Part shown: piece by piece, positions 1-64,000 of the stretch
Layout: each line of letters begins with the position of its first letter
Numbering within the stretch: position 1 is the stretch's first letter
Origin: a virus
Taxonomy: Duplodnaviria; Caudoviricetes
Length of the DNA stretch: 64,000 nucleotides
Strand: one strand, 5' to 3'
Virus record (IMG/VR): IMGVR_UViG_2974704384_000001
Span: 1 to 64,000 of that record
Position numbers and translations under genes: made by a program
The notes under the pieces: generated by a model
The model's input: the letters and a program-made list of their open reading frames with translations, nothing else
What the model was told of the DNA's origin: nothing
Database searches by the model: none

Positions 1-90
1 AGCGTCATTTCTCTCTCCGGCGGTTAAGAGCCGCTAAAAGGCCAGGAAAGTGCGACAAAACCGCAGGTCGCACCCACTTAGGAGGTCATT

Positions 91-468
91 ATGGGCGGTC
101 GTGGCGCTCCGCACGCTCGGAACTACGGCGGGCGTGATCGTTCGTCTCGGAAAGCCTCTCGGGACGCCTACCAGGCGAAACCGCGCAACGCGATGGAGTA
201 TGCGCAGCAGTTGGGCACTAAAGAGGGCTGGGACTACTCGGAAAAGCTGATGACTAGCAGTCCTTCGGGGGCTACTCGGCACATGTACGGGACGTTTACG
301 AAGGGTGATGTGTCTATCGGCGTGCAGTACACGGATAGGCCGCGCACTAAGGGCCGGATTTCCGGTGTGGCTGTCCGGAAGAACGGTATGCACACGGACG
401 ATTATTTCGGCTCTGCCAGCAAGGATAAGCGTAAAGCGATGAAGGAACTCTTTAGGAAGTACGGGTAG
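91..468 (+). CDS. hypothetical protein (basic)
   Basis: 125-aa ORF with AGGAGG RBS at ~79-86; first gene of the packaging operon. Confidence 0.75.
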   Translation: MGGRGAPHARNYGGRDRSSRKASRDAYQAKPRNAMEYAQQLGTKEGWDYSEKLMTSSPSGATRHMYGTFTKGDVSIGVQYTDRPRTKGRISGVAVRKNGMHTDDYFGSASKDKRKAMKELFRKYG

Positions 469-476
469 GGGGATTT

Positions 477-866
477 ATGCCACCACGTAAGCGGGCACCG
501 GCTAAAGGTGCTGTTCCGCCTGGTTTGAATTTGGCGGGGATTGATCTTTGGATCAGCGTTTCTGGTGAAAGGGAACTTGACGCGGCGTCGAAGGTGCTTC
601 TTTTGAACGCTTGCCGTATCGCGGACAGGCTAGATCAGCTTGACGACGAAATTGGCGGTCGGCTGCTTTCGTATAACCAGCGGGGCGATGAAGTGATTAA
701 CCCGCTTATTTCTGAGCATCGTCAGCAGTACACGGTGTTGGCGAACATTCTGGGCAAGATGGGGCTGGGTGAGCTGCCTAAGCCGAAGTCTGGTGAGTCC
801 AAGTGGGACGAGCTGGCGAAGAAGCGTGCCGAGCGTGAGGCGAAGAAGGCCGAGAAGGCGTCTTAG
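477..866 (+). CDS. terS: terminase small subunit (putative)
   Basis: LLxNACRIADRLDQLD and INPLISEHRQQ motifs typical of actinophage TerS; upstream of terL. Confidence 0.7.
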   Translation: MPPRKRAPAKGAVPPGLNLAGIDLWISVSGERELDAASKVLLLNACRIADRLDQLDDEIGGRLLSYNQRGDEVINPLISEHRQQYTVLANILGKMGLGELPKPKSGESKWDELAKKRAEREAKKAEKAS

Positions 867-1069
867 TGCCGGGGATGATGCAGTCGATTCGTTCTGGTCG
901 CGGCGTGGTTTGTCCCTGTTGTGACGAGTGGACGGCGACTAGGGCGGCTGAGAAACGCCAGTGGATGCGCGAGGCCGACGATGAGCGTGTCGAATACGAA
1001 TACATGCTTAAGCGTGCGGCTGTCGCTGACGTTATTGATTCTCTAGAGATTGGATTTGGTGATGACTAA
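866..1069 (+). CDS. hypothetical protein (CPCC motif)
   Basis: 67-aa ORF translationally coupled to both neighbours. Confidence 0.6.
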   Translation: MPGMMQSIRSGRGVVCPCCDEWTATRAAEKRQWMREADDERVEYEYMLKRAAVADVIDSLEIGFGDD

Positions 1070-2643
1070 TGCCTATGACGGTCGCAGAGCCGTTGTCGGC
1101 GGAAGAGGTCGACCAGGCGCGGCTTGAGGCGCAAGTATTCGCAGATGTAGCGGACCCTTCCGAGAAGTGGCCGGAGCTTACCGGTAATCAGAAGCCGCGT
1201 CTAAGTAACTATCCGACGTTCTTTACGTCGATGGCCGATGATGGCGTCGATTTTGTCGAGACGTTCGGCTACAACCTACTGCCCTGGCAAGAGGCGCTGT
1301 TTAGGCACTCGCTGGGTGAGACTGTCGACGGCCTATGGTCTGCCCGCCGGGTGGGCCTAATCGTCGTCAGGCAGCAAGGTAAGACTGAGCTGCTTGAGGC
1401 TCGGGAGCTGTTCGGCCTATTTGAGCTGAACGAGAAGATTTTCCATACGGCGCAGCAGGCTAAGACGGCAACCCTGTCGTGGCAGACGCTCCGGAACCGG
1501 ATTGAGAACTATCCGGACCTGTCCGAGTTGTGTATGCGGCCTAAGAATGGCGGCGAGGAAACGTCGATCCGCCTTAAGGGCGATCCTAAGAAGGGCTATC
1601 TGGACGGTGAGCGGTTTGTCCGCTATATCGCCCGGTCTCCCGACTCTGGCCGTGGGTTCCGCGATATTGACTTGGTTGTGTGTGACGAGGCTTATGCCTT
1701 GTCTCATGCCGAGTGGGGTTCTCTAGGTCCGACTCAGCGCGCTAACCGTAATCCTCAGACGTGGTTTACCAGCTCTGCCGGTACCGAGGATTCCGAAATG
1801 CTGGCGAAGCTTCGGGACCAGGGCATTGCTCAGGCTGATCCGAACTTGCTTTTTGCGGAGTGGTCGCTGCCTGAGGGTTCGGACCCGACTGACCGGTCGT
1901 TGTGGCCGATTGCTCAGGCGTCGTTGGGCGCTCCGTTCTGCACGCTGCGCAACCTTGAGGCCGAGTTCATGGGGATGGACTTTGTTGAGTTCGCCCGCGA
2001 GCACATGGGCATGTGGGATGACCCCCGCGTTAACTCCGTGATCCCAATGGATGCGTGGGAAGCCTGCAAGCTTGACGACCTACCTAACGGCGAACAGCCA
2101 CAGGTGGAGGTTGAGTGGACGGTTGCCTGTGTGGACGTGGCTCCGGACCGCGCTTGGGCTTCTATCGCCTTGGCGGGTAAGCGTCCGGATGGCCGGTCTC
2201 ATGTTGAGGTTCTGGTGGCCGACGAGGGCACTAACTGGATTATCCCGACGATGCAGCGGCTTATCAGTTCGTCTACGCCGCCTAGGGCGGTCGCTTTGCA
2301 GGCTGGCGCGCAAGCTGGCGCGTTTTACGCCGAGCTTGAACAGATTGGCTACAAGGTCCACATGCTGACGCCTCAGGAGGTTGCAGCGGCCACTGCGAAG
2401 TTTTACGACGACGTTGTTAGCGAGAAGCTGACGCACTTGGACGACGAAACGCTTGTGCGTGGTTTGGCTGGGGCTACTAAGTATCCAATCGGAAAGATTG
2501 AGCACGGCGGCTGGGGCTGGCTTCGTAAAGGTACGAACGTCGATATCACTGGAATTGTCGCGTGTTCTTACGCCAACCGGATTCTGACCCTGGAATCGGC
2601 CGAGGAATCCATGACTAAGAAGAAGCGGTACAGGATGGTGTAA
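1069..2643 (+). CDS. terL: terminase large subunit
   Basis: Walker A RQQGKT, Walker B VVCDEA, C-terminal nuclease motif CVDVAPD; synteny. Confidence 0.95.
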   Translation: MPMTVAEPLSAEEVDQARLEAQVFADVADPSEKWPELTGNQKPRLSNYPTFFTSMADDGVDFVETFGYNLLPWQEALFRHSLGETVDGLWSARRVGLIVVRQQGKTELLEARELFGLFELNEKIFHTAQQAKTATLSWQTLRNRIENYPDLSELCMRPKNGGEETSIRLKGDPKKGYLDGERFVRYIARSPDSGRGFRDIDLVVCDEAYALSHAEWGSLGPTQRANRNPQTWFTSSAGTEDSEMLAKLRDQGIAQADPNLLFAEWSLPEGSDPTDRSLWPIAQASLGAPFCTLRNLEAEFMGMDFVEFAREHMGMWDDPRVNSVIPMDAWEACKLDDLPNGEQPQVEVEWTVACVDVAPDRAWASIALAGKRPDGRSHVEVLVADEGTNWIIPTMQRLISSSTPPRAVALQAGAQAGAFYAELEQIGYKVHMLTPQEVAAATAKFYDDVVSEKLTHLDDETLVRGLAGATKYPIGKIEHGGWGWLRKGTNVDITGIVACSYANRILTLESAEESMTKKKRYRMV

Positions 2644-4299
2644 ATGGCTATTGAACTTCCCGAGGAAATCTCGGACGGTGACGTTCGGAAGTTCGTTGAG
2701 AATGAGTTGTGGCCGGAGTTTGTGCGGCGGCGCGACAAGTTGGACAAGATTGCTAACTGGGCGCGCGGCGAGCAGCCGGACTATTTGATCCAGAACGCTA
2801 ACCGGGAGAAGCGGGCGCTACTTAAGCTTGCTAAGACTCCGTGGTTGGGGCTGGTAGTCACTCATTTCACTCAGGCGTTGTTTGTTGATGGCTACCGGGC
2901 TGAGGGTTCTAAGGAGAACGCTAAGGGGCCTTGGCAGACGTGGAATGCGAACAACATGCAGTCTCGTCAGATTGCGATTCACCGGGCGGCGCTGACCTAT
3001 GGGTATGCGTATGCGCGTGTGCTGCCGGGTGAGGCGTGGGACGGTAAGAATCAGGCTGAGATTCGTGGTGTGTCTCCGCGTCGTCTGTTGGCCCTGTATG
3101 AGGATCAGATCAACGACGAGTATCCACGGTATGCGCTAGAGCTTGCCGCTAACGGTAAGTCGGTGCGGCTGTATACGGACGAGTTCTATTACGAGCTTAA
3201 GATGCCGTCGCCGGGCAGTTTCCCCAACGAGCAGACGATTAAGAAGGTTCGTCACGGTGTGGGTGTGTGCCCGTTTGTGCGGTACGTGAACATGATGGAC
3301 CTGGACGGCTTCACTATGGGTGAGGTCGAGTATCTGGTGCCGGTGGCGTCGAAGATCGACAAGACGGATTACGACCGTCTGTTGGCTCAGCATTACAACT
3401 CTTGGAAGGTCAAGGTTGCTACTGGCATTGATGACCTGTCCGAGGACGCTACGCCGGAGGAGCAGCAGCGCGCGAAGTTGATCCTGGCTCAGGACGACAT
3501 TCTGATGCACGGCAACCATGAGGCGAAGTTCTACACGCTGCCGGAGACGAGCCTTGACGGCTTCATCGCGGCGCATACGCAGGACGTTGAAATCCTCGCT
3601 AACAACGCTCAGGTGCCGGTGTGGATTCTTAATGGGCAGCTTGCCAATCTTTCGGCAGACGCGCTTACAGCGGCCACTAAGGGCACGATCCAGAAGCTCT
3701 ATGAGCGTCAGGTGACGTTTGGGTCGGCGCATAACCAGTTGCTTCGGCTCGCGGCGCATGTGGAGGGCGACGAGGCGGGCGCGCGTGACTTCACGGCCAG
3801 TGTGTCGTGGCAGGACACGTCGGTGCGGTCGCTGGCTCAGGCTGTGGACGCTTATGGCAAGGCCGCGACGATGCTGGGTATGCCTAAGGAGTTCCTGTGG
3901 GGTCTGATTCCGGGCATTACTAAGACCGACGTTGAGACGATGCGCGAGCACTTCAACGATGACGACGAGATGACGCAGATGCTTCTGTGGTGGACGGCTA
4001 ATGGTCCTGGCGGCGAGTTCGCAGCCGAGATTGAGGTTGATACGCAAAAGCAGGTCATTGAGGCGCAGGGCGATGTTCAGAAGGCATTGCAGGAGGCTCA
4101 GGCTAAGGCTCAGAAGGATTTGGCTAAGCAGAATGCGGAGGCGCAGCGGAAGCAGGCTGTGGAGGTCGCTAAGGCGACTCCGGCGCAGCCTGCCAGTGGC
4201 GGCGCTCCGACTGCGCGCAAGACCAGCTCTACGTCCAAGCGGACGCCTAAGAAGTCTGGCGGGGTGAACGGTAACGACCCGGCGAGTAGGGCGGCTTAG
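2644..4299 (+). CDS. portal protein
   Basis: 551 aa directly after terL, SPP1 gp6-like actinophage portal (PWLGLVV, GVCPFVRYVN, SADAL); low-complexity C-terminal tail. Confidence 0.9.
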   Translation: MAIELPEEISDGDVRKFVENELWPEFVRRRDKLDKIANWARGEQPDYLIQNANREKRALLKLAKTPWLGLVVTHFTQALFVDGYRAEGSKENAKGPWQTWNANNMQSRQIAIHRAALTYGYAYARVLPGEAWDGKNQAEIRGVSPRRLLALYEDQINDEYPRYALELAANGKSVRLYTDEFYYELKMPSPGSFPNEQTIKKVRHGVGVCPFVRYVNMMDLDGFTMGEVEYLVPVASKIDKTDYDRLLAQHYNSWKVKVATGIDDLSEDATPEEQQRAKLILAQDDILMHGNHEAKFYTLPETSLDGFIAAHTQDVEILANNAQVPVWILNGQLANLSADALTAATKGTIQKLYERQVTFGSAHNQLLRLAAHVEGDEAGARDFTASVSWQDTSVRSLAQAVDAYGKAATMLGMPKEFLWGLIPGITKTDVETMREHFNDDDEMTQMLLWWTANGPGGEFAAEIEVDTQKQVIEAQGDVQKALQEAQAKAQKDLAKQNAEAQRKQAVEVAKATPAQPASGGAPTARKTSSTSKRTPKKSGGVNGNDPASRAA

Positions 4300-4355
4300 T
4301 TGAACGGTCCGGTTCAGCTTTGTTGAACTGGCGAAATAACTGAACAGGGGGATGG

Positions 4356-5411
4356 GTGGCCGAGGACGACCAGAACGAAAGGGAGGGCAAGGCCACCCTT
4401 CCGTTGATCGCGGTTCCTGCCCTGGCCGCTTGGTATGCGACTCAGCATGTCGAGCGTCAGGAGCAGATCGCGGCGACGACTGCGGCGGGGTTGGCCCTGC
4501 TGTGGCCGATCATTAACTTTGGCGATCTGGACGGGTCAACTCCGGCCTGGCTGCACGCAACCACGCTACAGATTAAGACGGGCTGGGATGAGTCAGCCGA
4601 CGCGGCGTTTGAGTATGTGCAGCAGGCTTTGTTTGCGAATGAGCCAGACGCTACGCCACCTGTTAAGGCGGCGGTAAAATTTCCCGCGCAGGAGATTCAA
4701 ACTGCGATGCGGGTTCGCGGTCCGGTTGAGGTTAAGCGGCAAGTTGCGCGCGCTAAGCCTGAGTCGGAGGCGATGGAAGCCGGTAAATCGGCCTCACAGG
4801 CAGTGGGTGCCACTAAGGCGACTGACGGCGGTCGCTCGGAGGTTTTGCAGTTCGTGCAGCGGGAAGCCCCCCGGCGTTTAAAGCAGGGTAGGGCTATCGG
4901 GTACGCGCGTAAGACCGACAATAATCCGTGCTACTTCTGCGCCATCTTGGCGTCACAAGGGGCGGTGTACTACAAGGAGACTGCGTTCGCGGAGTCGAGT
5001 TCTAAGTTCCGCGAGGTTAAGTGGTCTAGCAATAGAGACAAGGGCGCGAGGCGCGCGTTCATCGGTGACGGCCCGGCCAAGGTGCATGACAACTGTCAAT
5101 GCACGATGCGACCGGTGTTCAGTGAAAAAGATAAATGGGATGAGCGCGCTAAGTATTTCCTTGATTTGTGGGAACAGTATGGTCACGGCACGTACGTGGA
5201 CGGCAAGTATTTGTCGCCTGAGGCTAACTTTCGCCGGAACTATACGCCACCCCCACCTTACAGCGCAGATGTGCTGGATTTAAGCGAGCGCCGGAAGATT
5301 ATTGCCGACGTTCAAAAGAACCGTGAGCGGCTTCTTGCTCGCGGGTTTAAGGCGGATTCGCCAAACGTCAAGTTTATTGACGATTCGATTAAGAGACTAA
5401 GCATCGCTTAG
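4356..5411 (+). CDS. capsid maturation / MuF-like minor head protein
   Basis: between portal and scaffold; YARK..PCYFCAILAS and HDNCQC motifs. Confidence 0.75.
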   Translation: MAEDDQNEREGKATLPLIAVPALAAWYATQHVERQEQIAATTAAGLALLWPIINFGDLDGSTPAWLHATTLQIKTGWDESADAAFEYVQQALFANEPDATPPVKAAVKFPAQEIQTAMRVRGPVEVKRQVARAKPESEAMEAGKSASQAVGATKATDGGRSEVLQFVQREAPRRLKQGRAIGYARKTDNNPCYFCAILASQGAVYYKETAFAESSSKFREVKWSSNRDKGARRAFIGDGPAKVHDNCQCTMRPVFSEKDKWDERAKYFLDLWEQYGHGTYVDGKYLSPEANFRRNYTPPPPYSADVLDLSERRKIIADVQKNRERLLARGFKADSPNVKFIDDSIKRLSIA

Positions 5412-5461
5412 GACGCGGAACAGTCACGCGTTTTATTGACTGGCTTTTGAAGGAATTTTCT

Positions 5462-6061
5462 ATGTCTGATATTGACCCTGACAACAACGATCCTGTCGAG
5501 ACCGATCCTACTGGCGGCGATCCCGTCGAGAAGTCTGAGAACACGTTTAAGGCGATTACCTCGCAGGAGGAGTTCGATAAGGCTGTTACGCGCCGGGTGG
5601 CGCGTGAGCGGAAGAAGTACGAGGGATTCGAGGACTACAAGGCTAAGGCTGAGCAGTTCGACAAGCTTGAGGCTGAGAAGGGTTCGGATATCGAGAAGCT
5701 GACTCGTCGTGCCGAGAAGGCCGAGAGTGAGCTTGCCAAGCTGACGGAGAAGCTGACTAAGGCTGAACGTAATGAGCTTGTGCGTGATATCGCGGATGAA
5801 ATGGGTCTGCCTAAGAAGCTCGCTAAGCGGGTTCAGGGAGATACCGAGGAAGATATTCGCGCAGACATTGAGGATCTTCTAGAGGGCTTGCCAAAGAGCG
5901 ATAAGAAGGTCGAGAAGGACGACGAAGGCGATAAGAAGAAGCCGCCTACTCAGTCTCCTAAGGCTCGCATGACTTTCACGTCTACTGGCGATGAGTCGGA
6001 TGACGGTTTGGAGCTTAGTGCCGACGACATTCTTAAGGATATTCCGCGCGGCAGCGCTTAA
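5462..6061 (+). CDS. scaffolding protein
   Basis: acidic coiled-coil, FKAITSQEEFDKAVTRRVARERKKY motif, precedes major capsid; ATG 5462 preferred over TTG 5447. Confidence 0.85.
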   Translation: MSDIDPDNNDPVETDPTGGDPVEKSENTFKAITSQEEFDKAVTRRVARERKKYEGFEDYKAKAEQFDKLEAEKGSDIEKLTRRAEKAESELAKLTEKLTKAERNELVRDIADEMGLPKKLAKRVQGDTEEDIRADIEDLLEGLPKSDKKVEKDDEGDKKKPPTQSPKARMTFTSTGDESDDGLELSADDILKDIPRGSA

Positions 6062-6103
6062 TTAGCAGTCAATAACTTAATAACAAATTAATAGGAGAAA
6101 CAT

Positions 6104-7252
6104 ATGGCACACATTTTCGTGAAGCCGGAACTCGTCGCTGAGATTGGTGTGAAGCAGCTACAGCGCGAGATCGTTCTACCTGGCCTGGTGTGGACCAACC
6201 CGCTGACTAATTTCGGCGGCTCTAAGAATGACACGATTACCGTGCGCGTTCCTGCCATCACCACGGCTAACCGGCGCGACCTGCGCGATACGGACCGTTC
6301 GGTCGTCGCTTCTGAGCTGGTCGAGCATTCATTCGGCGTGACCCTGGATAAGCACATCTATGCTGCGCTTAAGTTCACGGATGAACAGCGCACGCTGGAT
6401 ATCCGCGATTACACGTCGCAGGTGCTTGTCCCTCAGGTTAGCGCTGTTGCTTACGAGCTTGAGGATTACATCGCTGAGCTTATCGAGGGCGCTCCGTACG
6501 AGGAAACGATTCTGATTGATCCTACGGATACGGTGCCGTCGTTTATCACGGCTGATCAGCGCATGGGTGAGGCTTTCGTGCCTACCGATGGCCGTACCCT
6601 TGTGGTCGGTTCTGCTGTGGCTGCGGCCCTGGCTAAGGATAAGCAGTTCCGTCATGCCGATTGGTCTGGCGATCAGGCTAACTCGGCTCTGCGTGAGGCC
6701 CATGTGGGTCGGCTGGCTGGTATGAACGTGATCCGTTCGCTGGCTATCGCGCCGGACAAGGCTTATCTGTGGCACCGTACCGCCTTCATCCTGGCTTACC
6801 GGACGCCGGTTGTGCCTGAGGGCGCTAAGGCCGGTGCTTCGTTCTCGGCTAACAACGTGGCTCTGCGCTGGCTGGCTGACTACGACTACAGCCAGCTTGG
6901 GGACCGGACCCTGCTTGACGTGTTCACTGGCCGCAAGGTCGTGACGGAGGTCGACGGGTCGTTCGTGCGCGCCGTGGAGCTACAGCTAACCGCTTCGGGT
7001 ATCTCGATTGTGGGTGGCGACTTCGCGCTTGCGACTCGGACCGGTACGCGCCAGCTCAAGGTTCGTGACGACAACGGCACGGACGTGACGGCTCGCTGCA
7101 CGTTCCAGTCGGCCACGGCCAGCAACGCGACCGTTTCGGCTTCTGGCCTGGTGACGGGTGTTGCTGCGGGTACCTCGGTGATCACGGCGTCTTACGTTCC
7201 GCCTCAGGGTGGCGCGGCTAAGACGGCTACCGCTACGGTCACCGTTCCGTAG
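6104..7252 (+). CDS. major capsid protein with C-terminal Ig-like (Big_2-type) domain
   Basis: position after scaffold, strong RBS; C-terminal ATVSASGLVTGVAAGTSVITAS Ig-like signature. Confidence 0.9.
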   Translation: MAHIFVKPELVAEIGVKQLQREIVLPGLVWTNPLTNFGGSKNDTITVRVPAITTANRRDLRDTDRSVVASELVEHSFGVTLDKHIYAALKFTDEQRTLDIRDYTSQVLVPQVSAVAYELEDYIAELIEGAPYEETILIDPTDTVPSFITADQRMGEAFVPTDGRTLVVGSAVAAALAKDKQFRHADWSGDQANSALREAHVGRLAGMNVIRSLAIAPDKAYLWHRTAFILAYRTPVVPEGAKAGASFSANNVALRWLADYDYSQLGDRTLLDVFTGRKVVTEVDGSFVRAVELQLTASGISIVGGDFALATRTGTRQLKVRDDNGTDVTARCTFQSATASNATVSASGLVTGVAAGTSVITASYVPPQGGAAKTATATVTVP

Positions 7253-7263
7253 TCGAGGCTCTT

Positions 7264-7728
7264 ATGGCGGGTCTAGCGTCCATTCAGGACTTGCAGACCC
7301 TCATGTCTCAGACGTTCGAGGGCGATGAGCTAGAACAGGCCCAGCTTGTTCTAGACATTGTTTCTTCGTGGGCGCGGGCGGTGTCGGGTCGAGCGTGGCC
7401 CGACGCCCCCGCCGACGTTCCTGACGATGTGCGGGCTGTTGTGTTGCAGGCGTCCCGCCGGGAGCTTAAGAACCCTGACCGCGTTATCTCGCGGCAGATG
7501 GGTCCGTTCAACGTCCAGTATTCCCAGCCACCGGACGGGTTTTTCTACCCGGCTGAAATGGCGATCCTTAAGCGCTTCCGACGCAGCGGGGGACTACAGA
7601 CGGTGAGCACTTCTCGCGGCGAGGAAGGACGGCCTTGGGCCGGTAAGACGGCCTTTATTCGATATGGGGACGGTTTGTTCCCGTTCTGTAGCGAGGACGA
7701 AGGCTACGGAGACGTGGTGCCCTGGTGA
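7264..7728 (+). CDS. head-to-tail adaptor
   Basis: VRAVVLQASRRELKNPDRVISRQMGPF; synteny after capsid. Confidence 0.8.
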   Translation: MAGLASIQDLQTLMSQTFEGDELEQAQLVLDIVSSWARAVSGRAWPDAPADVPDDVRAVVLQASRRELKNPDRVISRQMGPFNVQYSQPPDGFFYPAEMAILKRFRRSGGLQTVSTSRGEEGRPWAGKTAFIRYGDGLFPFCSEDEGYGDVVPW

Positions 7729-8063
7729 ATGAGGAGACTTTAACCGTTCGCCGGGGCGACACGGACAAGTATGGCAATCCGAACAAAGAGGTTCACGGCA
7801 CTGTTAAGGGCATCTTTGCGTGGGGGCCGGGGACCAGCACCAACAAGTTTGGCCGGAAGCAGAACTTCAAGGGTGAGAGTTCAAGCCTGACTGCGGAGCT
7901 GTATGTGAAGCGGGGCGCGGACGTTAAGGCTCGGGATCGTATCGAGCGTGCTAACGGCGAGGTTTACACCGTCGTGGGTCATGCGATGTGGGATCAGGGG
8001 CACGCCTTTGATGGTTTCGATTTCGGCTACATGGTGTTTCAGGTGGAGGCGGTGAATGGGTAA
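7725..8063 (+). CDS. head-to-tail stopper
   Basis: LTVRRG.TDKYGNP N-terminus; synteny. Confidence 0.7.
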   Translation: MNEETLTVRRGDTDKYGNPNKEVHGTVKGIFAWGPGTSTNKFGRKQNFKGESSSLTAELYVKRGADVKARDRIERANGEVYTVVGHAMWDQGHAFDGFDFGYMVFQVEAVNG

Positions 8064-8494
8064 TGCCTGCGGCTGGCACAACGATTGGGCACAGGCTTAC
8101 TGACATTCAGATTCCGAACCCTAACCGTGGTTTGGCGCAACTTCTGCTTGGCCCTGAGATGGAATTGCTGATGAGCATTATCGGCCAGGAGGTCGTGCTT
8201 GCTTATCGTGCGGGTGTTGCTAAGCGGTCCGGAAAGCTTATGTCGTCTGCCGGTGCGGAAACGATCATTGGCGGTAAGAAGAATGACCGTTGGGTTTCGC
8301 ACGTCACTGTTGGCGGCGAGACGGCTGTGTCGACGTGGCACAGTCCACGTAACCCTAATCCTGGCGACCTGTTCTTTTACGGCGTTCTCCATGAGCACGG
8401 CGACGGTGGTAATCCGCCCTCGGGCTGGGATTTCCCTGCGCATAAGGATTTGAAGAAGGCCGTCGCTGTCGTTAAGGCGAAGAACGGCGCTTAG
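8063..8494 (+). CDS. head-tail connector / neck protein
   Basis: synteny; YGVLHEHG motif. Confidence 0.6.
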   Translation: MPAAGTTIGHRLTDIQIPNPNRGLAQLLLGPEMELLMSIIGQEVVLAYRAGVAKRSGKLMSSAGAETIIGGKKNDRWVSHVTVGGETAVSTWHSPRNPNPGDLFFYGVLHEHGDGGNPPSGWDFPAHKDLKKAVAVVKAKNGA

Positions 8495-8502
8495 GGGGGC
8501 TT

Positions 8503-9006
8503 ATGGCTTTGGTTCTGCCTGATTGGTACGAACAGAATTTCGTAAACATCGAGAACCTGTTTATCGACATTTTCACGAAACTACTGCCGAATTATGAGTC
8601 GGGGTGTTGGTTGCCCGACGACTGGCTTGATAATGCGGACCCTGACCCTACGTTGTGGTTCTTCCGGATGCCGGGGGGGCAGGTCGACTGGGACGCCCGT
8701 AAGGACGAGTGCCAGTTGCAGGTCATGGCCGTTACTGGCTCGCGCGATGATTCGTGGGAGCTTATGAACTTCGTGCGTTCGATCCTGCTGCCGATGCAGG
8801 GGGACAAGTTCAAGATGGCTGACGGCTACACGGCGCAGATTCGCTGCGATAAAGAGGTGGCCGGGCCGCAGTTGCTAACACCGAATCAGAGGATCGACAA
8901 CCGCGTTATTACGGCGACGTTCCAAGTTTCTGTGTCGATGAAAACCGCTAAGAACTACAAGCAGTTCCTCTATGCCTTGTGGCATGGGCTGACGGGTAGT
9001 CCGTAG
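8503..9006 (+). CDS. tail terminator
   Basis: directly before major tail gene; LPDWY..F.NIE.L signature. Confidence 0.7.
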   Translation: MALVLPDWYEQNFVNIENLFIDIFTKLLPNYESGCWLPDDWLDNADPDPTLWFFRMPGGQVDWDARKDECQLQVMAVTGSRDDSWELMNFVRSILLPMQGDKFKMADGYTAQIRCDKEVAGPQLLTPNQRIDNRVITATFQVSVSMKTAKNYKQFLYALWHGLTGSP

Positions 9007-9033
9007 CGAACAATTAAATAAGGACAACTTAAT

Positions 9034-9936
9034 ATGGCTGATTTTTACACGATTAAGGATGCGCAGGCCGACCTAGCGATTGCGCCTCTAAACCTTACCG
9101 TGCTTCTGGCCCCGTATTCGGTCACTCCGGCGCTGACGCTTGAGTCTGCCATTGACGGGTCACTGGAAATTCCTGCGGGATACAAGTCTGTGGGCCATTT
9201 CCAGAAGCAGGCGGGTCTTACGCTCGGTAACGAGTTCGACTCGAAGGATATTGAGGCTTACGGCGAGCCTGAGCCGATCCGCACGATTATCAATAAGCGG
9301 ACCACGACGTTCGACTTCTCGATGTACCAGAACCAGCGCAACGTGCTTGAGCTGATCTGGACTCAGGACTTCTCGGACGTTCAGCCTTCGGAGTTCGGTG
9401 GCATTGTTCTGGAAGCGCCCAAGGTGCCTAAGAACATTTACTACCGGGCGATCCTGGTTGGCCTGGATGACCGTAATGACCGTGAGGTTTGGGTCTACTG
9501 GCTGATGCCGAAGGTGAAGCTGGATCGGCTGGATAACCAGACGCTCAATGACGACAACGTTATTGAGTACAAGCCGACGCTTAAGGCGTTCCGTGACGAT
9601 GTTGTGGGCTACTCGGTGGCTCAGGGCTTCGCGGGGCCGGGCTGGCGCGACATTGTGGCTACGGCTGGCTTCGGTCAGGCGCTTACCGCTCTGACGATCA
9701 CGCCTGCCGCTCCGTCTGTGACGGTGGCGTCGGGTGCGAGCCATACGGCTCAGCTTCTGGTTGAGGGTGACAACGGCATTAACTACACGCCGGATTGCAC
9801 CTTTGAGTCGAGCGATCCTACTAAGGCGAGCGTTTCGGCTAACGGTCTTGTGACCGGTGTTGCGGCGGGTACCGCGACGATCACGGCTAAGAAGGGGTCT
9901 CTGACGGCTACGGCCACGGTGACCGTTACTGCTTAG
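9034..9936 (+). CDS. major tail protein with C-terminal Ig-like domain
   Basis: YKSVGHFQKQAGL, IEAYGEPEPIRT; C-terminal SVSANGLVTGVAAGTATITA. Confidence 0.9.
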   Translation: MADFYTIKDAQADLAIAPLNLTVLLAPYSVTPALTLESAIDGSLEIPAGYKSVGHFQKQAGLTLGNEFDSKDIEAYGEPEPIRTIINKRTTTFDFSMYQNQRNVLELIWTQDFSDVQPSEFGGIVLEAPKVPKNIYYRAILVGLDDRNDREVWVYWLMPKVKLDRLDNQTLNDDNVIEYKPTLKAFRDDVVGYSVAQGFAGPGWRDIVATAGFGQALTALTITPAAPSVTVASGASHTAQLLVEGDNGINYTPDCTFESSDPTKASVSANGLVTGVAAGTATITAKKGSLTATATVTVTA

Positions 9937-9954
9937 TCGCAGTTTGGGGGGAAT

Positions 9955-9992
9955 GAGGGGAGCGGGCTTAGGTTCGCTCCCCTCTCCCTTTG
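9955..9992 (+). terminator. intrinsic terminator-like hairpin after major tail gene
   Basis: GAGGGGAGCG / CGCTCCCCTC 10-bp stem followed by TCCCTTTG. Confidence 0.6.
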
Positions 9993-10024
9993 TTGTCTGA
10001 ATTATCTAAGGGGGAAAGAATCTT

Positions 10025-10324
10025 ATGGAAGAAAACAAGGAACTGAACGAGCTGGTGGGTACGCTTTTTGCTGATCTGATTGCGTCGGTGCGGGTGCCTG
10101 ATCCGCTGCCGGTTGCGCCTGGTCTAGTGGTTAAGAACCCGACTAAGAAGCAGGCTAACGCGCTGATTAAGGCGACCACCGAGGAAGAGGCCCAGCGCAT
10201 CATCTTCGGTGATGACTATGAGCGCGCTATGGAGCTGTTCGATCCACAGCCGGTTCAGGTGTGGAACGCGTTCATGGCTAAGTACAACGAGCACTTTTTC
10301 GGGGATAAGGACTCGGGAAAGTAA
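10025..10324 (+). CDS. tail assembly chaperone (gpG)
   Basis: between major tail and tape measure; ends at slippery GGGAAAG-TAA. Confidence 0.85.
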   Translation: MEENKELNELVGTLFADLIASVRVPDPLPVAPGLVVKNPTKKQANALIKATTEEEAQRIIFGDDYERAMELFDPQPVQVWNAFMAKYNEHFFGDKDSGK

Positions 10325-10848
10325 TCTACGCTGCGGATATTGTTGAGCGGTATTGGCGTGCGATCTGTTGGGATTTCCAAACGATTCTGCACGTCAATGC
10401 CCTTGACTACTTCGCAGCGCCGTGCCGGTGTGGCTATTGCCAGGAGCGGTACGGGGACGACATGGGCGCTCGTTATGCGTCACGTCGGAACTGGGATCAG
10501 TTCATCATGTTCTACGAAACCTTGCTGCAAATCCGTGGCTCTTACACGCAGGCGATGTACCTGCAAGACCCTGATGTGATCGAGCTGCAAGCTAACGCTA
10601 CCGATGAGTTTTGGAAGGCGAGTAAGCCGCCGCTGTTTGGGTGGACGCCGGAGATTGAGGCGCTGTACTTCATTGCTGATCAGGTGCAGGCCGGGCGGAT
10701 TCGTGAGGCTGATCAATTCAAGCCGTATCCGCGTCCTGAGCTTCCGGCTGAGAGGGAGCGTAAGCGTCGTAAGGAGCAGAAGGTCAATGCGGGTCTAGAG
10801 GCTGCTTTGGCGCGTGGCGTTGAGGCGGCTAAGTGGAACTACCTGTAG
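10025..10848 (+). CDS. tail assembly chaperone gpGT, programmed -1 frameshift product
   Basis: GGGAAAG at 10315-10321; -1 frame is open from 10318 (KVIYAADIVERYW...) through the 10462-10848 ORF. Confidence 0.85.
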
Positions 10849-10889
10849 TTCCCCACATAACTGAATAACAACTTAATAGAGGAGGCACT

Positions 10890-13800
10890 GTGGCTGAATA
10901 CATTGCCGCCCAAGCGGGGGTACTTATGGTGCCCACGCTTGGGAAGGGTGCCAATAGCTTTCACCAGAAGCTAAGGGCGCAGCTCCAGACGGTGCGCGAG
11001 TCTGTCGAGGTCAAGGTTGAGGCCAATACGGCTGAAATGCTGGCGGAGATTCAGGCTGCTAGGGAGTCTGTTGAGCGGCGACCGATCCGGTTGCGGGTTG
11101 AGGTCCAGAATGTTAAGCGCCATATTGGCGACCTACAGCAGCAGGCGCGGCGGGGTCTGACGCTTAATCTCGCGGTGGCGGGGATGGCGCAGCTTAATCA
11201 GCTTGGATTAGCGCTTGCGTCTCTGAATACGTCGATTGTGCAACTGGCGCAGTCGGCCTTGGTGGTGCCGGGTATTTTCGCCGGTTTGGCGTCGTCTGTG
11301 GGGACGGCTGTGCTTGGTACGCGCGGCTTGACGGATGCGTTTAAGGCGCAAACCGCCGCGCAAAAGGATTCGGTGGATGCGGCGCGACAGCAGCGTGACG
11401 CTAACCGCGCGGTGCGGGATTCGACGCGTGACCTTAATAACGCGATCCGTGATGCTCGCCGGAATCTTGAGGATTTGAACGCTCAGCTTCGTGACGCTCC
11501 GCTGGATGAAGCGGAAGCGATGATGAATCTGCAAGAGGCGATGGCTGAGGCTAACGACAAGGTTGGCAAGTCGGCGTTTCAGATGCAGAAGGATCAGCTT
11601 GGTATTCGCCGGGCTGAGGGCCAGCTTGCGGAGACTCGTCGGCGCAATCTGCGACTACAGCAGGACGTAGCGGAGGCTAACGCTAAGGGCGTTCAGGGTA
11701 ACGATGCGGTGGTCGCGGCGACTGAGCGTCTGACGGTGGCGCTTGAGGATGCGGCGCGCGGTACGTCTGCGATGAATGAGCTTGCGGACGCGATGGGCAA
11801 GCTGTCGCCTAACGCTCAGGATTTCGTTAATCGGGTTCGCGGGTTGAGCGGCGCATGGAATGAGCTTCGCTCTGAGGTTCAGGACCGCCTATTCGCCAAT
11901 CTGGGCGCTGATATCGAGGGCTTGGCCGGTACGGGCCTACCTCTGCTTGAACGTGGGTTGTCGGGCATTGCAGGGGCCATTAACGGCAACTTGCGGACCG
12001 CGATTGCTTCTCTGGGTGACACCCAGAACCGGGGCCTCCTAGAGCGCATTTTCGGCAACACCGAGGAGGCGCAGAATCTATTCAGCCGGGCTATTGATCC
12101 CCTAATCGGGGGCGTGCTGCGGCTGTCGGCGGCTGGCTCGGATTCCCTGCCGCGCCTATCTGACGCTTTCGGCGATGTGATGACGCGGTTTGAGAACTTC
12201 GTGACGGCGGCTGATAAGGACGGTCGACTAGATAAGTGGATCGACAAGGGCCTTAACGCGCTAACCGATCTGGGCAACACTTTGCTGAATATCGGTTCGA
12301 TCATGAACTCTGTCAGCGAGGCGTTCACTGGCACGGGAGGCCGCGGCCTACTTGAGTTGCTTAGCGACGGTACTAAGCGTCTGGCTGATTTCCTCAAGAG
12401 CGCCGAGGGGCAGAAGAAGCTTAAGGATTTCTTCTACGAGGCGCGTGCTGAGTTTCAGAAGTGGCGTCCGACGTTGGAGCAGATTCCGGGGATTCTCAAG
12501 AATGTGCAGGATGCGGCTCAGCGGTGGGCTGACATGCTGTTGCCGTTCCTTAACACGGCGGCGACGATCCTTAAGGAGCATCCTGGTCTAGTTCAGACGA
12601 TCCTGTTTGCGTGGCTGGGTTGGCGCACGTTGCAGCCGATGATCACTGGCATTAAGACTGCTCTGGGCTTGATGAGCGGCGCGCTTGACATGGTGTCGCG
12701 GGCGTTCGGCGATGGTGCTGGTGGCGCGAACGGTAAGGCGTCGAAGTTCAGCAGCCTTATGGCGGTGGGTGGTCCTATTGCTCTGGGTGTGAGCGCGGTG
12801 GCTTCTCTTTTGCTCTACGAGTACGTGAATGCGCAGCAGGAGGCGGCTGAGTCGACTGCTTACCACGCGGACATGGTTGCTCGGCTTCGTACTGAAATGG
12901 ATGCGCTGTCGGGGTCGTTGACGCAGCAGGGCTTGGCTGAGAAGTTGGGCCGGGCTGGTGGTTTCGTTGATCCTAACGAGACGGATGCGGCTCCGCGTGA
13001 CCTGCCGGGGTTGGCTCAGAGCGAGTTCAACATTAATCGGGAGCTGTTCGGGCAGGCGTTGACGCCGACGAATCAGGCTGCGCGCGACCAGGTTATCGGA
13101 ACGACGCGGCGGGCGATCCTTGACGAGCTGAACTCTAAGCCGCTGTCTGCGTTTATCGGTGAGGATGACGCGAATTTCCTTGAGCTGCTTAACAAGCAGC
13201 GGAAGCCGGAAGCTCAGATCACTAACGACGTTCTGGCTCGGGCGCTTACTGGTGATAACCAGGCGCGGGAGCTGTTTGAGCGGTCGGGGGCTTCGTTCTC
13301 GCTGAGCGATCTGTTGTATGGCTATGACAATCCGTTGTCGTGGCTGCCGGGGTCGCGTAACGATGACACGCCGGGTCTGTCTCAGCGTGCGCGTGCGGGC
13401 GCGAATATCAGCCGGTTCGTCATGGATGACACTAACCATGCGTTGCAGGTTGGCGCGGAAGTGCGGTCGAACAACGAGGCCGTTACGGGCCGCGCGCAGT
13501 TTAAGCCGGGCGTCCCTAACCCGTTCGCGGGTCTCGGTTCGGCTACGCCGTATTACGAGCCTGGGGGCCAGGGTAAGGCTGGCGTGCGCGTTGACATGCC
13601 GTTCCGTGACATTCAGCGCAATCATCCTGATCTGGTTGAGAACATCCGGAAGAACGGTGGCCGGTTCGAGGAGCTGGCTGACGGCACGATCATTCATCTT
13701 GACGCGGACCGTGCGGGGCTGTACTTGCAGCCTGCGCCTACGGCGGCTACGGGTGGACTGTTCAGTGGGCCGGGGACGGGTCGTAGTGACTCGATTCTGG

Positions 13801-16019
13801 CGCGGGTGTCTAACGGCGAGTTCATTACTCGGGCCGATTCGGTGGCTAAGTATGGGCAGGACTTCTTTCACGCTCTTAACCGGGGCGAGATTGATCCGGC
13901 TCTGCTACCTGGCTTTGACGGCGGTGGTCTGGTTGATCTGTTCCTGCCGCCTGGTGGGCCTGCGCCTGCCGGTGGTGGTCGGTTCGACCCGAATCCGTTG
14001 CCGGTCAGTGGGTTTGCGCCTAAGCCGCTAGCTCCGGTTCCGGCTGCGCCGCCGGGCGCGTTCGATGCGCCGACGCCGCTGGACATGCTGCCTAAGCCTC
14101 CGATGCCGGACATTACGAATCCTGGTCTCTACGATCCGATGACCGGCAAGTATGGTGCTGCGCCAGCGTCAGCTACGCAGCGTCCGCTTAAGCCTGGGGT
14201 CGACGGCGACAAGGGGGAGTCGAGCGGGCCTAATGTGCCGCCGACCGATCCGCGTTCGCCTGCGTATCCGGCTCACGGTCTGGGTGGTTCGCCGGGACCG
14301 GGTAACGGTGTCCCGCATTTGACGGGTGCTACGCCAGGGCCGGGTGTGACGCCGACTGTTGCTGGTTTGGCTCTGCCGGGGCTTACGCCTCAGGCGGGTA
14401 TGCCGGGCAGTGTCCCTAATCCAGGTCTGACGCCTAGTGCGACTGATCCTATGGGCTTGTCTGGTCTGCCTGATGAGTTGCAGCCGGTCAGCATTTTGCA
14501 GCAGATCGGGGAGATTCTGCTTAGCGCGGTGTTGGGGTTCTTCGGCATTGATCCGACGTACGTCAATATCGGTAAGCGAATCTTTACCGGGCTAACGGGT
14601 GGCGATAAGGACGATAAGGGTAAGCCTCGTGACGCTGATCCTCAGGTTCAGCAGATCATTGATGGTTACCCGACCGACTTGCAGACTCAGTACCCATTCG
14701 TGGGAACGCTGAATGGTGCGTCGGTGTCTCCGGCTGCCCAGCGCGCGGCGAATATGGCTGAGCTGATGGCGGGTAAGCCTTACGTGTGGGGTGGTTCGGG
14801 CCTTGATGGTACGGACTGCTCGGGTCTGGTGATGTATGTTGCCGACGCGCTTAACGGTAAGCCGTTCTCTGGCCGTACCGGTGGTACTGGCGGGTTCGCT
14901 CAGTCCATTCCGGCTAAGGGTGGCGTGATCATTAGCGATCCGTCGCAGGCTCCACCGGGTACGTACCGGATTGGCTGGAATGCTTCGCATACGGCGGCAA
15001 CGCTGCCGGATGGCCGGAACATTGAGTCGAGTACGTACGGTAAGCCGATTGCGGTTGGGTCGGGCGCTTCGGGTTATAACGATCCGCAGTTCACGAATTG
15101 GGCGTACTTCCCGTTGCCTAGCTTCGCTAGTGGTGGGTTCCTGAGCGGTGCCGGAACGGGCCGTTCGGATTCGATGCTTGCGCGGGTTAGTAACGGTGAG
15201 TTCATCACGCGTGCGGATTCGGTCGCTAAGTACGGTCGGGGTTTCTTTGAGGCTATTAACTCGGGCAAGATTGATCCGTCTATGCTGCCGGGTTTCGCGC
15301 CGGGTGGTATGCCGTTGCCGCCGGTTACGCCGTTGCCGAATCCTCAGCCAGCTCCGCCGCCGCCGGTTGCGACGGCTGCGCCGAATGGTGCGCCTAGTGA
15401 TCTGGCTGCGCCTCCGCCGCTTGAGCAGCCTGTCATCCCTACGGAGACGGCAGAACAGGCGCTTGGTGGGCTTGGTAGCGCTCTGTCTGGCACTAGTGCT
15501 GGGTCGAGTGGGCAGTTGCCGGGTGCGGCTGCGCCTGAGGGCGCTACGCCGGGTGTTGATCCGCGTTCTGTTGCGGGCCGCGCGCCGACGAACCTTGACC
15601 ACAACAACCCTGCTTTGAGCAAGGGTATTCAGTCGGGGTTTGCGCATGTGGGCAGCTTGATTGCTACGGCGGCGTCTATGGGCGCTGGCGCGGCTGGTGC
15701 TGCGGGTGCGCCGGGGGCTGGTGCTGCCGGTGGCGCGGCGGGTGCTGGTATTCAGGCGGGCGCGCAGATTGCGGGGCAGGTCGCTAGCGGCGCTGTCAAC
15801 ATTCTGTCGAGCTTGCTGGTGGGCACGCTGTCTGGTGGTTCGTCACCTAACGCGTATGGCGCTCCGGTGTTGCCTCAGCAGCCTCAGGGTAGCGGTCTGG
15901 GTGGACCGGCTGTGGTTAACAACTATGGCGATATCCACACGGCTTCTTATGACCAGTTCTATCAGGGTCAGCAGAGGCGTGAAGCTCAGACGCAGGTTCC
16001 ATTTCTGCCGATGAAGTAA
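10890..16019 (+). CDS. tape measure protein with NlpC/P60-like peptidoglycan hydrolase domain
   Basis: 1709 aa, Ala/Gly-rich helical, follows the chaperones; GKPYVWGG..DCSGLV motif at ~14770-14840. Confidence 0.95.
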   Translation: MAEYIAAQAGVLMVPTLGKGANSFHQKLRAQLQTVRESVEVKVEANTAEMLAEIQAARESVERRPIRLRVEVQNVKRHIGDLQQQARRGLTLNLAVAGMAQLNQLGLALASLNTSIVQLAQSALVVPGIFAGLASSVGTAVLGTRGLTDAFKAQTAAQKDSVDAARQQRDANRAVRDSTRDLNNAIRDARRNLEDLNAQLRDAPLDEAEAMMNLQEAMAEANDKVGKSAFQMQKDQLGIRRAEGQLAETRRRNLRLQQDVAEANAKGVQGNDAVVAATERLTVALEDAARGTSAMNELADAMGKLSPNAQDFVNRVRGLSGAWNELRSEVQDRLFANLGADIEGLAGTGLPLLERGLSGIAGAINGNLRTAIASLGDTQNRGLLERIFGNTEEAQNLFSRAIDPLIGGVLRLSAAGSDSLPRLSDAFGDVMTRFENFVTAADKDGRLDKWIDKGLNALTDLGNTLLNIGSIMNSVSEAFTGTGGRGLLELLSDGTKRLADFLKSAEGQKKLKDFFYEARAEFQKWRPTLEQIPGILKNVQDAAQRWADMLLPFLNTAATILKEHPGLVQTILFAWLGWRTLQPMITGIKTALGLMSGALDMVSRAFGDGAGGANGKASKFSSLMAVGGPIALGVSAVASLLLYEYVNAQQEAAESTAYHADMVARLRTEMDALSGSLTQQGLAEKLGRAGGFVDPNETDAAPRDLPGLAQSEFNINRELFGQALTPTNQAARDQVIGTTRRAILDELNSKPLSAFIGEDDANFLELLNKQRKPEAQITNDVLARALTGDNQARELFERSGASFSLSDLLYGYDNPLSWLPGSRNDDTPGLSQRARAGANISRFVMDDTNHALQVGAEVRSNNEAVTGRAQFKPGVPNPFAGLGSATPYYEPGGQGKAGVRVDMPFRDIQRNHPDLVENIRKNGGRFEELADGTIIHLDADRAGLYLQPAPTAATGGLFSGPGTGRSDSILARVSNGEFITRADSVAKYGQDFFHALNRGEIDPALLPGFDGGGLVDLFLPPGGPAPAGGGRFDPNPLPVSGFAPKPLAPVPAAPPGAFDAPTPLDMLPKPPMPDITNPGLYDPMTGKYGAAPASATQRPLKPGVDGDKGESSGPNVPPTDPRSPAYPAHGLGGSPGPGNGVPHLTGATPGPGVTPTVAGLALPGLTPQAGMPGSVPNPGLTPSATDPMGLSGLPDELQPVSILQQIGEILLSAVLGFFGIDPTYVNIGKRIFTGLTGGDKDDKGKPRDADPQVQQIIDGYPTDLQTQYPFVGTLNGASVSPAAQRAANMAELMAGKPYVWGGSGLDGTDCSGLVMYVADALNGKPFSGRTGGTGGFAQSIPAKGGVIISDPSQAPPGTYRIGWNASHTAATLPDGRNIESSTYGKPIAVGSGASGYNDPQFTNWAYFPLPSFASGGFLSGAGTGRSDSMLARVSNGEFITRADSVAKYGRGFFEAINSGKIDPSMLPGFAPGGMPLPPVTPLPNPQPAPPPPVATAAPNGAPSDLAAPPPLEQPVIPTETAEQALGGLGSALSGTSAGSSGQLPGAAAPEGATPGVDPRSVAGRAPTNLDHNNPALSKGIQSGFAHVGSLIATAASMGAGAAGAAGAPGAGAAGGAAGAGIQAGAQIAGQVASGAVNILSSLLVGTLSGGSSPNAYGAPVLPQQPQGSGLGGPAVVNNYGDIHTASYDQFYQGQQRREAQTQVPFLPMK

Positions 16020-16037
16020 ACACTCTAAGGACGGGTT

Positions 16038-16087
16038 AGCCCCGCTCGAATGCCGGTTTTACTCCGGTGGCCGGGCGGGGCTTTCTC
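16038..16087 (+). terminator. intrinsic terminator-like hairpin after tape measure gene
   Basis: AGCCCCGCTCG / CGGGCGGGGCT stem followed by TTCTC. Confidence 0.55.
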
Positions 16088-16107
16088 GTTAGAAAGACAA
16101 CTGAATA

Positions 16108-17022
16108 GTGAGCGATTACGTCAAGATTACTTTGACGGGTCGGGATGGTTCTACCTGGTGCTTGTCGGGCGCTGGCGCGGGTCGAGAGGGTGTCACCCTT
16201 TCCCCGAATGTCCAGAATCTTATTGATGCGCCGGTTAAGACTCTGTGGACGCCCGGCCCTTTTGGTGAGCAGTACGCCGGTAAGCGTGTTCGTCGGCGTG
16301 AGGTCATTTTCTCTGTCCAGGTTGGGCATGAGGGTTTCGACCCTGATACGTGGGCCACGGTCGATTCGCGTTGGCGGTGGGCCTGGGATTACGACGAGGA
16401 ATGCACGCTAACTGTCGAGACTAGCGACGGCATTAGGAACCTTAAGCTTCGGCTTCTAGAGGAGCCTAAGGCGTACGGGTCGAAAGACCCATTCCTTACG
16501 GGCGACTGCGAAGTGATGATGACGACGGTCGCTGAGTTCCCGTATTGGGTGAGTGAGCCGGACGTTTTCATCTGGAAAACGCCGAACCTTGCGGACCGTA
16601 CGACGGTGTTCGTCGCCAATAACGGTGACGTGCCGGTGTGGCTGCGGTGGACGTTCACTGCGCCTGGTACGTGGACGATTCCTGATTTTTCGTGGGAAAA
16701 CGACATGTTTGCGCGCGGCGAAATGGACCGTGGGCGAACGCTGGTGCTGCCTGAGCTTAAGCAGGGCGAGCACATCACGGTCGATTCAGACCCGCGTGTC
16801 CAGACGATTGTGGCCGCTAACGATGCGCCTGTTCAGCACAGGTGGAAGGGCAACGATCTGCTTTACCCGTTGATGCCGGGTAAGAGCGGTGAACTTCCGG
16901 TCGGGTTCAAGGCTAAGCCGACTGAGCCGGGGTCTGAGAACGGCGGCGCTTTCAAGCTAACAGTTCCTAAGTGGTATTCGCGTCCGTGGTCGCGTCCGCA
17001 TGTGATTCGGACGGTGTACTAA
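16108..17022 (+). CDS. minor tail protein (distal tail, Dit-like)
   Basis: first gene after TMP; LTGRDGS.WCL.G, LYPLMPG motifs. Confidence 0.85.
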   Translation: MSDYVKITLTGRDGSTWCLSGAGAGREGVTLSPNVQNLIDAPVKTLWTPGPFGEQYAGKRVRRREVIFSVQVGHEGFDPDTWATVDSRWRWAWDYDEECTLTVETSDGIRNLKLRLLEEPKAYGSKDPFLTGDCEVMMTTVAEFPYWVSEPDVFIWKTPNLADRTTVFVANNGDVPVWLRWTFTAPGTWTIPDFSWENDMFARGEMDRGRTLVLPELKQGEHITVDSDPRVQTIVAANDAPVQHRWKGNDLLYPLMPGKSGELPVGFKAKPTEPGSENGGAFKLTVPKWYSRPWSRPHVIRTVY

Positions 17023-18756
17023 ATGTGGCAGGACAGTGACCTTTGGGAAATTGATCAGTCCTGTGACTATTGGCGCGGTCGGCATGAGTCGATGCGGAAG
17101 GCGCACCCGCTAATCCGGATTTGGATTAACGATCCAGAGAATAGTCATGGCGCTGTCTGTGTCGGGCGTGTCGACTTTACGGACACGATTAAGGGTTCAT
17201 TCCCGTTCAAGAACAACACGGCCACTCAGGGCGTGTTGCAAATCCGAGACGATCATTACATCGCGTTGTTCCTTAAGCGTTTGCCGCAGGATGCGCGCTA
17301 TCAGAAGAACGTAATGATCACGGTGGACTTCTATGGCGGCGCTAAGCGCTGGTCGGGGTTGCTGGATAAGTGGAACATTAAGACCACTGAGGATGGCGCA
17401 AAGTATTTTGAGATGACGTTTCAGGACGACCTCACTTACTTGCAATATCTGCTGTGTCCTCCTAATCCGTTCCTGCCGATTCCGGTATTCCAGTTCCCGC
17501 GTATGTTCATGCTGGCTGGCCCTAGTAAGTGGGCTATCTCGATGCTCATTCTTCTTAACCTGCTAAGGGTCGAGGGGAACCTTTGGGAATTGCCAGATGA
17601 CCCGTTCGACCCTGAGGAATGGGACCAGATTCTTGATTGGTCCGATTGGCAGGTTCATATCAAGGGTTCGCCTTGGCTACTGGACGACTCGTCTATGTGG
17701 ACGTTCCTGTCTGCGCGCATGAATCCGGTGGATGCGGTTATCGCTGATGCGCTGGATGACTGCCAGCTCACGATGACGTACCGGCGAATCTTGACCGACG
17801 ATGGCGAGGTCGCGGACGGCCTGATGGGCATTGCGGACGGCACTCGCGTTAAGAACGGCGCGCTGGTGTTCGAGGTTGTCGATAACTCTAACGCGCACGC
17901 TTTCGATGGCACGTTCCTGTCTGGCACGGCCTTTGACGGTTTCGCGCGGTCGCTGATCACGTACGGCGGTGGGTTCGTTGAGGACGTGTTTAACCAAGTC
18001 GGGGAGGACTCGACGCTGCATCCGGACGAGTATTACCAGTCCGGTTGGTTGGGCACTATCGCTAAGCAGCCGTGGCTAGTCATCCGTGATAGCGAGTGGA
18101 CGCCGATTACGTCGTCTGACATGTCGTGGGGTCCGTCTAAGAACGTTTCCGTCGTGGTGGGTGGCGATAATCCGGCAGCGGACGCTATTGCGAAGCTCAT
18201 CATTGAGACGACCGGCGCGCTTATCGGGTATTTCCTGTTGGCCGGTTTCTCCGGCTTGGGCAGTATCGCGGCTGATGTGATTATGCCGTTCCTGGTGGGG
18301 ACCATCGCGGCCTGGCTGCAATGGAAGAACACTGGGCGAGCTAACGCGCTTGGCTGGATGCACTACTGGGAGCTGTACCAGGCCGGTGCCGAGAATAACT
18401 CTTGGTCTCTGGCTGCGCTTAGCGCACTTCGTGGTGGATTCCTGGTGGGTAAGTCGGAGACGACTCATCTAGTGGCGCTGCATGATTCGTGGGCCATTCC
18501 TGGCTTGCACTTTGATATCGGTCACCGGATCGGTACGACGGTGGATTCGCCGGGCGTGCAGGACATTATCTGGGTTAACCAGGTCGAGGAAATGATTCCG
18601 GAGTGGGATAACTCCGGCGACGGGGAGCCGTACGCGTGGGTCATTAAGGCCGGTAAGTCGCAGCGGAATATGAGCGTCGGCGAGCGGTTGGCGCGGCTAT
18701 CTAAGAAGTTCCTAGATGCAATTAACAACGTTGGCGTTCACCTTGTTCAGGGTTAA
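17023..18756 (+). CDS. minor tail protein (baseplate hub, Gp37-like)
   Basis: PNPFLPIPVFQFPRMFMLAGP motif conserved in mycobacteriophage hubs. Confidence 0.85.
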   Translation: MWQDSDLWEIDQSCDYWRGRHESMRKAHPLIRIWINDPENSHGAVCVGRVDFTDTIKGSFPFKNNTATQGVLQIRDDHYIALFLKRLPQDARYQKNVMITVDFYGGAKRWSGLLDKWNIKTTEDGAKYFEMTFQDDLTYLQYLLCPPNPFLPIPVFQFPRMFMLAGPSKWAISMLILLNLLRVEGNLWELPDDPFDPEEWDQILDWSDWQVHIKGSPWLLDDSSMWTFLSARMNPVDAVIADALDDCQLTMTYRRILTDDGEVADGLMGIADGTRVKNGALVFEVVDNSNAHAFDGTFLSGTAFDGFARSLITYGGGFVEDVFNQVGEDSTLHPDEYYQSGWLGTIAKQPWLVIRDSEWTPITSSDMSWGPSKNVSVVVGGDNPAADAIAKLIIETTGALIGYFLLAGFSGLGSIAADVIMPFLVGTIAAWLQWKNTGRANALGWMHYWELYQAGAENNSWSLAALSALRGGFLVGKSETTHLVALHDSWAIPGLHFDIGHRIGTTVDSPGVQDIIWVNQVEEMIPEWDNSGDGEPYAWVIKAGKSQRNMSVGERLARLSKKFLDAINNVGVHLVQG

Positions 18757-18780
18757 GGCCAGCTTAGGGGGAGTCGAGTA

Positions 18781-19278
18781 ATGCTATCGCAGAACGATTG
18801 CGACATGGAGAATCCGGAACAGTTTGCGGCGTGGGCGTTCGCTGCGGGGGTACCTGACCCTCGTGGCGAGCGTTACCCGAATCAGCCTTTGATTCCCGCT
18901 AAGTGTTTCGCGGGCTTGTCGAAGATGCTTTGGGATTTCGGGTTCCGTTGGCATGAGGACAAGCAAACCAAGTGGGTTAGTCCTCGTACTGGGCCGACGC
19001 GCAACTTTGAGGCTTGGGGCACTACGGATATCAAGCCTGAGGACATTATGGGCGACGTTGCCCAGATGGCGGTTGAGGAGTTCCCGCAGATCGCGGCGAA
19101 GGTTGCGGCGGTGACTCCGGAGAAGCACCAGGAAGCGCTTGAGGAAGCGACTAAGGACTTGCTTAGCAAGATCGAGCGTCTTAATGAGGCGCGGTCGCGG
19201 ATGGAGAGCCGTCTGGCTGAGCGTCAGGACCGGGAGGTAACTCCGGAAACGGAGGCGGTTGATGGCGGGTCTGCCTAG
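18781..19278 (+). CDS. minor tail protein (DUF2744-like)
   Basis: CDMENPEQFAAWAF..P, LWDFGFRWH motifs. Confidence 0.75.
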   Translation: MLSQNDCDMENPEQFAAWAFAAGVPDPRGERYPNQPLIPAKCFAGLSKMLWDFGFRWHEDKQTKWVSPRTGPTRNFEAWGTTDIKPEDIMGDVAQMAVEEFPQIAAKVAAVTPEKHQEALEEATKDLLSKIERLNEARSRMESRLAERQDREVTPETEAVDGGSA

Positions 19279-21058
19279 TGGTTCAGCGGGTCTAGATGAT
19301 CCCAAGTATGTAATCCAGAATACCGTTACGGCGCTTGCACAGCGGACGCAGGAGAATGTTGAGGCTGAGCACCGGCAGTCGATTGAGAATGCCGGTAATC
19401 CTCTGTCTCCGGCGTTGCAGTTCTTCTTTAACACGATCATGGGCGGCTTCCAGACGCTCGGCAATTTTCTTGAGCAGATCATTCAGGCGATTACCGGTGC
19501 GGCTGGTGGCACGTTGGCGACACTCACCGACTTTATGACTGGTGTGGTTACCGATATCGGTAACGCGCTGGGGTGGCTGGCTGACCTGGTTGACGATCTG
19601 TGGAATAACGCGGCGTCGGTTATCGGGTCTATCCCGCAGACGCTTGTGACGGGTCTACAAGCGGCGCTTAACGGCATTAACAACACCATTCAGCAGGTCA
19701 TTGAGGGCATCATCGGCGCTATTCGCGGCATTCCGCTTGTGGGCGCTGGGATTGCTGATCTGGTGTCGATCCTTACGGGTTACCGCGAGGGTGTTGAGAC
19801 GGACCAGATTGTTCAGCAGAACCTAACGATTTCGTCTACTAGCTCGGTGCAGCGGCAGCCCGCGTGGGCGTCGGCTTACCCAATTTCGGCAGTGACGTAT
19901 CCGGCGATCCTGCATTCGGATTTCACGGTGTATGCGGAGACGGTGGGGCCTGCTACGGCGGGGACTGCGCACTCGCATGAGATTCGTGGGTCTACGGACG
20001 ACGCTTACGCTATCGCGCCGTTTTGGGCGTGTGAGCAGAACGGCAGCTTGGGCGGGTTCGTCACGGCGGCTGAGGATACGGTGTTCTCCAAGTTCGGCAT
20101 GGTGATCTTTGCGGACACGACGCCGGTTCCTGCCGGGACGGTGTATTTCGAGGTTTACCGCGAGCAGCCGGGCGGCAGTTTGGATCGGCTGACGCAGACG
20201 GATATCTCGTCATATATCACTAGTTCGAGCAAGCTTCTGGTGTTGCAGTGGACGGACTTCCGGATCGTTGCGCGTCGGGGTGAGCGGTACCTACTGCGGA
20301 TTAAGAACACGTCGAGTCCTAGCGTTGTGCCTCGTTTGCGTGGCCTGGCGTGGGGCACTGGTGTGCCGGAGATTCAGTGGGAGACGACGAACGCTACCGA
20401 TACGAATAAGACTTCGTATACGGCTGCGGAATCGGCTGCGATTATCGCTACGTCGGGTATCACGCCGTGGCTGATGCTGGCGGCTGAGGAGTCCGATATT
20501 CCAGAGGCCCGCACGTGGGCCGACGACTTTAACCGTCCTGAACTGGGCTATCTATGGAACCACAGTAAGACGGATAACGGCGATCTGGTTATCACTAATA
20601 ACAAGCTGTCGTATGGCGGGACCACTAACGGTTTCCAGCAGGCTTTGTATATCCATCCGCTGGCTACGGACAAGTTCAAGCTGACGGCTGAGGTTTCAAA
20701 CCTTGCCGGTACGGGCCAGGTGTATTTTATGTGCGCGGGTGGCCGTAACAACAACGTGTCGGCGGTTCTAGCTGTCGGTGCGTCCGGTGTGTCTATTCAG
20801 ACTTTGATCGGTACGACGGTGACGGTGCGCGCGCAGGTTCTTCGGACTAATAACGCGGGGAAGTACACGTTTACGTATGACCCGGCGTCTAAGACGTACA
20901 ACGTGTTGCTTAACGATCAGCCTATCGGGCTGTCATGGACGGATAGCGGCAACTTGCTAGATAAGGGTGTCCAGTTCCGGTATTTCCAGATTCAGATTCA
21001 GCGCGCGAGTGGCGTTAATGGGGGGCAGGTAGACAATTGGGTGATTCAGGACAACTAA
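19262..21058 (+). CDS. minor tail protein
   Basis: 599 aa, helical N-half and beta-rich C-terminal domain (WADDFNR); synteny. Confidence 0.8.
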   Translation: MAGLPSGSAGLDDPKYVIQNTVTALAQRTQENVEAEHRQSIENAGNPLSPALQFFFNTIMGGFQTLGNFLEQIIQAITGAAGGTLATLTDFMTGVVTDIGNALGWLADLVDDLWNNAASVIGSIPQTLVTGLQAALNGINNTIQQVIEGIIGAIRGIPLVGAGIADLVSILTGYREGVETDQIVQQNLTISSTSSVQRQPAWASAYPISAVTYPAILHSDFTVYAETVGPATAGTAHSHEIRGSTDDAYAIAPFWACEQNGSLGGFVTAAEDTVFSKFGMVIFADTTPVPAGTVYFEVYREQPGGSLDRLTQTDISSYITSSSKLLVLQWTDFRIVARRGERYLLRIKNTSSPSVVPRLRGLAWGTGVPEIQWETTNATDTNKTSYTAAESAAIIATSGITPWLMLAAEESDIPEARTWADDFNRPELGYLWNHSKTDNGDLVITNNKLSYGGTTNGFQQALYIHPLATDKFKLTAEVSNLAGTGQVYFMCAGGRNNNVSAVLAVGASGVSIQTLIGTTVTVRAQVLRTNNAGKYTFTYDPASKTYNVLLNDQPIGLSWTDSGNLLDKGVQFRYFQIQIQRASGVNGGQVDNWVIQDN

Positions 21059-21063
21059 GCAGG

Positions 21064-21234
21064 ATGGGTGTTTACGTGCCGGATAAGGGCACGGAGGCTA
21101 TTCCTGACGATGTTCCGCAGAAGCCATCTATTAAGGAACCGATTGTTTCGGCGAGCGCTGAGGTTCGTGAGCAGATTGCCGAGGCAACCCTTAAGCGCAC
21201 TAGGGCCGAGAAAGGGGGGCTAAGTGTCGCTTAA
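21064..21234 (+). CDS. hypothetical protein
   Basis: ATG 21064 (MGVYVPDKG...) fills the gap between tail genes. Confidence 0.55.
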   Translation: MGVYVPDKGTEAIPDDVPQKPSIKEPIVSASAEVREQIAEATLKRTRAEKGGLSVA

Positions 21235-21499
21235 GAAGTTCACACAAGACCCAGATGAGGTTTTGGACTACACGATTGATTGGTCGGAGTGGCTGGCTGA
21301 GGGTGACACGATCACCGAGGTTACGGCTACTCCGGCTACCGGTATCACGGTTGATTCCACTTCTTTCACTGTTAGTTCTACGACCATCTGGATTTCTGGT
21401 GGCACTGCGGGTCAGCGTTACGACATTAGCGTGCATGTGGTCACTAACGGCGGGCGTGAGGGTGACCGGTCGATCACGATTGAGATTAAGGAGAAGTAG
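21224..21499 (+). CDS. minor tail / virion accessory protein
   Basis: QDPDEVLDYTIDWSEWL motif common in tail-fibre modules. Confidence 0.7.
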   Translation: MSLKKFTQDPDEVLDYTIDWSEWLAEGDTITEVTATPATGITVDSTSFTVSSTTIWISGGTAGQRYDISVHVVTNGGREGDRSITIEIKEK

Positions 21500-21583
21500 T
21501 GACGAATCCGGTTTTCACGCTGGTGGCTTATGCCACTGCGGAGGTCACTCCGGCTAATACACAACTAAATATGGAGGACAGTA

Positions 21584-21970
21584 ATGACGGTCGGGATTCA
21601 CACGGTCAACCTGGCGAATAAGTGGCTTGGTATCCTTCGGGGTACGGCCTTCACTGCGCCGTCTGGCATTTATATTCAGCTACACAAGGGCGATCCCGGC
21701 GGGGCTGGTACGGCGAACCTTTCGGCGGTGACGACGCGGGCGCTTGCGACGTTCGCGGCTCCCGCTTCGGGTGCAATTGCGCTTACGGGCACTAACCCTT
21801 CGTGGACAATGACGGCCACGGAGACGATTACCCATATCAGCGTGTGGGACGCGTCGACCAGCGGCAACTTTCTGTGGTCGGCGGTGCTGGCTGCGTCTAA
21901 GAATGTGCAGTCGGGTGACACGTTGACGCTTACTACGTGCGGGTTGTCGCTGGGCGCTCTGGCGGCGTAA
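21584..21970 (+). CDS. minor tail protein
   Basis: YIQLHKGDPG..GTAN, ETITHISVWDA.TSGNFLW motif; GGAGG RBS. Confidence 0.8.
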   Translation: MTVGIHTVNLANKWLGILRGTAFTAPSGIYIQLHKGDPGGAGTANLSAVTTRALATFAAPASGAIALTGTNPSWTMTATETITHISVWDASTSGNFLWSAVLAASKNVQSGDTLTLTTCGLSLGALAA

Positions 21971-24259
21971 GTGGCTATCGCGTTCAACGCGGCCACTGTT
22001 GGGAGTATTACCGCCTCTGGGCGGACTGCGACTGCCACTCATACGGCTAACGGTTCTAACCGCGCCGTAATCGTAATGGTCGTCGGTGGGTGTGGGCCGA
22101 GTAATGAACAGCCTTGGGGCAATGGCGATTCCGAGGCTTTGGCCTGCACCTACGGCGGGCAGACTATGACTCTGTTGGGTCATATCGGCACTAACGCAGG
22201 CACTTTCGGTGGCGTGGCGTTCTTCGGTTTGCTTAACCCGCCTACGGGGGTGCAGACGGTCGCGTTCTCCAAGGCGAATGTCACTTGGTCGCTGCGGGTT
22301 GCGGCTATCTCGTATACCGGGGTGGCGAGCTTCGGTGCTACTACTGCGACTTACGGGACTGGCTCAGGGGCTGGGCTGGGAATGACTGTCCCCGCTGCTG
22401 TTGGCGAGGTTGTCGTCCACGCGTGGGTGACTCTTCTGGGAACGGTTACTAGCTGGGCGGCTACCGGCGGCGGCACGCAACGGCAGGTCGTTAACGCTGT
22501 CGATTCTGGTGGCGGCGCTTACGGCGTGTTCGGTGACGCACCTGGCGCGGCGTTGGTTGCTTTTAGTGGCACCCGCACCACTTCCGGTGATCAGTATGCC
22601 GGGGCTGCGGCCCGTCTAGTGCCCGCTGAGGGCGGTGAACCGGAGAATCCTGGTGAGCTGACGACGTTTTCGGCGACGGGGGCTTATACGTACAACATTC
22701 CGTCGTGGGCTACGCATGTCGACGTTGTTGCGATTGGTGGCGGCGGTGGTGGAGCTGGCGGCGCTAACGTCGGCAACGGTGACGGCAAGGGCGGTAACGC
22801 CGGTACGTGGCAGTCGTTGACCCTTAAGCGTGGGGTGGATATTCCGTCTGGCGTTACGCAGATTACGGGCGTCGTCGGGACTGGCGGTTCGGGCGGTGGG
22901 TCCGGCAATGGCTCGGGCAGCGCGGGTAACGCGTCTACTGCGGTGGCGAGCGGGCTTAGCCTTTCGGCAGCCGGGGGATCAGGCGGCTCGGGGATTAACT
23001 CTGCTGGCGGCAACCTTACGTATGGCAAGTCGCCGGGCAACTTGATCTTTAACGGCCAGACATATACCGGTGGCGCGCAGGCCGGTGCGTCGAATAATCC
23101 AAGCGGCACTGGCGCGGCGGGTAATCCGCCCGGTGGTGGTGGCGAAGGTGGCGGCGGTGCCCTGTTCGGCACCGGCTCGTCTGGTGGTGTCGGTGGCGCT
23201 GGCAGGGTGTTCTTCTATGCCTATCGGGTCGGTATCGACTACGACGGCCAGGCGGATTTGGCGTTGGCGGTGTCTACGGAGGCGTCTGCCACGCTGCGGG
23301 CTGTAGCTCAGGCCGCTTTGGTGGTCGACGTGGTTTCACCGGCTGCGGTTTCGCATGGGCAGGCCATAGAGGCGTCTCTAAGCGTCTCTGCGGACCCAGA
23401 CGACGCGGCCCGGTATGACGCGCTGGGTAGTACCGATTTGTTCCTTGACGTGGCTTTCACGGCTTCTGGCATGAAAACCCTGAATGGAATTGCGGTGCTG
23501 TCGCTGGCGGCGGATACGTGGGCAGATGTGACGGAGTTCAGCGTGGCTGATGCGGCCCTGCCTGTGGTCGCTGAGTTGTCGGCGGATATGTCGCAGTTGC
23601 AGGGGATTAGCGGCCTACTGGCGGTCGATGTTTCACCTATCGGCGAAATGTCGCAGGGCCAGGACGTGGGCGCTGGGCTTGAGGCCATCGTGTCGCCTAC
23701 GGCAGCCGCGCTTTACGAGGGCGCAGTGCGGGCGAACTTGGTGGTTAACGCCACGTTCGTCGCGGTAGGGGAGCGGGACGCTCCGGTTGATGCCGACCTG
23801 CCTGTGGCGGTGGTCGGCACGGCTGAGGTTTCTTCGGGGCCGGTCGCTGGCTCAGGGCTGGCCGTGGTGGTGACGACTACGGCGGCGATGCGGCGCACGC
23901 AGTACGTAGAGGCCGACCTTTCGCTTAGCGCGCTTACGGACGGCGAGTTGTCCGCGAGTTACGGGATTGATGCCGTTTTGGAGCTGGTTGCTAACGCGTC
24001 GGTGTATTTCGGTTCGGTCCGCGAAATTGTGGTGGTGCCTTTCCATGACCGGCACGCGGTTGTGCCCGAGAATCCACGCTTAGTGGAGGTTAGGGGCGAG
24101 CTGCGCCTAATTAAGGCTGATGGCGATTACCGCTTAGTCGGTGTTACCGAGGTTGAGCGTGTGGCCGTGGTTGGCGATTCGGATAGGTCCGTGGTGGTGG
24201 CCGCTGCCGATAGGTGGGTTCAGGTCGCGCCGGTACCTAAGACGGCGGCGGTGAGCTAA
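21971..24259 (+). CDS. tail fibre-like minor tail protein (Gly-rich domain plus 20-aa and 9-aa repeats)
   Basis: 762 aa; Gly-rich middle domain; periodic C-terminal half. Confidence 0.8.
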   Translation: MAIAFNAATVGSITASGRTATATHTANGSNRAVIVMVVGGCGPSNEQPWGNGDSEALACTYGGQTMTLLGHIGTNAGTFGGVAFFGLLNPPTGVQTVAFSKANVTWSLRVAAISYTGVASFGATTATYGTGSGAGLGMTVPAAVGEVVVHAWVTLLGTVTSWAATGGGTQRQVVNAVDSGGGAYGVFGDAPGAALVAFSGTRTTSGDQYAGAAARLVPAEGGEPENPGELTTFSATGAYTYNIPSWATHVDVVAIGGGGGGAGGANVGNGDGKGGNAGTWQSLTLKRGVDIPSGVTQITGVVGTGGSGGGSGNGSGSAGNASTAVASGLSLSAAGGSGGSGINSAGGNLTYGKSPGNLIFNGQTYTGGAQAGASNNPSGTGAAGNPPGGGGEGGGGALFGTGSSGGVGGAGRVFFYAYRVGIDYDGQADLALAVSTEASATLRAVAQAALVVDVVSPAAVSHGQAIEASLSVSADPDDAARYDALGSTDLFLDVAFTASGMKTLNGIAVLSLAADTWADVTEFSVADAALPVVAELSADMSQLQGISGLLAVDVSPIGEMSQGQDVGAGLEAIVSPTAAALYEGAVRANLVVNATFVAVGERDAPVDADLPVAVVGTAEVSSGPVAGSGLAVVVTTTAAMRRTQYVEADLSLSALTDGELSASYGIDAVLELVANASVYFGSVREIVVVPFHDRHAVVPENPRLVEVRGELRLIKADGDYRLVGVTEVERVAVVGDSDRSVVVAAADRWVQVAPVPKTAAVS

Positions 24260-24290
24260 GGCCGCTTAATAACTAAATAGAGGGGGTCCA

Positions 24291-24440
24291 ATGATTATGG
24301 ATCACGCGGGGGAGCCGGAGGTTCGCTGCGTTGCCTGCGGCGACCGCAGTGTTGACCATCCCACTTTCAAGCACAGGGTTTGGAATTGGCTGGCGGCTTC
24401 CGAGGCTTTCGTGCGGTTTCACCTAGGGCGGGTGCTCTAG
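24291..24440 (+). CDS. small hypothetical protein (CxxC)
   Basis: MIMDHAGEPEVRCVACGD..., GAGGGGG RBS, fills intergenic gap; not in ORF track. Confidence 0.55.
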   Translation: MIMDHAGEPEVRCVACGDRSVDHPTFKHRVWNWLAASEAFVRFHLGRVL

Positions 24441-25382
24441 GTGAAGCACGAAGCTGTATTGAGCACGATCCCCATGTCGCGGGGATCAGGATTTAAGTAC
24501 GAATTGCGCGGTAAGCCGGGCGACTATTGGCCGGAGTCGGGCACCGCTTACGTGGTGTTCTACGAGTCGACGGGCGCGGTGATCGCAACCCTTGAGGGGA
24601 CGGTTAAGCCGGAGCTGTTGCTGTTTGAGGCTGAGCCGACAGAGATTGAGTTCATTCCGCACGGCGCGGGGTTTGAGCTGTTCGTTACGCCGGATGAGAC
24701 CGGTGTGCCGGTGATGGTTCGTTATGGGACGGTCACGCGGCGGGAGGTTCGGTTTCCGGATGCGCCTGCTACGGACGTGTCGGATACGGCGCTTCTGTAC
24801 GTGGACGATATGCAGCGGACGATCCTTGGGCCTAGGTGGCGCAAGGTCGGCGGTAAGGCCGCGATTTACGACGATTGGATTTCGCTTCATCCTAAGCGGG
24901 CTATCGGTCCGGATTTCGTGTTCTTCGACCGGGCGGCTGTGTTGTGGTTCGCTCCGCTGAATCTCGATTCGGTGACGGTGAACGTCAATATCGTTAACGC
25001 GGGTGCCGGTAAGTCAACGGTGGTGCTGGCATCGGACTACAACATGACTTCATGGCTTGGGGTCCAATTCGAGACGGGCGTTTCTAACAACAAGTGGCAC
25101 ATCGTGGTTGGTCATTCGCCTCAGGGCGACGACTACGAAGTTAAGGCCAGCGTTAACGCGAACTCGGATAACGGCAATAACGCGCTAATCAAGTTCAACC
25201 ATGCTGCGCGGCAGATTACGGCGTTCCGGAATAACGGGACTACGCCGCTTTTGACGTGGACCGATGAGGCCGAGTCGCTGCCTATTGGTGACGGCTTCCG
25301 CTATACGGGCTTCTCTTGGATTTCGTCTCTGGCTGCTCGCGGTGTGTGTTTCTACGACTGGTGGGCTAAGGACGGTGTTTAA
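24441..25382 (+). CDS. minor tail protein (beta-sandwich/lectin-like)
   Basis: 313 aa beta-rich, last gene before lysin A; LYVDDMQR motif. Confidence 0.65.
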   Translation: MKHEAVLSTIPMSRGSGFKYELRGKPGDYWPESGTAYVVFYESTGAVIATLEGTVKPELLLFEAEPTEIEFIPHGAGFELFVTPDETGVPVMVRYGTVTRREVRFPDAPATDVSDTALLYVDDMQRTILGPRWRKVGGKAAIYDDWISLHPKRAIGPDFVFFDRAAVLWFAPLNLDSVTVNVNIVNAGAGKSTVVLASDYNMTSWLGVQFETGVSNNKWHIVVGHSPQGDDYEVKASVNANSDNGNNALIKFNHAARQITAFRNNGTTPLLTWTDEAESLPIGDGFRYTGFSWISSLAARGVCFYDWWAKDGV

Positions 25383-25386
25383 GTAG

Positions 25387-26337
25387 ATGGCTTTTGTTAG
25401 CAGGTATGGAAACTGGTATTCGGAGAACGGTTGGCGCATGTGTGACGCCAACGAGCTTGACCGGGGGGCGGTGCCTGGCACGACGCTGGTACTGCCTATC
25501 CGGAAGGGTATTGCCAACCTGATCCTTAAGGCTTGGGTGGCGTGGTTTCACCGCAATGTTGAGTCGTTGAATAACGCTCGCGGTTTCAGTGACGAGGGCG
25601 CGTGGACGCCGACCAATGACGTGGCGAACTCTAATCACCTGTCCGGTACGGCTGTTGACCTTAACTGGTCGGACCATGCGTTTCGGGTGTCGTATTCGGG
25701 GTTCACTCAGGCGGAGATTAACAAGGTCCGCGAGGGCCTAAGGCTGTTTGAGGGGACGATCTGGTGGGGCCAGGATTGGACTTCGCCTAAAGACCCGATG
25801 CACTTCCAGCTTAACTACGGCGAGGGTGATGCGCGGAACGCGGCTTTCGCCACGAAGTTGCAGAACGGATATCTCGGTATCTGGTCTGGTGGTGGTGGTG
25901 TTGTCGACCCTCCGGCTGGCGTGGATGACATTTATGCGCAGGAGGGTGACTCGGGCGACCGGGTTAAGCGATTGCAGCAGTTCTTTAACGACAACTTCAA
26001 GAGCTATTCGCAGCTTGAGGTCGACGGCGATTTCGGGCCAGCGACTAAGGCTGTGGTTGTCGAGTTTCAGAAGCGGGTTGGCGTTCTGGCTGACGGAATC
26101 GTCGGGCCTATCACGCTGGCCGCGATGGTGAAGCACGGCTTTAAGACTGAGAGTGGGGTAAAGGTGGCGAATCTGCCTGAGGATTGGACGGACCGCCAGG
26201 TTCTTAACGATATCTGGGAGCAGTTGCGCGGGCCGGACGGTAAGGGCTGGGAGCAGCTTGGAAAGAACGCTAAGGGCGAGAATCTTTCACTGGTCGACGC
26301 GGTTGCCGAGGTTAAGAAGCGTCTAGAGGCGGCCTAA
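25387..26337 (+). CDS. lysA: lysin A (M15-type peptidase + peptidoglycan-binding domain)
   Basis: SENGWRMC N-terminus, SNHLSGTAVDLN and DPMHFQL, PG-binding DGDFGPATKAVVVEFQ..DGIVGP, C-terminal EQLRGPDGKGWEQLG. Confidence 0.9.
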   Translation: MAFVSRYGNWYSENGWRMCDANELDRGAVPGTTLVLPIRKGIANLILKAWVAWFHRNVESLNNARGFSDEGAWTPTNDVANSNHLSGTAVDLNWSDHAFRVSYSGFTQAEINKVREGLRLFEGTIWWGQDWTSPKDPMHFQLNYGEGDARNAAFATKLQNGYLGIWSGGGGVVDPPAGVDDIYAQEGDSGDRVKRLQQFFNDNFKSYSQLEVDGDFGPATKAVVVEFQKRVGVLADGIVGPITLAAMVKHGFKTESGVKVANLPEDWTDRQVLNDIWEQLRGPDGKGWEQLGKNAKGENLSLVDAVAEVKKRLEAA

Positions 26338-27308
26338 TGCCGCTACAGGTCGGCTCGCAGGGCGAGCTAGTTAACCAGTGGGTCCGGACGATGAATAAGC
26401 GGTTTTCGTCCTACTCGCGTGAGAAGGATGGAACTCCGCTTAAGGTCGACGGCTATTTCGGCTATCCGGACCGTGACGTTCAGCGGGAGTATGAGCGGCG
26501 CACCAATCAGGTGCAGGACGGCATCGTTAGCGACGGCGACTTGGCGGCGCTGGGGTTGATTGCGACCCCGCCCGCTGAGGAGCTGCCGGTGTTGTTCACG
26601 GTGAGCGGGACGTTCGCGGACATGTGGTCGGGCTATCCGGCTGACTGTGCTCGCGCGCTGGCGGGGGTCTACTACTGGCAGCCGGTGTACTACCCGGCGG
26701 CGGCGTTCCCGATGGAGCCGAGCGTCAATGCGGGCGTGCGTGAGCTGATCGACCTGATTAACAAGTTGAGGCCGGGCCGGAAGTTCGCGCTGTGTGGTTA
26801 CAGCCAGGGCGCAATCGTGTGCTCGCTGGTGCTGATCGAGATTCTGTTCGGCAGCCTGTCGCACCGTAAGGACGATCTGCTGGGTGGCTCGATGTTCGGC
26901 AACCCGATGCGCCAGGCTGGGGTTTCGTTCCCTGGTGGGCGTGATCCTGGTGGGCGCGGTATCGCGTTGGAGCAGCTTAAGGTGACCCCGCCGAACTGGT
27001 TTGAGTACGCGGACCCTGACGACATTTACGCGGCCACGCCGACCGGCGCTGGGGGAGAGGAAATGTCCTCAATCTATGCCGTGGTGATGGACCCGCTTAA
27101 GGGTGCGCCCAAGCTGGTTTGGCAGATTTGGGAGCTTTTGGCGAATCCGGCTGCGGAGGCACCGGCTCTTGTTAAGGCAATCGTGCTGGGTCTTAAGTTC
27201 GCGGGCACTCGGACGGCAGCGCATGTGGAGTACCACATTCGTCAGGCCACGCCGGGGACCACGTATTTGCAGCACGCAATCAATCATTTACGAAGCATTA
27301 GGGGGTAA
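26337..27308 (+). CDS. lysB: lysin B (mycolylarabinogalactan esterase)
   Basis: N-terminal PG-binding-like region, GYSQG nucleophile elbow, FGNPMR, DIYA. Confidence 0.9.
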   Translation: MPLQVGSQGELVNQWVRTMNKRFSSYSREKDGTPLKVDGYFGYPDRDVQREYERRTNQVQDGIVSDGDLAALGLIATPPAEELPVLFTVSGTFADMWSGYPADCARALAGVYYWQPVYYPAAAFPMEPSVNAGVRELIDLINKLRPGRKFALCGYSQGAIVCSLVLIEILFGSLSHRKDDLLGGSMFGNPMRQAGVSFPGGRDPGGRGIALEQLKVTPPNWFEYADPDDIYAATPTGAGGEEMSSIYAVVMDPLKGAPKLVWQIWELLANPAAEAPALVKAIVLGLKFAGTRTAAHVEYHIRQATPGTTYLQHAINHLRSIRG

Positions 27309-27312
27309 TCCG

Positions 27313-27786
27313 TTGTTGATTTACGACGAGCAGGTGCCGGTGTTGGACGACACGTTCGAGGGCGACGAGGTTTCGCTGCTAGCGGTGCGCGGGGGCCGGG
27401 TTGATCGGAATTTCCGCCGGAACTACGCGTGGGCTAAGCACGCGGCTGATCGCGGCAAGCTAAAGAAGATCGTTGTGAAGGTCGCGGTCAATAAGGACTC
27501 GTGGGTTCACACAGTGGGTGCAGTCACGTCGGCCCTTTCGGGCCAGCGGTTGCATCCTCTGGCGGCTTTCAACGTTGACTCGGACGTTCGGGATATCGGC
27601 GGCGACAAGCTAACGCAGGTATTGGAGGCGCTTAAGGAGCTGTCACCGAAGCCAGCTTCTTTTATGGCGTCGGATGCCGACGTTAAGGCTCTTGTGCGGG
27701 CACAGAACGCGCAGGCGAAGAATGCGCCTAAGCCGGGGCCTAAGGCTGAAACGAAGAATGTTGAGGATGTGAAGGACGGTGAGTAA
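27313..27786 (+). CDS. hypothetical lysis-cassette protein, weak resemblance to degenerate GH25 domain
   Basis: TTG start in frame with ORF 27103-27786; RNFRRNYAWAKHAADRGKL segment. Confidence 0.55.
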   Translation: MLIYDEQVPVLDDTFEGDEVSLLAVRGGRVDRNFRRNYAWAKHAADRGKLKKIVVKVAVNKDSWVHTVGAVTSALSGQRLHPLAAFNVDSDVRDIGGDKLTQVLEALKELSPKPASFMASDADVKALVRAQNAQAKNAPKPGPKAETKNVEDVKDGE

Positions 27787-28040
27787 TGAAGATTCTCGGG
27801 CACAAGCCGAGCGAGATTCGGAAGTCAATTGCGGGGTTCGCGGCTGCCCTGTTGGTACTGCTAGTGGCGTTGCCTGTGGCCGGTCTACCGGTCGGTGTTG
27901 CGGCTGTAGTGGCGACTGTGACGGCCTTCCTGACGGGTGTAAGCGTCTATCTCGCTAAGCCTAATGTGGCTGCGGTAATTGACGGGCTGGACGTGATTGA
28001 CCCGCCGGTCGAATACCCACCATTTATTGAGAAGTCATAG
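27786..28040 (+). CDS. holin
   Basis: 84 aa, two TM segments, EIRKSIAGF, lysis cassette position. Confidence 0.8.
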   Translation: MKILGHKPSEIRKSIAGFAAALLVLLVALPVAGLPVGVAAVVATVTAFLTGVSVYLAKPNVAAVIDGLDVIDPPVEYPPFIEKS

Positions 28041-28042
28041 CC

Positions 28043-28465
28043 ATGCCGGAGACGGGCGAATGGATTGGGGTGCTGGTCACTAACTGGCCGGAGCTTGCAG
28101 TAATTGCCAGCTTAGTGTTCGGCGTCTATATGATCGTGCGTTTCCTGGCGGGCACCTTTGAGTCGTTTAGTAGGGCGCTTGGGCCGGTGGGTAGGTTCCT
28201 CCGTGCTCAGCGCGCTATTAACAAAGCTGAATCAGATGACATGCGGAAGCGGATTGCGTACCTGGATGAGCGGGTTACGCGTCTGCTTTACCGCGACCAG
28301 TGTTATTTCGCGTACGTGTTGGCTGACACGGAGTGGCATCGTAGGCATGAGCTTAAGGCGGCGGCACTTGGTTGGGTGTTTGAGCCTCACGTTTCATTCC
28401 TTGAGTTCCGCGACACGTGGATGCGCGAGCGTGGACTAGATAAGGAATTGGAAATTTGGAAGTAA
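28043..28465 (+). CDS. membrane protein (lysis accessory)
   Basis: N-terminal TM plus coiled coil, follows holin. Confidence 0.65.
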
Positions 28466-28722
28466 CGGTTTACTCACCGGCGACCGCTTGCACAGGCTGC
28501 ATGGCAACGAAGCTTGCTCTTAAGGGTGCGGCTATTCCGTTTACGGCAGTAGTGGCCTCGGAGGAGCAAGTAGAGAAGTTTAAGGCGGATGGGCACGCGG
28601 CGTTCCCAGTCGTTGTCGTGGATTGCGGCGACGGCGCTACGTGGACGTGGAGTGGTTACCGCCATGACGACATTAAGCGACTTAAGGAATTGCGGCAGGA
28701 ACAGACGCCTTTGGCGGCTTAA
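28456..28722 (+). CDS. nrdH: NrdH-like glutaredoxin
   Basis: [28 protein letters not shown]. Confidence 0.8.
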
Positions 28723-28730
28723 ATAGACTC

Positions 28731-28786
28731 GGGCACTCGCGCTCCCCTCTTTCCCCTGGGGTTGAGCGCGGGTGCCCGTCTTTTTG
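28731..28786 (+). terminator. intrinsic terminator ending the late operon, between convergent genes
   Basis: GGGCACTCGCGCTC / GAGCGCGGGTGCCC stem then GTCTTTTTG. Confidence 0.8.
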
Positions 28787-28791
28787 TGTTT

Positions 28792-29136
28792 CTAGCAGTA
28801 TCCGCAGTCGCAGTCGTTAGGCGACCGGTTGGAAATGACCATCACGGCACCCTCCGGCTCCGGCGCGATGTTGTCGAGCTTGGCCGGTGGGTACTTGCCG
28901 TATATGCCGTCCTCGAATCCGGCTAGGGTCCGCTGGTGCTGCCAGTCGGCCCGTTCGGTGAGTGCCTGGTCTCGCTTGGCCCGTTCTGCCGCCTGTGCGT
29001 CCTGCTGCCGGGCGATCTTGCGGGCGATGAGGTAAGCCAGCCATACGAGGGTTACGCCCAGCAGAAGAGGCCACACGACTTTGACCACCAGGACGACGAT
29101 TACGGCGATGGTCACCCAGACGGCGAACTCACCCAT
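28792..29136 (-). CDS. membrane protein
   Basis: MGEFAVWVTIAVIVVLVVKVVWPLLLG.. TM region; likely ATG at 29136. Confidence 0.7.
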   Translation of the reverse strand: MGEFAVWVTIAVIVVLVVKVVWPLLLGVTLVWLAYLIARKIARQQDAQAAERAKRDQALTERADWQHQRTLAGFEDGIYGKYPPAKLDNIAPEPEGAVMVISNRSPNDCDCGYC

Positions 29137-29141
29137 GACAC

Positions 29142-29474
29142 CTAAGCCCCTTTCGCGTATATCGAGGACTCGTATTCCGGACAGTAGAAGGCGACAGCGC
29201 CGCTTAGGATGCCGACCGCGAGGGCCTTGTCTCCTAAGAGGTCGGTGTCCCCGGCCAGGATTTCGCGCCACGGCGTGCCACTCGCCAGTTGGGCGCACCG
29301 TGACTGAGCGATCGGCACGGCCATGTTGCAGTTAACGTTGCGCCCGGTCTGCCCTGTTACGTAGGTGCAGAACTCGTAGTCGTCCTGGGGCGCGGCCACG
29401 GCTTGCGGAGCGCCTAGGCCGCTGAGCACAAGGGCTGCAAGCCCCACAAGCGCGCGTGCGTGTCGATTAACCAT
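29142..29474 (-). CDS. secreted protein (DUF732-like)
   Basis: signal peptide ..APQAVA, DDYEFC, AVAFYCPEY. Confidence 0.7.
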   Translation of the reverse strand: MVNRHARALVGLAALVLSGLGAPQAVAAPQDDYEFCTYVTGQTGRNVNCNMAVPIAQSRCAQLASGTPWREILAGDTDLLGDKALAVGILSGAVAFYCPEYESSIYAKGA

Positions 29475-30160
29475 TGGTCGATCTTGGCCCGGTTAGGTTC
29501 GTCTGGCAAGGAGGTCAGGCGCTCGGCGCGCTGGATCATGTCGCGCCAGTCCCGAATGTCCTCTAGCACCTGTTCCTGAGGTACCTCGCCGTTGCGGATG
29601 CTCAGCAGGTAGTCCCGGCGCAGCTCCATCATGGGCATCTGCATGTTCTGGTCCATCAGCATTTCGTGGCCCTGCATAAGCAGCCGGAGCGCATGGAATG
29701 CGGCCTTAGTGTCGTAGCCGTGGGCCTCGATCAGCTCGGGCCGGTTGGTGCGCGGCGCGCGTTCGCCGGTCAGCCTAGCGGCCATTGAGTCGGCGTATCC
29801 CATGTGCCGGGCCGCTAACCGCTTGCTAAGGAACATCTGCCGGTTCTCTTGCAGCTTGATCATGTCGGGGAAGATCAGGTTAGGCGTAAACAGCAGGGTC
29901 ATAACCGTAGGGTTGCCCTGGCAAACGAGGCTCACATATTTACGCAGACCGTAAAACTGGGTCTCGGAGTCTCCGGCCTCACTCTTAACGCCTTCGGGCT
30001 TGTCCCGCCTCCGGACTGCCCCGACCTGCGGCTTAAGCCCGATTAGCGCTTCTGGCGGATCGGCATAGATGCCGATGTAGTCGTGGTCGGAGTCCTCACG
30101 GTTTAGGCCGTGGGCAAACGATCCAATCTCGCCAATGATCAATGGCCTAATGTCAGCCAT
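29414..30160 (-). CDS. Pol-beta superfamily nucleotidyltransferase (RlaP / Nuc-transf-like)
   Basis: GSFAHGLNREDSDHDYIGIY motif, GNPTVMTLLF, YDTKAAFHALRLL; likely ATG 30160. Confidence 0.8.
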   Translation of the reverse strand: MADIRPLIIGEIGSFAHGLNREDSDHDYIGIYADPPEALIGLKPQVGAVRRRDKPEGVKSEAGDSETQFYGLRKYVSLVCQGNPTVMTLLFTPNLIFPDMIKLQENRQMFLSKRLAARHMGYADSMAARLTGERAPRTNRPELIEAHGYDTKAAFHALRLLMQGHEMLMDQNMQMPMMELRRDYLLSIRNGEVPQEQVLEDIRDWRDMIQRAERLTSLPDEPNRAKIDQWLIDTHARLWGLQPLCSAA

Positions 30161-30163
30161 ATT

Positions 30164-30174
30164 CCCCCCCCCCC
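30164..30174 (-). repeat. G11 homopolymer in the RBS of the nucleotidyltransferase
   Basis: 11 consecutive C on + strand, 3 nt from the start codon. Confidence 0.9.
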
Positions 30175-30184
30175 TTAAAACAGA

Positions 30185-30237
30185 GCTAGCCCTGGTCGGC
30201 GCTCCCCCTCCCAAGAGAGCGGCCAGCCAGGGCTAGC
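30185..30237 (-). terminator. terminator-like hairpin after lsr2
   Basis: GCTAGCCCTGG / CCAGGGCTAGC 11-bp stem, followed on - strand by TCTGTTTT. Confidence 0.6.
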
Positions 30238-30251
30238 GGTCTGCGTTGCCG

Positions 30252-30713
30252 TTAAGACTCCCCGGCTGCTGAAAACTGCGGGTCGTCTTTCTTCTGAGCC
30301 GGTGCAGCCTTCTTAGCTGGCGCGGCTTTTTTGGCTGGTGCTGCCGCTTTGATTTCGTCACCGGTAGGCGACCCTGCGGCTCTCCAATCCCGAACGATCT
30401 GTGCGGAGACGCGGCCCCGGTCGGACACTTCATGTCCGTTGAGCTGAGCCCACTTGCGTACGTCTGCGAGTGGCAAGCCGGGTTCCCCGCCGGAGTAGGT
30501 GTTTTTGCTGCTAGAGCGCCTACGGGTGGATTCCTTGCCGACCCGCGTGGCGACTTCCAGCCACCTCTCCAAGTCCTTGTCGAACTGCTTAGCGTTCTTC
30601 TCGGACAGGTCCAGGTGGTAGGCCACTCCCTCAATCGAGAAGTTGCGTTCTGCCTCCGCTTCCAGCTCTGGCTCGTAGTCATCGAACAGTGTGACGGTTA
30701 CCCGTTTCCCCAT
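30252..30713 (-). CDS. lsr2: Lsr2 nucleoid-associated protein with Ala/Lys/Pro tail
   Basis: VTVTLFDD, YHLDLSEKNA, VRKWAQLNGHEVSDRGRVSAQI. Confidence 0.9.
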   Translation of the reverse strand: MGKRVTVTLFDDYEPELEAEAERNFSIEGVAYHLDLSEKNAKQFDKDLERWLEVATRVGKESTRRRSSSKNTYSGGEPGLPLADVRKWAQLNGHEVSDRGRVSAQIVRDWRAAGSPTGDEIKAAAPAKKAAPAKKAAPAQKKDDPQFSAAGES

Positions 30714-30757
30714 TTCGTTCCCCTTCGGTTTCGTGTTTTCGGGTATGTGGTGCGTAC

Positions 30758-30787
30758 ACAGTAAGTGCCTTAATCGTTATTCGTCAA
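30758..30787 (-). promoter_or_regulatory. SigA-like promoter for lsr2
   Basis: - strand TTGACG-N18-TACTGT. Confidence 0.55.
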
Positions 30788-30789
30788 CT

Positions 30790-31158
30790 TCATCTGAGCG
30801 GATTAGTCGCTAACTGGGCAATGAACAGGACGAACATGGTTAGCACCACAGCCGTGACGATACCCGCGATGATGAGCTGAGTAGGCGATACGCGCCGGTA
30901 GAGCGGGACGCGTTTAACGACGGCCTTGGACCAGTCCAGCTCAAGGCGGTTGATCTCCGATTCAAGCTGCTTGTACTGCTGCTCGTGTGCCTGAAAGTAA
31001 GGCTGTGCGCTGACGCGAAGATCGCGTTTCCAGTTGTCCAGCGATGCGCGGTAGCGGGCGAGCGCGTCGTTCGCTTCCCGAAGGGCCAATGCGCGCGCCC
31101 GCAGGGAGGGGTCGCGTTGCAATGCTGCGATGAACGGGGGCGGGGGCGTGGTGCTCAT
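30790..31158 (-). CDS. membrane protein (coiled coil + C-terminal TM)
   Basis: 122 aa, GGAG RBS, hydrophobic C-terminus. Confidence 0.65.
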   Translation of the reverse strand: MSTTPPPPFIAALQRDPSLRARALALREANDALARYRASLDNWKRDLRVSAQPYFQAHEQQYKQLESEINRLELDWSKAVVKRVPLYRRVSPTQLIIAGIVTAVVLTMFVLFIAQLATNPLR

Positions 31159-31471
31159 GCGCGCGTGTCTCCTACCGGACTTAGGTAACCACTAGTTACG
31201 AGGACTGTTCACTTGCTCAACGTGAGTTGCGTTAGGGCGTGATTTGAAGATTTCGTTTAAAGACCCAGTGCCCAAGGTGACGTTTAGCGGGTTGTTGTCG
31301 TTGCTTGGTCGGGCACGGCACTAGCGAGTGTCTTTTATAGAACACCGGATTTTTCCAACTTATGGAAATATTAAAGAAAACCCACAGAGTTCCCACAGGG
31401 GCGAGGGGTTGCCCAGACGTGTCCGCAGGTGTAGGGGTCGCAGCCCTCCGACCAGCGCCGATCCGGCTCTT

Positions 31472-31670
31472 AGTTGATACTTTCGTTGATACCTCGGGAG
31501 AAAATGCCCTCTGACCTGCGTGTTCTTAACCTCACCAGAGGATTAAAAGCCCGTAGATGTACCCCCCGCATACCTGGGTGTATGGTGTCAAACGTGCAGC
31601 TAAGGCGGGTTAAGGGTCTACAGATGACTCAGGATGACTCTGCCGTAGTTGATACCTGTAGTTGATACCT
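31472..31670. promoter_or_regulatory. attP: attP region with arm-type integrase binding repeats
   Basis: GTTGATAC pairs at 31472-31493 and perfect GTAGTTGATACCT tandem at 31645-31670 flank a candidate core, immediately upstream of int. Confidence 0.7.
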
Positions 31671-31693
31671 GGGCACCGCGAGAGGGGCGAAAC

Positions 31694-33001
31694 GTGGCCG
31701 ATGAGCCAGAGAAAAATAAGAGGCGCGCGAGGGGTGATGGAGGTCTCTACGAAGATGCCAAGGGGTTGCACGTCGGCATCATGTGGATTCCCGGTCCGGA
31801 CGGCAAGCCGAAGCAAAAGCGAGTCGCCAGCAAGAGCAAGGCGGTGGCCGTTGCGAAGCTGAACAAACTGCGCGCTGACGTGCTGGCCGGGAACGTCGGA
31901 ACGACGCCAGGGAAGGTCAAGACGGTAGGCGAGTGGCTGGACTACTGGCTGACCGTTAAGAAGCGTGAGGTTCGGCCCAAGTCCTACAAGAGCTACGAGA
32001 GCACCGCGCGGCTGTACCTCAAGCCCCATATCGGCCATATCCGGCTGGACAAGCTGACGGTCGCTCAGGTCCGCTCTATGCTCTCGGCGCTACAGGATGG
32101 GTCCGGAGACACCAAGGGGTCGACGCGGAACGCTGAGAAGGCGTATCAGGCGCTAAACAACGCACTCCGGCAGGCGGTCAACGAGTCCGCGATTCCCCGC
32201 AACGTGTGCGATGCGATCAAAAAGCCGAAGCACCGGAAGCAGCAGCGCGGCGCATTCGAGACGAACGCGGCGGTCCACATTCTGCGGACGGCAGCCAAGC
32301 GTGACGACGAGGACGACCCTAAGCGGCCTAAGCTCGCGTCCCGGTGGGCGGCAGCGTTCATGACCGGCGCACGCCAGGCCGAGTGTCTGGGGATGGAGCT
32401 GGACCGGCTGGACTTCAAGGCTGGCGCTATGGATATCTCATGGCAGTTGCAGCGGTTGCAGTACGAACATGGCTGCGGCCCGGCTAAGGCTGACGGCACA
32501 TATCCGTGCGGCAAGGTCCGATACGGGTACTGCCCCGAGAAGCGGTTTGTTCCGCCGCCGGGGTTCGACTACCGGCACTGCTACAAGTCGCTGTTCTGGA
32601 CGCGGCCTAAGAGTTCCGCTGGGGAGCGGTGGGTTCCTATGGCTCCGCTGCTATCGGAGTCGCTTAAGGTGCATATCAAGCTTGATAAAGACCCTAACCC
32701 GCATGGGTTGGTGTGGCATCACCGCGACGGTAGGCCGCTGAGCCAAGAGGACGATAACGAGCAGTGGAACATGCTGATGGCTGCCGCCGGGATTGAGAAG
32801 ATGCCACGGCAGGCGGTGTTGCATGAGGCTCGGAATACGACGGCGACCCTGCTTCTGGAATCGGGTGTCGACGTTAGGGTGATTAAGGAGATTATGGGCC
32901 ACGCGTCGATCTTGCAGACGCGGGAGTACCAGAGGGTCAGTTTGGAATTGGGTAAGAGCGCCGTTAGCAACGCTTTCGACGCTCTGCTCCCGTCCGGTTA
33001 G
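31694..33001 (+). CDS. int: tyrosine integrase
   Basis: TGARQAE, HEARNT (HxxR), IMGH, TREY catalytic residues; GTG 31694 with GAGGGG RBS. Confidence 0.95.
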   Translation: MADEPEKNKRRARGDGGLYEDAKGLHVGIMWIPGPDGKPKQKRVASKSKAVAVAKLNKLRADVLAGNVGTTPGKVKTVGEWLDYWLTVKKREVRPKSYKSYESTARLYLKPHIGHIRLDKLTVAQVRSMLSALQDGSGDTKGSTRNAEKAYQALNNALRQAVNESAIPRNVCDAIKKPKHRKQQRGAFETNAAVHILRTAAKRDDEDDPKRPKLASRWAAAFMTGARQAECLGMELDRLDFKAGAMDISWQLQRLQYEHGCGPAKADGTYPCGKVRYGYCPEKRFVPPPGFDYRHCYKSLFWTRPKSSAGERWVPMAPLLSESLKVHIKLDKDPNPHGLVWHHRDGRPLSQEDDNEQWNMLMAAAGIEKMPRQAVLHEARNTTATLLLESGVDVRVIKEIMGHASILQTREYQRVSLELGKSAVSNAFDALLPSG

Positions 33002-33777
33002 AAAGCGCCGTCGAGCTGCTTAGGCGCAGGGCCACGCTTAGCCTTGCGCCTAAGTGGTTTTTCGGCGCGAATACGCTTCCACATGTGGGCCTTAAGGTGG
33101 CGCTGCTTGCGGGTCCACGACAAGCTCATGGTTACCGTCCACAGGATCGTTGCGAGGACGGTGACGCGCCAGGGCCAACGTCCCTCAGCTAATCCGATTG
33201 TGAGGGGCGCAGCGAGCGCCACGGCGGTACCGATCAGGTAGAGGTTGGCGATCAGCGGTGAGCGCGGATCGGTTTTGCGGATGCGCCAGAACAGCCAGCA
33301 GATGTGCGCGAGCTGCCAAACGTAGACGACGATTGCAACCGGCGTAATGGCTGTGTGCCAGCCGGTTACCCACAGTCCGACGAGTGTTGGCGTGGCGATG
33401 GTGAGCGGGATGCCAAGGTGGCTGTTGAGTAGCGCATCCTTACGGGCGCGGCCCCACTCCATGCGTTCGATGAGTTCGCCGAGGAATACCGCGTACCCGA
33501 CCATGAGCACAATGTGCCCAATGAGGAACTGTGCGGAGATATGGCTGTAACTGAAAGTGTTGGGCAAGAAGGGATTAAACACTTCTAGCCAGGGGGATAG
33601 CAGGGTTAACGCCGTGAGCGCCAGCGCGGAGCTGGTAGTGGTGCCCACTTCCCACCGGATGCGCCAAGTGTGTCGTCGTAGTACCTGGTTGGCGGTTCCT
33701 ACGGCGATCAGCGTCCACATGAGCGCGTGGTCTACGGGGGAGGTTAGTTCGTTGGCAAGGTGGAACTGATCGAGCAT
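32998..33777 (-). CDS. multi-pass membrane protein co-transcribed with repressor
   Basis: about 6-7 hydrophobic segments, downstream of repressor on the same strand. Confidence 0.7.
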   Translation of the reverse strand: MLDQFHLANELTSPVDHALMWTLIAVGTANQVLRRHTWRIRWEVGTTTSSALALTALTLLSPWLEVFNPFLPNTFSYSHISAQFLIGHIVLMVGYAVFLGELIERMEWGRARKDALLNSHLGIPLTIATPTLVGLWVTGWHTAITPVAIVVYVWQLAHICWLFWRIRKTDPRSPLIANLYLIGTAVALAAPLTIGLAEGRWPWRVTVLATILWTVTMSLSWTRKQRHLKAHMWKRIRAEKPLRRKAKRGPAPKQLDGAF

Positions 33778-33929
33778 AGGGGGTCGTGCCTTTACGGGAG
33801 GGGGCTGGACTCTCGTCCGTGGGAGGGGGAAACGGCTTGTGGCTCAGGCCGATACATGGAATGTACTTCCACTGTTACCCACCCGTCAATGGCCGTTTTC
33901 CCGCCCGTAAACCTCCCGTAAAACACGCA

Positions 33930-34310
33930 TTACAGAGGCGGAATATCCGTGCGCGCCCTGGGTCTACTCAGTCGGCTCTTGGTCCGTCTCCTCACTGTCG
34001 TGAGCACCGGAGGGTCCAACGTCATGTTGCCCCCGTCTGCTATGACCTCGCCCTCCCGCTCTAGGAAGTCGATCAGGTCCGTTTTGGACAGGTGGCCGAA
34101 GCGCACCAGCAGATCAACCTTGTCTAGGCCGAAGTGCTCTGCGACCGCCATGAGGTTGGGGATGCTGTTGAGCACGCCCTTATCCCGCTGCTCGTAATAG
34201 GTGGAGCGCGATATGCCTAGTGCGCTCAGCGCCTCTTGCATACGCACCTGTCGTTTAAGCAGGTAGCTCACTACGACGATCAGGTCGTTGTCTTCATCTC
34301 TGGCCGACAT
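33930..34310 (-). CDS. immunity repressor (HTH)
   Basis: QEALSALGISRSTYY HTH; divergent from cro-like gene next to int. Confidence 0.8.
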   Translation of the reverse strand: MSARDEDNDLIVVVSYLLKRQVRMQEALSALGISRSTYYEQRDKGVLNSIPNLMAVAEHFGLDKVDLLVRFGHLSKTDLIDFLEREGEVIADGGNMTLDPPVLTTVRRRTKSRLSRPRARTDIPPL

Positions 34311-34317
34311 GCCGATC

Positions 34318-34347
34318 ATCTTGTCCGACTATCGGGACAAGTGTCAA
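34318..34347 (-). promoter_or_regulatory. candidate repressor promoter, overlapping operator
   Basis: - strand TTGACA-N18-CAAGAT, ~7 nt before ATG 34310 (leaderless geometry). Confidence 0.45.
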
Positions 34348-34388
34348 CCCGGCTGACCAGCAAAGACGGTCTTACACGGCTGTAATTC

Positions 34389-34406
34389 TGTCCGATTTGT
34401 CGGACA
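34389..34406. promoter_or_regulatory. palindromic operator TGTCCGA-N4-TCGGACA
   Basis: perfect inverted repeat between repressor and cro; imperfect copy at 34322-34339. Confidence 0.7.
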
Positions 34407-34436
34407 AAATCCTGTTCAGATCGGACCGGGGTGTGT

Positions 34437-34736
34437 ATGGTTCAAACCGTGACGCCGACAACCTCCCAAACCTCAGCCCACACAATTCGCTGGATTCCCG
34501 AAGCTGTGCAGAATCTCCTGCATAACAACGACATTCTGACTCGCACCGAGCTTGCAAAAGCGCTGGGTGTAGCGCGTTCGACCGTCTATCGCACGTTTGA
34601 CGAGGACTGGTCGGGTGAGCCGAGCATGACGATGCTGGCGACGATGGCCGGACACTTCCGAGTCCCGCTCAACCGCATCGTTACCGAGCCTGGCAGCGCG
34701 GTAGCGCGTCGTAGAACTGTCCGGTTGGCCGGATGA
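34437..34736 (+). CDS. cro: Cro-like HTH protein
   Basis: TRTELAKALGVARSTVYR HTH; divergent from repressor. Confidence 0.8.
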   Translation: MVQTVTPTTSQTSAHTIRWIPEAVQNLLHNNDILTRTELAKALGVARSTVYRTFDEDWSGEPSMTMLATMAGHFRVPLNRIVTEPGSAVARRRTVRLAG

Positions 34737-34948
34737 CTGCGAACACAACGCTTCTGTCCGATGAACCTGACAGGTTGCTTGTGACTCGCCCAGAAGCCGC
34801 ACGGATTTTGTCCCTGTCCGTGCCTGAGATTGACCGGCTACGCCACAACGGAAAGCTGCTGGCGAAGAAACACGGATCAAAGGTGCTCTTTCCGATGAAA
34901 GAGCTTGAGCGTTTCGCTAACGACCTGCCTTGGGAGCTTGACCAGTGA
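34733..34948 (+). CDS. xis: excisionase (recombination directionality factor)
   Basis: LLVTRPEAARILSLSVPEIDRL, KHGSKVLFP. Confidence 0.8.
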   Translation: MTANTTLLSDEPDRLLVTRPEAARILSLSVPEIDRLRHNGKLLAKKHGSKVLFPMKELERFANDLPWELDQ

Positions 34949-35307
34949 CCAGAACCCGCATCGAACCCGACACCGAAGCTGTCGAAGAACTTAAGGCCGC
35001 GTTAGAGCGGCTAAGGAAGGACGGATGGAACCGTGGAAAGTTTTACGATCTCGCAACAGGCAAGTGCTGTGCTCTTGGGGCGTTCGGCCACCAGTTCCCG
35101 ACAGACTCGCCGGGCGTTAAGTACCTCGCATACGCAATCCGCACCCGCAAAGGCGGGCACCCATACCCGGCAGACATGCCCGATATGTCCGTCGTCATTC
35201 GTTTCAACGATGCACATGGCCGAAAGTGGGCAGAGGTCGAGGCCGTTTTCCTCGCCGCTATCCGTTACGCAGAAGGTAAGGGCGTCTATGTCCGAGAAGG
35301 CCGTTAG
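34945..35307 (+). CDS. hypothetical protein
   Basis: GWNRG..CCALGA, RFNDAHGR motifs common in actinophage early genes. Confidence 0.7.
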   Translation: MTRTRIEPDTEAVEELKAALERLRKDGWNRGKFYDLATGKCCALGAFGHQFPTDSPGVKYLAYAIRTRKGGHPYPADMPDMSVVIRFNDAHGRKWAEVEAVFLAAIRYAEGKGVYVREGR

Positions 35308-35398
35308 GGATAACGTGCTGGCCGCGCTGTCGCTGGCCGCGCTGATCCTGCTGGGTGCCATCGTCCTTAACGATCTGTTCGCGGCGTGGCAGGCATGA
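35288..35398 (+). CDS. small membrane protein
   Basis: MSEKAVRDNVLAALSLAALILLGAIVL..., single TM. Confidence 0.5.
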   Translation: MSEKAVRDNVLAALSLAALILLGAIVLNDLFAAWQA

Positions 35399-35481
35399 GT
35401 ACAGCGCCCGTACAGAAACTTGGTTCTATTGTTTCCATATCCCCCGAAAGCCACGTAGAGTTATTAGTAGAGGGGGAGGGG

Positions 35482-35811
35482 ATGAGAAAGTTCCGAGACG
35501 TGATCAACGAAGCGCGCAAGGTCGCAATGTTGAATCCCCTTGGACGTAACACCGGTAAGGGTTACTTCGAGTATGGAGAGCCATGCTGCTTCTTCGGTCA
35601 CGTCTTGGAACGTCTCTTGCTCCCTCAAGTTGCCAAATGGGAAATTGCACTCTTTAACACCTACACGCTTGCCGAACTGCCCTGGCACCACTGGGGCATT
35701 GAGGAACCTAACGATTATCAGCGGTTGTGGATCGCTAAGGTCCAAGCCGCTGCCGATAACGGGGATTCGTGGATCATCGCTATTGCGATGGCTGACGCGA
35801 CTCTCATTTAG
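35482..35811 (+). CDS. hypothetical protein
   Basis: ATG 35482 after GGAGGG RBS; EPCCFFGHVL. Confidence 0.65.
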   Translation: MRKFRDVINEARKVAMLNPLGRNTGKGYFEYGEPCCFFGHVLERLLLPQVAKWEIALFNTYTLAELPWHHWGIEEPNDYQRLWIAKVQAAADNGDSWIIAIAMADATLI

Positions 35812-36021
35812 ATTTCAGCTAAGCACCCGAGGCTGACTAAACAATCGGCTGCACATTATAGAAGTAACAAGTTGTTGACCTCTACGAAGTAACTCCGTTG
35901 CCGGAGCGTCTGTGTTCAGTGTCCAGACGGCAGAGTGGTTCGCCTGCAAGTAAGTCAGCATGAGTACGTCGCACTATGAACCGGTCCCCTCTTTTATGAG
36001 GCAGCCGGAGACGTGCGGGTA

Positions 36022-36126
36022 GCGATACGCGGTTGGTGCCTGAGGGTGACCGCCTCTGCCCTAACCCGACTGGGGGCTAACCAGATCGGAAGTGGGGACA
36101 TTCCGGTTCGATTCCGGAGTATCGCA
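36022..36126 (+). ncRNA. tRNA-like structured element (non-canonical)
   Basis: acceptor-like GCGATAC/GTATCGC, T-arm TCCGG-TTCGATT-CCGGA, D-like GGTT/GACC stem, elongated middle arm. Confidence 0.5.
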
Positions 36127-36284
36127 CTGGGCCGGGAGGTTGAGGCGCACGGTGCTAACGGGCATTAGCGCTTTATGGGGCACGAACGTAAGGGTGTGGC
36201 GTTCGGGGACTAACCCAAAGTTGCGCTCCCTCCCGGCCATTCTCTTGCACTACCGGTCACCACATCACCACGAAAGGGCGCGCT

Positions 36285-36650
36285 ATGACAGTTATCTACT
36301 TGGGCGAACCCACCGGCCCACGACTGCGGAGCCTGAGCCGCACTAAGGAGCGGGAGCTTGACGCCTGGCTTACCAGTGCGCTTAAGAATCCGCCCAAAAA
36401 GCGCGACCAAATCCCGAGTGATCTTGCTGAGTACACGCGTGCCCTAAGCGCCTTAGCTAAGCGTCGGGGAATCCAGTTCCATTTCAACGGCGACCGTATG
36501 CGGGTACGCGGCGAAGTGGTCTTGGGGAAGAACTTGCCCGGCTGTGTAGGCGGGTCGAAACGAAAGGTCACGGTTACCGACGAACGGTCTGCGGTCACGA
36601 AAGCTGGACAGCGCGTCGAACCCTGGAATATGAGGGATTGGCGTGAATGA
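36285..36650 (+). CDS. hypothetical protein
   Basis: 121 aa with AAGGG RBS. Confidence 0.65.
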   Translation: MTVIYLGEPTGPRLRSLSRTKERELDAWLTSALKNPPKKRDQIPSDLAEYTRALSALAKRRGIQFHFNGDRMRVRGEVVLGKNLPGCVGGSKRKVTVTDERSAVTKAGQRVEPWNMRDWRE

Positions 36651-36651
36651 G

Positions 36652-36681
36652 TTGACACCCACTGTACAAGCTATATACAGT
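36652..36681 (+). promoter_or_regulatory. SigA-like promoter overlapped by palindrome
   Basis: TTGACA-N18-TACAGT; CACTGTA-N9-TACAGTG inverted repeat at 36660-36682. Confidence 0.5.
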
Positions 36682-36840
36682 GCTGACTGCGAGGAGTTCA
36701 GAAAGTGGCAAAGCAGTTTACTTGCCCGCTGGAATGTGGAGCCTCCTACTCCGAGGAGTACCAGCTTCACCTTCACGAATACGCATCCGAAAAAGGCATC
36801 CTCCCGACCTGTGGGCGGGGGGCCGAACGAAAGGCGCGCT

Positions 36841-37677
36841 ATGCCGGAGGCGATCACGCTGCAAACGGACTTGAGGCAGCCTGAGAAGCTGATGCTGGCC
36901 GGGGACTGGCACGGCAATCTGCCGTGGGCGTTCAAGGCGATCCACTTCGCTAAGGCGAACGGCGCAGACACGATCCTGCACGTTGGCGACTTTGGTTGGT
37001 GGGCACCGATTGAGCGGACGTTCCAGTTCCTAGCGGAGGTCGACAAAGAGCTTAAGACGGTCGGCATCGACCTTCTGTGGGTCGACGGCAACCATGAGGA
37101 CCACGCCTTTTGGCACCAGTTCAATAAGCCGGGGTCGTATCCGCTGACCACCATGTCTTACTCAAGCATCACGCACTTGCCGCGCGGCTTCCGGTGGAAG
37201 TGGTGGGGCGATACGTGGATGGCGCTGGGCGGCGCTCACTCGGTGGACCGGAGTTTCGCGGTCGAGGGTGAGTCGTGGTGGCCGGGCGAGTGGTTGCAGG
37301 ACGACCAGCTTGAGTACGCCATGCGGCCCGGCAAGGTCGACATAATCGTGTCGCACGACGCGCCGACCAACGTTGATGTTCCCGGCATTGTGCCCGGTAA
37401 GCCGATTTACCTGAATATCGGCGGCATGAAGCGCCGGGTGCCGCAGGTCGACTTGCTTAAGGCCGAGGAGCATCGCGCCCGTATCCAACAGGTTGTTGAC
37501 GCGGTTAAGCCGGTCGAGCTTTACCACGGCCATTACCACCGCGCTTACCAGGCGTTGGCCCGCCATGACGGCGGCGGTTACACGCTGTGCCGTGGTCTGG
37601 ATAAGGACGAAACGACGATGGCTAAGAACACCCATTTCATTACGGGAGGCACGCAGGATGACGACGACGACGAGTAA
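36841..37677 (+). CDS. calcineurin-like metallophosphoesterase
   Basis: GDWHG, GDFG, GNHE, SHDAP, HGHYH motifs; likely ATG 36841. Confidence 0.9.
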   Translation: MPEAITLQTDLRQPEKLMLAGDWHGNLPWAFKAIHFAKANGADTILHVGDFGWWAPIERTFQFLAEVDKELKTVGIDLLWVDGNHEDHAFWHQFNKPGSYPLTTMSYSSITHLPRGFRWKWWGDTWMALGGAHSVDRSFAVEGESWWPGEWLQDDQLEYAMRPGKVDIIVSHDAPTNVDVPGIVPGKPIYLNIGGMKRRVPQVDLLKAEEHRARIQQVVDAVKPVELYHGHYHRAYQALARHDGGGYTLCRGLDKDETTMAKNTHFITGGTQDDDDDE

Positions 37678-37993
37678 CCCTGAGCGGGAGGTCTGCCGGT
37701 TGCCCAGCGGCGACCTGACGATTAAGGGGACCAAAGTCTGGTTGCCGTCCGATCCCGACCTGTTGGAGCGGGAGCGGGAGGAGACCGCGCAGCGGCTCAG
37801 GGACATTCTCAACGCTAAGCGATTCCTAATCGAGGAGCAGGACCGGGAGTACGGCGGCGCTATCGACTTCGCTACCCGTAAGGCTAACGAAGAGGTTGGG
37901 CGCTCTAACCAGGTGCTCTACCGCGATATGCCCGACCGCGACAAGCGCTGGTGGATCGCTTTCCTTAAGGCGGTGCGCCATGAAGGCGAGTGA
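37658..37993 (+). CDS. hypothetical protein
   Basis: ATG 37658 after GGAGG RBS. Confidence 0.6.
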   Translation: MTTTTSNPEREVCRLPSGDLTIKGTKVWLPSDPDLLEREREETAQRLRDILNAKRFLIEEQDREYGGAIDFATRKANEEVGRSNQVLYRDMPDRDKRWWIAFLKAVRHEGE

Positions 37994-38297
37994 GCGGTTA
38001 GCGGAGCGTAACGACATTCTCGAAGTCATCGCGGAGATTGATTCCGAGTTGTCGGCGCTGGTCGGTGTTAGGTCTTTCCGTGCAGCGCAGGAGGCGCGGG
38101 AGAAGTTGGATATCCGCCGGGGCTTGGAGGCGGAACTTAACGCGCTCGGGTTTAAAGCGCCTGAGCTTGACGAAAGGTTGAAGCACCGTGAGGTTACTCG
38201 CAGCAGTGCTGCTACTGGCGGTGATCGTGCTGGCGGTAGTGGCAGCGGTTCAGTGGTTGCGAAACGCCGTATTGGACCGTCGCCTCAGGCGAGCTAA
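37980..38297 (+). CDS. hypothetical protein
   Basis: ATG 37980, coiled-coil-like; 3' end overlaps next ORF. Confidence 0.45.
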   Translation: MKASERLAERNDILEVIAEIDSELSALVGVRSFRAAQEAREKLDIRRGLEAELNALGFKAPELDERLKHREVTRSSAATGGDRAGGSGSGSVVAKRRIGPSPQAS

Positions 38298-38433
38298 CGA
38301 CCCCTTGCAGTACCTCACCCGGCAGGAACGCCGGGAACATGCTCGGGCGCTCGCTAAGCGTCACCTGTCCGAGGCGGATGAGGCGTACTACCAGCGCCTT
38401 AACGACATGCTCCAAATCAAGCCGGTTCTGTAA
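38188..38433 (+). CDS. small membrane protein
   Basis: N-terminal TM segment. Confidence 0.6.
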   Translation: MRLLAAVLLLAVIVLAVVAAVQWLRNAVLDRRLRRANDPLQYLTRQERREHARALAKRHLSEADEAYYQRLNDMLQIKPVL

Positions 38434-38469
38434 CTCAGGGCCACCCTCTAAGAAAGGTAATCGCACCAA

Positions 38470-38598
38470 ATGAAGAAGATCATGGAGTTCTTCGGTTTCA
38501 CGTCGGCTGGCGCTTTCATGAAGGAATGGAAGGCGCTGACCGAGACCGATCAGGCTCAGCTCAAGGCCGGTATCGAGGACGGCTCGCTGACCTACTAA
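38470..38598 (+). CDS. small hypothetical protein
   Basis: MKKIMEFFGFTSAGAFMKEWKALTETDQAQLKAGIEDGSLTY; AAAGG RBS; not in ORF track. Confidence 0.7.
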   Translation: MKKIMEFFGFTSAGAFMKEWKALTETDQAQLKAGIEDGSLTY

Positions 38599-38610
38599 CC
38601 ACGCCTTAAC

Positions 38611-38650
38611 AAAGCCCCCGCTGACTCCGGTTGGTGGGGGCTTTGTTTTG
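38611..38650 (+). terminator. intrinsic terminator
   Basis: AAAGCCCCC / GGGGGCTTT stem then GTTTTG. Confidence 0.75.
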
Positions 38651-38685
38651 CGTAAAAACAATCCCCTTAGAAAGGAACCCTTACG

Positions 38686-39678
38686 TTGAATCGTAAGAAA
38701 ATTGCGGCTATCGCTTTGGCGGCTGCCGCTGTCCTGCCGGTTGTCGCATGTTCGACTTCGGTCCCGGCTGGCGTGACCGCTATCAAGGTGGAGGACTACG
38801 CGTTCATCCCGACCGATCCGACTGTCGAGGGCTGCATTAAGCCGGAGACAAACGAGTTCAACCCCATCGGCGGGTTCAAGGCGTACATGTACCCGGCGCG
38901 GCAGATCAGCTACGACGCGCTGGACACCGAGGGCGCGGAGGCACCGGCCACCGTTGTCGTGTCGAACCGCGAGGCTCCGGCTGAGCTTAAGGTGCCGGTG
39001 ACGGTCACGTTCGACCTGACGCAGGACTGCGAGCTGCTTAAGCAGTTCCATCGGGACTTCGGCACGAAGTACCAGGGCTGGCTTAACGATGACGGCACCA
39101 CTTCTCAGGGCTGGAAAGACCTGCTGAACTACGTGGTCGGCCAGCCGTTGCAGAACACGTTGGTGTCGATTGCACAGAAGTACGAATGGCGCAAGATTTG
39201 GAACGACGAGGCCGTGCGCGTCGAGTTCCAGAACGCGCTGCGCGAGACGCTGCCTAAGGTGTCGCGCGACCGTACTAACGGCGTCGACTACTTCACCAAC
39301 TTTCAGGTGACGGTGATGAAGCCGGACCCGGTTGACCCGACCCTCAAGCAGGCGATCATTGCCGAGCAGCAGGCCATCGCTCAGGCCAACGCCACTAAGG
39401 CGAAGGGTGTTGCCGACGCGGAGGCTGCGGAGGCTAAGGCTGACGCGGACGTTAAGGCTGCGGAGGCCCAGACCAAGGTGGCTGAGCAGGAGGCGCTTAA
39501 GCGTCGTGCTGAGGTTGGCGGTTATCCGAGCATTGAGGCTTACCTGGATGCGCTGGAAATCGAGGCCAAGCGTGAGGCTATCTCGCTGGAAATCGCGGCC
39601 AAGCGTGAGGCTATCTCGCGTGGTATCAACCCGTACCCGTCGCCGATTGTGGCGGGCGTGGGCGCTACCGGTCGCTAA
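38686..39678 (+). CDS. SPFH/band-7-like lipoprotein
   Basis: lipobox VVAC, LKVPVTVTFDL, Ala/Glu-rich coiled-coil tail. Confidence 0.7.
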   Translation: MNRKKIAAIALAAAAVLPVVACSTSVPAGVTAIKVEDYAFIPTDPTVEGCIKPETNEFNPIGGFKAYMYPARQISYDALDTEGAEAPATVVVSNREAPAELKVPVTVTFDLTQDCELLKQFHRDFGTKYQGWLNDDGTTSQGWKDLLNYVVGQPLQNTLVSIAQKYEWRKIWNDEAVRVEFQNALRETLPKVSRDRTNGVDYFTNFQVTVMKPDPVDPTLKQAIIAEQQAIAQANATKAKGVADAEAAEAKADADVKAAEAQTKVAEQEALKRRAEVGGYPSIEAYLDALEIEAKREAISLEIAAKREAISRGINPYPSPIVAGVGATGR

Positions 39679-39851
39679 GCAGAAACCTAATGCCCGCCAC
39701 ATAGCTAACCCGTAAGGGCCGGGGAATATGGGCCGGTCCACCGTCTTGGGCTGAGGTTCGCCGGGCACACCCGGCGGCAGATAAGGCGGCGTGGGAGCGC
39801 GCATACGTCATCACGCGCACTCAAACCCTATGAGAGTTAAGGAAAAACATC

Positions 39852-40271
39852 ATGTCCAAAAAGTCCCTCTTCAAGCAACCGGGTGTCGAGCAGTTGATTC
39901 CCGGCGCGGAGCTGCCTGTCGGCGTTAAGGTCACCGGTCGCAACATGCACGCGGTGTCCCTGCTGGCGTCGGTGAGCGGTGAGGCGCTGGGCCGTCGGAC
40001 CATCGTCAAGTCGTACTTTGAGGCGGATGGCTCGCTGTCGCACGTCAGGATCGTTGACGAGGACGGCACCGTCGATATCAAGGCTGGCGACTACATGACG
40101 CTGGGCGACGACCGTAAGACCATCGTCGTGGTGACGCCGGAGATTTACGCGTCAATCAAGACGGTGCTCCCTCTCGTCGTCGCGCTCGGTGACGCTTTCG
40201 CCGAGGCTGTCGGTACCCCGATCTTTGACGGGCTGTCGGGTACCTTCCCGAACATCTTTGGCGGCGTCTAA
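39852..40271 (+). CDS. hypothetical protein
   Basis: 139 aa with AAGGA RBS. Confidence 0.65.
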   Translation: MSKKSLFKQPGVEQLIPGAELPVGVKVTGRNMHAVSLLASVSGEALGRRTIVKSYFEADGSLSHVRIVDEDGTVDIKAGDYMTLGDDRKTIVVVTPEIYASIKTVLPLVVALGDAFAEAVGTPIFDGLSGTFPNIFGGV

Positions 40272-40511
40272 ATGGCGCTGTTCAAAAAGAGCGCGCCTGT
40301 TATCGCTCCCCCTAAGACCGTAGCGTCCATTACGGCTGGGCTGAGCGATACCCTCGCGGAGCTTGAGGCGCACGCCGAGGAGCAGGTCTCAAAGGCCGAG
40401 TTCCAGAAAGCGATGGCCGACCAAGCGATGGCCGCTGCCGCCGAGCACGCATCGGAGTCCGAACGGGCGCTGACGGTTGCCCAGAACCTTAAGGGTCTGC
40501 TCGGCTTGTGA
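40272..40511 (+). CDS. hypothetical protein (coiled coil)
   Basis: 79 aa, coupled to upstream ORF. Confidence 0.65.
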   Translation: MALFKKSAPVIAPPKTVASITAGLSDTLAELEAHAEEQVSKAEFQKAMADQAMAAAAEHASESERALTVAQNLKGLLGL

Positions 40512-40626
40512 TCAATTTTGTTTTGCGGAACCTGTCCGCGCTTCATTACTTCCGTAAGGAGCGCGGCAGGTTTCCCACACTCAAAGAACTTTTCGATGAA
40601 ACACGATGACACCCTAAGGAGAGCTA

Positions 40627-42057
40627 ATGACGACGTTTTTGCAGAGCCTTAACGGCCAGCTAAACACCACCCGCACGGAGAACGGCGATAAGGCGCATAA
40701 GTCGTCGCTTGATCCGGTGGTCGATTACTTCGGTTTGGCGGGCGCTATGCGTGACCGCGCCGAGGCGAGCGCCGATCTGTTTGAGAAGGCGTTCCGCGTT
40801 GACCCGCAGGCTGCCGTCCGGACCCTGTTCTATCTGCGTGACGTGCGCGGGGGCCAGGGCGAGCGTGACGTGTTCCGCGCGGGCCTTAAGCGCCTCTACG
40901 CCATTGACCCGTACACGGCGATGGCCGTTACCGAGCATGTCCCGTTCTACGGGCGCTGGGATGACTTGTTCATCTTCGGGTCGCAGGTTCCGGCTGGTAT
41001 CGCGGCGCTCATTCGTGCGCAGTGGTCCGCTGACGTTGACGCTTACGAGCGTGGCGAGAAGGTCTCACTGCTGGCTAAGTGGCTGCCGTCCGATAAGAGC
41101 CGGTCGAACTTGGAGCTGGCTATCGCGGTCCGCGAAATGCTGGGTCTGACTCAGCGGGAGTACCGCCAGACGCTTAGCGCGCTGCGGGGTCGTATCGAGC
41201 TGCTTGAGCACGCCATGTCCGAGGGCGTGTATAGCAACGTCGACTACAGCAAGCTCCCGGCGCAGGCGCACCGTAAGCACGTTAAGGCGTTCCGGCGCAA
41301 CGACGGTGAGCGGTACCAGGCGTTCCTAGACGCGGTTGACCGTGGCGAGGCCAAGGTGAACACGTCGACCCTGTACCCGTACGAGCTGTACGACATGGTT
41401 AAGCGGGGGGACGCGGCTGCCGCTGACACGCTGTGGAACAACCTGCCGGACTACACGCGGCCCGGCCAGGACGCGATCGTTCTAGCGGACGTTTCAGGCT
41501 CGATGTGGGGTCGTCCTATGTCGGTGTCTGTGTCGCTGGCTTTGTACTTCGCAGAGCGCAACACAGGGCCGTATAAGGGCTATTTCATGACGTTCGCCTC
41601 TACGCCTGAGCTGGTTCAGGTGACCGGTAAGACGTTGGAGCAGAAGCTTCACGCTATCGAGCACTCGACCGGCTGGTGTGGGTCGACGGACTTGGAGGCG
41701 GCGTTTAAGGCGATCCTGCGGGCCGGTAAGCAGTCGGGCACCGTCCCGGCCACGCTCTACGTCGTGTCGGACATGCAGTTCAATCAGGCGCTTAACCACG
41801 CCGACCTGAGCGTGTTTGAGTCGGCCCGGCTGGACTTCCAGCGGGCGGGCCTTGAGCTGCCGCATGTCGTGTTCTGGAACGTGAATGCGCGCCACGATCA
41901 GCTCCCGGCCACGATCCTTGACGGGAACGTGACGCTGGTGTCTGGCTTGGCGGCTACGACGTTCGGCATGGCCGTGGAGGGTAAGACCCCTCGTGAGCTG
42001 GTAAATGACGTGATCAACAGCGAGCGGTACTCGCAGATCAAAGTCTCCGGTTCCTAA
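40627..42057 (+). CDS. rsr: Ro60/Rsr-like TROVE + vWA RNA-binding protein
   Basis: TENGDKAHKSSLDPVVDYF, YLRDVRGGQGERDVFR, YGRWDDL, LAKWLPS, vWA LADVSGSM and VVSDMQF, VFWNVN. Confidence 0.9.
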   Translation: MTTFLQSLNGQLNTTRTENGDKAHKSSLDPVVDYFGLAGAMRDRAEASADLFEKAFRVDPQAAVRTLFYLRDVRGGQGERDVFRAGLKRLYAIDPYTAMAVTEHVPFYGRWDDLFIFGSQVPAGIAALIRAQWSADVDAYERGEKVSLLAKWLPSDKSRSNLELAIAVREMLGLTQREYRQTLSALRGRIELLEHAMSEGVYSNVDYSKLPAQAHRKHVKAFRRNDGERYQAFLDAVDRGEAKVNTSTLYPYELYDMVKRGDAAAADTLWNNLPDYTRPGQDAIVLADVSGSMWGRPMSVSVSLALYFAERNTGPYKGYFMTFASTPELVQVTGKTLEQKLHAIEHSTGWCGSTDLEAAFKAILRAGKQSGTVPATLYVVSDMQFNQALNHADLSVFESARLDFQRAGLELPHVVFWNVNARHDQLPATILDGNVTLVSGLAATTFGMAVEGKTPRELVNDVINSERYSQIKVSGS

Positions 42058-42095
42058 TGTTTCCGATACCGGGTGCCGCCCGGTATCTTTAAACA

Positions 42096-42150
42096 TGTGG
42101 ACGCTAACAGCAACTAACTGTTTGCGGATAACAAGAAAATGCGTCCAGTA
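42096..42150 (+). ncRNA. short Y-RNA-like unit 1
   Basis: TGGACGC/GCGTCCA terminal stem, TAACAGCAA motif; downstream of Ro60. Confidence 0.75.
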
Positions 42151-42156
42151 AAAACG

Positions 42157-42292
42157 TGTGGACTCCTACAGCAATTAAACTGCTTCCACTGGTAAATGGC
42201 GAGGCACAGGTTCGACTCCTGTCATATCGGGGCCGTGAGGTACCCGTTGTAGCTCAGAGGTAGAGCGCGTATGCAAAAATCGGAGTCCAGTA
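42157..42292 (+). ncRNA. yrlA: YrlA-type Y RNA (circularly permuted tRNA mimic)
   Basis: TGGACTCC/GGAGTCCA stem, TACAGCAA, T-arm ACAGG-TTCGACT-CCTGT, GNRA-capped acceptor-like stem, D-arm GCTC-AGAGGTA-GAGC in permuted order. Confidence 0.88.
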
Positions 42293-42299
42293 AAGCGGC

Positions 42300-42364
42300 T
42301 GTGGTCACTAACAGCAATCCTATGAAATCAATTTGCTAAAAAACTGATACAAAATGTGACCAGT
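42300..42364 (+). ncRNA. short Y-RNA-like unit 3
   Basis: TGGTCAC/GTGACCA terminal stem, TAACAGCAA motif. Confidence 0.75.
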
Positions 42365-42378
42365 CCCGCCGCGCATTA

Positions 42379-42413
42379 ACCCGCTACCCGGTCGACGGGG
42401 GCGGGTTTTTTGT
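42379..42413 (+). terminator. intrinsic terminator after the Y RNA array
   Basis: AACCCGC..CCCG/CGGG..GCGGGTT stem followed by TTTTTG. Confidence 0.75.
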
Positions 42414-42433
42414 TGCCTTAAGGGAGGACTTAC

Positions 42434-42565
42434 ATGCCTGGACCAATGTCCGCGCCCAACGGAAACGCGCTGATCACCTACAGCGCCGAGGCGCGAAAGA
42501 AAGCCGGTCGGACCGGCAAGACGGAAGCTGTGAAAGCCCGTAAGGGGGAGAAGAAAAATGCGTAA
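42434..42565 (+). CDS. small basic hypothetical protein
   Basis: GGAGG RBS, MPGPMSAPNGNAL...KKNA; not in ORF track. Confidence 0.5.
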   Translation: MPGPMSAPNGNALITYSAEARKKAGRTGKTEAVKARKGEKKNA

Positions 42566-42893
42566 GGCAATCATCGCGGCCATGCTGGTCGGCGCGTTGT
42601 CGCTGGTCGGTTGTGCGACCCAGAATCAGCACTGGGAGCGTGGCTGCAAGGTCCAGTCAAAGGACATGCTGTACGGCAGCGACAGCGAGGGTGCCACTAA
42701 GCGCACTAAGCGCATTAGCACCACCTGCGGCGCGTTCGACGTGGAGGACGCTATTGAGGTCGGCCACATGAACAGCTACGACCTGTGGGCCAAGCTCGAA
42801 GAGGGCAAGACCTACGACCTCAAGGTCGGCGGGCTGCGTAACGGCTTCTTCTCGATGTTCCCCACGGTGTTGGAGGTTAAGGATGCCGGTTAG
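42558..42893 (+). CDS. lipoprotein
   Basis: lipobox LVGC. Confidence 0.75.
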   Translation: MRKAIIAAMLVGALSLVGCATQNQHWERGCKVQSKDMLYGSDSEGATKRTKRISTTCGAFDVEDAIEVGHMNSYDLWAKLEEGKTYDLKVGGLRNGFFSMFPTVLEVKDAG

Positions 42894-43200
42894 CGTCGCT
42901 GAGGCGATCCTGCGCTACAAAGAGGCGCAGGCTAAGAAGCGTGGCGAGACGCTGCCAGAGAAGTTCTACCGCGTTCCTAACCGGAAGGCGATCCGCGCGC
43001 ACCGCTTCGGCGGTTTCCGCGAGGGCCTTGGTTCCGGCGATTCGTTCGTTCTGATGAGGCCGTACCGGTCGCGTATTCAGCGGGGTAAGTCGCGTCCTCA
43101 GCCACGCGGGCAGATTATCCGCCGGGGCTTTAAGGACTATCTGGAAAACGGGCCGGACGCCGACCGGGGCAAGGTGACTGCATGGACGCAGAAGCTTTGA
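42883..43200 (+). CDS. hypothetical protein (basic)
   Basis: 105 aa, GGAGG RBS. Confidence 0.6.
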   Translation: MPVSVAEAILRYKEAQAKKRGETLPEKFYRVPNRKAIRAHRFGGFREGLGSGDSFVLMRPYRSRIQRGKSRPQPRGQIIRRGFKDYLENGPDADRGKVTAWTQKL

Positions 43201-43373
43201 GTTACCGCGTCGAGGTTCTACTTAAGGACCGGGCGCTTCCGCCGATGGTTGCCGTTAGGGAGCCGGAGATTAGCCCTATAGGCCATCTGCAAGTAATGCT
43301 CAAAGATGGCTATTTGGTGTACGCGCCGGGGTATTGGCTGAGCTACGGAGTTAAGGAACACAAAGATGGCTAA
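43182..43373 (+). CDS. hypothetical protein
   Basis: 63 aa, overlapping-gene packing. Confidence 0.55.
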   Translation: MDAEALSYRVEVLLKDRALPPMVAVREPEISPIGHLQVMLKDGYLVYAPGYWLSYGVKEHKDG

Positions 43374-43569
43374 GGTCGGCACTGTTTACCGCAAGGATTG
43401 CGAACCTGACTGCGGTTGTAGCGCTGGTCCATGTTTCGACATGTACGTAAAGACGCTGGATGGCTGGCTTCTGGTCGACCAGTACGGGCCTCAGGGAATC
43501 GTGGCAAACAAGCCGTGGAAACGTGCTGCTGGGTTTGTCCGGTTCCCGCCGAAGGTTAGCGAGGATTAA
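43366..43569 (+). CDS. hypothetical protein (Cys-rich)
   Basis: 67 aa, AAGGA RBS. Confidence 0.55.
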   Translation: MAKVGTVYRKDCEPDCGCSAGPCFDMYVKTLDGWLLVDQYGPQGIVANKPWKRAAGFVRFPPKVSED

Positions 43570-43610
43570 TCACTGACTATCAAGTAAAGCGCGACTACTG
43601 GGACCGTCCG

Positions 43611-44543
43611 ATGGTTTACCCACCGGACTTCCAGGGTCCGCTAACGGGGGAATGGCGCGAAGGCAGGGGGCGCGATGGAAAGCAAAAGCGCTGGTGGTAC
43701 TCCAAAGACGCCAAGGGATATAGCCGGGCGTCCGGTGCGGGCAAGGGTCTCGACACCAAAGATGGGCTTATCGACTGGGCAGCCTGTCAGGCAGCCGTTG
43801 GCATCCTCTTGGACGCGTCCGCGCGCTCAGAGGTCGCAACGCTTATCAACGAGTACGACGCCGATCCCTGGTACAAGGGCGACGACGGCGGCACCCGCTC
43901 CGGTAAAGAGCGGCTTAAGGCTGCTGTTGAGCAAGCGCGTAACACTGCCGGTCAGCACACTGCTGCTAGTGCTGGCACTGAGTTCCATAAGCTCGGCGAG
44001 CTACGCAATAAGGGCGAAACGCCGCGCGTAGTTCAGGAGCATCTAAAGGAACCGCTCGCACAGTACGACAAAGCGGTTGAGCCTATCGAGTTCATCGACC
44101 AGGAAATGCTCATCGTTAACGACAAGCTGGAACTGTGCGGCTCGGTGGACTACCTGATGGCATTGCCGCCGGGTATCACGACGCCCGATGGCGTTAAGCA
44201 CGACAAAGAGCTAGTCGTTGTGGGCGACCTTAAGACGGGGCGCTGGGACGCTAAGCGGCCTATGGGTGTGACCTGTCAGCTCGCGGCTTATGGGACGGGT
44301 CTGCGGTACGACCAGGAGACGAATACACGTACTCCGCTGCATAACCAGATCAATAACAAATGGGGAGTGATGGTTCATTTCCCAATCATGACTAAGAACC
44401 CTCAGGTCAAGTTCTATTGGGTGGACTTGACGCTCGGGTTGCAAGCGGCGCTGCTCGGTAAGCAAGTCGAGGCGATGCGCCGCGTTTTCAATTCTAAGGA
44501 TTCAGAGCTTAAGGAGTTGAGCCTTGACCGTTATCAGTGGTAG
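43611..44543 (+). CDS. PD-(D/E)XK RecB/Cas4-like exonuclease
   Basis: GTEFH, CGSVDYL, VGDLKTG, QLAAY motifs. Confidence 0.85.
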   Translation: MVYPPDFQGPLTGEWREGRGRDGKQKRWWYSKDAKGYSRASGAGKGLDTKDGLIDWAACQAAVGILLDASARSEVATLINEYDADPWYKGDDGGTRSGKERLKAAVEQARNTAGQHTAASAGTEFHKLGELRNKGETPRVVQEHLKEPLAQYDKAVEPIEFIDQEMLIVNDKLELCGSVDYLMALPPGITTPDGVKHDKELVVVGDLKTGRWDAKRPMGVTCQLAAYGTGLRYDQETNTRTPLHNQINNKWGVMVHFPIMTKNPQVKFYWVDLTLGLQAALLGKQVEAMRRVFNSKDSELKELSLDRYQW

Positions 44544-44838
44544 CCGGGAGACCAGTTTGGCGGCTTACAAGTCGCTGGATAAGGACCATCTGCGGGAGTC
44601 GCAGCGCGCGGTGCTTAAGGCGCTGGGCCGGTTGCGTAAGGGCGGTACCGATACGGATATCGCGCGGGTTTACAACCGGTCCAAGTGGGGAGCGGTGCTG
44701 CCTCAGTCGCCTTCGGGTCTGCGGACTCGTCGGTCGGAGCTGGTGCGGCAGGGGCTTGTAGTGGATACCGGCGTGCGTAAGCGGCTGGCGAGTGGTCGTC
44801 AGTCCGTGGTGTGGGCCAAGGCAAAGAACGGGGCGTAA
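44524..44838 (+). CDS. winged-helix DNA-binding protein (putative)
   Basis: GTDTDIA..SPSGLRTRRSELVRQGLVVDTG.RK..SGR. Confidence 0.65.
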   Translation: MTVISGSRETSLAAYKSLDKDHLRESQRAVLKALGRLRKGGTDTDIARVYNRSKWGAVLPQSPSGLRTRRSELVRQGLVVDTGVRKRLASGRQSVVWAKAKNGA

Positions 44839-45594
44839 TTGACCGCAACCAAAGCTGAACTGGAAACCGCTCTCGCGGAGGCAGACGCCAAGATCGAGTC
44901 CCTTGAGGAGGAGCTTAAGAACGCTCCCACGTGGGACAAGTCGGAGAACCCCACGGTCTTTGAGGCGTGGAACCGGGTTATGCGCGATGTGCAGGCGATC
45001 CGTAAGGATTCGTACAACCAGGGCCAGAAGTTCAACTTCCGTGGCATTGACGCGGTAATGAACGCGGTCGGCCCGGCTCTGCGCGCGCATGGCGTCACGG
45101 TCGTGCCGGTGGCGAGTACACATGAAGCGGAGCGCTACCAGACCGCTAAGGGCGGGCAGATGTGCAACCGCACGGTCGAAATGTATTTCGACGTGTACGG
45201 GCCTGCTGGCGACAAGTTCCGAGGCAAGGCGTTCGGCGAAGCTGCGGACTCCGGCGATAAGTCGATGACTAAGGCGGAATCGGTCGCGCTGAGGACGTTC
45301 CTGCTGCAATCGCTGATGATTCCGACTGACGATCCGGACCCTGACGCTGAGTCGCATGAGCGGGCCACTCCGGCTACTGCTGCGCGGATGCAGCCGCCCG
45401 CGCCGGTCGGTAATGCGGAGTCGGCTGAGGCGCGCGCCAAGCTGCGCGAGCTGGCTACCGCTAAGAACTGGGACTTGAACGGCATTGCCAACAAGTTCGC
45501 GGAGCACAACAAGGGCCGGGAGCTTAAGGACGCCACCGCCGAGGAGGTCACGGCGTTTACGAACCTTCTAGAGACAGGGGCGGTAACCGTCTAA
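44839..45594 (+). CDS. ERF-family single-strand annealing protein
   Basis: VQAIRK..NQGQKFNFRGIDAV, GEAADSGDKSMTKA.S.A.RTFL. Confidence 0.85.
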   Translation: MTATKAELETALAEADAKIESLEEELKNAPTWDKSENPTVFEAWNRVMRDVQAIRKDSYNQGQKFNFRGIDAVMNAVGPALRAHGVTVVPVASTHEAERYQTAKGGQMCNRTVEMYFDVYGPAGDKFRGKAFGEAADSGDKSMTKAESVALRTFLLQSLMIPTDDPDPDAESHERATPATAARMQPPAPVGNAESAEARAKLRELATAKNWDLNGIANKFAEHNKGRELKDATAEEVTAFTNLLETGAVTV

Positions 45595-45794
45595 TGTTTA
45601 ACAGCACGATTGCGGGTATCCCTGTGGAGCTGGTCGACGCTCCACAGGGCATCACCATTCCGTGTGAGCTTTGCTTCGTTAAAGAGGCTGAGTTCGCAGT
45701 AGGTTCTTACGATCACAAGCTGGTTTGCGAAGGCTGCCTCGATTATGGGGATTCGCGCCGGTTCTGGAATCTGGAACCGAGGCAAGCTCTGTGA
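45594..45794 (+). CDS. hypothetical protein (CxxC..CxxC)
   Basis: 66 aa. Confidence 0.55.
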   Translation: MFNSTIAGIPVELVDAPQGITIPCELCFVKEAEFAVGSYDHKLVCEGCLDYGDSRRFWNLEPRQAL

Positions 45795-46075
45795 CGGCAG
45801 TTAAGGAACCTGAGCTTTGGAATCCGCGCCACCTAATCGAGACATTTGAGGATGGTGAGGGCCACGGCTGGCATGAGGAACTGCAATGGCTCTGGTTTGA
45901 CGACCGTGAGCGCACTATGCAGTTGCTTGACGAGGTTGGCGAGGTCGGGCGTATTCGAGAGCCGGTCGAAATCGGCCATGATCGCCGGGTGTGGAACGGG
46001 CATCACCGCATCGCGGTAGCCCTAGCGCTTAGCTTGCCGGTCCCGGTGGTCTTTCATGAACAGGGGGACTGTTGA
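45791..46075 (+). CDS. ParB/sulfiredoxin-like N-terminal domain protein
   Basis: IREPVEI..VWNGHHRIAVA; GTG 45791. Confidence 0.65.
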   Translation: MTAVKEPELWNPRHLIETFEDGEGHGWHEELQWLWFDDRERTMQLLDEVGEVGRIREPVEIGHDRRVWNGHHRIAVALALSLPVPVVFHEQGDC

Positions 46076-46431
46076 GTGAGTACAACCCGGTATCTGTAGA
46101 GCGGGAAATCTTAGAGACCGTTAACGCAATCTCGGAAGGGATCATTGCGGCGCGGGACGCTCTCAAGATGAAGCTGGACACGGAGCGCGCTTACAAGCGT
46201 GCTTACGCTCAGGCGTTTATGGCGCATAAGGGTCCGCAGACTGAGAAAAAGGTCGCGGCGAACATCGTCCCAGAGGTTATGTCCGCTGAGGATGAGCGGG
46301 ACGCGTGGGCGGTCGCTTACGAGTACGCGAAAGACACCAACCGGGCGCTTAGCTCAAAGCTGGACGCTATTCGGTCGGTGGGCGCTTCTGTGCGTCAGGC
46401 GTACGCGAACGCGGGCAGGGGCGAGTGGTGA
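46072..46431 (+). CDS. hypothetical protein (helical)
   Basis: 119 aa, conserved-looking LDAIRSVGASVRQAY. Confidence 0.7.
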   Translation: MSEYNPVSVEREILETVNAISEGIIAARDALKMKLDTERAYKRAYAQAFMAHKGPQTEKKVAANIVPEVMSAEDERDAWAVAYEYAKDTNRALSSKLDAIRSVGASVRQAYANAGRGEW

Positions 46432-46477
46432 GGTTCGTTCACTGGTTCTGGCTCCATATGTGCCCGCCCGCTCCGGT

Positions 46478-46879
46478 GTGAGCGAGAAGAAATGCCGTCA
46501 AATCCTCAAGCTCCGCTCTGAGGGCTTCTGTGAGCGGTGTACCCGGTGGGGCAACCTCACCCTTCACCACCGACAGAAACGCTCTCAGGGCGGCTTGTGG
46601 ACGGCTGAAAACTGCGTCCTGGTGTGCGGCCACGGTACGACCGGCTGCCACGGATGGATTGAGCACCACCCGGCCCAAGCGGAAACGCAGGGCTGGCATG
46701 TGCGCCCTTGGCAAAACCCGGCTGACATTCCCCTGCTTTGGCGGGGATCGACGTGGGTTCTTTTAACCAACGATGGAGGGATTCAGCATGTCGAGAAACC
46801 TCAAGGTGCTCCTGGCAGCATTCGGGACGGCTTTAGCTATGACTGCGTGCCAGCCGAGCGCGGAGAACGGCGTCAGTAG
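46478..46879 (+). CDS. HNH endonuclease
   Basis: CERC..HHRQKRSQGG..ENCVLVCG..CHGWIEHHP; GTG 46478. Confidence 0.8.
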   Translation: MSEKKCRQILKLRSEGFCERCTRWGNLTLHHRQKRSQGGLWTAENCVLVCGHGTTGCHGWIEHHPAQAETQGWHVRPWQNPADIPLLWRGSTWVLLTNDGGIQHVEKPQGAPGSIRDGFSYDCVPAERGERRQ

Positions 46880-47021
46880 CACCGACCCCGGCGCGACTGA
46901 CCCCGGCGGGTCCGGCTTCGTGATCACCCCTAAGGGCGGGGTGGGTATCGACCTGGGCGGCGGTATGCACCTAAACCCGGCGACCGGCGGCATCGGCTTC
47001 GGAGGCATCCCGTTCGGATGA
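46788..47021 (+). CDS. small lipoprotein
   Basis: lipobox MTAC, Gly-rich tail. Confidence 0.6.
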   Translation: MSRNLKVLLAAFGTALAMTACQPSAENGVSSTDPGATDPGGSGFVITPKGGVGIDLGGGMHLNPATGGIGFGGIPFG

Positions 47022-47698
47022 GCGACTTCGGGAAAATCCACCGGAAGTTCTGGGACCACCCAAAGGCTAAGCAGGCCGGTAACGCTGCGCTTGGCCTTTG
47101 GGCTAAGGCCAACGCATGGACTCGGGATAACCGATCCGGAGGGTTCGTACCGCGCGAGGTCGTCCTAGAGCTGGGAACACGCGACGAGGCTAATGCACTG
47201 GTTAAGGCCAGGCTTTGGCGCAGGGTCGATAAGGACGGCGAGTTCATCGGCGTTCAGTTCAACGACTACGAGCATTGGAACGATGACGTTGAGCCGAACA
47301 CCGAGGCGGGCAAGCTGGTCCGTAAGACCATTCCGGAGTCGCACCCGTTCGCCATTCGGCAACAGCTAGTCAAAAAGACAGCTGAAATGCTGCGCGAGGG
47401 TATCGACCCGGAAATTTTGGAACGCGCACTTAACCTCTGGCTCGCTAAGGACTTTGGGCCGGGCATTCTGCCCAACCTGGTCAGCGAGGCACAGAAAGAG
47501 GCACAGCGCGCGGCCACGTTAAGGAACACGATCACTGAGTGCCTTAAGACGGGGCAGGTTTCACCGCTTAAGGCTTACGGATACATCTTCTCGCCTCCCG
47601 TTCCGCCGGATGGTCTTGACGTGAACTCGCGTCGGGCCTGGATGGATCGCGCTAAACGGGACTGGCTGAATGAACTCCGTGGAAGGGTTGCAGCTTGA
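47018..47698 (+). CDS. replication initiator / helicase loader-like protein
   Basis: KFWDHPKA..ALGLW..GFVP, directly upstream of dnaB. Confidence 0.6.
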   Translation: MSDFGKIHRKFWDHPKAKQAGNAALGLWAKANAWTRDNRSGGFVPREVVLELGTRDEANALVKARLWRRVDKDGEFIGVQFNDYEHWNDDVEPNTEAGKLVRKTIPESHPFAIRQQLVKKTAEMLREGIDPEILERALNLWLAKDFGPGILPNLVSEAQKEAQRAATLRNTITECLKTGQVSPLKAYGYIFSPPVPPDGLDVNSRRAWMDRAKRDWLNELRGRVAA

Positions 47699-48960
47699 CC
47701 GAGGTACAGCCACCTAATGATCAGACTGCCGAGCAGTGCGTTATTGGGTCGCTGCTTATGTCGTCAAAGGCGCTTAACACGCTTTCGACGTTAGTAACCG
47801 CTGAGGACTTTTACCGTCCGATTCATGCGGACATTTTCGCGGCGGCGATAGGTCTGCTCGCTGCTGGCGAGGCGGTCGATGCCATGACCGTCGCTAAGGA
47901 ACTCGAAACGCGCGGCCAGCTCCGCAAGATCGGCGGGGCACCGTACCTGCTGACCTGCATCGAGAACACGCCTACGGCCACTAATGCTGAGACGTACGCG
48001 CGGATGATGCTGGACAAGGCGAAGCTGCGCCGAATGGCCGAGCTGGGCAACCGGCTTAAGCAACTGGCCTACTCCGAGGCGTCGACCAGCGACGACGTTG
48101 CCAGCCTGCTAGGGGAGGGTGAGAAGTTCTTCCGGCAGGAGCACGAACCGGACGACCGGGCGCTTGGCTTCGGAAAAATGATCGAGTCCTGGGAGCACTG
48201 GCAGTCGACCAGTGAGGGCTATATCAAGACGCCTTGGGAGCCGCTAAACGAGCGCCTGAATGGCGGCTTGCAGCGCGGCAGGCTTTACACGATTGCCGCC
48301 AGGCCGGGCGGCGGTAAAAGTGTCGCAGCGTTGCAGATGGCGAGCAATGCGGCGTTCTGGGGTTTCCCATCGGCGTACTTCACGCTTGAAATGTCGAGCG
48401 ATGAGGTCACGTCACGTTTGGTCTCTGCCGGGTCCAGTGTCGACTTCTCCAAGATCATGAAGAAGAAGCTGGACTTAGAGGACCGCGCCAAGATCGACAA
48501 CTTTATTAAGTTGAACGACACCATTCCGCTACAGGTTGTGGACCGGGCGACGATCACCACGGAGCAGATCGTGGCTCACTGCCGGTCGGTCGGGAATCTG
48601 GGTGTGGTCGTCGTGGACTATCTGCAATTGGTTAAGCCGTCCGATAGCAAGGTGTCGCGCGAGCAGCAGGTGTCGCACATGTCGCGGTCGCTAAAGATCG
48701 CGGCGCGTGAGCTTAACGTGGCGATGGTCCAGTGTGCGCAATTGAATCGCGGTCCCGTTAAGGACGGTAAGCCGCGTGCGCCGACAATTGCGGACCTACG
48801 CGAGTCGGGGGCGATTGAGCAGGATAGCGACGTGGTTCTTTTGTTGCATACCGACGAGGACGACCCCGGCATTCTGCAAATGATTATCGGTAAGAACCGT
48901 AACGGTCGAATGGGCGATCTTGCCCTGAATTTCGAGGGCCACTACCAGAGGATCACGTGA
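47695..48960 (+). CDS. dnaB: DnaB-like replicative helicase
   Basis: AEQCVIGSLL, AARPGGGKS, VVVDYLQL, QLNR, LRESGAIEQDSD, KNRNG. Confidence 0.95.
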   Translation: MTEVQPPNDQTAEQCVIGSLLMSSKALNTLSTLVTAEDFYRPIHADIFAAAIGLLAAGEAVDAMTVAKELETRGQLRKIGGAPYLLTCIENTPTATNAETYARMMLDKAKLRRMAELGNRLKQLAYSEASTSDDVASLLGEGEKFFRQEHEPDDRALGFGKMIESWEHWQSTSEGYIKTPWEPLNERLNGGLQRGRLYTIAARPGGGKSVAALQMASNAAFWGFPSAYFTLEMSSDEVTSRLVSAGSSVDFSKIMKKKLDLEDRAKIDNFIKLNDTIPLQVVDRATITTEQIVAHCRSVGNLGVVVVDYLQLVKPSDSKVSREQQVSHMSRSLKIAARELNVAMVQCAQLNRGPVKDGKPRAPTIADLRESGAIEQDSDVVLLLHTDEDDPGILQMIIGKNRNGRMGDLALNFEGHYQRIT

Positions 48961-49211
48961 GCGTAGACATTAAGGCGCTAATGGAAGGTAAGCCGCTCCG
49001 TTGGCAAGACGAGGCGGCTTGCGATAACGATGGCCGGTTTACCGGTCGGGTTGAAACGCTTAGCTGGCGCGATCATGTGGAAATGCGGCTCTTATGCGAG
49101 CGCTGCCCAGTGTTTGACGAGTGCGCTAAGTGGGCTGAGCGGGAACAGGTAATTGAGGTATTCGCGGCGGGGCAATGGAGGTACCCGAGTGAGCACGTTT
49201 ACGCCAGTTAG
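48957..49211 (+). CDS. divergent WhiB-like protein
   Basis: WQDEAAC, LCERCPVFDEC, EVFAAG in place of GVWGG. Confidence 0.6.
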   Translation: MSVDIKALMEGKPLRWQDEAACDNDGRFTGRVETLSWRDHVEMRLLCERCPVFDECAKWAEREQVIEVFAAGQWRYPSEHVYAS

Positions 49212-49320
49212 AGACCGCTGTTCAGGTTGCGGCCAGTCGACCTATGGATTCCGTCACGGAGCTTGTGAGCGCTGCGAGGGCGGTTACGACGACGAAGAGG
49301 ACTACCCGCGTGACAGTTAA
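49189..49320 (+). CDS. small Zn-ribbon protein
   Basis: CSGC..CERC; GGAGG RBS; not in ORF track. Confidence 0.5.
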   Translation: MSTFTPVRDRCSGCGQSTYGFRHGACERCEGGYDDEEDYPRDS

Positions 49321-49498
49321 GCATAAGCAGTCCGTCGAGTTGAGCCACCCGATCCATTTCGGGGACGTAGAGCAGTTTGTGCAGATGGGGAAAGACCTAG
49401 GCATTAAGCCTGGGGATGAGGTTGAAGTTCGCATCTTCGCAGTTCATGGCGGGAGTTACAGGGCGAACCTATCGGTAGGGGCAGTCAATGGAGCCTGA
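49310..49498 (+). CDS. hypothetical protein
   Basis: GTG 49310, GAGGA RBS. Confidence 0.5.
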   Translation: MTVKHKQSVELSHPIHFGDVEQFVQMGKDLGIKPGDEVEVRIFAVHGGSYRANLSVGAVNGA

Positions 49499-49634
49499 CG
49501 ACGATTACGAAAACCCAATCGGCGAAGTTCTAGACGAGGACACGGTTAGCGACCTTAGGTCCAGCCACTTCGTCTACTCGATTGCCGGTCTGCTGGGAAT
49601 TAAGACAGGAGCGCCCTGGTGGCCGTTCATCTAA
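49488..49634 (+). CDS. small hypothetical protein
   Basis: MEPDDDYENPIG...WWPFI fills gap; not in ORF track. Confidence 0.45.
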   Translation: MEPDDDYENPIGEVLDEDTVSDLRSSHFVYSIAGLLGIKTGAPWWPFI

Positions 49635-50482
49635 AGGTTTATGCCGAGAAGCTAGGCACGATTAACGCGGCTGCGGAGCCGTTCAAGTTCCCCGGCGGGG
49701 AGCTGCACCTTAAGAACATCCTGGGGCCACTGGACTTGGATGGCGTGACGTGGATCGCGGACGTACGGGGAGCCGGTACGGACGATCTGGTGACAGCGCT
49801 GCTGCTGGCCGACCACGCTGCGCAACAGGGTCAGGCGTTCGTGTTGTTCCTGCCGTACCTTCCGGCTGCTCGCGCGGACCGGGGGACGCCGTTCGGGCTG
49901 CGGGTGTACGCGGACTTGATCAACAACTCAGCCTATGCGGAGCACGTCATTGTCATTGATCCGCATTCGCCGGTCGCTAACCGGCTGGTTCGGAACATCT
50001 GCCCGCTTGAGCCTCTGCCGCTGCTGGATAGGGCGCTAGAGAGCCAGGGTCATTGGCGGTACGACGGCATCATTGCGCCGGATAAGGGCGCGCGGGATCG
50101 TGCTGAGGCGGTCGCTAAGGAATACGGGCTGGACCTGTATGTGGCCGAGAAGGACCGGGACTTTGTTACCGGCCAGATTCTCGAAATTAAGGTGCCTAAC
50201 CTGCCTAGAAGCGGTAAGTACCTGGTTGTCGATGATATCTGCGACGGTGGCCGGACGTTCCTGATGCTGGCTCACGACACATTCCTACCCAAAGAGAATA
50301 TCGACCTTTGGGTTACGCACGGCATTTTCTCCGGAGCTGCTACCAACCTCCGGAATTACTACGGGCGCATTATGACGACCGACTCTCACCCTGGGCATAA
50401 CCGGGTGGGCGTGGCTACGTCGATTGTGCCGACCTACACATACATGCACCAGGCGATGGTTGAGCTTAAGGGGATAGGGTGA
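49619..50482 (+). CDS. prs: ribose-phosphate pyrophosphokinase-like protein (probable Adps)
   Basis: FKFPGGE, PYLPAARADR, DPHS, APDKGA, VVDDICDGGRT. Confidence 0.88.
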   Translation: MAVHLKVYAEKLGTINAAAEPFKFPGGELHLKNILGPLDLDGVTWIADVRGAGTDDLVTALLLADHAAQQGQAFVLFLPYLPAARADRGTPFGLRVYADLINNSAYAEHVIVIDPHSPVANRLVRNICPLEPLPLLDRALESQGHWRYDGIIAPDKGARDRAEAVAKEYGLDLYVAEKDRDFVTGQILEIKVPNLPRSGKYLVVDDICDGGRTFLMLAHDTFLPKENIDLWVTHGIFSGAATNLRNYYGRIMTTDSHPGHNRVGVATSIVPTYTYMHQAMVELKGIG

Positions 50483-51963
50483 GCACGAAGTTTGCGCCGG
50501 TTGCGGCGCTATTCGAGACGGACGCATACAAGCTGGGCCACGTCGACCAGTACGCGCTTAGCGGGAACGTGACGCGGGTGTATTCCAACTACACCAACCG
50601 TAAGTCGCGCCTGTCGGGCGTCGATAAGGTCGTACATTTCGGCTTGCAGGCTTACATCGCTAAGCACCTGATGGAAGCGTTTGAACCGTTCTTTGCCACC
50701 CATGAGAACACGGTGGCCGCGCTTTACGAGGAGCGCGTTGCCCAGATTCTCGGGCCGGATGCGGCTTATTCGATTGGGTCGGACCACATTCGCCAGTTGC
50801 ATCGGCTGGGGTTCCTGCCGCTGCGGTTCTGCGCGGTGCCTGAGGGGACGCTAGTGCCTATCGGGGTGCCATCGTTCACGGTGGAGAACACTCACGAGTC
50901 GTTCTACTGGCTGACCAACTACATCGAGACCGGCCTGAGCGCCGGGGTGTGGCAGGCCAGCACCAGCGCGACCATCGCTAAGCAGTACCGGCGGGTGCTT
51001 GAGGCTGCGGCCTTGCGGACCGGCTCGGACCTGGCGGGCGTCGACTGGCAGTGTCATGACTTCTCTTACCGGGGCATGTCCTCGCATGAGAGCGCGGCGG
51101 CGTCGGGCGCGGCGCACCTGCTGAGCTTCACTGGTACGGACTCGCTGGTCTCACTCGATTGGATCGACCGCTACTACGGCGGCGATTACGTCGCGGGGTC
51201 GGTCCCGGCTACCGAGCACTCGGTGATGTGTACCGGCATTGAGACGGTCGGGGAGCTTGAGACGTTTAGGCGGCTGCTGGACCTGTACCCGACCGGCATC
51301 GTTAGCGTCGTTAGCGACACGTTCGACCTGTGGAAGGTGCTAACCACGTACCTGCCGACGCTGTATAAGCAGATCGTGGGCCGGGACGGGAAGCTGGTCA
51401 TTCGGCCTGACTCCGGTGATCCGGAGACCATCATTTGCGGCGACGAAACGAAGCCTATGGGTTCTCCGGCGGGCATGGGTGTCCTGGGCCTGCTGTATGA
51501 GCATTTCGGCGGTAAGAAGAATCCTGCCGGGTTCATTGAGCTTGATCCGCACGTGGGTGTGATCTATGGCGACTCAATCACGATTGAGCGCGCCGAGCGC
51601 ATTACCCGGCGTATGGAGCGGCTGGGTTACGCGTCGTCCAACGTGGTGTTTGGCGTGGGCAGCTATACGTACCAGTACAACACCCGCGACACGTTCGGGT
51701 CCGCGATGAAAGCGACGTGGGCTGAGGTCGACGGCAAGGGCTACAACCTGCTTAAGAATCCGGTGACGGACGACGGCACGAAGAAGTCTGCGACGGGCCG
51801 GTTGGCGGTGTTGGAGAACATCTGGTGCGATCTGGCGCTCAAGCAGAACGCGTCGATTGAGGATGAGAAGGCGAGCTTGCTCCGTCCCGTTTGGGAGAAC
51901 GGAAAGTTTCTAGGCCGGCAATCGTTTGCGCAGGTCAGGGACGTTTTAGCGCGTCAGTCGTAG
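50479..51963 (+). CDS. nadV: nicotinamide phosphoribosyltransferase-like protein (probable Namat)
   Basis: TDAYKLGH, HDFSYRG, PATEHSVM, VSDTFD, RPDSGDP, FGVGSYTYQ. Confidence 0.92.
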   Translation: MSTKFAPVAALFETDAYKLGHVDQYALSGNVTRVYSNYTNRKSRLSGVDKVVHFGLQAYIAKHLMEAFEPFFATHENTVAALYEERVAQILGPDAAYSIGSDHIRQLHRLGFLPLRFCAVPEGTLVPIGVPSFTVENTHESFYWLTNYIETGLSAGVWQASTSATIAKQYRRVLEAAALRTGSDLAGVDWQCHDFSYRGMSSHESAAASGAAHLLSFTGTDSLVSLDWIDRYYGGDYVAGSVPATEHSVMCTGIETVGELETFRRLLDLYPTGIVSVVSDTFDLWKVLTTYLPTLYKQIVGRDGKLVIRPDSGDPETIICGDETKPMGSPAGMGVLGLLYEHFGGKKNPAGFIELDPHVGVIYGDSITIERAERITRRMERLGYASSNVVFGVGSYTYQYNTRDTFGSAMKATWAEVDGKGYNLLKNPVTDDGTKKSATGRLAVLENIWCDLALKQNASIEDEKASLLRPVWENGKFLGRQSFAQVRDVLARQS

Positions 51964-51969
51964 CGGGGA

Positions 51970-51989
51970 GTGTCCGACTTTTCGGACAC
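51970..51989. promoter_or_regulatory. distal copy of operator TGTCCGA-N4-TCGGACA
   Basis: perfect GTGTCCGA-CTTT-TCGGACAC upstream of pnk. Confidence 0.7.
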
Positions 51990-52049
51990 TTTCGCACGTT
52001 TCCGGAGTACATGTGTTGTACTTGAAAGCGAGCAAGAGAGGGGGTCGGA

Positions 52050-52976
52050 ATGACGACCTTATGGGCCATGCGGGGTTATCCCGGCTCAGGTAAATCCACC
52101 AGGGCGCGTGAAATCGCTAACGAGACCGGCGCGGTTGTCGTGTGTCGTGACGATCTGCGCATGATGCTTCACGGTACCTATTTCTCGGGCAAGAAAGAGC
52201 TTGAGGATGAGGTCACGGTAGCGGAGCGGGCGCAGGTTAGCGCGTTCCTTAAGGCCGGTATCTCGGTCGTGGTGGACGCTACGCATTTGGAGCCGTCTTA
52301 TCTGCGTAAGTGGGCGAAGATGGCGAGCATGTACGGCGCGGAGTTCAAGCGCGTCGATATCGAGACGCCCGCTAGCTACTGCATCGTCAATGACTTTAAG
52401 CGCGGTGAGGCCGGAGACCGGACTGTCGGCGCGGAAGTGATTAACCGGATGGCTAAGCGTCACCCGATTAAGAACTGGCCGAATATTCAGGCTCCCCCGA
52501 CGTTCGATCCTAAGCCGGTCGAATGGTTGGAGGGTCTGCCGGAGGCCATCATCGTGGATATCGACGGCACCTTGGCGCACATGACGGGCCGGTCACCTTA
52601 CGACTACACGCAGGTCCATACCGACGTGGTTGACGAGCAGATTCGTTGGCTGGTCGGCCTGGTGGACTACTACGGCGGTCCTAACGGTGTCCACGTGCTG
52701 ATCGTGTCTGGTCGGGACGATTCCTGCCGGGAAGCGACTCAGGAATGGTTGTGGAAGAACGCCATTCCTTACGACGAGCTGCACATGCGGCCTACCGGCG
52801 CTAAGGATGAGCACGGTAACAAGCTGCCGGATTACCTGGTCAAGTACGACCTGTTCGACCAGAACATTCGCGGTAAGTACAACGTGCGGTTTGTGTTGGA
52901 CGACCGGGACCAGGTTGTGAATCTGTGGCGGTCGTTGGGCCTTAAGTGCCTGCAAGTTCAGCCGGGGGACTTCTGA
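52050..52976 (+). CDS. pnk: polynucleotide 5'-kinase / 3'-phosphatase (T4 PseT-like)
   Basis: GYPGSGKST P-loop, CRDDLR, HAD DIDGTLA, DDRDQVV. Confidence 0.92.
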   Translation: MTTLWAMRGYPGSGKSTRAREIANETGAVVVCRDDLRMMLHGTYFSGKKELEDEVTVAERAQVSAFLKAGISVVVDATHLEPSYLRKWAKMASMYGAEFKRVDIETPASYCIVNDFKRGEAGDRTVGAEVINRMAKRHPIKNWPNIQAPPTFDPKPVEWLEGLPEAIIVDIDGTLAHMTGRSPYDYTQVHTDVVDEQIRWLVGLVDYYGGPNGVHVLIVSGRDDSCREATQEWLWKNAIPYDELHMRPTGAKDEHGNKLPDYLVKYDLFDQNIRGKYNVRFVLDDRDQVVNLWRSLGLKCLQVQPGDF

Positions 52977-53107
52977 TGCTCGGGCTGGTGATCTTTGGGT
53001 TCGTCGCTGTGGTGGTTGTGATCGTTTTCGCTAGGGCGATTAAGGCGATGGATACCTACGTGGACGACCTTTACTCAGAGGAGGAATCTGATGGCGAGCG
53101 CGGGTAG
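52976..53107 (+). CDS. small membrane protein
   Basis: MLGLVIFGFVAVVVVIVF..., single TM; not in ORF track. Confidence 0.55.
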   Translation: MLGLVIFGFVAVVVVIVFARAIKAMDTYVDDLYSEEESDGERG

Positions 53108-53333
53108 CTACATAGACGTGCGATTCCACTTCTCCGCTGAGGAGGAGGACGGCTATACGCACTACGACCTGGTTTCCGCTGAGCGTATCGGGACGGACAT
53201 TCCCGACGACGCAATGCTAGGCATCGGGGAGACACTGGGCCAGTCCGATCACTGGAACGTCGGCGGCGTGGGGGCGACTCTGGACGCCATGACGGACGGC
53301 GGTGGCCCTAAGGCTCTAAGGAGCTACTGGTGA
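53091..53333 (+). CDS. hypothetical protein
   Basis: 80 aa, GGAGG RBS. Confidence 0.6.
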   Translation: MASAGSYIDVRFHFSAEEEDGYTHYDLVSAERIGTDIPDDAMLGIGETLGQSDHWNVGGVGATLDAMTDGGGPKALRSYW

Positions 53334-53515
53334 GTGTCAGCATTACCGGCGACGGCATGGCTATCGCCATTACCGGCAAGGTGGGCCTTACCTACGACCG
53401 CAAGACCAAGGTGCTTGAGGTTACCGGCCTTGCCGAGCACGACAGGGTAGTTCATCGGACCAAGACCGGCGGTGACTTGCCGTACGAGCAATCGGTCCGT
53501 ATCGAACTCAAGTAA
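53330..53515 (+). CDS. hypothetical protein
   Basis: 61 aa, coupled to upstream ORF. Confidence 0.6.
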   Translation: MSVSITGDGMAIAITGKVGLTYDRKTKVLEVTGLAEHDRVVHRTKTGGDLPYEQSVRIELK

Positions 53516-53519
53516 AGAC

Positions 53520-53640
53520 TTGGATGGGTGCGTTAAAGGGCGGTTAACCCGATCCCAAGGTGGGATGGTTCCCATGTCGCCCCAAGCCTGGCCCAAGACC
53601 CGAATCGAAGCGGCGAGGTCTGTGCTGCGCACCCATCTAA
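53520..53640 (+). ncRNA. candidate structured intergenic RNA
   Basis: 13-bp closing stem TTGGATGGGTGCG/CGCACCCATCTAA with nested hairpins; strand not certain. Confidence 0.4.
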
Positions 53641-53671
53641 CTAACTTCCCCCTCCCCTTAACGGGGGACAG

Positions 53672-54085
53672 TTGGAGCACCTGCTAGTAGCGCCTTTCAA
53701 ACGGCCACCAATGACCGCTAACGATCAGCGGCGCGCACATTGGGCGGTAGTCCGAAAGGCTAAGCAAGAGGTAGGGGACACGGTTTTCTGGTTGGCCCGG
53801 CGGGCGGGCATTAAGGACTTAGGTCCGTCCGTCGTGTCATTCCTCTGGTACACGCCAACTCGGCGCGCTACCGATTCCGATTCCCTCGGCCCTTTCGTTA
53901 AAGGGGCATTAGACGGATTAGTGCGGGCTGGCGTTTGGCCTGACGACAACTCTAAGTACGTCAAACAAACGCGCATGGCAGTAACGGATACGGATACGAA
54001 AAATCCACGGATTGAGATAAGGATTTGGGAAGTTGGCGACACCGGAATCGAACTGGCGGGAGCTGGCGGCGTGCCAGTTCATTGA
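53672..54085 (+). CDS. rusA: RusA-like Holliday junction resolvase
   Basis: PPMTAN, RATDSDSL.PFVKGALDGLV..GVWPDDN. Confidence 0.8.
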   Translation: MEHLLVAPFKRPPMTANDQRRAHWAVVRKAKQEVGDTVFWLARRAGIKDLGPSVVSFLWYTPTRRATDSDSLGPFVKGALDGLVRAGVWPDDNSKYVKQTRMAVTDTDTKNPRIEIRIWEVGDTGIELAGAGGVPVH

Positions 54086-54329
54086 CCCCGAAATGTTCTT
54101 CCCTAGCAAGGGTGGATCGGCAGCCGAGCCTAAGCGTGTGTGCAACACGATGTGCGAGGTTCGGGAGCAATGCCTAGAGGCCGCGATGCGCGAGGAGTAC
54201 GGCCTGGGTAAGACCCTCCGGTTCGGGGTTCGTGGCGGGTTGGTGCCGAACGCCAGGCACGCGCTGGCGATAGAGCGCGGCGAATACGTCGGTACGGATT
54301 ACTGGGAAGTTCACGGAGAGGTTGCGTAA
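54033..54329 (+). CDS. whiB: WhiB family transcription factor
   Basis: WRELAACQFIDPEMFFP, VCNTMCEVREQC, GVRGG. Confidence 0.85.
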   Translation: MATPESNWRELAACQFIDPEMFFPSKGGSAAEPKRVCNTMCEVREQCLEAAMREEYGLGKTLRFGVRGGLVPNARHALAIERGEYVGTDYWEVHGEVA

Positions 54330-54740
54330 GTGTATTCGGTTAACCAGCGCGTCGGCGTTGAAATGCGGTTCCACGCTAACCAGATCAGCCGGGGTAACGC
54401 GTTCAGCATTCCGGTAACGAATGTGAGTGGCGTGCGATCCAAGCTCATTCCGGAGCTGGACATTCCCGACCTGCCAGGAGCGGCCTGCAAGGGCACGGTT
54501 ACCGACGCTGACGACGACCCGTTCTTTCCTAAGAAGGGAGCTGGCGGGCGAAAGCAGATCGCAGAGGCTCGCGCTGTGTGCAACGGCTGCCCGGCTAAGC
54601 GGAAGTGCTTAGAAGCGGCGCTCAAGTGGGACCGCGCTCATCCCGACTATTTCGACCGCACCCAGGGCGTTTGGGGTGGGACGACGGAAGCGGAGCGCCA
54701 GGAAATCCTTAAGGAGGAGAACGATGCGCTGGCGTCGTAA
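54330..54740 (+). CDS. whiB: WhiB family transcription factor (start uncertain)
   Basis: GAACKG, PFFP, VCNGCPAKRKC, GVWGGTTEAER. Confidence 0.85.
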   Translation: MYSVNQRVGVEMRFHANQISRGNAFSIPVTNVSGVRSKLIPELDIPDLPGAACKGTVTDADDDPFFPKKGAGGRKQIAEARAVCNGCPAKRKCLEAALKWDRAHPDYFDRTQGVWGGTTEAERQEILKEENDALAS

Positions 54741-54812
54741 CCGTCCCCGCCGGAACTGGCGGCGGTTCCTGTCCGACCTGTTCGAGTCATTCCTTGACGG
54801 GGTGTTCGACGT

Positions 54813-55382
54813 ATGGGACTAGCGGAGCGTTGCCGTTCGGGGCGCAGGTGTGTCAGCCGCACTCCGGACGGCCCGGCCTTGGTCGCGCTACGTCCACTGT
54901 GCGACGGCTGCGTTAAGGACATTCAGAAGTGCCTAGATGAACTCCCGACTTACTCCGACTTGCTCGAAAAATATAAGGGCTACGTGCCCGGTTCGGTAGG
55001 GCAGTCGAAAGTCAGTTCATCGGCTGAGCCTAAGGCTCCGTTAAACCTGACGGTCGTTGACCTGATCGGCCAGATTCGCGCGGTGATGCACCGGGCGGAT
55101 GGCTACCAGGTGCGCGACCTCATCACGCTTAGCGGCGGCTTAGAGGTAGCGCTTGATATCCGCGAGGTCTATTCCAAGGCTGACGGGATTATCGGGCTGC
55201 AAAGGGTGTGGGAGCGGAGGCGCGTCCCATGTCCTGAGTGCGGGCTGCCGACGTTGGGCGGCTGGGTTGGCGAGGATCGCATTTACTGCACCAACAGTGA
55301 GTGTGCCACCACGTTAAGCAAGTCCGATTATGAGGACTATTGCGCGGAGAAAGCTAAGGCCAAGCGTGGCGGTGTTCACTAA
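54813..55382 (+). CDS. Zn-binding hypothetical protein
   Basis: CRSGRRC, LCDGC, CPECG..CTNSEC. Confidence 0.65.
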   Translation: MGLAERCRSGRRCVSRTPDGPALVALRPLCDGCVKDIQKCLDELPTYSDLLEKYKGYVPGSVGQSKVSSSAEPKAPLNLTVVDLIGQIRAVMHRADGYQVRDLITLSGGLEVALDIREVYSKADGIIGLQRVWERRRVPCPECGLPTLGGWVGEDRIYCTNSECATTLSKSDYEDYCAEKAKAKRGGVH

Positions 55383-55444
55383 GGTTCCGATGCGTACCGG
55401 GCTGACGTTAAGAGAAGTTGAAGAAATGATAAAGGAGAAGATTA

Positions 55445-55831
55445 GTGCCTAACGCTGAAATTTCGATTCAGGGCAACCTTACCGCTGATCCGGAATTGCG
55501 GTTCCTTGAGTCGGGCGTCGCCGTCGCTCAGTTCTCTGTGGCGTCTACGCCTCGGGTTAAGAAGGGTGACGAGTGGGTGGACGGTGAGACGGTGTTCCTC
55601 CGTACCACTGTGTGGCGCGAGCTGGCTGAGGGGGCGGCTGAGGCCCTGCGTAAGGGTGACTCTGTTGTGGTGATCGGCAAGCTCAAGCAGCGGTCGTTTG
55701 AGACCCGCGAGGGTGAGAAGCGGTCCGTGTTTGAAATCGACGGCGAGTTCGTCGGGAAGAACGTGCGTAAGCGTCGGGAGAACAACGGCGGCGGTTATCA
55801 GGCTGCCGCTAACGACGCTCCCGCCTGGTAA
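55445..55831 (+). CDS. ssb: single-stranded DNA-binding protein
   Basis: GNLTADPELRF..SGVAVAQFSVASTPR, TVWRELAE, GKLKQRSFE. Confidence 0.95.
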   Translation: MPNAEISIQGNLTADPELRFLESGVAVAQFSVASTPRVKKGDEWVDGETVFLRTTVWRELAEGAAEALRKGDSVVVIGKLKQRSFETREGEKRSVFEIDGEFVGKNVRKRRENNGGGYQAAANDAPAW

Positions 55832-55896
55832 TCGAAACCGCCGGAGGTAGGGCTAGCGACCCTGGCCCTACCTCTCTGGCCCGTAAAGGATACGAA

Positions 55897-56115
55897 ATGT
55901 CTCACGAGAAAACTTCCGTTGTGCTGCGAAAGATCGACAAGGCCGCGCGAGTGCGAGGGCTGACTTTCGAGATTCGACGGCCCGGCGGTAATCACACCAT
56001 TTACGACTTGGACGGTTTGATGGTCACTATTCCTAATGGCTCTAAGGTCACGCGGGTTGAGGCCACTTACCGGCAATTGCAGGACAAACTTGGAAAGGGC
56101 TGGTGGCGGCAGTGA
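55897..56115 (+). CDS. hicA: HicA-like (dsRBD-fold) protein
   Basis: 72 aa basic, RPGGNHTIY..VTIP motif. Confidence 0.65.
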   Translation: MSHEKTSVVLRKIDKAARVRGLTFEIRRPGGNHTIYDLDGLMVTIPNGSKVTRVEATYRQLQDKLGKGWWRQ

Positions 56116-56179
56116 CGTGGCGCAAGGTTCTTAAGGTAATCGACCGGATTTTGTGGGGAGTGGAAGGGCGGTGGGTTAA

Positions 56180-57460
56180 GTGAGCTTTGACGCTCCGGAG
56201 AACGCTAACTACGCGGCGACAATCGTTAAGTTGCCGCAGGGGCTTCTCCTAGAGGGTCTGGACAACCTGGTCGGCGTGCCGATGTTCGGCTACCAGGCGC
56301 TCACCCAAAAGGAGGGCTACGAGCTGGGCGCGCTGCGGGTGCTGTTCATGGCCGAGACTCAGCTTGATACCGAGTACGCGCGGGAAAACAACCTGTTCCG
56401 TGAGGCCACCCTGAACCGGGACGCGAGCGAGACCGGCTACCTAGAGCCGAATGCCCGCGTTAAGGCGCTCCGGCTGCGTAAGCACCAGTCGGACGCGCTG
56501 CTGATGCCGGTCGAGTCGCTGGCCTATACCGGCTACGACGTGTCGACGCTCAAGCCGGGCGACACGTTCGACAAGCTGAACGGCCACACGATCTGCCGGA
56601 AGTACGTCCCGAAGGGTAAGAAGCAGGCCACGCAGGGCCAGCCCAAGGTGCGTAAGCAGGTTGACGAGAAGCTGTTCCCGAAGCACCTGGATACGGTGCA
56701 TCTGTTCCGGAACCTGCACTACTTCCGCGACCCTCGTCGGATTGTGACCACGCAGAAGTTGCACGGCACGAGTTGGCGCGGCGGCAATATCCCGGTTAAC
56801 CGGACTAAGGGTCGCTTTGAGCGGTTCCTGAACCGGCTGGGCATTGCTACTCCGGATACCGAGTACAAGCACGTGTTCGGCTCGCGGAATGTGGTTAAGG
56901 GCCGGTCGGAGAACAACCACTACTACGCCACTGACCTGTGGGCGCGGTTCGGCCAGAAGCTTGAGGGCAAGATTCCGGAGAACTTCATCATCTATGGCGA
57001 GCTGGTCGGCTGGGTTAGTAAGGATGAGCCGATCCAGAAGGGTTACACCTATAACCTGCCGCCGGGTGAGTGCGAGCTTTACGTCTACCGGGTTGCGACG
57101 GTGAACCCTAAGGGCGTTATCGCGGACCTCTCATGGGAAGGCGTTAAGGACTTCTGCCGGTCACTGGACCTTAAGACCGTGCCGGAGTTCGGTTACAGCA
57201 TTGAGACGGTGACCGACACTGAGGACGAAGAGTCCTTTGTGGAGGCGTACCAGGAAATGTATATGGACCTGCGCTACGCGGACGAATACCCGGCTGGCGG
57301 TTACTTGCCGCTGAGCGACCGTAAGACGGTTGACGAGGGCGTGTGTGTCCGTATCGAGGGCATGGTGCCGCACGTGCTAAAGGCGAAGTCGCCGAAGTTC
57401 CTAGAGCACGAGACTAAGCAGTTGGATAAGGGAGAGGTTGACCTTGAAACGGTGGCGTAA
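56180..57460 (+). CDS. ATP-dependent RNA ligase (Rnl2/DRB0094-like)
   Basis: motif I TQKLHGTS, YGEL, EGVCVR, KAKSPKF. Confidence 0.88.
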   Translation: MSFDAPENANYAATIVKLPQGLLLEGLDNLVGVPMFGYQALTQKEGYELGALRVLFMAETQLDTEYARENNLFREATLNRDASETGYLEPNARVKALRLRKHQSDALLMPVESLAYTGYDVSTLKPGDTFDKLNGHTICRKYVPKGKKQATQGQPKVRKQVDEKLFPKHLDTVHLFRNLHYFRDPRRIVTTQKLHGTSWRGGNIPVNRTKGRFERFLNRLGIATPDTEYKHVFGSRNVVKGRSENNHYYATDLWARFGQKLEGKIPENFIIYGELVGWVSKDEPIQKGYTYNLPPGECELYVYRVATVNPKGVIADLSWEGVKDFCRSLDLKTVPEFGYSIETVTDTEDEESFVEAYQEMYMDLRYADEYPAGGYLPLSDRKTVDEGVCVRIEGMVPHVLKAKSPKFLEHETKQLDKGEVDLETVA

Positions 57461-57623
57461 AGCCGCTATCGCCGGGGCCGCAGTGTTGACAGTTTTCGGG
57501 CTGTCGGCCTGCGGCTCTGGCGTGCCAGCCAATACATACAAGCAGGAATTGCCAGACGGTCGCACTGTTCAGTGCGTTACGAGTGGCCCCGCTATTAGCT
57601 GCGATTGGAGCAATGCTAAGTGA
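57438..57623 (+). CDS. small lipoprotein
   Basis: lipobox LSAC. Confidence 0.65.
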   Translation: MTLKRWRKAAIAGAAVLTVFGLSACGSGVPANTYKQELPDGRTVQCVTSGPAISCDWSNAK

Positions 57624-58291
57624 TGAACGATACGGTCATTAAGGACCGCTTCAAGGATGCTTTCAAGGCAGCCAAGCTGCGTGAGGTTGAGGCTAAGGCC
57701 GCCCTTGCGGAGTTGCAGACCGGCCAGGCGCAGCGGGCCGAGCGTCATTTCCTGGCGACGGACGACATGGTTCATCAGCACTACTTCATTGGTGCTGTGG
57801 ACTCTAAGAACGTCGCTGAGTGCGCGCAGCACCTTGAGTTCTGGCACCGGCTGGACCCGACGTGCGACATGAACGTGGAGATTCACTCCGGCGGCGGGTC
57901 GTGCCTCGCGGGCCTGAGCCTGTTCGACAACCTGACGCGCTACAGCTTGCGGGGCGGTGGTCAGCACAAGGTGACCATGACCGTTCGGGGCTTGGCCGCG
58001 AGCATGGCGACGGTCCTGGTGCAGGCTGCCGACGAACGCGTTATCGGTCCTGAGTCGTTCTTCATGGTTCACGAACTGTCCGGCAACACGGCGGGCAAGA
58101 TCGGTGAGCTTGAGGACACGATGGCGTTCTACCGGAAGCTCAATACGCGTATCGGTGAGATTTACGTTGAGCGGTCCGGTGGTAAGTGCTCTGCCGAGAA
58201 GTTCGCGGCGCTGTGGACGCGCCAGGACGTGTGGCTTAACGCTCAGGAGGCTTTCGATTTGGGCTTCGTGGATCGGATTGAGGGGGAGTAG
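57620..58291 (+). CDS. clpP: ClpP-like protease
   Basis: IHSGGGS..GLSLFD, GLAASMA (Ser), MVHEL (His), DVWLNAQEA..LGFVD. Confidence 0.88.
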   Translation: MMNDTVIKDRFKDAFKAAKLREVEAKAALAELQTGQAQRAERHFLATDDMVHQHYFIGAVDSKNVAECAQHLEFWHRLDPTCDMNVEIHSGGGSCLAGLSLFDNLTRYSLRGGGQHKVTMTVRGLAASMATVLVQAADERVIGPESFFMVHELSGNTAGKIGELEDTMAFYRKLNTRIGEIYVERSGGKCSAEKFAALWTRQDVWLNAQEAFDLGFVDRIEGE

Positions 58292-58686
58292 TGAGCGTTA
58301 AGGCTCCGACGTTGAATGGCCGTAAAGGCGACTACGCGGTGCAGCCGCATGAGGTGGCGCGCGCTAAGGTGCTGCCGACCGCGCTGGGGGAGGGTGAGGT
58401 ACTGACCCTTACCGACGCTGAGCGGAAGGCCGCGCGTAAGGCTATCGGTCAGATTCACGCCAACCTGGACGTGAAGCTGCAAGCCGTGCTGGACGCCATT
58501 AATCACGTGCGGTCTAACGATCCGGTGGGGACGTTGCGTAAGAACAGCAAGGGTGTGTACGCGTTCTCATTCGAGCCGGGTAAGTGGCTGCTGATCGACG
58601 TGGATAAGCCCGCCTACCGGGCCGCTGAGTCGCCTGCTGATAACGCGGCGATCCAGAACTCTTGGGAGCTGGTGGTTTCCGGCTAG
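58291..58686 (+). CDS. hypothetical protein
   Basis: 131 aa, GGAG RBS. Confidence 0.65.
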   Translation: MSVKAPTLNGRKGDYAVQPHEVARAKVLPTALGEGEVLTLTDAERKAARKAIGQIHANLDVKLQAVLDAINHVRSNDPVGTLRKNSKGVYAFSFEPGKWLLIDVDKPAYRAAESPADNAAIQNSWELVVSG

Positions 58687-58796
58687 TGGTCAATTACTTG
58701 TCGGGGTTGTTCGTGGGCGCGGTCGTTGGGGCCGCGCTCACGGTCTACCTGTTCGCCAGCGGGAAGTTCTCAATCACGCCTGAGGGGGACGAGTGA
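58686..58796 (+). CDS. small membrane protein
   Basis: MVNYLSGLFVGAVVGAALTVYLF..., single TM; not in ORF track. Confidence 0.5.
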   Translation: MVNYLSGLFVGAVVGAALTVYLFASGKFSITPEGDE

Positions 58797-59032
58797 GTTA
58801 CACATTGCTAGCGGGGTCGTCTAACGGGCTGGCCCTGGTTAGCCATCCGGACGGCGGGGTGTTCCGCTACAACTTCGGGCGTCCGGACGGCATCATCTTC
58901 TACCAGAACGCAGACCACCTAGAGGCGTTTAACCCTGGTGACAATCTGCTGTGGGACTACTATGGTCGCAAGTTCGACACGCTCGACTCGCTGCGGGTCT
59001 GGTGGACCTACAACCGGACCGGCAGTGGCTAA
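58793..59032 (+). CDS. hypothetical protein
   Basis: 79 aa. Confidence 0.6.
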   Translation: MSYTLLAGSSNGLALVSHPDGGVFRYNFGRPDGIIFYQNADHLEAFNPGDNLLWDYYGRKFDTLDSLRVWWTYNRTGSG

Positions 59033-59363
59033 GTGGCCGTGGCCTGCGGACACTAAGGACGACCGGTACCGCAGGATCATTGACCATTACCGGTCGGCCC
59101 TAGCGGAGATTGACCTAGAGGCGTGCCTAGTGGTCGATAAGAAGATGGCAGAGTACGGGCAGCCTTGGGTGTCCGATAACTCGATTATCGACGTGAACGA
59201 AATGCTGAGCGCTAAGCAACTGTCTGAGCGGTTCGGCATTTCGGAGTGGGACGTGCGCAACTGGGCTAAGCGTCATCCTGACAAGATCAGGCGGCATAAA
59301 GCTGCTAACGGTCGGACGTTATTCCGCGTCGGGGACGTGCTCACTTATCACGCGACCCGCTAG
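59025..59363 (+). CDS. HTH DNA-binding protein
   Basis: LSAKQLSERFGISEWDVRNWAKR, RTLFRVGDVL; GTG 59025. Confidence 0.7.
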   Translation: MAKWPWPADTKDDRYRRIIDHYRSALAEIDLEACLVVDKKMAEYGQPWVSDNSIIDVNEMLSAKQLSERFGISEWDVRNWAKRHPDKIRRHKAANGRTLFRVGDVLTYHATR

Positions 59364-59410
59364 GGAACTCTTGGTCATGATTTAATTAAAGAGGGGAAAG
59401 TTGTACCCAA

Positions 59411-59824
59411 ATGTGGGCTGATATTCCTATTCCAGAACTTAAGGGGTACCAGGCCAGCGACCAGGGCAAGATTCGCGGTCCTCGCAAGGAACTGTCCGAG
59501 TGGGCAGACGAGCGGGGCTGTATGCGCGTTAAAGCGGCTGGGAGGCCGTGGGCGGTACACATGCTGGTCTTGCTGACGTTCGTCGGCCCTAGGCCATCTG
59601 GGGGCGCTCCACGGTGGCTGAATGGTGATCCCACGGATAACCGGCTGGTGAATCTGAAATGGCACACCGAGGATGAGCCGGAAGTTCTGACGCGGGTCAA
59701 TCGTTGCCGCAATGGGCACGTGTACTCACGAGAAAACACAAAGGTATGGGGTTCGGGTCACCGGGTTTGCCTCGATTGCGAGAAGGGCGTCCCTAAGGTG
59801 ATTCAGCTTCCGGAAGTGATTTAG
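59411..59824 (+). CDS. NUMOD4-HNH endonuclease-like protein
   Basis: WADIP..GYQASDQGKIR, VHMLVLLTFVGPRP, RWLNGDPTDNRLVNLKW, CRNGH..CLDC. Confidence 0.8.
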   Translation: MWADIPIPELKGYQASDQGKIRGPRKELSEWADERGCMRVKAAGRPWAVHMLVLLTFVGPRPSGGAPRWLNGDPTDNRLVNLKWHTEDEPEVLTRVNRCRNGHVYSRENTKVWGSGHRVCLDCEKGVPKVIQLPEVI

Positions 59825-59872
59825 CGCGCCCGGCGGTAGCCACTGGTTACCTAGCCGGTTCTGGCTGCGCTG

Positions 59873-59915
59873 AGGCGGGTGTCCTGGCGAGGGGTCGGGG
59901 CACCCGCCTTTCTCT
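59873..59915 (+). terminator. terminator-like hairpin
   Basis: AGGCGGGTGTCC / GGGCACCCGCCT stem then TTCTCT. Confidence 0.55.
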
Positions 59916-59927
59916 TAAGGGGGTGCA

Positions 59928-60188
59928 GTGAAGCCATCTGACTATGCGTGGTTGGCGTTACTTTGCGCGATTGTCGGATATGAGATTGCGGCACCGCCTG
60001 GCGAGCTTCTTAGTGAGGGCTGGGACCGCTACTTGCAGAGGTTTCCGATTGGCGCGCGTGTGCTGCCGCTGGTGGTGACCTTGCATGTGATTAATGCGCT
60101 GCCTGAACGCTATGACCCGGTTCACCGGTTGTCTGTGCTGTTCGCGGCGCTTGGGGGAAAAATTGACCGATCCAAAGGAAGTGCTTGA
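59928..60188 (+). CDS. membrane protein
   Basis: AWLALLCAIVGYEI..ELLSEGWDRY, HVINALP..DP. Confidence 0.7.
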   Translation: MKPSDYAWLALLCAIVGYEIAAPPGELLSEGWDRYLQRFPIGARVLPLVVTLHVINALPERYDPVHRLSVLFAALGGKIDRSKGSA

Positions 60189-60579
60189 GCATCTAGAGGC
60201 CGAGAAGGCTGCTAAGGCCGCTAAGCGTGACGCGATCAACCCAGAGCATTACAAAGATGGCTGGTCGGATGGCGCTGAGCTGATCAGCATTACTGAGAAC
60301 TTGACCAGTTCGGGTGGGCAGGCTGTGCAGTACATTGCACGCGCTACGCGACTGGATACCAGTAAGAACAAAGGTAAGAACTCGCTTGAGTGGATTCAAG
60401 ACCTAGAGAAGGCTAAATGGTTCCTTGACCGGGAGATTAAGCGTCTCCGTGGTAAGACCTCTATGCCAGTCAAGCCGGTCCTGCTCGGTGAGCAGGCGTA
60501 CACCATTAACGTCGGGCCGAACGCAGTCGACTACATGCGCGCTATGGCTGCCACTAAGCACCCTCGGGCGTTCGCATGA
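60163..60579 (+). CDS. DUF3310-like protein
   Basis: INPEHY, AVQYIARA, QDLEKAKWFLDREI; TTG 60163. Confidence 0.7.
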   Translation: MTDPKEVLEHLEAEKAAKAAKRDAINPEHYKDGWSDGAELISITENLTSSGGQAVQYIARATRLDTSKNKGKNSLEWIQDLEKAKWFLDREIKRLRGKTSMPVKPVLLGEQAYTINVGPNAVDYMRAMAATKHPRAFA

Positions 60580-61358
60580 GCGCCCGCGTCCTGATCCTGG
60601 ACATTGAGACGCAGCGGGCCATCGTTGAGACGTTTGGCTTGTTTAAGCAGTTCGTCGGCATTGACCAGGTGCAGGTGCCTACACGCGTTCTGTGCTGGGC
60701 TGCTAAGTGGCGCGGCGAGGATCGCGTCATGTTTAAGGCCGCTTGGGACGATCACGACGAGGCCGCTTATCGCTCCATGATGCAAGTCATGTGGGATGCG
60801 ATGGATAGCGCCGATATCGTCGTGACGTGGAACGGTGACCGTTTCGACCTGCAATGGCTTGAGGCTGAGTTCCTGCGCCTAGGCATGGGCCGTCCGACGC
60901 CGTATAAGTCGGTTGACTTGATTAAGTCGGTGCGCCGCTGGTTTAAGGGCGGGCTGATGAGCATGAAGCTCGATTGGTCGTCCCGAATCATCCTTAAGGA
61001 CCGCAAGGTTCATCACGGAGGGAGTGACCTCTGGTGGGATATTAGGCACGGCACTAAGGCTGAGAAGCGCGCCGCGCAGAAGATTATGCGCGAGTACAAC
61101 GAGCATGACGTTCGTTTGACTGGGCGGCTGTTTGAGCATCACTTGCCGTATTTGAACCTGAACCTCGCTTTGTATGAGGAGACGGTGGACGACGGTGTTG
61201 AGCGTTGCGTTAAGTGCAATAGCGAGAACTTGAAGAAAGACGGCGTGAAGGCTTACGTCACTACAGCGGGTGTTTATCAGATGCTCCGCTGTAAGGACTG
61301 TGGTGGCACGTCGCGTGGTAAGCGGATTCGTGGGACGACAGAATTGAGGCCGGTTTAA
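60576..61358 (+). CDS. DnaQ/RNase H-like 3'-5' exonuclease
   Basis: LDIET, TWNGDRFDL, SVDL, YNEHDV. Confidence 0.85.
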   Translation: MSARVLILDIETQRAIVETFGLFKQFVGIDQVQVPTRVLCWAAKWRGEDRVMFKAAWDDHDEAAYRSMMQVMWDAMDSADIVVTWNGDRFDLQWLEAEFLRLGMGRPTPYKSVDLIKSVRRWFKGGLMSMKLDWSSRIILKDRKVHHGGSDLWWDIRHGTKAEKRAAQKIMREYNEHDVRLTGRLFEHHLPYLNLNLALYEETVDDGVERCVKCNSENLKKDGVKAYVTTAGVYQMLRCKDCGGTSRGKRIRGTTELRPV

Positions 61359-61541
61359 ATGAAGCCAGTTCAGCAGCCTAATAAGCTGCACCAGATGATC
61401 GTGAGTGCGCTGCTTGATAACAAGCAGGTGTATGTGCCTGCGCCTAAGGGTGTGGACGGTCCTGGTCATTGGCGGGGCACGTTGGCGAATAACGTGTCGG
61501 ACCTGAATATTGATCGCGCGGCTAAGCGGTGGCTTAAGTGA
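61359..61541 (+). CDS. hypothetical protein
   Basis: 60 aa. Confidence 0.55.
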   Translation: MKPVQQPNKLHQMIVSALLDNKQVYVPAPKGVDGPGHWRGTLANNVSDLNIDRAAKRWLK

Positions 61542-61708
61542 GTAGGGACGCTGCGGTTCGTCGGCAGGAGTTGCGCCGGTCGAACGCGGCGGTCCCACAC
61601 CGGAATCGTTACCGCGAGCACAAGTCTGGAAAGGGCAAACATGGGGAGGCCATAGCCGAGGGGGTAGCGGATGCCGGGGAATTTGAGGAAGAAGGGTGGG
61701 ACTGGTAA
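61538..61708 (+). CDS. small hypothetical protein
   Basis: MSRDAAVRRQELRRSNAAVPH...; not in ORF track. Confidence 0.45.
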   Translation: MSRDAAVRRQELRRSNAAVPHRNRYREHKSGKGKHGEAIAEGVADAGEFEEEGWDW

Positions 61709-62093
61709 GACTGAGCGCGATTACCTTAGGGCGCGTAAGCGTGTACTGAGGCAGTCTCAGATTTGCGCACTCCCAACCTGCCGAAAGGCAATTGACCTTA
61801 ACCTCAAGTCGGTCTGCCAGTTCGTGGATACGAGCAAGTACACGGCAGAGACCGCGCATTTGATTCCTTTGGACTGCGGCCCTGATTGTCGGAAGCTTAA
61901 GCACTATCGCAAGAGTAATCCGTGGGGTCCGTCCGCTAACCATAAAATCTCGGTGGCTTCGTTGCCGCCGGATTCACCACTGTTGGCGTCCGTCAAGAAT
62001 CTTGAGCCTATGCACTTGAAGTGCAACCAGGAACTTGGCGACAGTAAAAACGCTAAGCCTCGAAATAAGACTTCGAGAGATTGGTTCGCATAG
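61671..62093 (+). CDS. HNH endonuclease (packaging-associated type)
   Basis: CALPTCRKAID, SANHKI, NLEPMHLKCNQ. Confidence 0.7.
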   Translation: MPGNLRKKGGTGKTERDYLRARKRVLRQSQICALPTCRKAIDLNLKSVCQFVDTSKYTAETAHLIPLDCGPDCRKLKHYRKSNPWGPSANHKISVASLPPDSPLLASVKNLEPMHLKCNQELGDSKNAKPRNKTSRDWFA

Positions 62094-62311
62094 TGTCGGA
62101 TAATTCTTCGCCCGACGACCAGGGCAACATCATGGTCGCGGAGCTGCGCATCGTTCAGTACATCGACGGTGACGGCACCCTTAATACCGTGGATTTGTCT
62201 CAGGGGCCGGGTGGCGCTGAGCTTGAGGATGAGGCGTATTCGCAGTTGCTCGATTGGGCGCGTGCGTTCACGTTGGCTCCTAAGGTTGCGGCGATTCTCG
62301 CTAATGAGTGA
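62093..62311 (+). CDS. hypothetical protein
   Basis: GTG 62093 in frame with ORF 62081. Confidence 0.55.
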   Translation: MSDNSSPDDQGNIMVAELRIVQYIDGDGTLNTVDLSQGPGGAELEDEAYSQLLDWARAFTLAPKVAAILANE

Positions 62312-62423
62312 GGTTTACACGTCGGAGGTTTTCGCGCGTTGTGTTGCGTGTGATGATTCGATCCGGCTGGGCGATGAAGTTACGGAGTTCGCGGGGGAAC
62401 TGTTTCATGCCGAGTGCGTCTAA
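62304..62423 (+). CDS. small Zn-finger-like protein
   Basis: CVAC...HAEC. Confidence 0.5.
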   Translation: MSEVYTSEVFARCVACDDSIRLGDEVTEFAGELFHAECV

Positions 62424-62565
62424 GGTCAAGCGGCCTTGTGTGGCGTGCGGCAAGCCAGTTCCTACCGAGCGTTTCCATAAGATTTACGGGCGCGGTTGGG
62501 GGAAGCTATTTCATGTGGAATGCGCCCCAGATCAAATAGAGGTTCCGGATGGAGTTCAAAGCTAA
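62407..62565 (+). CDS. small Zn-finger-like protein
   Basis: CVAC...HVEC. Confidence 0.5.
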   Translation: MPSASKVKRPCVACGKPVPTERFHKIYGRGWGKLFHVECAPDQIEVPDGVQS

Positions 62566-62725
62566 GTGTTGCGCGCCGGGACATGACTTGTGTGATCCGT
62601 GCTGCGTGTGCGGGGAGCCGGAGGGCATTAACGAGCGGCCTGATCTTGCGCCGCCGTCGAATCCGGTTCCGTCGCGTGTTAAGCGGAAGATCAATAATCC
62701 TTGGCCGCAGGAGAAGCGAGGTTAG
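62549..62725 (+). CDS. small Cys-rich protein
   Basis: MEFKAKCCAPGHDLCDPCCVCGEP...; not in ORF track. Confidence 0.45.
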   Translation: MEFKAKCCAPGHDLCDPCCVCGEPEGINERPDLAPPSNPVPSRVKRKINNPWPQEKRG

Positions 62726-62779
62726 GTGATTGTTCGTATGTGTCGGGATCTTCTCAAAGTCGCTTAACGCGGCTCAATT

Positions 62780-62850
62780 GCTGGATTAGCTTAGTGGTCA
62801 AGCGCTGCCTTCGTAACGCAGATTCACCGGTTCGATTCCGGTATCCAGCT
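62780..62850 (+). tRNA. trnT: tRNA-Thr(CGT)
   Basis: acceptor GCTGGAT/ATCCAGC, D GCTT/AAGC, loop TT-CGT-AA, T-arm ACCGG-TTCGATT-CCGGT; no encoded CCA; C31:C39 mismatch. Confidence 0.88.
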
Positions 62851-62882
62851 CGTAGGAAATACAACTGAATAGGGAGATTGAT

Positions 62883-63023
62883 ATGGCTGAAATTGAGAAA
62901 GACCCGATCAAGGTTGCTAAAGACAAGCTTGACGTTGTGCAGGAGCTTCGGGATCGCAAGGCATGGCCTAAAGAGGAAGTGCCGGAGCAGGCTAAGAAGC
63001 CCGCTAAGGTCGGTAACGCGTAA
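62883..63023 (+). CDS. small hypothetical protein within tRNA cluster
   Basis: GGGAG RBS preceded by CAACTGAATA motif; MAEIEKDPIKVAK... Confidence 0.65.
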   Translation: MAEIEKDPIKVAKDKLDVVQELRDRKAWPKEEVPEQAKKPAKVGNA

Positions 63024-63079
63024 GTTTCAACAGTCATTGCCAAGGCTATGCGTGAGTATCCTCAAACCGGCAATGCAAT

Positions 63080-63153
63080 CTGGCTGTAGCTCAATTTGGT
63101 AGAGCGCTGGCTTTGGGTGCCAGGGGTTGCAGGTTCAAATCCTGCTAGCCAGA
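63080..63153 (+). tRNA. trnP: tRNA-Pro(TGG)
   Basis: acceptor CTGGCTG/TAGCCAG, anticodon arm CTGGC-TTTGGGT-GCCAG, T-arm GCAGG-TTCAAAT-CCTGC; no encoded CCA. Confidence 0.92.
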
Positions 63154-63274
63154 CGATAGGGATTACCCCGCCTCACGGCGTGCGGCCCCTCGGTTAGTCC
63201 ACCGACTGAACGGCAGGAGACAATGTGGAAACGTAGTTAGCAGGTTGGGCGCTGTTTCTCCGTATAGCCCGCAT

Positions 63275-63350
63275 AGCTCGGTAGCTCAATTGGTAGAGCA
63301 GCGGTCTCCAAAGCCGCCGGTTCCCCGTTCGAGTCGGGGCCGGGTTGCCA
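63275..63350 (+). tRNA. trnW: tRNA-Trp(CCA)
   Basis: anticodon arm GCGGT-CTCCAAA-GCCGC, T-arm CCCCG-TTCGAGT-CGGGG, encoded CCA. Confidence 0.92.
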
Positions 63351-63364
63351 ATGTATTATGAGCC

Positions 63365-63634
63365 GTGTACGGTGATGTTGTGACCACGTTTGCGAAGATT
63401 ATGGATGCACTGCATGAGGCGGAAATGGGGGCGCGCCTGTTCGACGGCGAACGATTGCGGCGGGCGGCAGCCACGCTAAGTGGCTTAGCGTCGAGTTACC
63501 CGCCCGACCAGTGCCAGTCATGCGGCGAGGATGCCTACTTTCATGATGATGTTGGCGAATACTTCCACCGTGAAGATGCCGACAAGCGCTCCCCTTGTCG
63601 ATACGGCGATGGTCCTGTGGCCAAGTTGACGTAG
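63365..63634 (+). CDS. hypothetical protein (CQSC, His/Cys)
   Basis: 89-aa ORF; start uncertain. Confidence 0.55.
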   Translation: MYGDVVTTFAKIMDALHEAEMGARLFDGERLRRAAATLSGLASSYPPDQCQSCGEDAYFHDDVGEYFHREDADKRSPCRYGDGPVAKLT

Positions 63635-63664
63635 CGCACAATTATCGGCGAACAGGGAGAAGTG

Positions 63665-63814
63665 ATGCAGACAGTGAATTGCCGGGACTGCCACCGGCCA
63701 ATCGTTGTGAAATACCCCGATGCACCTGAGCATTTGAAGTGGGGTCACGTCACCCGCGAGGACGCGCAAGCCTGCACGGTTCAGGGTTGGCCGATGCCCG
63801 ACGACCCGACATAA
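63665..63814 (+). CDS. small Zn-finger-like protein
   Basis: MQTVNCRDCHRP..WGH..C; GGGAG RBS; not in ORF track. Confidence 0.5.
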   Translation: MQTVNCRDCHRPIVVKYPDAPEHLKWGHVTREDAQACTVQGWPMPDDPT

Positions 63815-64000
63815 GGGAGATGATCGGGCGCATGAGCGATCAAACCTGCTCGCGGTGTGGATATGAGAGATATGCGCACTCCCCGTTCCACGACGGGCAT
63901 TGCATCGCCGACGAGCCATTCGACGGCGACTACGCGTGCGAATGCACGGAGTTCGTGAGCGGCTGGACCCGGCTGATCGAGTCAGGCCAAGGTCCAGACG

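What the first reader, a model, noticed from the sequence alone, without database searches (positions are those of the whole stretch)
40627..42413. Ro60 gene followed by a tandem array of three covarying Y-RNA-like units
Seen: after the TROVE-vWA gene come three units sharing an 18-nt 5' motif TGTGG(A/T)C(G/T/A)C(T/C)(A/T)ACAGCAA (42096, 42157, 42300) and a 3' motif AAAAT..CCAGT. Their terminal stems show compensatory changes: TGGACGC/GCGTCCA, TGGACTCC/GGAGTCCA, TGGTCAC/GTGACCA. The middle unit is a full YrlA-type permuted tRNA (T-arm, GNRA-closed acceptor-like stem, D-arm). The flanking units are 55 and 65 nt. The array ends in a terminator, and a weak TTCCGA-N17-TATCTT promoter would start at about 42096. 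Known: Ro60/Rsr with YrlA occurs in bacteria and some phages, tethering PNPase or linked to RtcB repair. Inference: a phage-encoded multi-Y-RNA ribonucleoprotein system in which interchangeable RNA modules programme one Ro protein. The function of such an array during infection is, to my knowledge, not established.
Basis: partly seen in the sequence, partly recalled or inferred. Interest (0 to 1): 0.85.

Follow-up and report, generated by a model that had tools for sequence, protein, structure and literature searches.

The report
Phage Ro60-like protein, three handle RNAs
A mycobacteriophage gene for a ring protein predicted to fold like the RNA-binding autoantigen Ro60 is followed by three small RNAs that share one conserved "handle" and carry tRNA look-alike parts. 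The same pairing recurs beside this gene family in very different phages, is in no RNA catalogue or paper I could find, and probably forms a second kind of Ro/Y-RNA particle.

Summary
Three units (42098-42148, 42159-42290, 42302-42363) follow the gene at 40627-42057 and end in a terminator.

- **One shared grammar.** Each unit has a 7-bp covarying closing stem, 2 nt, ACAGCAA, a variable interior, the 3' strand and an unpaired G.
- **Not Rfam YrlA.** Unit 2 has YrlA's T arm, capped acceptor-like stem and D arm, but scores 21.6 bits against a cut-off of 69. No unit has the CGAA-type Ro-binding module.
- **A wide family.** The same grammar lies on the gene strand beside DUF2828 genes in about 90% of 159 phage and bacterial loci (345 hits against 3 on the other strand).
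- **Independent recognition.** A covariance model built without mycobacterial sequences finds units 1 and 3 (E about 1e-5 to 1e-4).
- **Most likely reading.** The handle binds the Ro-like protein and the interiors display tRNA parts. Binding, expression and function are untested.
- **Only functional data.** A 34%-identical homologue, Bas63 gp130, is published as a counter to the Ppl defence.

This scan has reported the same family on other DNA many times.

The parts
40627..42057 (+). Gene for a 476-aa DUF2828 + DUF7788 (vWA) protein with a predicted Ro60-like fold. GenBank relatives call it 'Ro-like RNA binding protein'.
42065..42087 (+). Strong hairpin 8 nt after the stop codon.
   Evidence: -17.3 kcal/mol, z -4.76, 0 of 200 shuffles as stable. 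Relatives have a hairpin at the same place with a different sequence.
42098..42148 (+). Unit 1: short handle RNA. Stem TGGACGC/GCGTCCA, spacer TA, ACAGCAA at 42107-42113, inner hairpin with a 7-nt loop at 42119-42133, trailing G at 42148.
   Evidence: Grammar scan. Covariance model R2, built without actinophage sequences, gives 34.9 bits, E 8.9e-5. Compensatory changes in the orthologues.
42159..42290 (+). Unit 2: long handle RNA with a permuted tRNA-like body. Stem TGGACTC/GAGTCCA, ACAGCAA at 42168-42174, mini-hairpin 42186-42199, T arm 42206-42222, GUGA-capped acceptor-like stem 42228-42246, D arm 42252-42266, trailing G at 42290.
   Evidence: Grammar scan. Rfam YrlA partial match of 21.6 bits over the T arm to D arm. 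Consensus fold of 10 relatives: 23 pairs, 11 with compensatory changes. Coordinates. The 5' part of the orthologous unit is annotated as tRNA-Asn in phages Gardann and Wilder.
42295..42372 (+). Unit 3: short handle RNA at 42302-42363 (stem TGGTCAC/GTGACCA, ACAGCAA at 42311-42317, trailing G at 42363). A 5-bp outer helix, 42295-42299 with 42368-42372, encloses it.
   Evidence: Grammar scan. R2 gives 37.5 bits, E 2.6e-5. The outer helix is predicted and kept by a double change in Lumos, GCGGT/ACCGC instead of GCGGC/GCCGC.
42378..42412 (+). Intrinsic-terminator-like hairpin plus a run of six U that closes the array.
   Evidence: Fold of about -21 kcal/mol. Relatives have a G+C-rich hairpin plus T run at the same place with different sequences.

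Best explanation
The gene encodes a second kind of Ro-type protein: a DUF2828 family member with a predicted HEAT-repeat ring plus a vWA domain with an intact MIDAS site. The three downstream units are its partner RNAs, analogous to Y RNAs.

Each RNA has a constant handle and a variable body.
- **Handle:** a 7-bp closing stem whose sequence is free to covary, 2 nt, ACAGCAA, an A-rich run before the 3' strand, and an unpaired G.
- **Body of unit 2:** a whole tRNA-like fold, circularly permuted, with a capped acceptor stem.
- **Body of units 1 and 3:** short interiors. Unit 1 has a hairpin with a 7-nt loop.

The units are probably made as one transcript with the gene, or by read-through past the hairpin at 42065-42087. 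That transcript ends at the terminator at 42378-42412 and would then be cut into separate RNAs.

I infer that the protein binds the handle and the bodies present tRNA-shaped parts to other factors. Those factors could be host or phage enzymes that recognise tRNA, with the bodies acting as tethers or decoys. The likely purpose is to protect phage growth in the conflict over RNA and tRNA.

**Shown here:** the RNA family, its covariation, its near-obligate linkage to the gene family, and the Ro60-like predicted fold.
**Inferred:** binding, processing and purpose.
For: **Linkage.** The strict grammar gives 172 hits on the DUF2828 gene strand and 0 on the other strand, in 79 viral loci plus reference phage loci and the window. 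Thirty decoy 7-mers give 0-14 hits each. In 80 independent loci from bacterial genome records the counts are 173 against 3. With a relaxed core, 74 of 80 loci are positive. Twelve of 17 loci that failed the strict grammar have a UCAGCAA variant, and all of those are on the gene strand.

**Structure.** All 7 stem pairs show changes on both sides: 117 cells against 28 in shuffles, and 100% paired against 26-41% when the partner strand is slid.

**Independent membership.** Model R2, built from non-actinobacterial units only, finds units 3 and 1 at E 2.6e-5 and 8.9e-5. It finds nothing else in 64 kb with filters off.

**Protein.** The predicted fold is Ro60 over its full length.

**A natural swap.** Cluster C phage Bxz1, which infects the same host, has a true TROVE/vWA_Ro60 protein. 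It sits beside a tRNA-like Y RNA and a short Y RNA that use a different module, a long stem with GGCCGA(G/A). They have no ACAGCAA, and model R1 finds no match. The bodies are alike, the binding modules differ, and each module goes with its own protein family.

**Linkage is to the gene, not to tRNA genes.** In this phage the tRNA cluster lies 20 kb away (62.8-66 kb). The only handle RNAs in the 76-kb genome are next to the gene.

**tRNA-like bodies across the family.**
- 94 of 154 long units have a T-loop motif.
- 41 of 221 short units have an anticodon-arm-like hairpin, mostly a 5-bp stem with a 7-nt YU-NNN-R-N loop. Shuffles give 1.15 on average.

**Function of a homologue.** Bas63 gp130 is 34% identical (E 3e-90) and also has handle RNAs among its tRNA genes. 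It counters the Ppl defence. Its authors noted the Ro60-like fold and guessed that nearby 'tRNAs' might be Y RNAs (PMC11482910).
Against: There is no expression, processing or binding data for any of these RNAs.

Bas63 gp130 expressed alone from a plasmid rescued T7 on Ppl. At least that activity therefore does not need the phage's own RNAs.

Linkage and covariation show selection for structure near the gene. They do not show a physical complex.

The covariance models do not detect unit 2, because of its 100-nt insert. Its membership rests on the grammar scan.

The window's own units 1 and 3 do not pass the strict anticodon-loop filter, so the tRNA-part reading is weaker for them than for the family.

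Sequence-profile comparison with a TROVE protein aligns only the MIDAS segment.
Confidence: 0.7

Rival explanations
1. The locus is a canonical Ro60 (Rsr, TROVE) gene with YrlA/YrlB-type Y RNAs. It would work like the known Rsr-Y RNA-PNPase machines.
For: The protein has a Ro60-like predicted fold. Unit 2 has the same order of T arm, capped acceptor-like stem and D arm as YrlA, and gets a partial Rfam YrlA match. A long unit at another DUF2828 locus reaches 50.3 bits full-length.
Against: There is no TROVE match anywhere in the phage. YrlA scores 21.6 bits against a cut-off of 69, which is no better than the model's matches on tandem tRNA genes of the same phage. No unit has the GNCGAA/CGAA motif or the long bulged stem seen in Bxz1 and described for Y RNAs (PMC4201824, PMC12135203). 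The YrlA consensus has no ACAGCAA.
Confidence: 0.05
2. The RNAs work on their own, for example as tRNA-shaped decoys or sponges for host nucleases or tRNA enzymes. They sit beside the DUF2828 gene only because the two are co-regulated or serve the same purpose. The handle would then be a processing or stability element, not a protein-binding site.
For: The bodies are tRNA-like. In most phages the gene and the RNAs lie in tRNA gene islands. Bas63 gp130 acts without its RNAs in one assay.
Against: In this phage the RNAs stay with the gene and not with the tRNA cluster 20 kb away. The handle is conserved from actinophages to enterobacterial, Listeria and Bacillus phages, which have very different RNases. 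A different Ro-fold family comes with a different module on the same kind of body.
Confidence: 0.17
3. The units are cis-acting 3'-UTR elements of the gene's mRNA, such as stabilisers, attenuators or a compound terminator, and not separate RNAs.
For: They lie between the stop codon and a terminator on the same strand. No convincing promoter of their own was found.
Against: In other phages the same units lie upstream of the gene or kilobases away, interleaved with tRNA genes. Unit 2 carries a complete tRNA-like fold with D-loop GG and a T-loop UUCGA. There are three different bodies on one constant handle.
Confidence: 0.05

Closest known systems
Ro60/Rsr (TROVE + vWA) with Y RNAs. Examples: Salmonella and M. 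smegmatis YrlA/YrlB, Cluster C mycobacteriophage Bxz1 gp220 with its two Y RNAs, and Thermus phage phiLo Ro60 with Yrl1/Yrl2 (PMC4201824, PMC12135203, Rfam RF02553).
   Same: A ring-plus-vWA protein (by predicted fold) encoded next to several small RNAs. One RNA carries a permuted tRNA-like domain (T arm, capped acceptor-like stem, D arm) and others are short. All share a closing stem formed by the 5' and 3' ends.
   Different: The protein family is different: DUF2828, with no TROVE match and 10-18% identity to solved Ro60 structures. The RNA module is different: a 7-bp stem plus ACAGCAA plus an unpaired G, instead of a long bulged stem with GNCGAA/CGAA. Rfam YrlA is not reached. No binding, PNPase tethering or RNA modification has been shown.
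Escherichia phage Bas63 (JohannRWettstein) gp130, found by PhageMaP to counter the Ppl defence (preprint PMC11482910).
   Same: A full-length homologue: 34% identity, E 3e-90. Handle RNAs lie just downstream among its tRNA genes. Its authors noted the Ro60-like fold and suggested that some neighbouring 'tRNAs' might be Y RNAs.
   Different: Bas63 is a virulent myovirus of E. coli with the gene in a tRNA island. Here the phage is a temperate mycobacteriophage with the tRNA cluster 20 kb away. The preprint neither identified nor defined the RNAs. Whether the mycobacteriophage protein counters any defence is unknown.
Dictyostelium Class I RNAs (Rfam RF01414; PMC7919456).
   Same: Size of about 42-65 nt. 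A short closing stem joins the 5' and 3' ends. A conserved motif ending in ACAGCAA lies next to the 5' strand. The interior is variable and A/U-rich, and a short ...UG(U) tail follows the 3' strand. It is the only Rfam family besides YrlA to align to these units.
   Different: Scores are far under threshold: 17.6, 16.2 and 23.1 bits against 41.5. The register of stem, spacer and tail differs by one nucleotide. Class I RNAs are eukaryotic genes with their own promoter element. They are reported as unique to dictyostelids, and the only known direct binder is an RRM protein. I could not test whether dictyostelids encode a DUF2828 protein.

Membership tests
Ro60 / Rsr (Pfam TROVE PF05731 + vWA_Ro60 PF25045) | Match to the TROVE profile | tested here: not met
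   Pfam scan of the protein gives DUF2828, DUF7788 and weak VWA_2/CoxE, with no TROVE. A six-frame TROVE search of the whole 76-kb phage gives 0 matches. The positive control Bxz1 gp220 gives TROVE 9.4e-50 and vWA_Ro60 4.3e-54. hhalign of the family alignment against Bxz1 gp220 aligns only 31 columns around the MIDAS motif.
Ro60 / Rsr (Pfam TROVE PF05731 + vWA_Ro60 PF25045) | Fold: alpha-helical (HEAT-type) ring followed by a vWA domain | tested here: met
Ro60 / Rsr (Pfam TROVE PF05731 + vWA_Ro60 PF25045) | MIDAS motif in the vWA domain | tested here: met
   D288-x-S290-x-S292, T354 and D382 are invariant in 31 homologues.
Ro60 / Rsr (Pfam TROVE PF05731 + vWA_Ro60 PF25045) | Binds Y RNA through the closing stem | not testable with these tools
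   No RNA-protein modelling or experiment was available.
YrlA (Rfam RF02553) | Score at or above the gathering threshold of 69 bits | tested here: not met
   21.6 bits on 42205-42266, model positions 30-81 only. This is similar to the model's matches on tandem tRNA genes of the same phage.
YrlA (Rfam RF02553) | tRNA-like domain in the order T arm, acceptor-like stem, D arm | tested here: met
   T arm 42206-42222, stem 42228-42246, D arm 42252-42266, with compensatory changes in relatives.
YrlA (Rfam RF02553) | Ro-binding module: long bulged stem with a GNCGAA/CGAA motif | tested here: not met
   None of the three handles has CGAA. The only UUCGA is the T loop of unit 2. Compare the Bxz1 RNAs, the YrlA consensus, PMC4201824 and PMC12135203.
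ACAGCAA-handle RNAs beside DUF2828 genes (no published name; defined here) | 7-bp closing stem, 2 nt, ACAGCAA, interior, 3' strand, unpaired G | tested here: met
   All three units pass the strict scan. Chance expectation for the shared 5' pattern is 0.01 per window.
ACAGCAA-handle RNAs beside DUF2828 genes (no published name; defined here) | Recognised by a model built from unrelated members | tested here: met
   R2, which has no actinophage rows, finds unit 3 at 37.5 bits (E 2.6e-5) and unit 1 at 34.9 bits (E 8.9e-5). Unit 2 is not found by the model because of its long insert, so it is inconclusive on this row.
ACAGCAA-handle RNAs beside DUF2828 genes (no published name; defined here) | Same strand as, and within a few kb of, a DUF2828 gene | tested here: met
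   The units start 41 nt after the stop codon on the same strand. Family-wide strand counts are 172:0 and 173:3.
Dictyostelium Class I RNA (Rfam RF01414) | Score at or above the gathering threshold of 41.5 bits | tested here: not met
   17.6 bits (unit 2, with a wrong 3' partner) and 16.2 bits (unit 3), E 2-5 in a 700-nt search. The best score on other phage units is 23.1 bits.
Dictyostelium Class I RNA (Rfam RF01414) | Short closing stem plus a conserved motif (CCUUACAGCAA) next to its 5' strand, about 60 nt overall | tested here: inconclusive
   ACAGCAA, its position, the size and the UG tail agree (alignment; PMC7919456). The register differs by one nucleotide, and the shared part is only a 7-mer.

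The most novel reading that the evidence does not exclude
The phage handle RNAs and the Class I RNAs of dictyostelid amoebae are one ancient RNA class, and the handle is the binding site of DUF2828-type Ro-like proteins. Pfam lists DUF2828 in eukaryotes and viruses. On this reading, Class I RNAs, whose function has been unexplained for 20 years and which are thought to be unique to social amoebae, would be the Y-like RNAs of a second Ro family shared by phages, giant viruses and eukaryotes.
Probability: 0.15. Interest if true: 0.9.

Novelty: new variant of a known kind. Interest (0 to 1): 0.75.

Why it matters
Ro60 and its Y RNAs are a classic but still poorly understood RNA-surveillance particle. 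Only one protein family (TROVE) and one kind of RNA module are known.

This locus belongs to a much larger, apparently undescribed sister system. It has a different protein family with the same predicted fold. It has its own RNA handle. It has a menu of tRNA-shaped bodies. More than 6,000 protein clusters match the protein, and it occurs in about 700 sequenced phages.

A homologue already has a counter-defence phenotype. The system therefore offers a tractable route, in M. smegmatis or E. coli, to three questions:
- What do Ro-type rings do with their RNAs during infection?
- Do phages display tRNA mimics on a protein scaffold?
- How are protein and RNA module matched?

The Cluster L case is especially clean. 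It has three RNAs, one terminator and no neighbouring tRNA genes. A canonical TROVE/YrlA phage on the same host provides a comparison.

Tried and rejected
- **Single-sequence AF2 model:** unusable, pLDDT 42. I replaced it with an alignment-based model.
- **Sequence search of the PDB:** nothing relevant.
- **Protein atlas:** returned only DUF2828 clusters and gave no information on eukaryotes.
- **hhalign of the family against Bxz1 Ro60:** only the MIDAS segment aligned.
- **Promoter scan:** none found.
- **Covariance models R1 and R2:** neither detects unit 2.
- **Chen et al. 2014 supplements:** not held. I cannot say whether any Cluster L phage was among their 22 phages. It seems unlikely, because they started from TROVE-annotated genes.
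- **Literature searches:** searches for DUF2828, for Class I RNA with vWA, for Ro-like with phage and Y RNA, for ACAGCAA with Y RNA, and for Ro60 with phage, tRNA-like and defence found no description of this RNA family. The only near misses were the PhageMaP remark and a one-line mention of TROVE proteins in jumbo phages.
- **DUF2828 in Dictyostelium:** I could not test this. No eukaryotic genomes are held.
- **False positive:** one grammar hit inside the coding sequence (41237-41507, 271 nt, with a G-U pair) is a chance match.
- **A wrong accession guess** led nowhere.
Full report
**What the window is.** The stretch is 97-98% identical to Cluster L1 mycobacteriophages (Vetrix, Faith1, Rumpelstiltskin and others; genus Faithunavirus). 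These are temperate phages of Mycobacterium smegmatis. The whole record is 76,315 bases. In the annotated relative Gardann the gene lies in the rightward early operon after cro and excise. Further downstream Gardann has an ERF recombinase, NAD-salvage enzymes, a polynucleotide kinase and an RNA ligase. A cluster of a dozen tRNA genes lies 20 kb downstream.

**Checking the observation.**
- The ORF at 40627-42057 is followed by a 23-nt hairpin, three units and a terminator.
- The shared 5' pattern TGGNCNCNNACAGCAA occurs three times, only here, against 0.01 expected by chance.
- Each unit closes with a perfectly complementary 7-bp stem followed by G.
- Aligning the intergenic region with four other Cluster L subtypes shows the three orthologous units in the same order. 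Their stems differ by changes on both sides. The terminator is also kept in place with different sequences.
- Unit 2 contains a T arm with a GGUUCGACUCC loop, a 7-bp stem capped by GUGA, and a D arm with the GG of a D loop.
- A consensus fold over ten mycobacterial relatives predicts 23 pairs, 11 of them with compensatory changes.
- G+C falls to 47-52% in the array, against 60-65% around it.
- The proposed promoter is not supported. Its two hexamers are the feet of the hairpin at 42065-42087 and are not conserved.

**The protein.**
- Pfam assigns DUF2828 and DUF7788 (a vWA domain). It does not assign TROVE, and no TROVE match exists anywhere in the phage.
- An AlphaFold model built from 31 homologues (pLDDT 82) matches solved Ro60 structures and nothing else over its full length.
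- Foldseek puts twelve Ro60 chains first.
- The MIDAS residues are invariant.
- The GenBank label 'Ro-like RNA binding protein' is therefore justified at the level of predicted fold. The protein is still not a member of the TROVE family by sequence.
- The family is large. More than 6,000 protein clusters match it. It occurs in 704 phage records spanning Felix O1-like, Listeria, Staphylococcus, Enterococcus, Bacillus, Campylobacter, Vibrio and Aeromonas phages. It also occurs in at least 495 bacterial species genomes.

**The RNAs are a family of their own.** A simple look for ACAGCAA beside the homologous gene found the same design at once in E. coli phage EC6, Listeria phage List-36 and Bacillus phage Tsamsa. 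The stem sequences there are quite different. I turned the design into a strict scan: a 7-bp stem, 2 nt, ACAGCAA, 12-260 nt, a complementary strand and G.
- Over 79 viral loci plus the reference loci, the scan gives 172 hits on the gene strand and none on the other. Thirty decoy 7-mers give 0-14 hits each.
- Over 80 independent loci from bacterial genome records, it gives 173 hits against 3. With a relaxed first base, 74 of 80 loci are positive.
- Most loci that failed the strict scan carry a UCAGCAA variant.
- In an alignment of 54 dissimilar short units, every one of the seven pairs shows double changes. Pairing collapses when the partner strand is slid.
- A covariance model built only from non-actinobacterial units finds the window's units 3 and 1 at E 2.6e-5 and 8.9e-5. 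It finds nothing else in 64 kb.
- The whole phage genome has no further copies.
- Rfam has no family for these RNAs. At gathering thresholds the window yields only three tRNAs.

**Relation to known Y RNAs.**
- The Rfam YrlA model touches only the T arm to D arm of unit 2 (21.6 bits against a cut-off of 69). That is the same order of score it gives to tandem tRNA genes in this phage.
- Cluster C phage Bxz1 infects the same host. I confirmed that its gp220 is a true TROVE plus vWA_Ro60 protein.
- Upstream of gp220 lie one tRNA-like Y RNA and one short Y RNA. Their ends form long stems carrying GGCCGA(G/A), the GNCGAA motif of Chen et al. 2014 and the CGAA motif used for phiLo.
- Those RNAs have no ACAGCAA, and my model finds nothing in 50 kb of Bxz1.
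- The YrlA consensus itself has no ACAGCAA.
- Two Ro-fold protein families therefore each come with their own closing module on the same kinds of body. This is the best indirect argument here that the handle is the protein-binding site.

**What the bodies are.**
- A long unit at another DUF2828 locus (L041:5336-5462) reads as a complete tRNA that is circularly permuted. After the handle come an anticodon-arm-like hairpin (7-nt loop UUGAAAC), a short variable region, the T arm, a capped acceptor stem and the D arm. The 3' handle strand follows.
- The window's unit 2 has the same plan with a weak 3-bp mini-hairpin (42186-42199).
- In sister phages that loop is CUGUUAA. This explains why Gardann and Wilder annotate the 5' part of the unit as tRNA-Asn.
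- Across the family, 94 of 154 long units have a T-loop motif.
- Of 221 short units, 195 have an inner hairpin.
- Seven-nucleotide loops are strongly over-represented among them: 85 against 11 in shuffles.
- Forty-one short units pass a strict anticodon-arm filter, mostly a 5-bp stem with a YU-NNN-R-N loop. Shuffles give 1.15 on average.
- The window's unit 1 has a 4-bp stem with a 7-nt loop (UGCGGAU) that fails the U33 rule. Unit 3 has no clear inner hairpin.
- Unit 3 is enclosed by a 5-bp outer helix that covaries in Lumos. This places the invariant G in an internal loop.

**What this window adds.** In most phages the gene and its RNAs sit inside tRNA gene islands. The linkage there could be to the island rather than to the gene. 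Here the tRNA cluster is 20 kb away and the three RNAs stay with the gene.

**Function.**
- The only experimental data I found are for Bas63 gp130. I verified it as a full-length homologue (34% identity, E 3e-90) with handle RNAs just downstream.
- The PhageMaP preprint shows that its deletion sensitises Bas63 to the Ppl defence. It also shows that the protein alone rescues T7.
- The authors noted the Ro60-like fold and guessed that some neighbouring tRNA genes might be Y RNAs (PMC11482910).
- That result supports a role in counter-defence. It also shows the protein can act without its own RNAs in at least one setting.
- This phage also carries a polynucleotide kinase and an RNA ligase, a classic tRNA-repair pair. 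That fits a theme of conflict over tRNA, but it is association only.
- I rate the ribonucleoprotein reading at about 0.7. Any specific mechanism, such as tether or decoy, is much lower.

**The Dictyostelium resemblance.**
- The only other Rfam family to align to the units is the Class I RNA of Dictyostelium (one more hit).
- The alignment matches the features that define Class I RNAs: a short closing stem, the motif ending in ACAGCAA next to its 5' strand, a size of about 60 nt and a UG tail (PMC7919456).
- The scores are far below threshold and the register differs by one nucleotide.
- I could not test whether dictyostelids have a DUF2828 gene. I keep this as the bold reading at about 0.15.

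**Earlier notes of this scan.** The scan has reported the same protein-RNA pairing many times on other DNA, including other Cluster L phages. One note gave me the lead to the PhageMaP paper, which I then checked myself. A later check recorded in another note gave low odds to its bold reading. I did not use these notes as evidence.

**Verdict.** The feature is real. Judged against the literature I could search, this is a new variant of the Ro60/Y-RNA kind of system, with strong comparative support and no experimental support yet.

Noticed in passing
L001:4661-4731 (phage Gardann; also Wilder): GenBank annotates a tRNA-Asn here. It is the 5' half of the orthologue of unit 2 (L001:4660-4782). The 'anticodon' GTT sits in the mini-hairpin loop CUGUUAA. 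This is probably a mis-annotation. ARAGORN calls no tRNA at the window's unit 2.
   Followed up: yes
L006:968-1519 (Listeria phage List-36): A ROOL RNA match of 91.5 bits, just under the 99.1-bit cut-off, lies in an unannotated gap about 1 kb upstream of the DUF2828 gene and its three handle RNAs. An RtcB-type 'tRNA splicing ligase' and a phosphohydrolase lie just downstream.
   Followed up: no
L100:20692-20834 (phage Bas63): Two small minus-strand CDS (bas63_0137 and bas63_0138) are annotated over handle-RNA matches on the plus strand. They are probably spurious ORFs.
   Followed up: partly
window 42065-42087: A very stable hairpin lies 8 nt after the stop codon (z -4.8), with a short U run after it. 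It could end or punctuate the mRNA before the RNA array. Relatives keep a hairpin here with other sequences.
   Followed up: partly
window 42295-42299 with 42368-42372: A 5-bp outer helix encloses unit 3 and is kept by a double change in phage Lumos. The mature RNA may be about 78 nt rather than 62. The 3' strand could alternatively pair into the terminator.
   Followed up: partly
L101 (Gardann 51968-52894 and 56038-57336; about window 52-57 kb): The phage encodes a polynucleotide kinase and an RNA ligase, a tRNA-repair pair. It also encodes two NAD-salvage enzymes, all in the same rightward operon as the Ro-like gene.
   Followed up: no
Loci L051, L058, L060-L063, L068, L071, L075, L076, L078, L079: A clade of DUF2828 loci uses a variant core, UCAGCAA or CCAGCAA, after stems such as UAGAUGA. 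All copies are on the gene strand.
   Followed up: partly
Short units of many loci (for example L004:3186-3241, L016:7485-7544, L069:5538-5597): The inner hairpins of short units are enriched for anticodon-arm geometry: a 5-bp stem and a 7-nt loop CU-NNN-AA. The commonest 'anticodons' are GUA, GAA, GUU, UCU, CUU and UUU.
   Followed up: partly
window 41237-41507: One match to the handle grammar lies inside the coding sequence (271 nt, one G-U pair). It is a chance hit and not an RNA gene.
   Followed up: yes
window 62780-63350 and G000 63-64.5 kb: This is the tRNA cluster (Thr, Pro and Trp inside the window). The Rfam YrlA model gives sub-threshold matches across neighbouring tRNA genes here. 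This shows how little its 21.6-bit match on unit 2 means by itself.
   Followed up: yes
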